DNA of 18,174 bases, taken from the NCBI GenBank assembly GCA_005222975.1, contig NJBI01000061.1, positions 1-18,174 of the forward strand, read 5' to 3'. Below are positions 1 through 18,174 of the stretch, in pieces. A model generated the notes under the pieces. The model was not told the origin of the DNA and did not search any database. It was given only the letters and a program-made list of their open reading frames with translations. How positions within the stretch are numbered: the stretch's first letter is position 1; each line of letters opens with the position of its first letter. Source of the stretch: Promethearchaeota archaeon Loki_b31. GTDB lineage: Archaea; Asgardarchaeota; Lokiarchaeia; Sigyniarchaeales; SOKP01. A program made the translations under genes and the position numbers.

Positions 1-120
1 TGGCTCAATAAACGCGTGAAAGCGCCATTTAAAGCAAGTTTGAATCGACAAGGTCTCGATCACATTGTAAATCGCTTGCAATTACAGCTTGGATGCGAAG
101 TGCGCAATTTTATTAATTAA
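1..120 (+). CDS. 3' end of a hypothetical protein, truncated by the window edge
   Basis: Frame 1 is open from base 1 (WLNKRVKAPFKASLNRQGLDHIVNRLQLQLGCEVRNFIN) to TAA at 118-120. It is more GC-rich than the AT-rich intergenic stretch that follows. No family recognised. Confidence 0.55.
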   Translation, partial: WLNKRVKAPFKASLNRQGLDHIVNRLQLQLGCEVRNFIN

Positions 121-180
121 GAAAAAAATATTTATATATACACAAGATTTAGGAATTAATCTTGAAAGGGTAAAAATAAA

Positions 181-194
181 AAAAAATTTATAAT
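181..194 (+). promoter_or_regulatory. Putative archaeal BRE/TATA promoter for the L22e-citG-TFS cluster
   Basis: A purine run followed by TTTATAAT (187-194) lies about 30 nt upstream of ATG 226. The background is very AT-rich, so specificity is low. Confidence 0.35.
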
Positions 195-225
195 ATCATT
201 AATTATCATATTGAGTGATTAGAAT

Positions 226-537
226 ATGAGTAAAGTTGATACTAAAGAAATAATTATAAATATAAAAGACTTAAGTATTGAAAAAGAACAATATGTGGAC
301 GATTTATTAAGATTTCTAGAGGAACAATTACCACAAATTGAACTATCTCGCAATGGAAACGAATTAGAAATAGTAATGCCCCTCAAATTGTCAAAGAGAG
401 CAATTAAATTAAGACTAAAAAAATTTCTGTATCGTAAAAAACTAAATGAAAAATATCGACCAATCTCATATAACACATCAAAGAGCCAAGGTTATATGAT
501 AAAAGAAAAAAAAGTTCTAGAATTAACTTATTATTAA
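226..537 (+). CDS. rpl22e: Ribosomal protein L22e (eL22)-like
   Basis: 103-aa basic protein. LSKRAIKLRLKKFLYRKKLNEKYRPIS...GYMIK resembles the eL22 signature FSKRYLKYLTKKYLKK...LR...YEL. eL22 homologues are known from Lokiarchaeia. Confidence 0.8.
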   Translation: MSKVDTKEIIINIKDLSIEKEQYVDDLLRFLEEQLPQIELSRNGNELEIVMPLKLSKRAIKLRLKKFLYRKKLNEKYRPISYNTSKSQGYMIKEKKVLELTYY

Positions 538-584
538 TTTACTTTTAAAAAACTATTTTAATTTTTAAAATTAATATCTTAAAT

Positions 585-1547
585 GTGCCTATAAAAGCAA
601 TCGTTACCCAATCAGTTGATGATTTAGTAAGGTGTATAAATCTTTCGAGCTTGTTGGAGTTATCTGGGTGGCCTAAACCGGGAAATGTCCATAGAACTAA
701 AAATTTTCCAAATACAAGATTTGAACACTTTTTAGCGGGTATTGCAGCAATCCAACCAAATTTTAAGGGTTTTTGTGAAACAGTATATAACTCTGTAAAA
801 AGTGAAAAAGAAAGTTTTAGTTCTATTGAATTAGGTCTTTTTTTTAAGGAATCAGCTAATCAAATGATGAAGTGGCAGTCTGGAGGAAATGTCTTACTGG
901 GACACATTCTTATCTTAGCTCCATTAGCAGCAGCAGCTACAATTTGTTTAAAATTAAATATGAAAAAGATCGAAAATTTCGAATCTATAATTAAAAAGGT
1001 TATCGAAGATGCTACAGTTAAAGATACGGTGAATTTATACGACGCTATAAAAATATGTAATCCAGGTGGACTAGGTAACATTGAAAAGTATGATATTAAC
1101 GATGAAAAGTCATATAAGGATATTATTAATGATAATATAAATCTTAAAAAAATATTTGAACTATCAAAAGAATATGATTTAATAAGCAACGAGTATGCTA
1201 GTGGCTTCAATACTATATTAAAAGAAGGCTTACCATATTTTTTTGATACTTATGATAAATGTAAAGACATAAATAGCACAATTGTCGATACATATTTAAA
1301 ACTACTGAGCACGCATTTAGATACCTTAATTATTCGGAAAGCGGGTAAGGAAGCTGCGTTGAATGTCTCAAAAATAGCTTCAGATATTATAAAATATGGA
1401 GGTATCACTACTAAAAAAGGATTAAATTTAACAGTTAAATTTGATAAAGAATTGCATAAACAAAACGGAAAACTAAACCCAGGTACCATAGCTGATCTAG
1501 TTGCGGGAACAATATTTTGTGTTTTAATATTTGGTTTAAAATTTTAA
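585..1547 (+). CDS. citG: CitG-family triphosphoribosyl-dephospho-CoA synthase-like protein (archaeal type)
   Basis: Motifs LLELSGWPKPGNVHR, GGNVLLG, DTLIIRKAG and LNPGTIADL are typical of the CitG family. GTG start. Confidence 0.85.
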   Translation: MPIKAIVTQSVDDLVRCINLSSLLELSGWPKPGNVHRTKNFPNTRFEHFLAGIAAIQPNFKGFCETVYNSVKSEKESFSSIELGLFFKESANQMMKWQSGGNVLLGHILILAPLAAAATICLKLNMKKIENFESIIKKVIEDATVKDTVNLYDAIKICNPGGLGNIEKYDINDEKSYKDIINDNINLKKIFELSKEYDLISNEYASGFNTILKEGLPYFFDTYDKCKDINSTIVDTYLKLLSTHLDTLIIRKAGKEAALNVSKIASDIIKYGGITTKKGLNLTVKFDKELHKQNGKLNPGTIADLVAGTIFCVLIFGLKF

Positions 1548-1592
1548 GAAAAAAAATTAATAATATCTTATTAGAAAAGTAAGTTAATAGGA

Positions 1593-1955
1593 GTGATTAT
1601 ATTGGAATTTTGCGATGAATGTGGAGGGAGAATGATGCTCCCCTCAACGGTAAACGGTAAAAAAGTATTTAAGTGTAAGTGTGGTGCGACAAAACCTATT
1701 ACTGAGGAAAAATCTAATTCATATAGAATAAAAACTAAAATAGAACATTCTATTAGAGAGGAAATATCAAATCTAACCGAATTTATGAAGTGGAAAGAAG
1801 AAAATTTAAGAAGCTCTATTAAAGATTTTAAATGTCGAAGATGTGGTTACGATAAAGCTCATTTAGAAACTAGGCAAACAAGAAGTGCGGATGAGGGGAT
1901 GACGCATTTTATAACTTGCCTAAAATGTGGTAAAATGATAAAGATTGGAAGCTGA
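1593..1955 (+). CDS. tfs: Transcription factor S (TFS/RpoM, TFIIS-type cleavage factor)
   Basis: N-terminal Zn ribbon FCDECG...CKCG and C-terminal CRRCG...QTRSADEGMTHFITCLKCG with an intact acidic hairpin (SADE). Confidence 0.92.
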   Translation: MIILEFCDECGGRMMLPSTVNGKKVFKCKCGATKPITEEKSNSYRIKTKIEHSIREEISNLTEFMKWKEENLRSSIKDFKCRRCGYDKAHLETRQTRSADEGMTHFITCLKCGKMIKIGS

Positions 1956-1994
1956 ATTAACTTCAATAAATATCTTAAAGTTGAATTTTCCGAT

Positions 1995-2300
1995 TTAATT
2001 GAAAATTCTGTTTATTATATCTGATTCTACGATATTTTCAGAAAAGCTAACCTGTAATATTTTATCTGCTTTCTTTAAACCTGCGATTATCTGAACCTGA
2101 TCTGAAGACACTTTTAGTTTCTTTTTTATTAAATTTAACAGTTCTCTATTAGCTTTGTTTTGAATGGGTTTCGAACGAAGTAATATTGTTAAGTTATAGT
2201 CGGTTTCAGAACATCGTAAAATTTCTCGTTTTTTAGAATTCGTTTTTACCCTTATCCCCAATAAATACAAATTGTTCGATTTTATTTTAATAAAATCCAT
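1995..2300 (-). CDS. DUF167 (YggU/UPF0235) family protein
   Basis: IRVKTNSKKREI...SKPIQNKANRELL...VQIIAGLKKADK matches the DUF167 pattern (V+P...P..G+AN.EL...I..G..SR.K). Confidence 0.8.
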   Translation of the reverse strand: MDFIKIKSNNLYLLGIRVKTNSKKREILRCSETDYNLTILLRSKPIQNKANRELLNLIKKKLKVSSDQVQIIAGLKKADKILQVSFSENIVESDIINRIFN

Positions 2301-2321
2301 AATAAATTACTTTTTTTTAAG

Positions 2322-3707
2322 TTAAATGAGCTTATCTATCCTTTGTTTTAGTATATTAAACGAGGGAATGGATAATCTAATTCCGCCAGCTAATTTATGG
2401 CCTCCGCCAGTTCCTCCAAGATTCTCTTTAATTAGACTAATAACTTTATTTACGCCCAATTCATTATTTTCTAAATATTTCCTGGAGCATCTAATGCTTA
2501 GTTTTACCATTTGAGACTTTTTTTCAAAACCTCCTAAAAACAACATTTTATTTGGCTTTAACAACCCGTTTACGGTAGTAAAACTTGCCGTATCGGACCA
2601 ATTACTTGGAGGGATTGGACTATTTCCGGCATCTATAAAAATTGCTTTTTCCGTTTCATAGCGAGGTAAATCTTCTGATAGTATTTTCATATTTTTAACT
2701 AAACTACTTACATATTCAAAGTAGATTTCTTTAGCATAACGTGTTATTGTTCTTTGCTGTATAATTGAAAGTGCCGCGCTTATATTTTTAAAAGACAAGA
2801 TATTTAGTAGTAGAGCGTGTTCAAAAGCAAATTTTAATAAGCCTTGTTTTTGAGGCAATAAAGCAAAATGGCCGGAATTTAAATTAGTATTATCTATAAT
2901 TTTTTGAATTTCAGTTTTATCTAAATCAACAACTTTTTTATTTGGATTTATTTGCAATTTGTTTAGAAATGATTTAATCTTTTGATCATTCTCACCGCCA
3001 AATCCATTTAAAAAAGGTAAAATACTAAATTTTAAACCGTTTTTTATGGAATCGTGCATGCTTCCGAACAGAATTAATCCTTCTTCATCATAAATAACTT
3101 CTTCATCAACCAACTCTTGGTATATCTCCTTATTGAACGATTGAAGCTTTTCCATTGACTTCAATGAATCGCCAGCTATTCCAATAACCGCTAACCAGCC
3201 TTGTTTTATTGTAGCAAAATTAATCTTTTTTGCAAACATATAAGCTAAAGTAGCCCCGGATATATGATCAAGTCCGTCAAACCCAAAAATCGTAGGATTA
3301 ACAAAAAATAAATTTTCTGGAAGCATATCAAAATCTAAGTCACCATCTACTTCATGGTGGTCGAGGATGTAAAAATCTTCTTTTCTTTTCTTGATGATCG
3401 GGATGAGTTCTGTTAAATTGGAGCCAACATCTGTAAAAATTAATGCCGTCTTATTATTTTGTGCTTTAGGCAAAATTCCACTCAGATAATTTGCCCATGA
3501 CACAGATCGGTTATAAATAAAGTAATCGTAATTAAAGTTCATTTTATGAAGCAGATTTTGAATAATTTGTAAGCTGCTAATGCCATCTGCGTCATTATGT
3601 GAAATCGCAATGACATTGTTGTAAAGGTTACGAGAATTATCTTCAAAAAAATCTGCAGCAGTATTAAGCTTTTCTAAAAAATTTTTTCGATCTGGTTTTT
3701 GAACCAT
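2322..3707 (-). CDS. DHH-family phosphoesterase, archaeal RecJ/Cdc45-like, with DHHA1 domain
   Basis: Motifs ISHNDADG, TDVG, LDHH, VNP, SGA, GDS and C-terminal SIRC...GGGHKLAGG. Confidence 0.88.
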   Translation of the reverse strand: MVQKPDRKNFLEKLNTAADFFEDNSRNLYNNVIAISHNDADGISSLQIIQNLLHKMNFNYDYFIYNRSVSWANYLSGILPKAQNNKTALIFTDVGSNLTELIPIIKKRKEDFYILDHHEVDGDLDFDMLPENLFFVNPTIFGFDGLDHISGATLAYMFAKKINFATIKQGWLAVIGIAGDSLKSMEKLQSFNKEIYQELVDEEVIYDEEGLILFGSMHDSIKNGLKFSILPFLNGFGGENDQKIKSFLNKLQINPNKKVVDLDKTEIQKIIDNTNLNSGHFALLPQKQGLLKFAFEHALLLNILSFKNISAALSIIQQRTITRYAKEIYFEYVSSLVKNMKILSEDLPRYETEKAIFIDAGNSPIPPSNWSDTASFTTVNGLLKPNKMLFLGGFEKKSQMVKLSIRCSRKYLENNELGVNKVISLIKENLGGTGGGHKLAGGIRLSIPSFNILKQRIDKLI

Positions 3708-3937
3708 TTATATCATTTTTTAATATATTCAAAAATTACTTAAACTAATATGGAATGGAATAAAAAACATAGTCCTTTTGGGCGTATTAATATACCTTTA
3801 AAAGGTGTTATAAATAAGTAAAAATAAATTCTATAAATATATTTGTATCATGGAAATTGAAGTAAAAATTAAAAATTTAAGAAAAATTAATTAATTTTAT
3901 TTAATTTTTTGTTACATAATTATTTTTTGAAGTAATA

Positions 3938-5656
3938 ATGATGAACACCAATTACAGGAAATTTCTCATAGTTCTTTTTGTAGTCTTAAGTTCTCTAATT
4001 CCACTAATCTTTATGGATGATCTCTTCAATTATAACTCTTTGGATCGTGAAATTTTTAACACAAACATCGATCCGAAGATACAAGTCTTCTCCAAAGACG
4101 ATTATACCCCAATTCTTAATGATCCAGAGCAAGGCCTTGGGAACATTACAATTACTAACCTTACTTTTAATGAAGAAGGTATTTTTAATCGATCAGATAA
4201 ATATCCTAACCTCGTCGATGACCTAATTACTGGAGCGTTAAATATTTCCTATTTAGGAACGGAATATATGCAAACTAATGAAATAGCACAGTTCAATAAT
4301 CTTGATAAGTCTTTACTAGAATCAGATGAAATAACGGTATTGATAAATGAGTCGATTAGCGTTCAGTATAATAGTTCTATAGGGGGATCGGAAGGGTATT
4401 TAATTTATAGTCCAAGATTGATTCTAAGCGTTCTCAAACAAGTACGTGTACAAAATGAATCTTCTTCGATCATTGAAGAATTAAGCGAAGATGAATACTC
4501 CCTTGATGCTGATGATTATTTAATCTTCGATTATCAAAACTACTTCCAGGACCCAGATAATTTTCACAATTTTTCTATGTATTTAATTTTTGAATATAAA
4601 TTGACCGCTTTTGGATGGGAATTAGATCAAGACCCAAAAAATATCTTAACATTAACACAACAGCAACAGACTTTTAGCCCTTCATTTTATTATAATTTTA
4701 CGCTAACCGGATTAAAGAGTTCGGATAATCTAACGATTTCTTTTCTGCCAGCGGATAATCTCGTTGTAGAATTAATCGTCAATCCGCTTGATAAGAATCT
4801 ATTTTACGATCAACAATTAAAAATCAACGATACAGTAGTTAATGACTTTTTAGAACAAGATAATTTAATAAATGTTACAATCTCAGCTGACGCTAAATTA
4901 TTTTCTTTAACATTTAAAACGAATTTCACCCTTAAATTTGAAAATTCCGTTGATTATAGCTGGGCTATTGATAGATTAATCGAAGGTAGAAATGTAAGGG
5001 AAAGAATATACTTTCCTTCTTTAATATCTGGACCAAAACATATTTATTTAAAAAATGCAACTTTAGTTGATAGCACCATTACTATAAATCAAGTTATCAG
5101 TAATAGTTCTTTATTTGATAGACCTGTTAATTACTTTGACGTCATAGTGTCCATTACTCAAGCATCAATTGAGTATAGCTTAATCTTTACTGAAAATGCC
5201 GTAAAAAGGAAGGGATTGAGAATAACGATCCCTTATCTCATTGTTGGTGAAACTAACCCGTTTTTGTTAAAATATGATGCTACAAACGATCTCAAAATTG
5301 TTATTACCGATACCATACGCATGCCTTTAATTGGTTATAGAATAGAATTATTTTATTTTGGAAAAGTATTTGGAACTTATATCTCAAATGATTTAACTCA
5401 ACCTATGGCACCTGCATATTCGAATGAAAATGGAGAGATTATAATTGAGAATGTTCCTAATGGAAACTACACAATTAAAATTTATCAAGACAATGTAATG
5501 ATAATGGACTCTTTAATAAATACATTTACCGAAGTTAATTATATAAGAACAAATGTACCATATTTCCCACTTTGGATTCTTATATTTGGATGTATAAACG
5601 GTGCTTTGATACTTATAGGTTTAATCATTTATTTTAATCATAAGAGACGATCTTAA
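3938..5656 (+). CDS. Secreted, C-terminally membrane-anchored putative surface glycoprotein
   Basis: N-terminal hydrophobic signal (KFLIVLFVVLSSLIPLIF), C-terminal TM helix followed by a basic tail (HKRRS), many N-X-S/T sequons, and a carboxypeptidase-regulatory-like beta domain (SNENGEIIIENVPNGNYTIKI). Confidence 0.75.
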   Translation: MMNTNYRKFLIVLFVVLSSLIPLIFMDDLFNYNSLDREIFNTNIDPKIQVFSKDDYTPILNDPEQGLGNITITNLTFNEEGIFNRSDKYPNLVDDLITGALNISYLGTEYMQTNEIAQFNNLDKSLLESDEITVLINESISVQYNSSIGGSEGYLIYSPRLILSVLKQVRVQNESSSIIEELSEDEYSLDADDYLIFDYQNYFQDPDNFHNFSMYLIFEYKLTAFGWELDQDPKNILTLTQQQQTFSPSFYYNFTLTGLKSSDNLTISFLPADNLVVELIVNPLDKNLFYDQQLKINDTVVNDFLEQDNLINVTISADAKLFSLTFKTNFTLKFENSVDYSWAIDRLIEGRNVRERIYFPSLISGPKHIYLKNATLVDSTITINQVISNSSLFDRPVNYFDVIVSITQASIEYSLIFTENAVKRKGLRITIPYLIVGETNPFLLKYDATNDLKIVITDTIRMPLIGYRIELFYFGKVFGTYISNDLTQPMAPAYSNENGEIIIENVPNGNYTIKIYQDNVMIMDSLINTFTEVNYIRTNVPYFPLWILIFGCINGALILIGLIIYFNHKRRS

Positions 5657-5662
5657 AACAAA

Positions 5663-5992
5663 TTGATTGTAATTTTCATTGATGATATTGAAAATTTCTT
5701 AAGCTTTTTAGACAAGCGAATAATGGATGAGGTTTTCTACGAATTTAAAGAGATTAAAAACGATACAGATTTATCATTAGACGTTAAGATTGAAGTAGTT
5801 CTTCACTTTCTTGCTAAAGCTAAGGACACATTAATCCTCTACGAAACTAAACAAATAATCACGAAACCAATAAGTTCTAATAATGATTCTAACGTAATTG
5901 ATACTTTACAAAAAATATTTGATAAAGTAGACACATCAATAAGATTTATAAAAGGAAAAATTCGTGAAATTTTTCTTTCTTATTCTCCATAA
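5663..5992 (+). CDS. Hypothetical protein
   Basis: 109-aa ORF with TTG start, 6 nt after the previous stop. It fills the gap to the convergent aIF2-gamma stop. Confidence 0.65.
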   Translation: MIVIFIDDIENFLSFLDKRIMDEVFYEFKEIKNDTDLSLDVKIEVVLHFLAKAKDTLILYETKQIITKPISSNNDSNVIDTLQKIFDKVDTSIRFIKGKIREIFLSYSP

Positions 5993-6013
5993 ATAATATA
6001 AAGATGATTGTTT

Positions 6014-7602
6014 TCACTGATTTTGATTAAAAAGTCTACCATATCCTATTAATCGGTAACGTCTATTAATAATTCTAGAAATCGCAAATATTGAATTCTC
6101 AGGAGGGCAAATAGGTGGATTTAAATTGAGAATATAAGAGTTTTTTAAAATCTTTGTAACAGTTCCTGCTGTTTTTTCAGTACCAACAACTAATAAGAGC
6201 TTTTCGTTATGTTTAAGTTGTTGAACCCTTATTTGCATTTCAGAACCAATTACTTTTTCTAAAAGGTTGACTTTTAACTCTACTTGTGAAATAATTTCGG
6301 GTAATGTGTTAGTTTTGCCAACCAAATGCCCTATCAGAGAGTCTCCCCTTGTCAAGGCGGGATCTAATTTTGTCCCTAATCCAATTAAACCACCGAGATT
6401 AGCTTCTTCTAAAAGATTATCCCCTTGGCTAATACTTACTATTTCAGTTCTAATTGGTATAAAATCGTTCTTAACTCGAAGACCCGGCCTAATTTCGATT
6501 TCTTCACCAACTTTAATTTTACCTTTTAATACGGATCCTCCTATAACTCCGCCTCTTAATTTATTGATTTCTGTGCCTGGGCGATTTATGTCAAAAGATC
6601 TAGCAACTAAGAATTGAAATTCTTCTCCTTCACGAACTTTAGGAGAAGGTATTATTTCTTCGAACGCTCGAACTATCAGATTGATATTAACGCCAAAAAC
6701 TGCGGAAACAGGTATAATTGGAGCGTTTTCGGCAATGGAATCTTTTACAAACGCTTTGATTTGCTTATAATTTTCGTACGCTTGCTCTTTTGACACCGCA
6801 TCAATTTTATTTTGGATGATAATAATGTTCTCGATTCCCGCAATATTCAATGCGGCTAAATGTTCTCTCGTTTGTGGTTGGGGACAAACTTCATCAGCGG
6901 CAATTAGTAAACACGCGCCATTCATTAAAAAAGCTCCACTTAGCATAGTAGCCATTAAGATTTCATGGCCAGGAGCATCGACGAAGGAAATATTTCTTCT
7001 AAACTCTAAATTTTTTTTACAGTTGGGGCAAACAAATCTTGGTTGACCTTTTTTTCTAGCCGCTTCTGCCATATGATACGTAAGATATTCATCGCATTCA
7101 GGGCAGTATAGAATAGTCGCATTTGAGTATCCTAATTTTATCGAAATCCCTCTCTCTATTTCCTCAGAATGTCTATCCGTCCAATCGCCCGTTAAGGTCT
7201 TAACTAGTGTAGTCTTTATAGGAAATGCCGAAATGGCTAGATCATTCCATGGTCTACATGGCCCACTAGTCCGATATTACACTCTGCTTGTTTTTTTATT
7301 AGTTCTTTAAGGTTTGTGCTTTTTTTTGGCTTTACCTTTTTTGTTGGTTCTGCTTTTTTGGCGGGTTTCTCTTTTACATCCAATTTTAAAGTTTCTACTT
7401 CTGACGATTTCTCCTTCAGTAATAAGCCTGCACTTTCAATGAATTTCAACGCTGTTGCTTTACCAATACCTTTGATTTTTAGTTTCACAATATCCTCTGG
7501 TTTAGACGAAGCTAATTTTTCAACAGAATTAATGCCTGCTTGTTTAATTTTTTTAGCTGTTTCTGATCCGATGCCTTTTACATCCTCTAATTGATTAACC
7601 AT
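6014..7602 (-). CDS. eif2g: Translation initiation factor aIF2/eIF2 gamma with N-terminal HhH extension; two exons join(7245..7602, 6014..7215), 519 aa after removal of a 29-nt intron
   Basis: Exon 1 ends NIGLVGHVDHG. Exon 2 continues KTTLVKTLTGDWTDRHSEEIERGISIKLGY, Zn ribbon CPEC...CPNC, DAPGHE, QPQTREH, NKID, PVSA, RSFDINRPG, GGVIGGS, RYRLIGYG. Exon lengths are 358+1202=1560 nt = 520 codons. The ORF track splits the gene into 7237..7602 and 6014..7072. Confidence 0.93.
7216..7244 (-). other. Candidate 29-nt bulge-helix-bulge mRNA intron in aIF2-gamma
   Basis: mRNA-sense sequence UGAUCUAGCCAUUUCGGCAUUUCCUAUAA. Central 4-bp helix AUGG(7250-7247)/CUAU(7221-7218), with 3-nt bulges AAU(7246-7244) and AAA(7217-7215). 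Cleavage after the 2nd nt of each bulge gives CAU GGA A|AG ACU ACA = HGKTT. Confidence 0.82.
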
Positions 7603-7713
7603 AATAGATTAATTATTTCATTATAATTATTTATTACTAATCTTTTCTTAATTTTATTAATTCTCTTTAGAAAAATTAGAAAAAAAATAACTACTCTTTT
7701 TTAATCGTTAATA

Positions 7714-9186
7714 CTAGATTTCCCATTCATCATATAACCTTTTAAGGGTATTTCTCCCTACTCCATATTTTTTAGCTAATTGTGTGAGGGAAGAGTTTTT
7801 AAGGAGTCCTTGTAAATTTTCCTTGCTTCCTATTTTTTTTTTTAGCAATTCTCTTTTTGTTAAGTAATTTGTTTTGATATTCCATTCATCCATTAGATTA
7901 AGGCGTGTTTTATACCCAATTTTGAGTTCTTTAGCCGTCTTTTCTTTTCCATCTGTCTCAATCATGTTAATTAAATTTTCTTTAGTTTTAACTTTCGCTT
8001 TCAATTTTTCAACAGCAGATATTTTCTTCACATTAACATCCCACTCAATAGATAATTTATGTAAAGTATTAAAAGAAACTTTCAACATCTTTGCTAATTT
8101 TTCTTTCCCATGTGTCTTGATTACTTTTTCTAGGACTTCTGGACTTCTAATCTTGTTTTTAATAGTTTCCATAACATGTAATTGCTCGCTAAATCTTTTT
8201 CTTTTCCTTGTTAGACTATTATGATAAGAGTCCATCATTTTATTTAACAAATTAGGATTTAGAGCAAACTCATATATCGGTTTTGTTCGTTTGATTTTAA
8301 ATTTTAACTCTTCAGATAATTCGTCAACCTCACGCTTTCTAATCTCTGTTTTTATCTTATATACATTCTTAATCTGTAGTAGAAAGGAATAATTAGTAGA
8401 GTAGATAATTGTTCCTCCTTCTTTTCCATCTCCATCATAAATCCCAAGTAATAGTGCATAAGAAAGATTATTATTTTTTAAGTTAAATTTTAGTTCATTT
8501 CCTTCTTTAAATTCTCTTAATCCTAGGTTTTCAATATCTTGAAACATTGGTTTGCATGTAAAAATGATATAAACTAGACGATGTTTTTTATTATTAAGAA
8601 TCTTTGTTCTTTCACCAATTTTAGCTGGATTTAAACCTACAGCACGACAAAATTTAACTAAATGACTTCTATCTTTTTTGGATATTTCTATAGATACCTG
8701 ATATCTTTTTCTCGAAGGATCATTACCACTTGTGATTGAGCCATCTGAACATAGAAAACCAAACCAATAAGTCTTTTCAGCCGTATCAAGACATTTGAAA
8801 AAACGAGATTTTAAGTGTGGATTATATTTCTTCCATTGCTCGTGGAAGTAGTGTTTTAGATCCCTATTTACATGGTGATATTTCTCTATATTTTTTAGAA
8901 CTAATTCACTTGAAGGTCCATATTTTTCTTGTATATTCTCCTTTGCAATTTTTAATACTTTTATGGAAAATTTATAATTAGGATTATAATCTGGATTATG
9001 TGAGTTTCTTATTTTAGATAAAATATGTTTTAAAAAATGTTTTCCTTTATTAAAAATCATAACACTAATATTTTCTAAAAGCTTAGTTTTTGAGAGATTT
9101 TTAAGCTGATCATCAATATCAGGAATATTTTGTAATAGGTCATTAATTAGATCCAATGTTGTATTGGTGTGATTGTTATTGTTCAT
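7714..9186 (-). CDS. Free-standing double-motif LAGLIDADG endonuclease-like protein with three C-terminal HTH repeats
   Basis: Motif 1 YWFGFLCSDGSI and motif 2 ALLLGIYDGDG. The C-terminal 159 aa are three 53-aa HTH-like repeats. No intein splice residues or host-gene flanks. Confidence 0.82.
   Translation of the reverse strand: MNNNNHTNTTLDLINDLLQNIPDIDDQLKNLSKTKLLENISVMIFNKGKHFLKHILSKIRNSHNPDYNPNYKFSIKVLKIAKENIQEKYGPSSELVLKNIEKYHHVNRDLKHYFHEQWKKYNPHLKSRFFKCLDTAEKTYWFGFLCSDGSITSGNDPSRKRYQVSIEISKKDRSHLVKFCRAVGLNPAKIGERTKILNNKKHRLVYIIFTCKPMFQDIENLGLREFKEGNELKFNLKNNNLSYALLLGIYDGDGKEGGTIIYSTNYSFLLQIKNVYKIKTEIRKREVDELSEELKFKIKRTKPIYEFALNPNLLNKMMDSYHNSLTRKRKRFSEQLHVMETIKNKIRSPEVLEKVIKTHGKEKLAKMLKVSFNTLHKLSIEWDVNVKKISAVEKLKAKVKTKENLINMIETDGKEKTAKELKIGYKTRLNLMDEWNIKTNYLTKRELLKKKIGSKENLQGLLKNSSLTQLAKKYGVGRNTLKRLYDEWEI
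7717..8193 (-). repeat. Three tandem 53-aa HTH-like protein repeats
   Basis: The repeats end KLAKMLKVSFNTLHKLSIEWDV / KTAKELKIGYKTRLNLMDEWNI / QLAKKYGVGRNTLKRLYDEWEI at an exact 53-residue period (aa 332-384, 385-437, 438-490). Confidence 0.85.
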
Positions 9187-9331
9187 TAAAATAAGAAAAT
9201 TAACTATAAGATTTATATCCTAAGAGAGCTATAAATTTTCGAGAAATATAGAGAAAATGTAGAGATATTATCCTATTAAGAAAGTTATATAGAAAGAATA
9301 TAAGATTTACATAAAATTCTTAAGAGAAATC

Positions 9332-9559
9332 TTACTTGGTTGTTTCTAACGTTTTAATCGCCCCAGGTTTTTTCTCGAGTTCTTTATACGAAACTCTTAA
9401 AAGACTATCAAAATAAAAAGTAGATGTTTTACCACAAGATTCGCTTTTATGAAGGATATACACCGGAGCGGGATATTGAGACGAGTCGATATCTTCTATC
9501 TCTATAGTGAATACTATTTTCTCATGGCAAAACGGACAAGTGTTAAATCTAATCGGCAT
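9332..9559 (-). CDS. Small hypothetical protein, possibly Zn-binding
   Basis: 75 aa with CPFC and H-x4-C (HKSESC). ATG start, co-oriented with the LAGLIDADG gene. Confidence 0.7.
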   Translation of the reverse strand: MPIRFNTCPFCHEKIVFTIEIEDIDSSQYPAPVYILHKSESCGKTSTFYFDSLLRVSYKELEKKPGAIKTLETTK

Positions 9560-9687
9560 AATAAATTCTCAATTTTATTTAAATAATATACATGTTCTTA
9601 TTTTTAATTAGTTGTAATATTTGTAAACATATTATTTACTCTAAAAATAATTATAAAACAAGACACTTTTTATTAAATTGATTTTAA

Positions 9688-11835
9688 ATGACTAAAACAG
9701 GTTTTAAGAAACTTGCAATTTTTTCACTAATTATCTTGGTTCTTATTCCAGTTGTAAGCCTTAAGATAGAATTTAGCAGTCCAATCGCAAATTATAAGAA
9801 TCAATTAGACAAATTGAAAACGGCCAACATCGTCCCCGAAATTGATTTATCTCAATTGCCAGAAATTGACTTTGAAACATTAAACGCCAATTGGTACGAT
9901 CAAAAGATAGAGATGCTTATAATTATAAATGACACGAGTTTTTTGGATGCTGTTACCCCTTTAATGGAATGGAAAAACGAGAAAGGGGTTAAAACCATCA
10001 TTTTATCCAACTATTCGGATTATGAAGGGAGGGATAAAGCAGAGCAAATTCGAAATATGATAAAAGGGTACTACGAAAAGGAAAACATTCAATGGGTTCT
10101 TCTCGCCGGCGATGCTGAAGATAATTTAATTCCTATAAGACAAGTATATAACCCGGATGTAACGCTAGTAAATGGTCAATCTGAATATTCGAAGTGGGAC
10201 GACTATTATAAGCCAACTGATTTTTATTATGCAGATTTAACAGGATCGTGGGACGTTAATGGCAATAGTAGATGGGGCGAATCTTCGGAATACACGGGAA
10301 ATATTGATGAGATATCGTGGATACCAGAAGTCTATGTTGGTCGTTTACCAGCTGATAATATTGTTGAGCTTTCTAATATGATCAACAAAACTTTAAAATA
10401 TGAAACAGATCCTTTTATGGGAGATTGGATGAATAAAATGCTATTAGCAGGGGGTGTTTCGTCATTTTTGCCTCCTGAAGACGAGGCTCGCTTAACAGAA
10501 TATATTTGGCAGAACTATACGGCATCAGAAATGAATTTTACTCACTTAACTAAAACAACACCTAGCTTCGAACCTGCAACTCCAGACTACCCAAACCAAC
10601 TAGACGCTCTAAATCTAGAGAATTTCGTAAGCGAATTAAATTCGGGATATTCTACAATAATTTTCGCTGGGCATGGTGATCCAACTAGGTTTACAGATGC
10701 GAGTAGTTTAACTTTTTATAATAATACGGAAGCACTATTGATTAGTAATATTAACATGCCATCGTTATTATATGCGGATGCTTGTACAACTTCTTCTTAC
10801 GATCAAGGCGATAATAGCATAGGAGAACGCTTAATAAAACGACCTTTAGCGGGAACAGTGGGCTATATAGGAAGTATAAGAGTAAGTTGGTATTTTGATT
10901 TTGATGCAAATCTTGAAAAATTAAATCGTGGCAACGCGAAATTGTTTTGGAAAGAGTTTTTCGATGAAAAAAAGTTCCAACAAGGAAGGGCGTTATACGA
11001 TTCTAAGGTTACCTATATGAATAGCGATTACTTCAAAAGAGGTGACGCTTCGATGGTGCAAGAGTGGCAACGTAAAAATATTCTAACGTACAATTTGCTA
11101 GGCGACCCCGAACTGGATATATACACAGACATACCTAGAAGCGCTCCAAATCATTTTAACGAAAGTATTTACGAAGGTCAGCTCGTTTCATTACAAGTTA
11201 GAGATGATCTTGGTAGTATTGTTCCGGGAGCAAGAATTAACTTAAGAACTACAGATGGAAAATATCGAACTGTTTATGCTGATAAAAATGGGTTTGTAGA
11301 TTTTAGATTACCAGTTGGAGCAAACGAAAATTATAGTACTATTATTACGGGTCATAATGTAATTCCTTCTTATCATAACTTTACTACGCTTCTAGATACA
11401 GACAATCCCATAGTATCTAATGTAAATTATGTTCCAATAAACCCCACAGTATCTGATAATCTTCTGTTTTCTATTAACGCTAGTGATAATCATTCTGGAA
11501 TCGAAAGCGTATTTCTATTAATATCAAAGAATGATTTCACGGATTTTTCGACTCATAGATTATCTAACCATTTCAATGAAAGTAAACGGGAGTTTAATAT
11601 TACCTTAAACAAAATGGAGCCTGGAAAATATTCATACCTCGTAATTGCGAGAGATTTTACAAATAAAACTACCATTTATTACGAGGATAATTTCAATTTT
11701 GCAATACCTAAGCCATTTACGGACTTCGTTCTAGTTATTGCATCAATTATGATTGTAGGTTTGGCAGGAATATCGTCAACAATTATATTAGTTAGATTTA
11801 GAAGGTACAAAAACGACCTTAGAAAATTAGAATGA
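9688..11835 (+). CDS. Peptidase C25 (gingipain-like) cysteine protease, secreted and membrane-anchored
   Basis: WKNEKG, VLLAGD, TDFYYADL, VGRLP, catalytic His in FAGHG, catalytic Cys in ADAC, YNLLGDPEL. Signal peptide, Ig-like C-terminal domains, C-terminal TM helix with basic tail. Confidence 0.92.
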   Translation: MTKTGFKKLAIFSLIILVLIPVVSLKIEFSSPIANYKNQLDKLKTANIVPEIDLSQLPEIDFETLNANWYDQKIEMLIIINDTSFLDAVTPLMEWKNEKGVKTIILSNYSDYEGRDKAEQIRNMIKGYYEKENIQWVLLAGDAEDNLIPIRQVYNPDVTLVNGQSEYSKWDDYYKPTDFYYADLTGSWDVNGNSRWGESSEYTGNIDEISWIPEVYVGRLPADNIVELSNMINKTLKYETDPFMGDWMNKMLLAGGVSSFLPPEDEARLTEYIWQNYTASEMNFTHLTKTTPSFEPATPDYPNQLDALNLENFVSELNSGYSTIIFAGHGDPTRFTDASSLTFYNNTEALLISNINMPSLLYADACTTSSYDQGDNSIGERLIKRPLAGTVGYIGSIRVSWYFDFDANLEKLNRGNAKLFWKEFFDEKKFQQGRALYDSKVTYMNSDYFKRGDASMVQEWQRKNILTYNLLGDPELDIYTDIPRSAPNHFNESIYEGQLVSLQVRDDLGSIVPGARINLRTTDGKYRTVYADKNGFVDFRLPVGANENYSTIITGHNVIPSYHNFTTLLDTDNPIVSNVNYVPINPTVSDNLLFSINASDNHSGIESVFLLISKNDFTDFSTHRLSNHFNESKREFNITLNKMEPGKYSYLVIARDFTNKTTIYYEDNFNFAIPKPFTDFVLVIASIMIVGLAGISSTIILVRFRRYKNDLRKLE

Positions 11836-11882
11836 AATTAAAGAGTCATTTGCTATTCCTTTTAAATTTAACGATTCATTAT

Positions 11883-11897
11883 GAAAAAGTTTAATTA
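11883..11897 (+). promoter_or_regulatory. Putative BRE-TATA promoter for the intergenic structured RNA
   Basis: GAAAAAG-TTTAATTA ends about 25 nt upstream of the first base (11923) of the first hairpin. Confidence 0.45.
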
Positions 11898-11922
11898 CTA
11901 GTCTTTACTACTCTATATACTT

Positions 11923-12214
11923 GCAACCATATAAGGAAAGCATTTTACAATAATAGCCGAACTTATAAGATGGTTGTTCATAGAAAAAAAAAAACCATAT
12001 AAATTGTGCGCAACTCGCGCAACTCCTGGAAGTTAAACTGTTTTGCGTTGTGGATAGTACTGTAGTAGAAAGACTATGGGAAACTACAAACTGTGGCTTC
12101 GGCTACGGTCATGGTATTACAGGATAAAACCTGGTCACATCCGAAAAACAATCTGCCGAACAGATGGTTCGGGAACCCAGAAAGCGGTAATTTATATGGT
12201 TATACGGATTTTTT
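11923..12214 (+). ncRNA. Unclassified structured RNA candidate (5' hairpin plus multibranched domain of about 210 nt)
   Basis: Locally GC-enriched non-coding island. 13-bp perfect closing helix 11993-12005/12189-12201, a C(UUCG)G-capped stem at 12091-12108, and several nested stems whose G-U pairs work only on the + strand. T6 run at 12209-12214. Confidence 0.62.
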
Positions 12215-12264
12215 AAACCATAAATTATATAATAAGAACAAATTAACCGTAATTGAAGATTTGT

Positions 12265-12807
12265 ATGCCTAGCAAATTCGTAAAAATACTAAAGACAATT
12301 GGAAGAAAATGGTTTATATTTCTTATTATTGCAATTCTTATCGTTTTTATATTTTATCAACTAGCAGCTATAATAATGACTATTATTACTATAGTGTTAT
12401 TTGCCCTTTCTTACATTCCAACCCTATTTTTTAATAAAAAGCTCAAAAAATTTTTATCGGATTATAGCTCAATCGAAGATAAAATGGTTGCTAGAAAGCT
12501 TAAACGTTCCTTACCCCAAATCCAAGAAAAGATGCACAATTTATCGAAAAAGCAAATCAAGAAGAATTGGTTGATTATTTTTACGAATAGACACTATATT
12601 TTTTACAACGAGGAGACCGTTGAAAAATTTAAGGTGTATTATACTAAGGGATTAGGAGAAAAAGAAATTCTTGAGAAACTTAAAAAAAGCAATATTAAAA
12701 CTAGAGATGAAATTAAAGCTATCGAAGAAACTTTAGTAGAAAATAGTAGGTTAGAGGCACGAGAAGTTTCCGTTAAAGAATATCGAGATAAACAAAGGTA
12801 TTCGTGA
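12265..12807 (+). CDS. Hypothetical membrane protein (two N-terminal TM helices, basic helical cytoplasmic domain)
   Basis: Hydrophobic WFIFLIIAILIVFIF and AAIIMTIITIVLFALSYIP. ATG at 12265 is preferred over TTG at 12253. Confidence 0.75.
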   Translation: MPSKFVKILKTIGRKWFIFLIIAILIVFIFYQLAAIIMTIITIVLFALSYIPTLFFNKKLKKFLSDYSSIEDKMVARKLKRSLPQIQEKMHNLSKKQIKKNWLIIFTNRHYIFYNEETVEKFKVYYTKGLGEKEILEKLKKSNIKTRDEIKAIEETLVENSRLEAREVSVKEYRDKQRYS

Positions 12808-12845
12808 GTTAAATGGATTTTTTTAAATATTTTCATTCTTTTAGA

Positions 12846-14954
12846 TTAATTTTTAATATTGTTTGTTAATTTAATGACCGTACCTTCGATTTCTTTGGGA
12901 TTGCCTTTATCATCCCTTATTAAATGAGAATTTAATTGGATATTTATTATCTTTCCATCAGGAGTTTTAATTTGAGAGGTAAAATTTCTAACAAAACCCT
13001 TTTCTAATAAATCTTTATAATATTTTTTTTGATCACTTGCGTTCACAAAAAATTGGGAAGATTTAGAGCCAACCAGCGATATGGATTCACTCAAACCTAA
13101 TATCTTAATAAGCGCCGCATTGTGCATTAATAACTTTTCCTTAAACTCTCCTTTATAAAATCCTACATCTAAGTCGTTTAACATTCTTTTATATTTTTCT
13201 TCTGATTCCTTTAATTCTCTAGTTTTTTCCTCAACTTTTTGGACTAGGGTTTCGTTTAATAATTTCAAACTAATTTCAGATTGCATTAATGAATCCTCTG
13301 TTAATTTGCGTGTCGTAATGTCGCGTATTATCACAATCGCCAGTTCTGTTTCTCCTTCGAGATTTAATCCAGCTGCACTTGAAGTAGTCCAACAGACTAT
13401 TTTGTTCCCAATTATGTTGACATATTCTTTTTCTTTCTCGTGTATTTTTCCATCTAAAAAGGTTTTTAGGATCATACACTCTTTACACGGTTTACCGCGG
13501 TGCATTAAAACATTGTAACATTTTTTACTAGTTAATTGCATTCCAAATGTTTGTTTTGCTACATTATTAACCCAAATAATATTTAAATGATTATCTACAA
13601 GATAAATCGTATCTGTTAAAGAAGACATGATCCCTGCCAGTAATTGATGGCTTCCTTTCAATGTTTCCTCGGACCATTTGCGTTCTAAAGCGTTACTAAT
13701 AATTTCAGATGTAGTTTGGAGTAAATAAAAATCTTCTTCTTCCCATTTACTTACCCGTTCAATATTATCAAATCCTATGAACCCATATAATTCATTTTTA
13801 ATTTTAATTGGAAAAACAAGCAAGGAATTAATCTTCAATTTTTCTAATTCTCTTCTTGTTGCGCTTGCTTCTTCTGGTAATTCTGATACATCTTTAATGT
13901 AAATAAAATTTTTTTCTCTACTTTGCTTTGAACTCCAAGGAAGCTTTTTATAATCTATAGTTGTTAAGTTAATCATTTGGGGTTCTATTCCCTCAGCACA
14001 TCATTCTTGGATATAAGATTCAAGAGAATCTTTTTCGTTAAACAGTAAAATATATGCCCGTGTAGCACCAATTAGAGTTCCCATATCAAGAAGTGATTCG
14101 CTAATTGCCTTATCAATATCAATATTACCAATAAGTCTTGATGAAATGGTAGAGATGAATTTTTCGTTTTCAAGTTTTCGCTTAATTTTTTGTTCGAAAT
14201 TTTTACGTTCTGTGATATCGATTATAAACGCTTGGATTAATTGCTCTTCACCGACCTTTATCAACGAGATTTGACTACTTATCCATGCTTTACTTCCGTC
14301 TTTTTTGTATATTTCAAATTCAATAGGTTTAATAGGTTTTCCCTCCAATAAACGAGATAATAGTGATTTAAATAATGGAATAAGGTTTGAAGGGTACGCT
14401 GCTAACTTTAAATAATTCTTGTTTAGTAAATCGTCTTTGGTATAACCAGATTGCATTTCTGTTGCAAGATTAACGTCGAATATTGCCCCGTTTAATTTTA
14501 ATAGAACAATTGATTCAGGTGAATGTTCGAATAATTGTCTATATTTTTTTTCAGAACCTATAAGCTTTTTTTCCGCTAGTTTCCATTGCGTTATATCATT
14601 TATATGAACAATTATCAAATCGGGTGGTAGAAAATGCATCTTAAGGGATATATAAACTTCTTCACCAGTTGTTTTCATAATATATTCAGATATTTTAGAA
14701 ATACTTTTTTTCTCTTGAAAGCATTGATTTAACGCTTCAATAATGTCTAGTCTATCTTCATGAATTTCAGATGCTTTCTTATGTAAAAGATCCTTAATCT
14801 TTCCCTTAGTTACTATTTCAGCTGCTTTGTTATAATCAATTAGTATAAAATTATTATTTTTCTCTTGCCAAACATAAGATGGTATTGGGATACCATCAAA
14901 AAAAATTCTAATATTCTTTTCTAGAAGAAATGTTTTACTTTCTAATTCCTCCAT
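12846..14954 (-). pseudogene. PAS-PAS-GAF-PAS-PAS sensor protein, a single reading frame interrupted by one in-frame TGA (14001-14003)
   Basis: ORFs 14001..14954 and 12846..13976 are in the same frame and read YIQE*CAEGIEPQMINL across the junction. PAS/PAC signatures DITQWK, DITERK and DITTRK; GAF signature SLLVFPI...LYGFIGFDN. No kinase domain. Confidence 0.75.
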
Positions 14955-15123
14955 TAGAATTGCCCCTTGTTATTTTTATTTTTATTTAAATCTATTTCAT
15001 TAAAATAGAATTTCACAAGTATTAACCTCGATTAATAATTCGTTAGTTAATTATATAAAATTTTATCAAATATCGAAAAAATAATTAAAAAATAGGATAG
15101 AAAAAAAATTGAGTTAATTCAAA

Positions 15124-15411
15124 CTAAATATCTAAATCTCCAAAATTATAATATTTCTTAACGGGTTTCTTAACGTTCCAAACGCATTTTAACCCTTTAG
15201 GAAATTGTACTAAATCTCCTTTTTTAAATTCTAGTTTTTCCCCAGTTGTATTATCCGTTACTTCGACTTCTCCTTCTAATATGTAACAAGTTTCCGTACT
15301 ATCGTAAGACCAATCAAAAATACTCTTCTCTTTTTCCCAAATGCCCCATGATTTAACTCGTAATTTAGTTAACTCTTCCTCAGTAGGTATTATCTTTTTC
15401 ATTATCATCAC
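15124..15411 (-). CDS. Cupin domain protein (DUF861/Cupin_3, EutQ-like)
   Basis: WGIWEKE..FDWSY...ETCYILEGEVEV...GDLVQFPKGLKCVW.V. Confidence 0.9.
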   Translation of the reverse strand: MMIMKKIIPTEEELTKLRVKSWGIWEKEKSIFDWSYDSTETCYILEGEVEVTDNTTGEKLEFKKGDLVQFPKGLKCVWNVKKPVKKYYNFGDLDI

Positions 15412-15653
15412 TATTGCTTATAATCTAATAATTGATTTTAGTAAAGTGCAATTAATTATAAGAAATTTTAAAATAAATATTAATTGTTTAATGGTGTTTC
15501 GGATTTCTTTTGTAATTAAAAAGAATTATATAAGAAAATTTTTGTATTATATCTATATTAAGTTGCAAACTTAAAATTTGATTACAAATTAAGGTGTTCT
15601 TTTAAGCTTCTATTTAAAACTTTTATTAGATTATCCGATTATGCGATTATATT

Positions 15654-16175
15654 ATGACTAAAAAGTTTATCTTAAAGATCCTCCTTGCTGGCGAGGGTGG
15701 CGTAGGAAAAACCACGCTTCTTCATAGATTTGTAGATGGAAGATTCAGTGCCGAAACTCGTATGACTATCGGTGTCGAATTTTTCCTTAAGGAGGTAGAA
15801 ATCAATAGTCATCATTGTACACTGCAATTGTGGGATTTTGGGGGTCAGCAACGGTTTAGATTTCTATTAGAAAGCTATGTTTTAGGAGCTAAAGGCGCGT
15901 TATTACTTTTTGACCTAACCCGCCCAATTACCTTAGAAAAATTAGAACAATGGGTTGAAATCTGTAGAAAGAACGATCCCGATTTACCAATTCTCTTTTT
16001 AGGGACTAAAACTGATTTGGCTGATGACATTATGGTTCATGATGATTACGCTTTGGAATTTAAGGAAGCATTCAATTTATTTGATTTTTTAAAGGTTTCG
16101 AGCAAATCTGGAGATAATGTAAATAATGCTTTTGATTTATTAACGAAAAAAATATTAGAACGCCAAAATTATTAA
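15654..16175 (+). CDS. Ras-superfamily (Rab-like) small GTPase
   Basis: G1 GEGGVGKT, G2/RabF1-like TIGVEF, G3 LQLWDFGGQQRF, G4 TKTD, G5 VSSK. No C-terminal prenylation cysteines. Confidence 0.93.
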   Translation: MTKKFILKILLAGEGGVGKTTLLHRFVDGRFSAETRMTIGVEFFLKEVEINSHHCTLQLWDFGGQQRFRFLLESYVLGAKGALLLFDLTRPITLEKLEQWVEICRKNDPDLPILFLGTKTDLADDIMVHDDYALEFKEAFNLFDFLKVSSKSGDNVNNAFDLLTKKILERQNY

Positions 16176-16198
16176 ATTTTTAACCTATATGTCAAATA

Positions 16199-16630
16199 AT
16201 GTTAGAAAATTTAATCGTAATAGATGCTAACTTTATTTTACTTCCATTTCAATTTAAAATAGATTATCTATACGAAATAGACGCGGGGTTAGAAGGAAAA
16301 ACTATTTTTATCGTTTATAAGCAAATTCTCGACGAACTAGAAGCTAAAAGGATTCGAGAATCAGAAGCTAGAAAATTTCACATGAATTTTAAGGCTGGAC
16401 TTTTATATTTAGAAAAAAATAACGAAAAATATAATATTGATTACAAAAAAAACATAAAATTAAAAGATGAAACCACAGATAACTTTTTATTAAAGTCTTG
16501 TATGGAGTTAAAAAGTATAAGCAAAAGAGTCTTTTTAGCTACTAACGACGCAGAATTGCGTAGAAAAGCAAATGAAATGGAAGTCAGCACGATTTTTTTA
16601 CGACAGAAAAAATATCTTTCTTTCGATTAA
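16199..16630 (+). CDS. PIN-domain nuclease, archaeal Fcf1/Utp24-like
   Basis: VIDANFILLPFQFKID, ILDELE, TDNFLL, LATNDAELRRKA, FLRQKKYL. Confidence 0.85.
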   Translation: MLENLIVIDANFILLPFQFKIDYLYEIDAGLEGKTIFIVYKQILDELEAKRIRESEARKFHMNFKAGLLYLEKNNEKYNIDYKKNIKLKDETTDNFLLKSCMELKSISKRVFLATNDAELRRKANEMEVSTIFLRQKKYLSFD

Positions 16631-16684
16631 AGATGGCTTAAAAATTTTGATCCATTTGTTGCAAATCTCATCCTTCACCTTAAG

Positions 16685-18174
16685 CAGTATCAAAGCAAGT
16701 AGATCCTTGAATCCTATTGAACTGAATCCCTTTTTATTAAGATATATTTCCAATCCCTAAATCTTATAAATTATATTGCTAATTTTGTTTCTAATGGATC
16801 TTTATCTTAAGATTTATAAGAGAAGAGTGGTTATATTTATTTATGCGAATAAATAATATATCTCCACTCTCAGATTTGAAAGCTGAGCTAAAACCACTTT
16901 TCTCTAATGAATATATGTTAGCATTTTTTAAAAAGTTTTGTGATATAATCAAATCTCGAATGTGGGGGTGTAAAACAGGTAAAAACGCAAGATATAATGC
17001 TGAGGACTTTCTAAGAATCTTTTTCTTTTCCGAAATAACAGGAAGGTCTATAGAAAGTGCCAGCGAAAAGCTGAACAGGTACTTTTTGAGTAAAAAAAGG
17101 GGAAAGCGAAAAAAGTATGCTGATGGACGAAATAAACGAGATATTCCACACCAAACAGGCGTGAATAAGTTTTTACGCGGTATTGGACTTAAAAAAGCTA
17201 AAAGAATTTTACGAGAATGTTTAGATAATCAATTGAAGGAAGCTTTAAAATTAGGACTTATTTCAAAAAGCGTCAATGTTTTAATTGACTTTACAGAACA
17301 TGATTATTATGGAAAACGGAACGATAAAATGATCAAGAGAACAAATCAGGGGAAGGGAACGAAAAATATGCGTCAATACTTAGGCTTTTCGATTTTGTCA
17401 AGAGGAATTCACCTTTATGCAGGATTAGAGCATTTCGCAAAAAAACAAGCTAAAGTCCCCATTATTCTTAAATTTCTCCAGCATTTAATCAATTTAGAGT
17501 TTGAGATAAAATTTGTGTTAATGGATAGAGAATTTTATAATGCTGAGCTAATAAAGAATATTAAAGCAATTAAAGCTGATGTTTTAATTCCTAATAGATC
17601 TTCCCCAAAGATTAAACAAATCTTCGAAGATTATATAAGGCGAACAGGCAATAGAGTAAGGAGATATACTTTTTCAACAGGTCACAGGAAGCAACTACGA
17701 TTTTCCCAGATACTCTATTTAATTTTACAAGCAAAAAAGGGTCATTCTCTTTTAGGTATTAAACAAGAATTTCAGAAGGGGAAATTAGCCTTAAACGATG
17801 CTATGAAGTTAATTTATGCCATAATGACTACCCAAAAACCTAAGAGTAAACCAAGTTCCTGGCCTTCCCGCACATCTAATTTTTATAAAAAAAGATGGTT
17901 TATAGAGACGGGGTTTTCCGACTTAAATCGGATGGGGCGGCGATGGAAATCAAGATACGACAATACCAGATATTTAGACTTGTTTGTTCGAATGCTTCTT
18001 TACAATTCGTGGAAAATAAACCGCACATTCCTTGAAAAACATCAAAAAAAAGGGCATAAAAGCCAAAAGTGGACACTACAGGATAACCAGGATGCTTTAG
18101 TTGAAACTTTTCTCGAAGCGTAGAAAAAAATAGAGTTATTAAAACGTAAAGGTGAGAATAATGTCGGCATAGAA
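16685..18174 (+). mobile_element. ISH3/IS4-like insertion sequence, right end outside the window
   Basis: Contains a DDE transposase. The candidate left end CAGTATCAAAGCAAG at 16685 fits the 5'-CAG start typical of ISH3-family inverted repeats. No matching right IR is visible before 18174, so the boundary is inferred. Confidence 0.6.
16843..18123 (+). CDS. DDE transposase (IS4 superfamily, probably ISH3 family)
   Basis: LIDFTEHDYYG (D1), LMDREFY (D2), YKKRWFIETGF (YREK-type motif with catalytic E). 426 aa, intact frame. Confidence 0.9.
   Translation: MRINNISPLSDLKAELKPLFSNEYMLAFFKKFCDIIKSRMWGCKTGKNARYNAEDFLRIFFFSEITGRSIESASEKLNRYFLSKKRGKRKKYADGRNKRDIPHQTGVNKFLRGIGLKKAKRILRECLDNQLKEALKLGLISKSVNVLIDFTEHDYYGKRNDKMIKRTNQGKGTKNMRQYLGFSILSRGIHLYAGLEHFAKKQAKVPIILKFLQHLINLEFEIKFVLMDREFYNAELIKNIKAIKADVLIPNRSSPKIKQIFEDYIRRTGNRVRRYTFSTGHRKQLRFSQILYLILQAKKGHSLLGIKQEFQKGKLALNDAMKLIYAIMTTQKPKSKPSSWPSRTSNFYKKRWFIETGFSDLNRMGRRWKSRYDNTRYLDLFVRMLLYNSWKINRTFLEKHQKKGHKSQKWTLQDNQDALVETFLEA

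What the first reader, a model, noticed from the sequence alone, without database searches (positions are those of the whole stretch)
7203..7270. Bulge-helix-bulge intron inside the P-loop of an essential protein-coding gene (aIF2-gamma)
Seen: on the - strand the gene reads GGC CAT GTA GAC CAT GGA A[TGATCTAGCCATTTCGGCATTTCCTATAA]AG ACT ACA CTA. The 29-nt insert contains TAG and shifts the frame, splitting GHVDHG from KTT. The junctions fold as a BHB: central helix AUGG/CUAU (4 bp, one G-U) with 3-nt bulges AAU and AAA on opposite strands. On the intron side GA/UC and GCC/GGC pair; on the exon side C-G, UGUAG/CUACA and ACUAG/CUAGU pair. Cutting after the second base of each bulge gives exactly the junction that restores HGKTT and a 519-aa protein. 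Established: this is the geometry and cut position used by the archaeal tRNA-splicing endonuclease EndA, with ligation by RtcB; the well-documented archaeal mRNA intron of this type is in crenarchaeal cbf5. Both exons have intact GTPase motifs, so this does not look like pseudogene decay. Inference: this is an EndA-spliced mRNA intron in an Asgard translation factor that standard annotation would show as two broken ORFs. I cannot check whether it has already been reported. The helices flanking the bulges are short and imperfect.
Basis: partly seen in the sequence, partly recalled or inferred. Interest (0 to 1): 0.97.

Follow-up and report, generated by a model that had tools for sequence, protein, structure and literature searches.

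The report
tRNA-type mini-intron splitting Asgard aIF2-gamma
The only gene for the essential translation factor aIF2-gamma in this Asgard (Loki-type) archaeon is broken in its GTP-binding loop by a 29-base insert shaped like a tRNA intron, which very probably has to be cut out of the messenger RNA and which is inherited as one block with the first exon and a neighbouring selfish DNA-cutting gene.

Summary
On the minus strand a 29-nt insert (7244-7216) separates GHVDHG from KTT. Removing it gives a 519-aa aIF2-gamma.

It is not an artefact or a decaying gene:
- The same site is occupied in 11 of 37 genomes of the genus with a readable P-loop.
- It is also occupied in metagenome contigs.
- The gene is single-copy.
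- Intron-bearing alleles evolve under purifying selection (dN/dS 0.02-0.21).

All alleles fit a bulge-helix-bulge fold with compensatory changes. The rule "cut after the second bulge base" restores the frame in every case. The genome has two EndA-family genes and one RtcB gene.

New here: the gene directly upstream (7714-9186) is a free-standing LAGLIDADG homing endonuclease.
- It or its remnants occur only beside intron-bearing alleles.
- Exon 1 co-segregates with the intron, while exon 2 follows the species tree.
- Relatives of the endonuclease sit beside aIF2-gamma, aEF2 and aEF1-alpha genes split at the same P-loop position.

The BHB is relaxed and is not the minimum-energy fold.

This scan had already noted the same aIF2-gamma intron, and similar nuclease-plus-mini-intron cassettes, on other Asgard DNA. 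The papers I could search describe such an mRNA intron only for crenarchaeal cbf5.

The parts
7245..7602 (-). aIF2-gamma exon 1: an N-terminal helix-hairpin-helix domain, a Lys-rich linker and the first half of the P-loop (ends ...GHVDHG plus the first base of the Lys codon).
   Evidence: Translation. Pfam HHH_5 at aa 4-58, E 1.4e-11. This 'type A' exon 1 is found only in intron-bearing alleles plus G009.
7216..7244 (-). 29-nt bulge-helix-bulge mini-intron. It contains a TAG and shifts the frame.
   Evidence: An insert of 29-30 nt lies at the same position in 11 genomes of the genus. There is covariation at stem pairs 34/42 (U-A, C-G, A-U) and 31/45.
6014..7215 (-). aIF2-gamma exon 2: the rest of the Lys codon, KTT of the P-loop, the remainder of the G domain with its zinc knuckle, domain II and the eIF2-gamma C-terminal domain. 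The stop codon is at 6016-6014.
   Evidence: Translation. Pfam GTP_EFTU, GTP_EFTU_D2 and eIF2_C. It is 94-97% identical to intronless relatives.
7203..7270 (-). The whole BHB motif, made of four elements:
- An outer exon-exon helix.
- The central 4-bp helix AUGG/CUAU.
- Two 3-nt bulges (AAU, AAA).
- The intron hairpin.
   Evidence: The central helix is paired in 11/11 alleles (G-U becomes G-C in G003). The BHB-constrained fold is -9.0 kcal/mol against an MFE of -14.6 in this allele.
7714..9186 (-). Free-standing LAGLIDADG homing-endonuclease gene (490 aa). It has two LAGLIDADG motifs (YWFGFLCSDGS and LLLGIYDGDGKEG) and three C-terminal helix-turn-helix repeats. It lies 111 nt upstream of aIF2-gamma on the same strand.
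   Evidence: - Pfam finds nothing.
- A profile search against PDB puts I-AniI (E 0.011) and I-HjeMI on top.
- The AF2 model has pLDDT 74.5. All 50 best Foldseek PDB hits are proteins with the LAGLIDADG fold: homing endonucleases, their intein forms, a maturase and WhiA.
- A homologue is named DOD-type homing endonuclease by UniRef.
9332..9559 (-). Conserved 75-aa zinc-ribbon-like ORF. In most relatives it lies directly upstream of aIF2-gamma, and it marks the upstream edge of the inserted endonuclease block.
   Evidence: tblastn on loci. It is adjacent to the gene wherever the endonuclease is absent.

Best explanation
The 29 nt at 7244-7216 are a tRNA-type (bulge-helix-bulge) intron in the aIF2-gamma pre-mRNA.

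Proposed splicing mechanism:
- The last exon-1 bases AUGG pair with CUAU near the intron's 3' end.
- This 4-bp helix is flanked on opposite strands by the 3-nt bulges AAU and AAA, and it stacks on an intron hairpin.
- The heteromeric (alpha-beta)2-type splicing endonuclease EndA cuts after the second base of each bulge.
- RtcB joins the exons to read GGA-AAG, which restores the P-loop GHVDHGKTT and a 519-aa factor.

Proposed inheritance at the DNA level:
- The intron is part of a mobile block: a free-standing LAGLIDADG homing-endonuclease gene, exon 1 and the intron.
- The endonuclease probably cuts intron-less P-loop DNA.
- Repair from an intron-bearing donor copies the stretch from the break up through exon 1 to the endonuclease gene.
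- The intron both interrupts the target site and keeps the host gene functional. This is collaborative homing.

Shown here:
- The anatomy and its conservation.
- Covariation in the fold.
- Purifying selection on intron-bearing alleles.
- Presence of the enzymes.
- The LAGLIDADG fold of the neighbouring gene.
- Mosaic inheritance with a boundary at the intron.

Inferred, not shown:
- Splicing itself.
- The endonuclease's target.
- The direction of DNA transfer.
For: 1. Real and recurrent.
- Inserts of 29-30 nt lie at exactly this position in G000, G049, G004, G047, G056, G051, G002, G015, G014, G012 and G003.
- 26 other genomes of the genus have an uninterrupted P-loop.
- The same insert is in marine-sediment contigs L062/L063 and L067/L068.

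2. The gene is needed.
- It is the only aIF2-gamma in the 92%-complete genome.
- There is one hit per intron-bearing genome, including genomes that are 100% complete.
- dN/dS between intron-bearing alleles is 0.02-0.21, the same range as intronless pairs.

3. Fold.
- 91.4% of cells pair, against 28-44% for slid registers.
- The central helix is 100% paired.
- There are double-sided changes at 4 pairs, including U-A/C-G/A-U at pair 34/42.
- All 11 intron alleles use CAT GGA at the junction and 10 of them AAG (G051 AAA). Intronless alleles vary synonymously there.
- In intron-bearing/intronless sister pairs, 3-5 differences fall within 16 nt of the junction (Fisher p 0.001-0.04).

4. Machinery.
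- The genome has two EndA-family genes of 200 and 201 aa, and one RtcB gene.
- Asgard EndA is reported as (alpha-beta)2 with the L1 loop, which gives broad specificity (PMC5829648).

5. Endonuclease.
- It has the LAGLIDADG fold and motifs.
- It, or its remnants, is found only beside intron alleles: intact in G000, frameshifted in G014, C-terminal remnants in G015 and G056. It was not found beside any intronless allele for which upstream sequence was held.

6. Block inheritance.
- Amino-acid identity, exon 1 / exon 2: G000 vs G017 is 53 / 96%; G004 vs G008 is 49 / 97%; G000 vs G004 is 80 / 86%.
- In the exon-1 tree, intron alleles plus G009 form one clade with 100% support.
- The exon-2 clade is rejected on exon-1 data (p-AU 5.7e-5).

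7. Same site in paralogues.
- Endonuclease relatives (37-59% identical) lie beside aEF2 (L064, L065) and aEF1-alpha (L079) genes.
- These genes are split by 30-32-nt inserts between the same Gly and Lys codons.
- The same cut rule works in each.
Against: - An exact search for the spliced junction in metagenome contigs returned only GTPases of other organisms.
- The BHB is relaxed in this allele. The exon-side helix next to the bulge is a single C-G pair, and the intron-side helix is 2 bp followed by an internal loop.
- The BHB is not the predicted MFE. A competing exon-1 hairpin, CCAUG/CAUGG, is 4-7 kcal/mol more stable in most alleles.
- G003 needs a 4-nt 5' bulge or a shifted stem register.
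- The 11 alleles are 92% identical on average, so the covariation rests on few events.
- For the homing part: the endonuclease's target was not tested.
- G049 and six other intron alleles lack the endonuclease.
- L091 has an endonuclease relative beside an intron-less aIF5B.
- The exon-1 tree fits spread of the intronless exon-1 type as well as spread of the cassette.
- My genome-wide strict BHB scans showed no enrichment near endonuclease paralogues, but they also missed known positives.
Confidence: 0.82

Rival explanations
1. The gene is a pseudogene, or a recently broken gene, in a decaying or chimeric MAG. The insert is junk left by an insertion or repair event, and the cell uses another factor.
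For: The unspliced frame stops after 121 aa. The bin has 6% contamination.
Against: - It is the only aIF2-gamma in the genome.
- The same insert is in 11 genomes plus metagenome contigs.
- Both exons stay intact, with dN/dS 0.02-0.21.
- Stem changes are compensatory.
Confidence: 0.03
2. The insert stays in the mRNA and is skipped by the ribosome. This would be programmed translational bypassing, as in phage T4 gene 60, or a frameshift.
For: A stop codon follows soon after the Gly codon and a hairpin lies in the gap. This loosely resembles gene 60.
Against: - There is no matching landing codon. Take-off would be at GGA (or GGU in L062), and no GGN precedes AAG in any allele.
- The conserved features are the BHB pairs and the 3-nt bulges, not codon matches.
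- A 29-nt shift with in-frame stops cannot be a simple +1 or -1 frameshift.
Confidence: 0.03
3. The insert is removed, but not by EndA/RtcB. It could be removed by an unknown RNA-processing activity, or excised at the DNA level in part of the population.
For: The BHB is relaxed and is not the MFE. Splicing was not observed.
Against: - 29 nt is far too small for a group I or group II ribozyme.
- The cut rule of EndA (after the second bulge base on both sides) gives the exact in-frame junction in aIF2-gamma, aEF2 and aEF1-alpha inserts of different sequence.
- There are no direct repeats beyond 1-2 A that would guide DNA excision.
Confidence: 0.07
4. The intron is real, but the neighbouring LAGLIDADG gene is an unrelated passenger, or a maturase-like or regulatory protein. 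The presence/absence pattern would then come only from vertical descent, precise intron loss and ordinary recombination.
For: - Seven intron alleles have no endonuclease gene.
- L091 has the endonuclease beside an intron-less aIF5B.
- The target was not tested.
Against: - The endonuclease or its remnants lie only beside intron alleles.
- Relatives of the endonuclease lie beside four different translational GTPase genes, next to the same P-loop DNA.
- The recombination boundary coincides with the intron.
- In L065, a duplicated 5' gene fragment ends at GHID, the presumed break point.
- A paralogue sits 104 nt from a second mini-intron gene (lsrF) in this genome.
Confidence: 0.25

Closest known systems
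BHB intron in the cbf5 (pseudouridine synthase) pre-mRNA of Crenarchaeota (Watanabe 2002; Yoshinari 2006; Yokobori 2009, PMC2738675)
   Same: - It is a protein-coding archaeal gene interrupted by a short intron that folds as a bulge-helix-bulge.
- Hosts have a hetero-oligomeric EndA.
- The intron is gained and lost among close relatives.
   Different: - The gene differs: an essential translation initiation factor, cut inside the P-loop.
- The phylum differs: Asgard / Promethearchaeia.
- Splicing is not yet shown here.
- This intron is linked to a free-standing homing-endonuclease gene and to a co-inherited first exon. To my knowledge that has not been described for cbf5.
Archaeal rRNA/tRNA BHB introns that encode LAGLIDADG homing endonucleases (I-DmoI, I-PorI, I-Tsp061I)
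   Same: It combines a BHB intron with a LAGLIDADG endonuclease. I-DmoI and I-Tsp061I are among the structural matches of the 490-aa protein.
   Different: - There, the endonuclease ORF lies inside a long intron of an RNA gene.
- Here, the intron is 29 nt and has no ORF.
- The endonuclease is a separate gene upstream.
- The host is a protein-coding gene.
Collaborative (trans) homing in phages: free-standing F-CphI beside the ORF-less group I intron of cyanophage psbA (PMC6083498), and T4 mobE with the I-TevIII intron (PMC2790892)
   Same: - A free-standing endonuclease gene lies next to a gene whose ORF-less intron sits at the presumed cleavage site.
- Endonuclease, flanking exon and intron are inherited together.
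   Different: - The intron type differs: protein-spliced BHB here, self-splicing group I there.
- The endonuclease family differs: LAGLIDADG here, HNH or Endo VII-like there.
- The host is a cellular archaeon, not a phage.
- Cleavage specificity is untested here.
Abundant tRNA introns of Asgard archaea (PMC11291895; bioRxiv 10.64898/2026.10.13.758758)
   Same: Same lineage, same presumed splicing enzymes, and frequent relaxed or non-canonical motifs.
   Different: Those papers treat tRNA genes only. A term search of the preprint (mRNA, cbf5, aIF2, initiation factor) found no mention of mRNA introns, and the intron passages of PMC11291895 concern tRNA genes only.

Membership tests
Archaeal bulge-helix-bulge (EndA-spliced) intron | A 4-bp central helix flanked by two 3-nt bulges on opposite strands | tested here: met
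   AUGG/CUAU with bulges AAU and AAA. The central helix is paired in 11/11 alleles. G003 needs a 4-nt 5' bulge.
Archaeal bulge-helix-bulge (EndA-spliced) intron | Outer helices on both sides of the bulges (h and h'). Relaxed forms lack one of them. | tested here: inconclusive
   - The intron-side helix is 8 bp in most alleles, but only 2+3 bp with an internal loop in this one.
- The exon-side helix is 1-2 bp, then a bulge, then 4-5 bp.
- This fits a relaxed motif, not the strict hBHBh'.
Archaeal bulge-helix-bulge (EndA-spliced) intron | Cleavage after the second base of each bulge yields the functional product | tested here: met
   It gives GGA|AAG, which restores GHVDHGKTT. The same rule works for the inserts in L062, L067, L064, L065 and L079.
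Archaeal bulge-helix-bulge (EndA-spliced) intron | The structure is conserved through compensatory changes | tested here: met
   Four pairs show double-sided changes. 0/500 shuffles reach the observed covariation score. Slid registers pair at 28-44%. The number of independent events is small.
Archaeal bulge-helix-bulge (EndA-spliced) intron | Host encodes the splicing endonuclease and the RtcB ligase | tested here: met
   Two PF01974/PF02778 genes (C13, C79) and one PF01139 gene (C84).
Archaeal bulge-helix-bulge (EndA-spliced) intron | Spliced RNA, and an excised (circular) intron, are observed | not testable with these tools
The junction search in metagenome contigs found only unrelated genes.
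LAGLIDADG homing endonuclease (the 490-aa upstream ORF) | Two LAGLIDADG helices with terminal acidic residues in a pseudo-symmetric alpha-beta-beta-alpha-beta-beta-alpha double domain | tested here: met
   - Motifs YWFGFLCSDGS and LLLGIYDG(D/E)G, with D148, G149, D251 and G252 invariant in 12 homologues.
- Profile hits to I-AniI and I-HjeMI.
- All top 50 Foldseek hits are proteins with the LAGLIDADG fold (homing endonucleases, intein forms, a maturase, WhiA), with TM by target 0.27-0.61.
- No Pfam hit.
LAGLIDADG homing endonuclease (the 490-aa upstream ORF) | Site-specific cleavage of the allele that lacks the element, followed by gene conversion | not testable with these tools
   There are only indirect signs:
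- Its distribution.
- The mosaic boundary at the intron.
- A duplicated gene fragment ending at GHID in L065.

The most novel reading that the evidence does not exclude
A family of free-standing LAGLIDADG endonucleases in Asgard archaea targets the DNA that encodes the universal P-loop (DHGK[T/S]T) of translational GTPases: aIF2-gamma, aEF2, aEF1-alpha and perhaps aIF5B. It spreads as a cassette of endonuclease gene, replacement first exon and ORF-less 29-32-nt BHB intron. Homing endonucleases would thus be seeding tRNA-type introns into essential protein-coding genes of the closest archaeal relatives of eukaryotes. Expression of the translation apparatus would then depend on EndA/RtcB mRNA splicing.
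Probability: 0.55. Interest if true: 0.9.

Novelty: new variant of a known kind. Interest (0 to 1): 0.8.

Why it matters
In the papers I could search, protein-spliced introns inside archaeal coding sequences are documented for a single gene family, crenarchaeal cbf5.

- **An essential gene depends on the tRNA-splicing enzymes.** The intron sits in the catalytic P-loop of an essential, single-copy translation initiation factor of an Asgard archaeon. If it is spliced, EndA and RtcB are needed to make working mRNA for the core of the translation apparatus.
- **The intron is polymorphic among close relatives.** That allows natural with/without comparisons.
- **A concrete, testable route for spread.** Its linkage to a free-standing homing endonuclease and to a co-inherited first exon suggests how tiny ORF-less introns enter and spread through protein genes. 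This bears on the long-standing question of how introns colonised genes in the lineage that gave rise to eukaryotes.
- **Annotation.** Standard pipelines report such genes as two fragments (133 aa + 395 aa in public calls). This inflates pseudogene counts and lowers apparent completeness for Asgard MAGs.

Tried and rejected
- **Spliced junction in metagenome contigs.** An exact search for CATGTAGAYCATGGAAAGACNACNCTAGT gave 8 hits. None is from this lineage: three are aIF2-gamma genes of other archaea, 43-50% identical, and five gave no hit to the aIF2-gamma query and look like other GTPases.
- **Rfam and ARAGORN on the window.** Nothing found.
- **Single-sequence AlphaFold of the endonuclease core.** It failed, with pLDDT 36. 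The model built from an alignment worked.
- **Pfam on the endonuclease.** No family, even at E 10.
- **Genome-wide scans for a strict BHB plus joinable ORFs.**
  - 101 hits were found against 92 expected by chance.
  - Stricter versions gave 11 and 49 hits.
  - There was no enrichment in 62 endonuclease loci.
  - The filters miss the known aIF2-gamma introns, so these scans say nothing either way. They did recover the thiolase (C58) and lsrF (C99) candidates.
- **Other P-loops in this genome.** aEF2, a second EF2-like gene and aIF5B are uninterrupted here.
- **The '1 TAA inside' flag for G056.** It is just the natural stop codon.
- **Rejected after consideration.**
  - Translational bypass: there is no landing codon.
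  - A split two-polypeptide factor: the first Met of exon 2 is 48 residues in, and the residues before it are conserved.
  - An intein or a group I/II intron: the insert is too small and shifts the frame.
Full report
**1. The observation**

On the minus strand the window reads ...GGC CAT GTA GAC CAT GGA A, then 29 nt (7244-7216), then AG ACT ACA CTA....
- The upstream frame (7602-7245) gives 119 residues ending in GHVDHG.
- The downstream frame (7213-6014) gives TTLVKTLTGDW... for 399 residues.
- Pfam finds an HHH_5 domain in exon 1. It finds GTP_EFTU, GTP_EFTU_D2 and eIF2_C in exon 2.
- The insert holds a TAG and shifts the frame.
- Alone, the fold is unremarkable. The minimum-energy structure does not contain the BHB, and its energy equals that of shuffled sequence (z = 0).

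**2. Not an artefact and not decay**

- The 92%-complete genome holds one aIF2-gamma gene. The only other hit is a different GTPase, 32% identical.
- Across the 42 genomes of the genus, 11 carry an insert of 29 nt (30 nt in G015) at exactly this position. These are G000, G049, G004, G047, G056, G051, G002, G015, G014, G012 and G003. A second contig binned with G005 also carries it.
- 26 genomes have an uninterrupted P-loop.
- Each intron-bearing genome has a single hit, including bins that are 100% complete.
- dN/dS between intron-bearing alleles is 0.02-0.21. Between intronless alleles it is 0.12-0.17.

The interrupted genes are therefore kept functional, so the insert must be removed or skipped during expression.

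**3. The fold**

I aligned the 11 alleles (A1) and counted pairs for the BHB structure.
- 91.4% of cells form standard pairs, against 28-44% when the 3' partners are slid by 1-3 columns.
- The central helix is paired in all 11 alleles. Its G-U becomes G-C in G003.
- Stem pair 34/42 occurs as U-A, C-G and A-U.
- Pairs 31/45, 12/63 and 15/60 also change on both sides.
- All intron alleles read CAT GGA before the intron, and 10 of 11 read AG after the A (G051 reads AA). Intronless alleles vary synonymously at these codons.
- In four intron-bearing/intronless sister pairs, 3-5 of the 16 junction bases differ, against 4-7% elsewhere (p 0.001-0.04). Same-state pairs show no such excess.

Caveats:
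- The alleles are 92% identical on average.
- RNAalifold prefers an exon-1 hairpin, CCAUG/CAUGG.
- BHB-constrained folds lie 4-7 kcal/mol above the MFE.
- In this allele the helices next to the bulges are 1 and 2 bp.

This is a relaxed motif.

**4. Machinery**

- The genome encodes two EndA-family proteins of 200 and 201 aa, each with the N-terminal and catalytic-type domains, and one RtcB.
- Two separate subunit genes fit the (alpha-beta)2 enzyme. Kaneta et al. report this enzyme for Asgard archaea, with the L1 loop that gives broad specificity for relaxed motifs (PMC5829648).

**5. The neighbour**

Directly upstream on the same strand lies a 490-aa ORF (9186-7714).
- Pfam finds nothing convincing.
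- It carries two LAGLIDADG-like motifs that are invariant in 12 homologues.
- A profile of these homologues hits I-AniI and I-HjeMI first among PDB sequences.
- One homologue is named DOD-type homing endonuclease.
- All 50 best structural matches of the AlphaFold model are proteins with the LAGLIDADG fold: homing endonucleases, their intein forms, a maturase and WhiA.
- The ORF is inserted between aIF2-gamma and a conserved 75-aa ORF. In other genomes that ORF abuts the gene.
- It is intact in G000, frameshifted after the nuclease core in G014, and reduced to C-terminal remnants in G015 and G056.
- It is absent from the other intron alleles and from all intronless alleles for which upstream sequence was available.

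This is the pattern expected of a homing endonuclease that invades, becomes fixed and then decays.

**6. Block inheritance**

- The exon-2 tree needs at least 4-6 gains or losses of the intron. It places intron-bearing and intronless alleles as close sisters, for example G004 with G008, and G000 with G017.
- Exon 1 tells a different story. Ten intron alleles plus G009 form one clade with 100% support and a long stem. The intronless alleles of the same two exon-2 clades form another clade.
- The exon-2 clade of G000 is rejected on exon-1 data (lnL difference 175, p-AU 5.7e-5).
- Amino-acid identity, exon 1 / exon 2:
  - G000 vs G017: 53 / 96%.
  - G004 vs G008: 49 / 97%.
  - G000 vs G004: 80 / 86%.

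The gene is therefore a mosaic whose boundary lies at or just upstream of the intron. Exon 1 travels with the intron and, where present, with the endonuclease gene. The trees do not say which type spread into which lineage.

**7. The same site in paralogous GTPases**

Relatives of the endonuclease are almost confined to Asgard MAGs: 62 loci, and the titles include Promethearchaeia, Hod-, Hermod-, Thor-, Hel-, Odinarchaeota and Atabeyarchaeia. The closest relatives lie beside translational GTPase genes:
- aIF2-gamma in L062/L063. The endonuclease is 59% identical, the insert is 29 nt, the central helix AUGG/CCAU is perfect, and the 5' bulge is UAC because the Gly codon is GGT.
- An aIF2-gamma with a zinc-ribbon N-terminus in L067/L068.
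- aEF2 in L064, with a 30-nt insert. Its central helix has one U-U mismatch.
- aEF2 in L065/L066, with a 32-nt insert. There is also a duplicated 5' gene fragment that ends at GHID.
- aEF1-alpha in L079, with a 32-nt insert.
- aIF5B in L091, which is not interrupted.

In every split gene the insert lies between the Gly and Lys codons of DHGK. Cutting after the second bulge base restores the frame.

In this genome the other GTPase P-loops are intact. One of seven endonuclease paralogues does lie 104 nt downstream of an lsrF-like gene split by a 32-nt BHB with a 10-bp stem.

**8. Interpretation**

The best-supported reading has two parts. Confidence differs between them:
- About 0.85 that the insert is an EndA/RtcB-spliced mRNA intron.
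- About 0.6 that it spreads as a cassette by collaborative homing. In this model the endonuclease cuts intron-less P-loop DNA. The intron then serves both as the shield of the target site and as the device that keeps the host gene working.

Rivals have little support. They are pseudogene, ribosomal bypass, another removal mechanism, and an unrelated neighbour (see the Rival explanations section).

**9. What is known**

- The papers I could search describe BHB introns in archaeal coding sequences only for cbf5 of Crenarchaeota (PMC2738675 and the references in it).
- For Asgard archaea they describe tRNA introns only.
- Collaborative or trans homing is described for phage group I introns (PMC6083498, PMC2790892).
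- Within this scan, the same aIF2-gamma intron was already noted in relatives. Nuclease-plus-mini-intron cassettes were followed up in other Asgard genomes. Those are unchecked AI notes. I tested the claims that bear on this locus myself.

**10. Limits**

- There are no RNA data.
- There is no biochemical test of either enzyme.
- The covariation rests on few independent changes.
- My genome-wide motif scans were too noisy to count introns in this genome.

Noticed in passing
window 7246-7602 (-), and L067 2157-2426: aIF2-gamma carries an N-terminal helix-hairpin-helix domain and a Lys-rich linker throughout this genus and in sister families. These have open frames of about 490-600 aa, and I did not inspect their N-terminal sequence. 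A related lineage (L067/L068) has a zinc-ribbon N-terminus instead. Within the genus, two sharply different exon-1 types coexist, 49-56% identical.
   Followed up: partly
G000 contig C99 10371-12485 (locus L069 572-2686): An lsrF-like aldolase gene is split into 223 aa + 42 aa by a 32-nt insert with a 10-bp stem. A 398-aa LAGLIDADG paralogue lies 104 nt downstream. This is a second mini-intron plus endonuclease pair in the same genome.
   Followed up: partly
G000 contigs C96 (two), C38, C5, C34, C18: There are six further paralogues of the 490-aa endonuclease, 27-32% identical. I found no convincing split gene beside them with my filters, but the filters are insensitive.
   Followed up: partly
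L065 (Logan SRR30758825 contig), whole locus: An aEF2 gene has a 32-nt P-loop intron. It is preceded by the endonuclease gene on the opposite strand and by a duplicated aEF2 5' fragment that stops at GHID. This looks like a footprint of cassette insertion at the break site.
   Followed up: partly
L091 3001-5957: An endonuclease relative (33% identical) lies 183 nt upstream of the P-loop of an aIF5B gene that has no intron. This may be intron-less homing, or a resistant target.
   Followed up: no
G005 contigs C106 and C165: One bin holds two aIF2-gamma alleles. One is intronless. The other is an intron-bearing fragment identical to the G049 type around the intron and, over the first 85 exon-2 residues, to G000. 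The cause is strain mixture or contamination (8%).
   Followed up: no
window 3938-5656 (+): A 572-aa ORF has an N-terminal and a C-terminal hydrophobic segment, many N-x-S/T sequons and no Pfam family. It is probably a glycosylated surface protein.
   Followed up: no
G052 contig C243, end at 4920: The contig ends within 3 nt of the start of exon 2, so the state of the intron in this genome is unknown. Assemblies may tend to break at this polymorphic site.
   Followed up: no

Follow-up and report, generated by a model that had tools for sequence, protein, structure and literature searches.

We describe a free-standing LAGLIDADG endonuclease gene that lies on an archaeal chromosome, directly upstream of an essential translation GTPase gene (eIF2-gamma) whose P-loop codons are interrupted by an ORF-less BHB micro-intron. 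On balance, we favour the view that this gene and the 29-nt intron are the two halves of a selfish mobile cassette that spreads by collaborative (trans) homing, the cleavage site, the immunity, the homing and the splicing all being inferred. The link between nuclease and intron is well supported by comparative evidence, for which there is no biochemical counterpart; support for the eIF2-gamma P-loop as the nuclease target is more indirect, and is inferred from the occupation of the same position beside two paralogous nucleases. The literature that we searched held no earlier description of such a nuclease/micro-intron cassette.

According to this model, the nuclease would recognise the uninterrupted P-loop DNA of eIF2-gamma (GHVDHG|KTT) and cut intron-less alleles. 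The cassette-bearing allele would then serve as template for the repair of the break, and this repair would copy the intron, exon 1, the promoter and the upstream nuclease gene together. In a carrier genome, the recognition site would be split by the intron, conferring immunity to the resident nuclease, and the host EndA (tRNA-splicing endonuclease) and RtcB ligase would remove the intron from the mRNA, leaving eIF2-gamma functional. After fixation of the cassette, the nuclease gene would be expected to decay, and the intron would persist because its precise deletion would be rare.

The window analysed is the whole 18,174-nt stretch of contig NJBI01000061.1, and all the features discussed here lie on its reverse strand. 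The endonuclease gene, a double-motif ORF of 490 aa (7714–9186, stop codon at 7714–7716), is located upstream of eIF2-gamma on the same strand, and a spacer of 111 nt (7603–7713) separates its stop codon from the eIF2-gamma ATG (7602). This spacer is presumably the eIF2-gamma promoter and belongs to the dimorphic ‘type A’ block described below. Exon 1 of this HhH-eIF2-gamma gene (7245–7602) encodes an HhH domain (Pfam HHH_5, 1.6e-11), a Lys-rich linker and NIGLVGHVDHG, followed by the first base of a Lys codon, while exon 2 (6014–7215; (A)AG ACT ACA ..., that is KTTLVK... to the stop codon) matches Pfam GTP_EFTU, GTP_EFTU_D2 and eIF2_C. As it stands, the frame reads NIGLVGHVDHG and then MI*, and KTTLVKTLTG... 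resumes in a different frame; removal of 29 nt restores the GHVDHGKTT P-loop. The original prediction, which placed a LAGLIDADG gene, a 111-nt gap and an intron-split P-loop at this locus, is borne out for all of these positions by the ORFs, their translations and the Pfam matches. It was likewise right about a 29-nt intron within the HGKT codons. The intron is placed at 7216–7244 (UGAUCUAGCCAUUUCGGCAUUUCCUAUAA), one base off the simplest reading, on the strength of the BHB geometry and of the G012 allele, in which this register alone yields a Lys codon. The split gene is the only eIF2-gamma copy in the 3.5-Mb assembly, and its exon 2 shares 96–97% amino acid identity with intron-less alleles of the nearest relatives.

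Judged from sequence comparison, the 29-nt insert is a real BHB intron, its splicing being inferred. Its core consists of a 4-bp central helix (AUGG/CUAU) flanked by 3-nt bulges, one on each strand (AA^U and AA^A), which are each predicted to be cleaved behind their second base. This helix is paired in all 23 related introns, which share, with compensatory changes, the architecture AUGG[NA^N]-hairpin-C(C/U)AU[NN^A]. In covariation counts, 85.6% of cells were paired versus 29–51% in slid controls, and none of 500 shuffles reached the observed covariation score. The intron-side (inner) helix is present with four compensatory pairs; the exon-side (outer) helix is weak (1–3 bp, 79% of cells paired), which makes this a relaxed motif compared with the strict hBHBh'. 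Relaxed BHB motifs require a broad-specificity EndA; the same genome encodes two members of the EndA family (97.7 and 70.5 bits) as well as RtcB (562 bits). Moreover, CAT GG-N-A is fixed in the alleles that have the intron, at synonymous positions where intron-less alleles vary. A 121-nt segment surrounding the intron, folded by MFE, had a z-score short of significance, the BHB being a local motif and one missed by global folding.

No RNA evidence of splicing was obtained from the four runs considered, of which three are metatranscriptomes and the fourth is probably a DNA library. Two contigs lack exactly the 29 nt (X15 and X17), each being 4–5% divergent from the window, and neither was counted as spliced mRNA. 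Indeed, the metatranscriptome contig, X17, carries CAC and the AAA/ACT/TTA variants typical of intron-less alleles such as that of G009, and X15, from the library that is probably DNA, is ambiguous and assignable to neither allele type. The absence of demonstrated spliced RNA, together with the weak outer helix, leaves some room for a reading in which the insert is no intron at all, but the mark of a pseudogene, of an assembly artefact or of a frameshift or bypass read-through. We consider this very improbable, as the interrupted gene is the sole eIF2-gamma copy, the insert is found in independent assemblies and in metagenomes, and the BHB core is perfectly conserved, with covariation in the hairpin. 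Read-through was rejected on its own terms: frame 0 stops within two codons, no matching landing codon exists for a bypass, and a -1 frameshift would add approximately 10 residues inside the P-loop.

The assignment of the upstream protein to the LAGLIDADG family rests on a profile search and on a predicted fold, since Pfam hmmscan of the whole nuclease and of its core region (E <= 10 on the core) returned no LAGLIDADG match; a single-sequence phmmer search against the PDB gave a best E-value of only 0.073. Searched against PDB sequences, a profile of 91 homologs matched LAGLIDADG enzymes only (E 7.6e-5 to 3e-3), the best being I-HjeMI (7.6e-5), I-AniI (1.5e-4) and I-Tsp061I (3.3e-4). A first AF2 run with 14 sequences had low confidence in the core, which was resolved with the 91-sequence alignment, and the resulting model of residues 1–345 (pLDDT 93.8, pTM 0.85) displays the pseudo-dimeric alpha-beta-beta-alpha-beta-beta-alpha fold. 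All 24 Foldseek matches of this model at E <= 0.001 are LAGLIDADG proteins, among them the bI3 maturase, I-AniI, I-DmoI, I-SceI and I-OnuI (probability 1.00). Both motifs, WFGFLCSDG (aa 141–149; 8740–8766) and LLGIYDGDG (aa 246–254; 8425–8451), have a Gly preceded, at the eighth position, by a conserved acidic residue, the putative catalytic residues being D148 and D253 (E in some orthologs). In the 91-homolog alignment, G143, G248 and G254 are invariant and D148, D251, G252 and D253 (D or E) are at least 90% conserved; G143 and D148 are both invariant in 14 orthologs. The predicted fold of the nuclease is that of a LAGLIDADG protein with conserved acidic residues, for which cleavage activity has not been shown.

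As the bI3 maturase and the bifunctional I-AniI are among the top structural matches, the protein could conceivably aid the splicing of the micro-intron, in the way that these two act on group I introns. We can scarcely credit such a maturase role. EndA and RtcB, both present in the genome, respectively cut BHB introns and ligate the ends, without any need of a maturase; in addition, the intron persists, within the sole copy of an essential gene, in at least seven genomes of the genus that have no nuclease gene.

Beyond the core, the nuclease comprises an N-terminal helical domain and three C-terminal HTH-like repeats (aa approx. 335–490; 7717–8184), detected as weak Pfam HTH_8 and HTH_26 matches and visible as repeats in the ortholog alignment (pLDDT 73–85 in the first AF2 model). 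These repeats, of which the 40%-identity paralogs possess only one, probably extend DNA binding. Among intact orthologs, dN/dS ranges from 0.16 to 0.49, these copies being under purifying selection. Such moderate constraint, the additional HTH repeats, the conserved N-terminal domain and an invariable position directly upstream of a GTPase gene, on the same strand, would also suit a domesticated LAGLIDADG protein, which might regulate the adjacent translation-factor gene by binding DNA through its HTH repeats, or fulfil another host function. Domestication nevertheless seems improbable, given that both catalytic acidic residues are retained in every intact copy, that the gene is missing from most genomes of the genus, and that it has repeatedly been pseudogenised and deleted in close relatives, at both the eIF2-gamma and the EF-1alpha locus. 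A sporadic presence, a fixed insertion site, decay and absence from sister genomes rather form the signature of a selfish element.

The distribution of the nuclease is tied to that of the intron. All the orthologs found (56–100% identity, intact or decayed) are located upstream of intron-bearing eIF2-gamma alleles, in nine metagenome loci and five genomes of the genus. The metagenome orthologs with downstream DNA (59–100% identity) are followed by the intron in 9/9 cases, including a separate lineage (LAZR01005385) in which nuclease and intron stand on a different exon-1 type. Beside approximately 27 intron-less eIF2-gamma alleles, neither the nuclease nor a remnant was found. Within the genus, 5 of 12 intron-bearing alleles have a nuclease gene or remnant and the other seven show no nuclease trace. 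An intact gene is present in G000 and a frameshifted one in G014; remnants of 69 aa and 29 aa persist in G015 and G056, and approximately 20 nt in G002, which is the pattern expected of the homing endonuclease life cycle. An intron widespread without the endonuclease had been proposed at the outset as grounds for refutation; introns without it do occur, but nuclease remnants persist in several such genomes, as the life cycle predicts. Close homologues at unrelated loci would also have spoken against the pairing, and here the objection fails: the homologs at such loci are paralogs of only 28–39% identity. That most of these adjoin no recognisable split gene nonetheless counts against the cassette reading. 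Other homologs were found inside long ORFs.

The promoter and exon 1 share the history of the nuclease and of the intron. Compared with the intron-less G017 and G021, G000 displays 92–98% nucleotide identity in genes H, G and C and in exon 2, but just 64–70% across the promoter and nucleotides 1–240 of exon 1. The divergent block, across which sister genomes are 63–70% identical, extends from the nuclease insertion point to approximately 55 nt before the intron site, and past this edge its sole trace is a pair of synonymous differences at the junction. The same pattern separates G004 from G008 in another clade. The 111-nt spacer is 84–86% identical to that of most intron-bearing genomes of the other clade, versus 65–70% to that of the intron-less sisters. 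Two types of exon 1, A and B, can be defined, type A accompanying the intron and the nuclease except in the recombinant G009. Nuclease, promoter, exon 1 and intron thus behave as one dimorphic block, which is consistent with their co-inheritance: the dimorphism exists in two clades, and nuclease-less, intron-less alleles coexist in relatives, the MAG G005 even containing both allele types. Types A and B have diverged similarly between clades, which agrees equally well with an old, maintained dimorphism and with a recent invasion; a recent spread of the cassette across clades is, on the same grounds, unsupported.

Within the genus, co-occurrence could be owing to linkage alone, nuclease, type-A exon 1 and intron forming a single haplotype. 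One may then imagine that the two elements are linked but independent, the nuclease targeting its own empty intergenic site or a nearby sequence and the intron being an older, unrelated BHB intron on the same haplotype. The numerous intron-bearing alleles devoid of nuclease are compatible with this, as is G041, whose EF-1alpha intron lies on a promoter background of the ‘intron-less type’ without any nuclease trace. This explanation remains unlikely, though not negligible, for coincidence would be needed twice: in two genera, a paralogous nuclease (approx. 40% identity) lies upstream of EF-1alpha, itself split by a 31–33-nt BHB intron at a P-loop position (GHIDHG|KST) identical to that of the eIF2-gamma intron. 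The LAZR lineage, with its different exon-1 type, and the near-complete lack of nuclease traces beside intron-less alleles of either gene are further difficulties for it. A free-standing endonuclease gene next to a gene containing an ORF-less intron is present at both eIF2-gamma and EF-1alpha. The EF-1alpha-linked nuclease is intact in four genomes (G044, G054, G101 and G141), a pseudogene in G018 and a remnant in G019 and G042. Inspection of 25 intron-less EF-1alpha loci revealed no nuclease trace in 24; in G010, also intron-less, there is one weak, displaced nuclease match.

The comparative data, in the form of orthologs restricted to intron-bearing alleles, a paralogous pair at EF-1alpha and a single dimorphic block, strongly oppose a coincidental adjacency, which sustains the non-coincidental pairing initially proposed. 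A wider formulation, that Asgard archaea host undescribed two-part mobile elements, made of a free-standing LAGLIDADG nuclease and an ORF-less BHB micro-intron, which would have the P-loop codons of translational GTPases as homing sites and have jumped between eIF2-gamma and EF-1alpha, appears to us about evenly balanced between true and false.

Two phage systems are among the closest parallels. Collaborative homing was reportedly described by Zeng, Bonocora & Shub in 2009 for F-CphI and the psbA intron, and Bonocora et al. are said to have reported, in 2011, on mobA and the 50-nt translational bypass element of gene 60 in phage T4. As with F-CphI, the free-standing endonuclease gene adjoins a gene with an ORF-less intron at a conserved site, and the proposed logic is the same: the target would be the intron insertion site, the intron would confer immunity, and both parts would be co-inherited. 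The present intron is, however, a 29-nt protein-spliced BHB intron rather than a self-splicing ribozyme, its host is an archaeal chromosome and an essential translation GTPase rather than a phage, and the enzyme is a LAGLIDADG protein whose cleavage is undemonstrated, whereas F-CphI is an Endo VII-like nuclease. The cyanophage S-PM2 system, with its free-standing F-CphI, ORF-less group I intron in psbA and collaborative homing, is outlined in a review (PMC3984707). As in T4, a short non-coding insert in an essential gene (50 nt in T4, 29 nt here) would disrupt the target of the neighbouring free-standing homing endonuclease, the cassette would move together, and the insert would be neutralised by a host process; this process is ribosome hopping in T4, whereas here it would be splicing by EndA and RtcB. 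The mobile elements of T4 are reviewed in PMC2988022.

Mobile archaeal rRNA introns (I-DmoI, I-Tsp061I, I-PorI) also combine a BHB intron with a double-motif LAGLIDADG endonuclease, and I-DmoI and I-Tsp061I are among the sequence or structure matches of the nuclease. Those introns are long, contain the ORF and interrupt rRNA, whereas here the ORF is outside, approximately 470 nt upstream of a 29-nt ORF-less insert in a protein-coding gene. P-loop inteins of translational GTPases and of ATPases (aIF5B/IF2, EF-2, VMA) are likewise selfish LAGLIDADG elements that target the most conserved motif of an essential gene, but their removal takes place on the protein, not the RNA as here, where the nuclease is moreover outside the insert. 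Among the protein-coding genes of archaea, the principal textbook example of a BHB intron is, to our knowledge, the one in crenarchaeal cbf5. It resembles ours in its lineage-specific presence or absence; for cbf5, however, no associated endonuclease or mobility mechanism is described, whereas the present intron, located in a P-loop, shows dimorphism between genomes that are nearly identical and is linked with a nuclease gene. The lineage-specific distribution of the intron in cbf5 pre-mRNA is documented in PMC2738675.

If the homing cassette proposed here is real, homing would allow BHB introns of protein-coding genes to be acquired and to spread as DNA, the tRNA-splicing machinery acting as an ‘antidote’. 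The locus would then provide a concrete mechanism for the spread of introns in archaeal protein genes, in the form of a homing nuclease and a protective micro-intron, with natural replicates at two essential genes and several genomes showing every stage of the element's life cycle. Collaborative homing, described until now for group I introns or a bypass element in phages, would be extended to cellular archaeal chromosomes and to enzyme-spliced introns. As the host is an Asgard archaeon, its intron biology is also relevant to ideas on how eukaryotic genes originated. These nucleases may be a source of new meganucleases whose long targets fall within universally conserved codons of GTPases. More practically, eIF2-gamma and EF-1alpha are miscalled as truncated or split in these genomes, which calls for caution in annotation.

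A search of genome contigs for related loci yielded no confirmed relative. A genome-wide scan for a BHB plus ORF restoration near other nuclease paralogs was dropped, as each locus in DNA this rich in AT gave false positives by the dozen. In a pattern scan of the genus with ATGGAATGA...TCCYATA, true matches were confined to eIF2-gamma and EF-1alpha, and six further matches to ATGGAATGA...TCCYATA were situated in continuous reading frames.

On the reverse strand, the locus reads as a 75-aa gene (9332-9559), a 490-aa open reading frame with two LAGLIDADG motifs (7714-9186; the nuclease), a 111-nt spacer and an eIF2-gamma gene starting at 7602 with a helix-hairpin-helix (HhH) domain (Pfam HHH_5, E 1.6e-11). 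In exon 1, the HhH domain is followed by a Lys-rich linker and NIGLVGHVDHG, then by MI and a stop codon; the gene resumes in a different frame, open from 7276, as KTTLVKTLTGDW..., and ends at 6014, this downstream frame matching GTP_EFTU, GTP_EFTU_D2 and eIF2_C (Pfam). Once 29 nt are taken out, the universal P-loop GHVDHGKTT is restored. eIF2-gamma is single-copy in this genome (G000; 3.5-Mb assembly, 92% complete), and its surroundings are conserved across the genus in the order J, I, C25 peptidase, 75-aa gene, nuclease (where present), HhH-eIF2-gamma, C and B.

The insert has the features of a bulge-helix-bulge (BHB) intron. The geometry demands that each strand, read 5' to 3', show 4 nt of central helix and then a 3-nt bulge in which the cut follows the second base. 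Of three coding-equivalent registers, only one satisfies it, namely 7216-7244 (reverse strand), with ...AUGG AA^U at the close of exon 1 and ...CUAU AA^A at the close of the intron; in genome G012 (...CCUAUAG^AGACA downstream), the Lys codon is obtained in this register only. We compared 23 such introns, 17 from eIF2-gamma (29-30 nt) and six from EF-1alpha (31-33 nt). The central helix is fully paired in all of them (AUGG with CUAU or CCAU), and each has an intron-side hairpin whose sequence varies while pairing is maintained (GAAUU/AAUUC, GAUUA/UAAUC, AAUAAGAC/GUCUUAUU, AUGUCA/UGGCAU). Among the 12 distinct eIF2-gamma sequences, 85.6% of cells pair, versus 29-51% with slid partners, four pairs display changes on both sides, and the observed covariation score was reached by none of 500 shuffles. 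At the junction, the synonymous positions are fixed as CAT GG-N-A in intron-bearing alleles, and the same positions vary in intron-less ones (CAC/CAT; GGT/GGG/GGC/GGA). The exon-side helix is short (1-3 bp), and the BHB motif is therefore relaxed. The genome encodes RtcB and two EndA paralogues of approximately 200 aa (contigs C13:36116-36340 and C79:5005-5253), which, as we infer, may form a heteromeric splicing endonuclease of broad substrate range, fitting such relaxed motifs. Direct RNA proof is lacking: two contigs do not contain the 29 nt, of which one (metatranscriptome run X17) carries variants typical of intron-less relatives and the other (run X15, a library that is probably DNA) is not assignable. 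Judged from sequence, the insert is a BHB intron, and that these 29 nt are something else appears very improbable.

The nuclease belongs to a large family (2447 representative proteins at E ≤ 1e-3). No LAGLIDADG call is made by Pfam, and a 91-member profile searched against PDB sequences matches LAGLIDADG endonucleases only (I-HjeMI, I-AniI, I-Tsp061I, I-DmoI, PI-PkoII and PI-SceI). Residues 1-345 are modelled by AF2 with a pLDDT of 93.8, and every protein that Foldseek matches to this model with a probability of 1.00 is a single-chain LAGLIDADG protein. The family conserves the glycines of the motifs as well as two acidic residues, D148 and D253 (D or E). Thus, profile, predicted structure and residue conservation bear out the original prediction of a double-motif enzyme with both acidic residues, as the gene order does for its position 111 nt upstream of the split gene on the same strand. 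Activity data are lacking; on profile and model evidence, this open reading frame encodes a LAGLIDADG enzyme. It also has a conserved helical domain at the N-terminus and three HTH-like repeats at the C-terminus, and a dN/dS of 0.16-0.49 among intact orthologues indicates purifying selection. Beside these features has to be set the idea that the nuclease has been domesticated as a regulator, which we hold to be quite unlikely; several copies in the genus are decayed.

Among 42 genomes of the genus, 12 eIF2-gamma alleles bear the intron (G000, G002, G003, G004, G005 contig C165, G012, G014, G015, G047, G049, G051 and G056). The nuclease is intact in G000, frameshifted in G014, and reduced to a 69-aa C-terminal remnant in G015, to 29 aa in G056 and to approximately 20 nt of the gene plus the downstream spacer in G002; it was not detected in the other seven (G003, G004, G005 C165, G012, G047, G049 and G051). 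Against this persistence of the intron without the enzyme, a maturase role for the nuclease is hardly credible. No intron-less allele of the genus genomes is adjoined by the nuclease or a remnant. In metagenomes, 14 loci matched the nuclease alignment, nine of them with DNA downstream of the nuclease (59-100% protein identity), and in all nine it lies directly upstream of an HhH-eIF2-gamma gene with the 29-nt intron. One of these, contig LAZR01005385 (LAZR) from the LCGC14 marine sediment metagenome, belongs to a lineage that falls outside the genus and has another exon-1 type. The co-occurrence that the original prediction proposed to check holds in one direction only: the nuclease is found only beside intron-bearing alleles, but seven of the 12 in the genus show no trace of it. 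Close homologues at unrelated loci, which would have spoken against the pairing, were not encountered in the genus search, where matches above 45% identity are confined to the eIF2-gamma locus; the homologues found at unrelated loci are paralogues of 28-39% identity. Pure linkage of nuclease and intron remains conceivable in the face of this distribution, though we consider it unlikely.

There are two forms of eIF2-gamma exon 1, and they diverge deeply from each other. All intron-bearing alleles of the genus other than that of G003 have type A (MV[NY]QLEDVKGIGSETAKK...), as does the recombinant G009, which is intron-less; type B (MTNDLEEVSGIGKATADR...) is carried by the remaining intron-less alleles, and G003 and LAZR combine a type-B-like exon 1 with the intron. 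The exon-2 tree has two well-supported clades, in which intron-bearing and intron-less alleles are intermixed and lie less than 0.05 substitutions per site apart. Between G000 and the intron-less G017 and G021, nucleotide identity is 92-98% throughout exon 2 and in the flanking genes (H, G and C), versus 64-70% for nt 1-240 of exon 1 and the 110 nt that precede the start codon; G004 and G008 display the same pattern (flanks 93-96%, block 63-70%). The left edge of the divergent block is the nuclease insertion point; the right edge fades approximately 55 nt before the intron site, in nearly invariant coding sequence where only the junction codons differ. In the G009 allele (loci L013/L047), promoter and exon 1 follow type A until approximately 95 nt ahead of the P-loop site and type B from there on, and intron and nuclease are both missing, an arrangement which shows, at the sequence level, that intron loss is possible through recombination with an intron-less allele. 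The G005 bin contains both an intron-less allele with type-B exon 1 (C106; L011/L045) and an intron-bearing type-A allele without nuclease (C165; L134), which points to coexistence of the two types within a single sample or population. Between-clade divergence is similar for types A and B; the dimorphism is therefore either old, or both forms are exchanged, and a recent sweep is not shown by the exon-1 data.

The strongest argument for a link between the enzyme and the P-loop site comes from a second GTPase. In G044, a paralogous nuclease (approx. 40% identical) separates EF-1alpha from a 170-aa gene. This EF-1alpha reads MPTDKQHLNLVIIGHIDHG, then MIR and a stop codon, and resumes as (K)STMMGALL... 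past an insert of 33 nt whose BHB core is the same (AUGG AA^U ... CCAU AU^A). Six EF-1alpha genes of the genus carry a 31-33-nt intron at this P-loop position: the nuclease is intact in G044 and G054, a pseudogene with stop codons in G018, a remnant in G019 and G042, and absent in G041. It is also absent at 24 of the 25 intron-less EF-1alpha loci inspected, the exception being G010, where a weak match to the EF-1alpha-type nuclease (L101, 587-718; 45% over 44 aa) lies upstream of the 170-aa gene and could represent either a displaced remnant or part of another paralogue. The arrangement recurs in G101 and G141, which belong to a second genus of the family: upstream of EF-1alpha they have a nuclease of 40-42% identity, and a 32-nt intron interrupts the gene at that same position. 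No EF-1alpha was found in the G000 assembly (E ≤ 1e-60), and since the genome is 92% complete, the gene probably lies on the unassembled part. As the eIF2-gamma and EF-1alpha loci match in this way, two paralogous nucleases each stand beside a GTPase paralogue interrupted at the same codon, a pattern which would tie the biology of the nuclease to the P-loop site. Of the 24 core positions of the restored eIF2-gamma site, only 15-19 are matched in the other GTPase P-loops of G000, which therefore do not contradict a specific target.

We thus favour, as the probable reading, a two-part homing cassette, in which cleavage, immunity, homing and splicing are all inferred. Intron-less alleles would be cut by the nuclease within their uninterrupted P-loop DNA, and through repair from the carrier they would acquire the intron by co-conversion, together with exon 1, the promoter and the nuclease gene; the carrier would be protected, its target being split by the intron, and the insert would be rendered harmless by EndA and RtcB. 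The proposed cassette resembles the T4 mobA/gene 60 cassette. It also matches collaborative homing as defined in phages (PMC3984707). Unlike both phage systems, it would involve a protein-spliced micro-intron and a cellular archaeal host. A BHB intron in an mRNA is known from cbf5 (PMC2738675). Full-text literature searches turned up neither BHB introns described from GTPase genes of Asgard archaea nor any account of such an intron in partnership with a free-standing endonuclease, and a recent preprint on Asgard tRNA introns is silent on LAGLIDADG enzymes, homing and mRNA introns.

Nuclease paralogues (36-39% identity) occupy a third conserved place (L057, G017:C65; L058, G010:C78), on the opposite strand between sulfatase-like and glycoside-hydrolase-38-like genes, with no split gene visible at either locus. 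In some orthologues and paralogues, the LAGLIDADG module stands at the C-terminus of an open frame that is very long (765-1353 aa) and begins with 600-730 residues of low-complexity, extremely acidic (E/D-rich) sequence (metagenome orthologues L087:3120-6446 and L088:618-4259; G000 C96:617-4675, C5:15207-18176 and C38:31001-33295); the layout is not that of an intein. G000 is the genome of an Asgard-type archaeon, and its gene products include Snf7 homologues and a eukaryote-like actin of full length (442 bits). Finally, the N-terminal HhH domain of eIF2-gamma (7285-7602, reverse strand) is found throughout the genus, and of three sequences checked from the order's other genera, two have in its place an extension of 120-127 aa that is rich in Lys, Ser and Thr.

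What the first reader, a model, noticed from the sequence alone, without database searches (positions are those of the whole stretch)
11993..12214. Unannotated multibranched structured RNA of about 210 nt between the C25 peptidase and a membrane protein gene
Seen: closing helix AACCATATAAATT/AATTTATATGGTT (11993-12005/12189-12201). Nested stems: TGTTTT/AAAACA (12039-44/12145-50), TGTGG/TCACA (12049-53/12135-39), TAGTAC/GTATTA (12055-60/12114-19), TGTAGT/ACTACA (12061-66/12083-88, enclosing AGAAA and GGAAA), CTGTGGC-TTCG-GCTACGG (12091-12108), CAGG/CCTG (12120-23/12130-33), ATCTG/CAGAT (12151-55/12161-65) and GGTT/AACC (12166-69/12174-77). There is also a direct repeat GCGCAACTC x2 (12008-12025). 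The G-U pairs and the C(UUCG)G tetraloop favour a + strand RNA, with a T-run just downstream. It does not match tRNA, 5S, SRP or canonical RNase P signatures by eye. Inference: a novel ncRNA, ribozyme or cis-regulatory leader; alternatively a MITE with 13-bp terminal inverted repeats.
Basis: partly seen in the sequence, partly recalled or inferred. Interest (0 to 1): 0.75.

Follow-up and report, generated by a model that had tools for sequence, protein, structure and literature searches.

The report
Back-to-front 5S rRNA gene with intron
This is the only 5S ribosomal RNA gene of an Asgard-type archaeon, written back half first and interrupted by a 30-base intron; flanking tRNA-splicing-type signals predict, but do not yet prove, that the transcript is cut and rejoined into a 121-base ring, and the layout explains why annotation finds no 5S gene in this whole family.

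Summary
The structured element at 11993-12201 (+) is real, but it is not a new RNA family. It is a circularly permuted 5S rRNA gene.

- **Order in the gene:** the 3' two-thirds of 5S comes first (12032-12097). Helix I is capped by UUCG (12098-12101). The 5' third follows (12102-12145 plus 12176-12182).
- **Intron:** a 30-nt bulge-helix-bulge (BHB) intron lies in loop C (12146-12175).
- **Ends:** they carry a duplicated CNGGAA that forms a BHB-like motif. Cutting after the second bulge base and ligating restores a canonical 5S of 117 nt, or a 121-nt circle with the cap.

Support:
- The 5S-type pairing holds in 92% of cells, with 14 compensatory pairs.
- Un-permuted, spliced sequences from 22 genomes align full length to sister-family 5S.
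- The genome has no other 5S candidate.
- 118 of 131 other family genomes carry the same layout.
- No family genome has an archaeal canonical 5S.
- Two EndA paralogues and RtcB are present.
- Relatives use other breakpoints and introns with the same AA^N signature, and all restore the same sequence.

No RNA data could be obtained here, so cutting, joining and ring persistence are inferred. This scan had already found the same layout in other Asgard genomes. No paper describing it was found.

The parts
11954..11974 (+). Conserved upstream box TAGCCGAACTTATAAGATGGT containing a TATA-like CTTATAAG (11962-11969). Inferred archaeal promoter.
   Evidence: The box is visible in most of the relatives examined. 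A TATA-like octamer was found by pattern in 12 of 22, lying 26-30 nt upstream of the element start. The promoter function is inferred, not shown.
11993..12005 (+). 5' arm of the 13-bp outer (precursor) helix, AACCAUAUAAAUU.
   Evidence: It pairs with 12189-12201. 95% of cells are paired and 4 pairs show compensatory change.
12006..12025 (+). Variable leader that includes the 9-nt tandem duplication GCGCAACUC x2 (12008-12025). Predicted to be discarded.
   Evidence: Leaders differ completely even between close relatives at 93-96% identity.
12026..12032 (+). Leader strand of the terminal BHB-like motif: central helix CUGG (12026-12029) and bulge AAG (12030-12032). The predicted cut is after 12031.
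   Evidence: CUGG pairs with CCAG at 12177-12180. This helix is 100% paired in 30 distinct leader/trailer pairs against 0-62% when slid, and it covaries CCGG/CCGG <-> CUGG/CCAG. It is also present in the MFE fold of the precursor.
12032..12097 (+). The 3' two-thirds of 5S. Helix III 3' strand GU (12032-33); helix II 3' strand (12038-46); helix V (12049-53/12084-88); loop E AUAGUA/GAAA; helix IV (12060-66/12073-79); helix I 3' strand (12091-97).
   Evidence: Rfam 5S alignment. nhmmer matches 5S profile positions 49-116. Covariation is seen in helices II, IV and V.
12098..12101 (+). UUCG tetraloop joining what are normally the free 3' and 5' ends of 5S (cap of helix I).
   Evidence: The loop is always 4 nt but varies in sequence (UUCG, UACG, UUAG, UUUG, CUCG, UAUG). 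The 7-bp helix below it is 100% paired, with 2 compensatory pairs.
12102..12145 (+). The 5' third of 5S, first exon. Helix I 5' strand (12102-08); loop A UCAUG; helix II 5' strand (12114-22); helix III 5' strand AC+CUGG (12129-34); loop C up to ...CAUCCGAA.
   Evidence: nhmmer matches 5S profile positions 3-42 / 1-44 downstream of the 3' part. Helix II forms between the two halves with 4 compensatory pairs.
12146..12175 (+). 30-nt BHB-type intron in loop C. Central helix UCCG (12140-43)/CGGG (12170-73); bulges AA^A (cut after 12145) and AA^C (cut after 12175); intron helix AAC/GUU plus hairpin AUCUG-CCGAA-CAGAU.
   Evidence: The insert is present in the window's clade and in G023/G006 with a different interior but the same boundaries. 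It is absent in 13 other relatives. Removing it restores the canonical loop C and a 117-nt length. The BHB conformer is within 1.6 kcal/mol of the local MFE.
12176..12183 (+). Last 7 nt of the mature 5S (C, CCAG, AA; 12176-12182). This is also the trailer strand of the terminal BHB: central helix CCAG (12177-80) and bulge AAA (12181-83). The predicted cut is after 12182.
   Evidence: Joining ...CCCAGAA (end at 12182) to GUUAAAC (start at 12032) gives the canonical CCGAAC-CCAGAA-GUUAAAC of 5S loop C / helix III.
12184..12201 (+). Trailer: GCGG (12184-87), which in relatives pairs with the 4 leader bases next to the central helix, followed by the 3' arm of the outer helix (12189-12201).
   Evidence: The outer 4-bp helix is 84% paired at the exact 3-nt-bulge register against 22-40% when slid. 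Variants are CCGC/GCGG, AGCG/CGCU, GCGU/ACGC and AGUG/UGCU. In the window itself only 2 of 4 positions pair (ACUC/GCGG).
12209..12214 (+). T6 run. Inferred archaeal terminator.
   Evidence: Sequence. T runs follow the element in most but not all relatives.

Best explanation
Window 11993-12201 (+) is the organism's 5S rRNA gene in circularly permuted order.

**Proposed pathway**
1. One transcript, roughly 11992-12214, folds so that the 13-bp outer helix brings leader and trailer together.
2. The duplicated C(U/C)GGAA words at the two ends form a bulge-helix-bulge-like motif: a 4-bp helix CUGG/CCAG with an AA^N bulge on each strand.
3. The two-subunit splicing endonuclease cuts after 12031 and after 12182.
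4. It also excises a 30-nt BHB intron from loop C (12146-12175).
5. RtcB joins the ends.
6. The product is a 121-nt covalently closed RNA: a canonical 117-nt 5S with helix I capped by UUCG.
7. Most likely this RNA enters the ribosome as a ring.

**Shown here**
- 5S identity, permuted order and conservation.
- Covariation of the 5S helices and of the splice-motif helices.
- Uniqueness in the genome.
- Presence of the enzyme genes.

**Inferred**
- Transcription limits.
- Cleavage and ligation.
- Persistence of the ring.

My odds: permuted 5S gene about 0.95; cut and rejoined about 0.85; ring is the final working form about 0.55. The confidence given is for the whole chain.
For: **5S identity**
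- The weak Rfam 5S match (15.8 bits) at 11993-12099 is the only 5S-like match in the 3.52-Mb genome, which is 92% complete. nhmmer with --max finds no other locus.
- Against a profile of 9 canonical sister-family 5S genes, the first half of the element matches positions 47-116 and the second half matches 3-51.
- After un-permuting and removing the predicted introns, all 22 genus sequences are 116-117 nt. They match positions 4-114 at 31-52 bits.
- The window's un-permuted sequence folds by MFE into the 5S three-way junction.

**Structure**
- The 5S-type structure is 92.4% paired against 39-45% for slid controls.
- It has 14 pairs with compensatory change. Four of these lie in helix II, which forms between the two halves.

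**Distribution**
- A covariance model of the permuted core hits full length (84-124 bits) in 118 of 131 other genomes of the family, in 12 of 13 genera, mostly once per genome. It also hits one genome of a second family.
- Only 2 of 135 family genomes have a canonical Rfam 5S. Both of those lie next to bacterial 23S rRNA on contaminant contigs.
- The sister family has canonical 5S at 53-69 bits.

**Splice motif**
- Central helix is 100% paired and outer helix 84% paired at the exact register, against 0-62% and 22-40% when slid. Both have compensatory variants.
- Cut-and-join gives exactly the canonical loop C / helix III sequence.
- G016 and G024 use a different breakpoint (AGCG-CCGG-AA^C... 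and ...CCGG-UC^U-CGCU). With that junction their profile scores rise from 26.5/21.0 to 47.1/42.0 bits.
- A third family breaks in loop B with the same AA^A signature (read by eye).
- G022 and G013 carry a textbook BHB intron in helix IV: CUGC-AA^A, a 5-bp intron helix, then GCAG-AA^U.

**Enzymes and DNA control**
- Two EndA-domain genes of about 200 aa and RtcB are present.
- Asgard archaea are reported to have the broad-specificity (alpha-beta)2 EndA (PMC5829648).
- In JGI metagenome contigs the capped helix I junction occurs in 30 contigs and the rejoined junction in none.

**Precedents**
- Permuted, circularised SRP RNA (PMC4731332).
- E. coli ribosomes work with 5S whose native ends are linked by 4 nt (PMC7283268).
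Against: - Transcription, cleavage, ligation and circularity are therefore untested here.
- The motif is relaxed, not textbook. On the leader strand the bulge is AA, with a G that can pair, followed by only GUU/AAC.
- In the window itself the outer 4-bp helix pairs at only 2 of 4 positions (ACUC/GCGG).
- The loop C intron lacks an exon helix directly next to the central helix, so it is the HBh' type.
- The central-helix covariation is partly tied to helix III itself, because the trailer strand is also the helix III 3' strand.
- Thermodynamic folding does not single out the processing conformer: -43.9 against an MFE of -63.0 kcal/mol for the partial structure I wrote.
- Current reviews state that archaeal 5S is not processed through circles (PMC12918454).
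- A later check of a related finding of this scan priced the 'ring is the ribosome's 5S' claim at only 35/100.
Confidence: 0.55

Rival explanations
1. Circular intermediate, linear product. The transcript is cut and ligated as above, but the ring is then re-opened, for example in or near the helix I cap. This would give a conventional linear 5S, as happens with permuted tRNA genes and with circular pre-16S/23S intermediates.
For: - Re-linearisation of circular pre-rRNAs is the textbook archaeal pathway (PMC12918454 background).
- Permuted tRNAs mature through a circle to a linear RNA (cited in PMC4267664).
- All evidence for cutting and joining applies equally here.
Against: - There is no second splice motif or conserved sequence at the cap.
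- The loop is always 4 nt but varies in sequence, on a perfectly paired 7-bp helix, which looks like a plain structural cap.
- A 4-nt link between the 5S ends is tolerated in E. coli ribosomes (PMC7283268).
- Circular SRP RNA and circular 23S rRNA persist in other archaea (PMC4731332, PMC12918454).
Confidence: 0.15
2. Linear permuted 5S, no ligation. The transcript of about 210 nt, or a trimmed form, works as it is. Its ends lie in helix III / loop C and are held together by the outer helix, like the permuted mitochondrial 5S of brown algae. The 30-nt insert would be an expansion segment.
For: - The outer helix is long, conserved and covarying.
- Promoter-like and T-run signals bracket exactly this unit.
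- Natural RNAs permuted in the final product exist (PMC4267664).
- The window's own BHB is imperfect.
Against: - It does not explain the exact CNGGAA duplication.
- It does not explain the 3-nt-bulge register of the outer 4-bp helix: 84% paired against 22-40% when slid.
- It does not explain why two other breakpoints carry the same motif and give the same joined sequence.
- In G016 and G024 the sequence after the trailer motif is unconserved, so it looks like spacer rather than functional RNA.
- The helix IV and loop C inserts have precise BHB boundaries and are present or absent among close relatives.
Confidence: 0.13
3. One reading: a new structured ncRNA, ribozyme or cis-regulatory leader unrelated to known families. 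Alternatively, a MITE with 13-bp terminal inverted repeats.
For: - No Rfam family reaches its gathering score.
- A strong closing helix is present and the element folds better than shuffles.
Against: - The sequence and structure are those of 5S once re-ordered.
- The element is single copy in its genome and mostly one copy per genome across the family.
- The inverted repeat covaries as an RNA helix, and I saw no target-site duplication at the ends.
Confidence: 0.02

Closest known systems
Permuted, circularised SRP RNA gene of Thermoproteus tenax (Plagens et al. 2015, eLife, PMC4731332)
   Same: - An essential, universally conserved ncRNA gene in permuted order.
- The canonical gene appears to be 'missing' from the genome.
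- The termini lie next to a functional loop.
- The tRNA splicing endonuclease processes the site and the ends are ligated into a functional circle.
   Different: - A different RNA: 5S rRNA, a ribosome component.
- Here the layout is fixed across a whole family (118 of 131 genomes).
- Several alternative breakpoints occur.
- Extra BHB introns lie inside the gene.
- In Thermoproteus the circle is shown by RNA-seq and enzyme assays. Here it is only inferred.
Circularly permuted tRNA genes (Cyanidioschyzon merolae; Soma et al. 2007, as cited in PMC4267664)
   Same: - The 3' half is encoded upstream of the 5' half.
- The native ends are joined by a short linker.
- A BHB-type motif at the precursor ends gives a circular RNA.
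   Different: - tRNA circles are re-opened by RNase P and tRNase Z to give linear tRNA.
- No comparable opening signal is seen at the 5S helix I cap.
Circular pre-16S/23S rRNA, circular 23S in archaeal ribosomes, and permuted 23S of Pyrococcus/Thermococcus (PMC12918454, PMC7758197, bioRxiv 10.64898/2026.03.23.713588)
   Same: BHB motifs in a processing stem, with EndA cleavage and ligation giving circular rRNA that can persist in ribosomes.
   Different: - Those genes are collinear and the permutation arises at the RNA level.
- 5S is stated not to take part (PMC12918454).
- Here the gene itself is permuted and circularisation is needed to restore continuity.
'Permuted' mitochondrial 5S rRNA of brown algae (Valach et al. 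2014, PMC4267664)
   Same: A 5S rRNA with helix I closed as a hairpin, missed by standard models.
   Different: - There the ends lie at the three-way junction, the RNA stays permuted, and no splicing motif or ligation is involved.
- Here the break is in loop C / helix III, with duplicated junction words and BHB geometry.
Engineered circularly permuted 5S in E. coli (Huang et al. 2020, PMC7283268)
   Same: The native 5S ends are linked by a 4-nt connector and the RNA is opened in loop C or D. The resulting ribosomes are functional.
   Different: - Artificial, bacterial, and tethered into 23S rRNA.
- It is a precedent for tolerance of the cap, not a relative.

Membership tests
5S rRNA (Rfam RF00001) | Three-way junction: helix I; helices II-III with loops B and C; helices V-IV with loops E and D | tested here: met
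   Met after re-ordering. The MFE fold of the un-permuted, spliced window sequence is the 5S junction. All five helices are supported on 21 sequences: 92.4% paired and 14 compensatory pairs.
5S rRNA (Rfam RF00001) | Conserved sequence blocks: loop A CAU(A/G)G; loop C ...CCGAAC; GGAAGUUAA(A/G)C; loop E AGUA/GAA | tested here: met
   cmscan alignment. Full-length nhmmer match to the sister-family 5S profile at positions 4-114, 33.1 bits for the window and 31-52 bits across the genus.
5S rRNA (Rfam RF00001) | The genomic sequence reaches the Rfam gathering score (38 bits) as a collinear gene | tested here: not met
   15.8 bits, E about 2. The failure follows from the swapped order and the intron. 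I could not score a re-ordered sequence with Infernal.
5S rRNA (Rfam RF00001) | It is the genome's 5S, with no other candidate | tested here: met
   It is the only match in the own genome at E<=10 and by nhmmer --max. In 135 family genomes the only canonical 5S hits lie next to bacterial 23S rRNA. The genome is 92% complete, so absence elsewhere is not absolute.
5S rRNA (Rfam RF00001) | Expressed and present in the large ribosomal subunit | not testable with these tools
No structure or RNA data were available.
BHB-processed permuted ncRNA genes (Thermoproteus SRP RNA type) | The 3' part is encoded upstream of the 5' part, with the native ends joined | tested here: met
   The order of profile matches is swapped. 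Helix I is capped by 4 nt.
BHB-processed permuted ncRNA genes (Thermoproteus SRP RNA type) | The precursor ends form a bulge-helix-bulge: a 4-bp helix with two 3-nt bulges on opposite strands, flanked by helices | tested here: inconclusive
   The central helix is always paired. The trailer bulge is 3 nt, with an adjacent helix in relatives that is 84% paired. The leader-side bulge is AA(G) followed by only GUU/AAC. In the window the outer helix pairs at 2 of 4 positions. This is a relaxed motif.
BHB-processed permuted ncRNA genes (Thermoproteus SRP RNA type) | Cutting in the bulges and ligating restores the canonical RNA | tested here: met
   Tested in silico. All 22 sequences become 116-117 nt, for two breakpoint types in the genus. 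A third breakpoint in another family was read by eye.
BHB-processed permuted ncRNA genes (Thermoproteus SRP RNA type) | Splicing endonuclease and RNA ligase are encoded | tested here: met
   Two PF01974 genes (97.7 and 70.5 bits) and RtcB (562 bits) are present.
BHB-processed permuted ncRNA genes (Thermoproteus SRP RNA type) | A circular junction is observed in RNA | not testable with these tools
Earlier notes of this scan claim such reads for relatives, but I did not check them.
Archaeal BHB intron (for 12146-12175) | A 4-bp central helix with 3-nt bulges on opposite strands and an intron helix | tested here: met
   Central helix UCCG/CGGG with one G-U pair; bulges AAA and AAC; intron helix AAC/GUU plus AUCUG/CAGAT. 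The exon helix is not adjacent, so this is the HBh' type.
Archaeal BHB intron (for 12146-12175) | Precise presence/absence among homologues, and removal restores the conserved sequence | tested here: met
   Present in 7 of the 22 genus genes with two unrelated interiors. Removal gives canonical loop C.
MITE | Many dispersed copies with target-site duplications | tested here: not met
   One copy in the own genome and mostly one per genome in the family. I saw no duplication at the ends.

The most novel reading that the evidence does not exclude
Ribosomes of a whole family of Asgard archaea contain a covalently closed, 121-nt circular 5S rRNA. It would be made by the tRNA-splicing machinery from a permuted, intron-bearing gene. 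The break point and the introns have moved repeatedly because helix III of 5S (CCGG/CCGG plus the bulged AA) is itself half of a splice motif.
Probability: 0.5. Interest if true: 0.9.

Novelty: new variant of a known kind. Interest (0 to 1): 0.8.

Why it matters
- 5S rRNA is regarded as a collinear, linear, independently transcribed molecule in all cellular ribosomes. Archaeal 5S is said not to go through the circularisation pathway of 16S and 23S.
- A family-wide permuted 5S gene would extend the moonlighting of the tRNA splicing enzymes to a third rRNA, because it can only become a contiguous 5S by cut-and-join.
- It would probably give the first natural circular 5S.
- It would explain why 5S genes look missing in these genomes: 0 of 135 family genomes have an archaeal Rfam hit.
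- It gives annotators a model (108 positions, hitting 118 of 131 other family genomes) to recover them.
- Together with BHB introns inside the 5S gene and a candidate one in the aIF2-gamma mRNA, it points to unusually wide use of protein-dependent splicing in close relatives of eukaryotes.

Tried and rejected
- **5S with a long insertion.** My first idea was a 5S with an insertion between helix V and helix I, as I recall for Halococcus morrhuae. I dropped it when the 'insertion' proved to be the 5' third of 5S.
They show no conservation beyond shuffles.
- **MITE.** The element is single copy.
- **Genome contigs pattern scan.** The pattern for the capped helix I was too loose. I therefore have no organism names.
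- **The look-up of encoding contigs.** The neighbouring peptidase is not on record.
- **Metagenome scan for the rejoined junction.** It gave 0 hits. I use this only as a DNA-level control beside the 30 hits for the permuted junction.
- **Apparent canonical 5S in G015 and G073.** Both lie next to bacterial 23S rRNA and are contaminants.
- **Infernal score for a re-ordered sequence.** I could not obtain one. nhmmer and ViennaRNA in the script box stood in.

Full report
**What is in the sequence**

The 13-bp inverted repeat 11993-12005/12189-12201, the hairpin CTGTGGC-TTCG-GCTACGG (12091-12108), the hairpin ATCTG/CAGAT and the 9-nt tandem repeat are all present. No Rfam family reaches its gathering score anywhere in the window and no tRNA is found. 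Both strands fold better than shuffles (z = -3.4 and -3.6), so energy does not give the strand.

With permissive thresholds the only notable match is 5S rRNA: 15.8 bits over 11993-12099. It shows recognisable GGAAGUUAAAC, AGUAC...GGGAA (loop E) and helix IV/V blocks.

**It is the 5S gene, back half first**

- That weak match is the only 5S-like match in the whole 3.52-Mb assembly, which is 92% complete. The element is single copy.
- Homologues occur once each in 20, and as two partial matches in the other 2, of the 22 (out of 24) sampled genomes of the genus that have one. None of those genomes has a canonical archaeal 5S. The sister family has ordinary 5S genes at 53-69 bits, some in tandem arrays.
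- Read against those canonical genes, the second half of the element begins like a normal 5S: helix I 5' strand GCUACGG, loop A UCAUGG, helix II, helix III, loop C. The first half ends like one...helix V, then helix I 3' strand CUGUGGC. The two native ends are joined by UUCG.
- A profile of nine sister-family 5S genes matches the first half with positions 47-116 and the second half with positions 3-51, which is swapped order. After re-ordering there is one full-length match.
- The re-ordered window sequence folds by MFE into the 5S three-way junction.

**Comparative support for the fold**

On 21 distinct sequences the 5S-type pairing holds in 92.4% of cells, against 39-45% when partners are slid. 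Fourteen pairs have changes on both sides. Four of these are in helix II, which forms between the two halves. Others are in helices I, IV and V and in the outer helix.

**The ends look like a splice site**

In almost every relative the leader reads [4 nt][C(C/U)GG]AA^G-UUAAAC. The trailer reads ...GAAC[CC(G/A)G]AA^N[4 nt].

- The two bracketed 4-mers pair in 100% of 30 distinct leader/trailer pairs, and they covary (CCGG/CCGG with CUGG/CCAG).
- The outer 4-mers pair in 84% of positions at exactly the register that leaves a 3-nt bulge, against 22-40% when slid. Variants include CCGC/GCGG, AGCG/CGCU, GCGU/ACGC and AGUG/UGCU.
- This is the strand polarity of an archaeal bulge-helix-bulge motif: helix, 4-bp helix, 3-nt bulge, helix on each strand. 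That description of the motif rests on established knowledge of EndA substrates, as summarised in bioRxiv 10.64898/2026.10.13.758758 and PMC5829648.
- Cutting after the second bulge base on both strands and ligating gives ...CCGAAC-CCGGAA-GUUAAAC..., exactly the canonical 5S. Because both bulges begin with AA, the product sequence does not depend on which bulge phosphate is cut, as long as the cuts are symmetric.
- The motif is relaxed on the leader side: an AA bulge, then GUU/AAC.
- In the window itself the outer 4-bp helix is poor (ACUC/GCGG, 2 of 4), next to a 9-nt duplication in the leader. The same variant recurs in three distinct loci, so it is not an assembly error.

**Independent lines for splicing**

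1. *A second breakpoint.* Two genomes of the genus (G016, G024) break the gene elsewhere. The leader is ...AGCG-CCGG-AA^C-CAUCCGAACCCGGAAGUUAAAC and the trailer is ...UAC-CCGG-UC^U-CGCU followed by unconserved sequence. Joining there again gives the canonical loop C. It raises the profile score to 47.1 and 42.0 bits, from 26.5 and 21.0 with the other junction.
2. *A third breakpoint.* A genome of another family (G026) is permuted with a break in loop B and the same CCGA/UCGG plus AA^A geometry (read by eye; 78.8 bits to my model).
3. *The loop C insert.* The window's clade, and G023/G006, carry a 30-31-nt insert in loop C bounded by UCCG-AA^N ... CGGG-AA^C. The interiors are unrelated. In the window this is 12146-12175.
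4. *The helix IV intron.* G022 and G013 carry a textbook BHB intron in helix IV: CUGC-AA^A, the 5-bp helix AGUGC/GCACU, then GCAG-AA^U.

Removing these inserts makes all 22 sequences 116-117 nt. They then match the sister-family profile over positions 4-114 at 31-52 bits.

The window product would be 12032-12145 plus 12176-12182, which is 121 nt including the cap.

**Enzymes and taxon**

- The genome encodes two EndA-domain proteins of about 200 aa, and RtcB.
- Asgard archaea are reported to have the two-subunit EndA with the loop that confers broad substrate specificity. Only such enzymes cut relaxed motifs (PMC5829648).
- A full-length actin (442 bits) and a VPS28-like match, which the prokaryotic controls lack, fit an Asgard archaeon. 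I could not obtain organism names.

**Distribution**

- A covariance model of the permuted core (108 positions) hits full length in 118 of 131 other genomes of the family, in 12 of 13 genera, mostly once per genome. Many hits are about 30 nt longer, which fits the helix IV intron.
- It hits 1 of 14 in the sister family, weakly and over that genome's canonical gene. It hits 0 of 4 in a fourth family.
- Rfam's 5S model finds only two over-threshold hits in 135 family genomes. Both lie next to bacterial 23S rRNA.
- In JGI metagenome contigs the capped helix I junction occurs in 30 contigs and the rejoined junction in none. The DNA therefore exists only in permuted form there.

**What is not shown**

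Transcription limits are inferred from two features: a conserved box with a TATA-like word 26-30 nt upstream, and a T run downstream. Cleavage, ligation and especially persistence of the ring are inferences.

- The rival that the ring is re-opened has precedent but no visible signal at the cap.
- The rival that the RNA stays linear does not explain the junction duplication, the bulge register or the multiple breakpoints.

**Literature and earlier notes**

- Searches for permuted or circular 5S in archaea or Asgard found no description.
- Minor circular 5S species were seen in Sulfolobus and Halobacterium but not validated (PMC3326292).
- The closest precedent is the permuted, circularised SRP RNA of Thermoproteus (PMC4731332).
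- This scan has already reported the same layout in other Asgard genomes, some with claimed RNA support for a 121-nt ring.
- One of those notes gave me the lead that the 30-nt insert is an intron. I then tested that at the sequence level. I did not check their RNA claims.

Noticed in passing
window 7216-7244 (minus strand), within the aIF2-gamma gene 6014-7602: The aIF2-gamma reading frame breaks inside the P-loop (GHVDHG | KTT). About 29 extra bases shift the frame. The boundaries read AUGG-AA^U ... CUAU-AA^A, the same 4-bp plus AA^N signature as the 5S splice sites. Removing 7216-7244 gives CAU GGA AAG ACU ACA (HGKTT). This is a candidate BHB intron in an mRNA. The protein also has an N-terminal helix-hairpin-helix-like extension.
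   Followed up: partly
L019 (G022) 1473-1682 and L020 (G013) 1473-1682; many family hits of 137-139 nt: A textbook 30-nt BHB intron in helix IV of the permuted 5S gene: CUGC-AA^A, AGUGC/GCACU, GCAG-AA^U. From the hit lengths it seems common in other genera of the family.
   Followed up: partly
L023 (G016) 1472-1659 and L024 (G024) 1453-1641: The same genus uses a different permutation breakpoint, on the 5' side of loop C. The leader keeps what looks like a relic of an upstream 5S copy (GCUUCG-CAUAG-CGCC...). This suggests origin from a tandem duplication, like the tandem 5S arrays of the sister family (G032 x3, G039 x2).
   Followed up: partly
L037 (G026, another family) about 1400-1600, minus strand: A permuted 5S gene with the break in loop B and a CCGA/UCGG plus AA^A motif. 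Rfam sees only positions 20-59.
   Followed up: partly
L036 (G015:C263) and L239 (G073:C68): Bacterial rRNA contigs binned into archaeal MAGs. Each carries the 3' end of a 23S rRNA followed by a 5S. The G073 contig has a group I intron in its 23S.
   Followed up: yes
G109:C109:5278-5384; G085:C211:1-93; G020:C36 and C51 contig ends: A weak second permuted-5S-like copy lies about 780 nt downstream of the main one in G109. Partial copies sit at contig ends in G085 and G020, so assemblies seem to break at this locus.
   Followed up: no
L009, L007, L012 (G002 group), flanks of the outer helix: Complementarity extends beyond the outer helix (GUGAUAG upstream, UUAUCAC downstream) into what I take to be the promoter-to-start interval. 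Either the transcript starts further upstream in these species or the match is fortuitous.
   Followed up: no
window 16843-18123 and 12846-14954: A DDE transposase gene (PF01609), and two adjacent PAS/GAF-domain genes on the minus strand downstream of the 5S unit.
   Followed up: no
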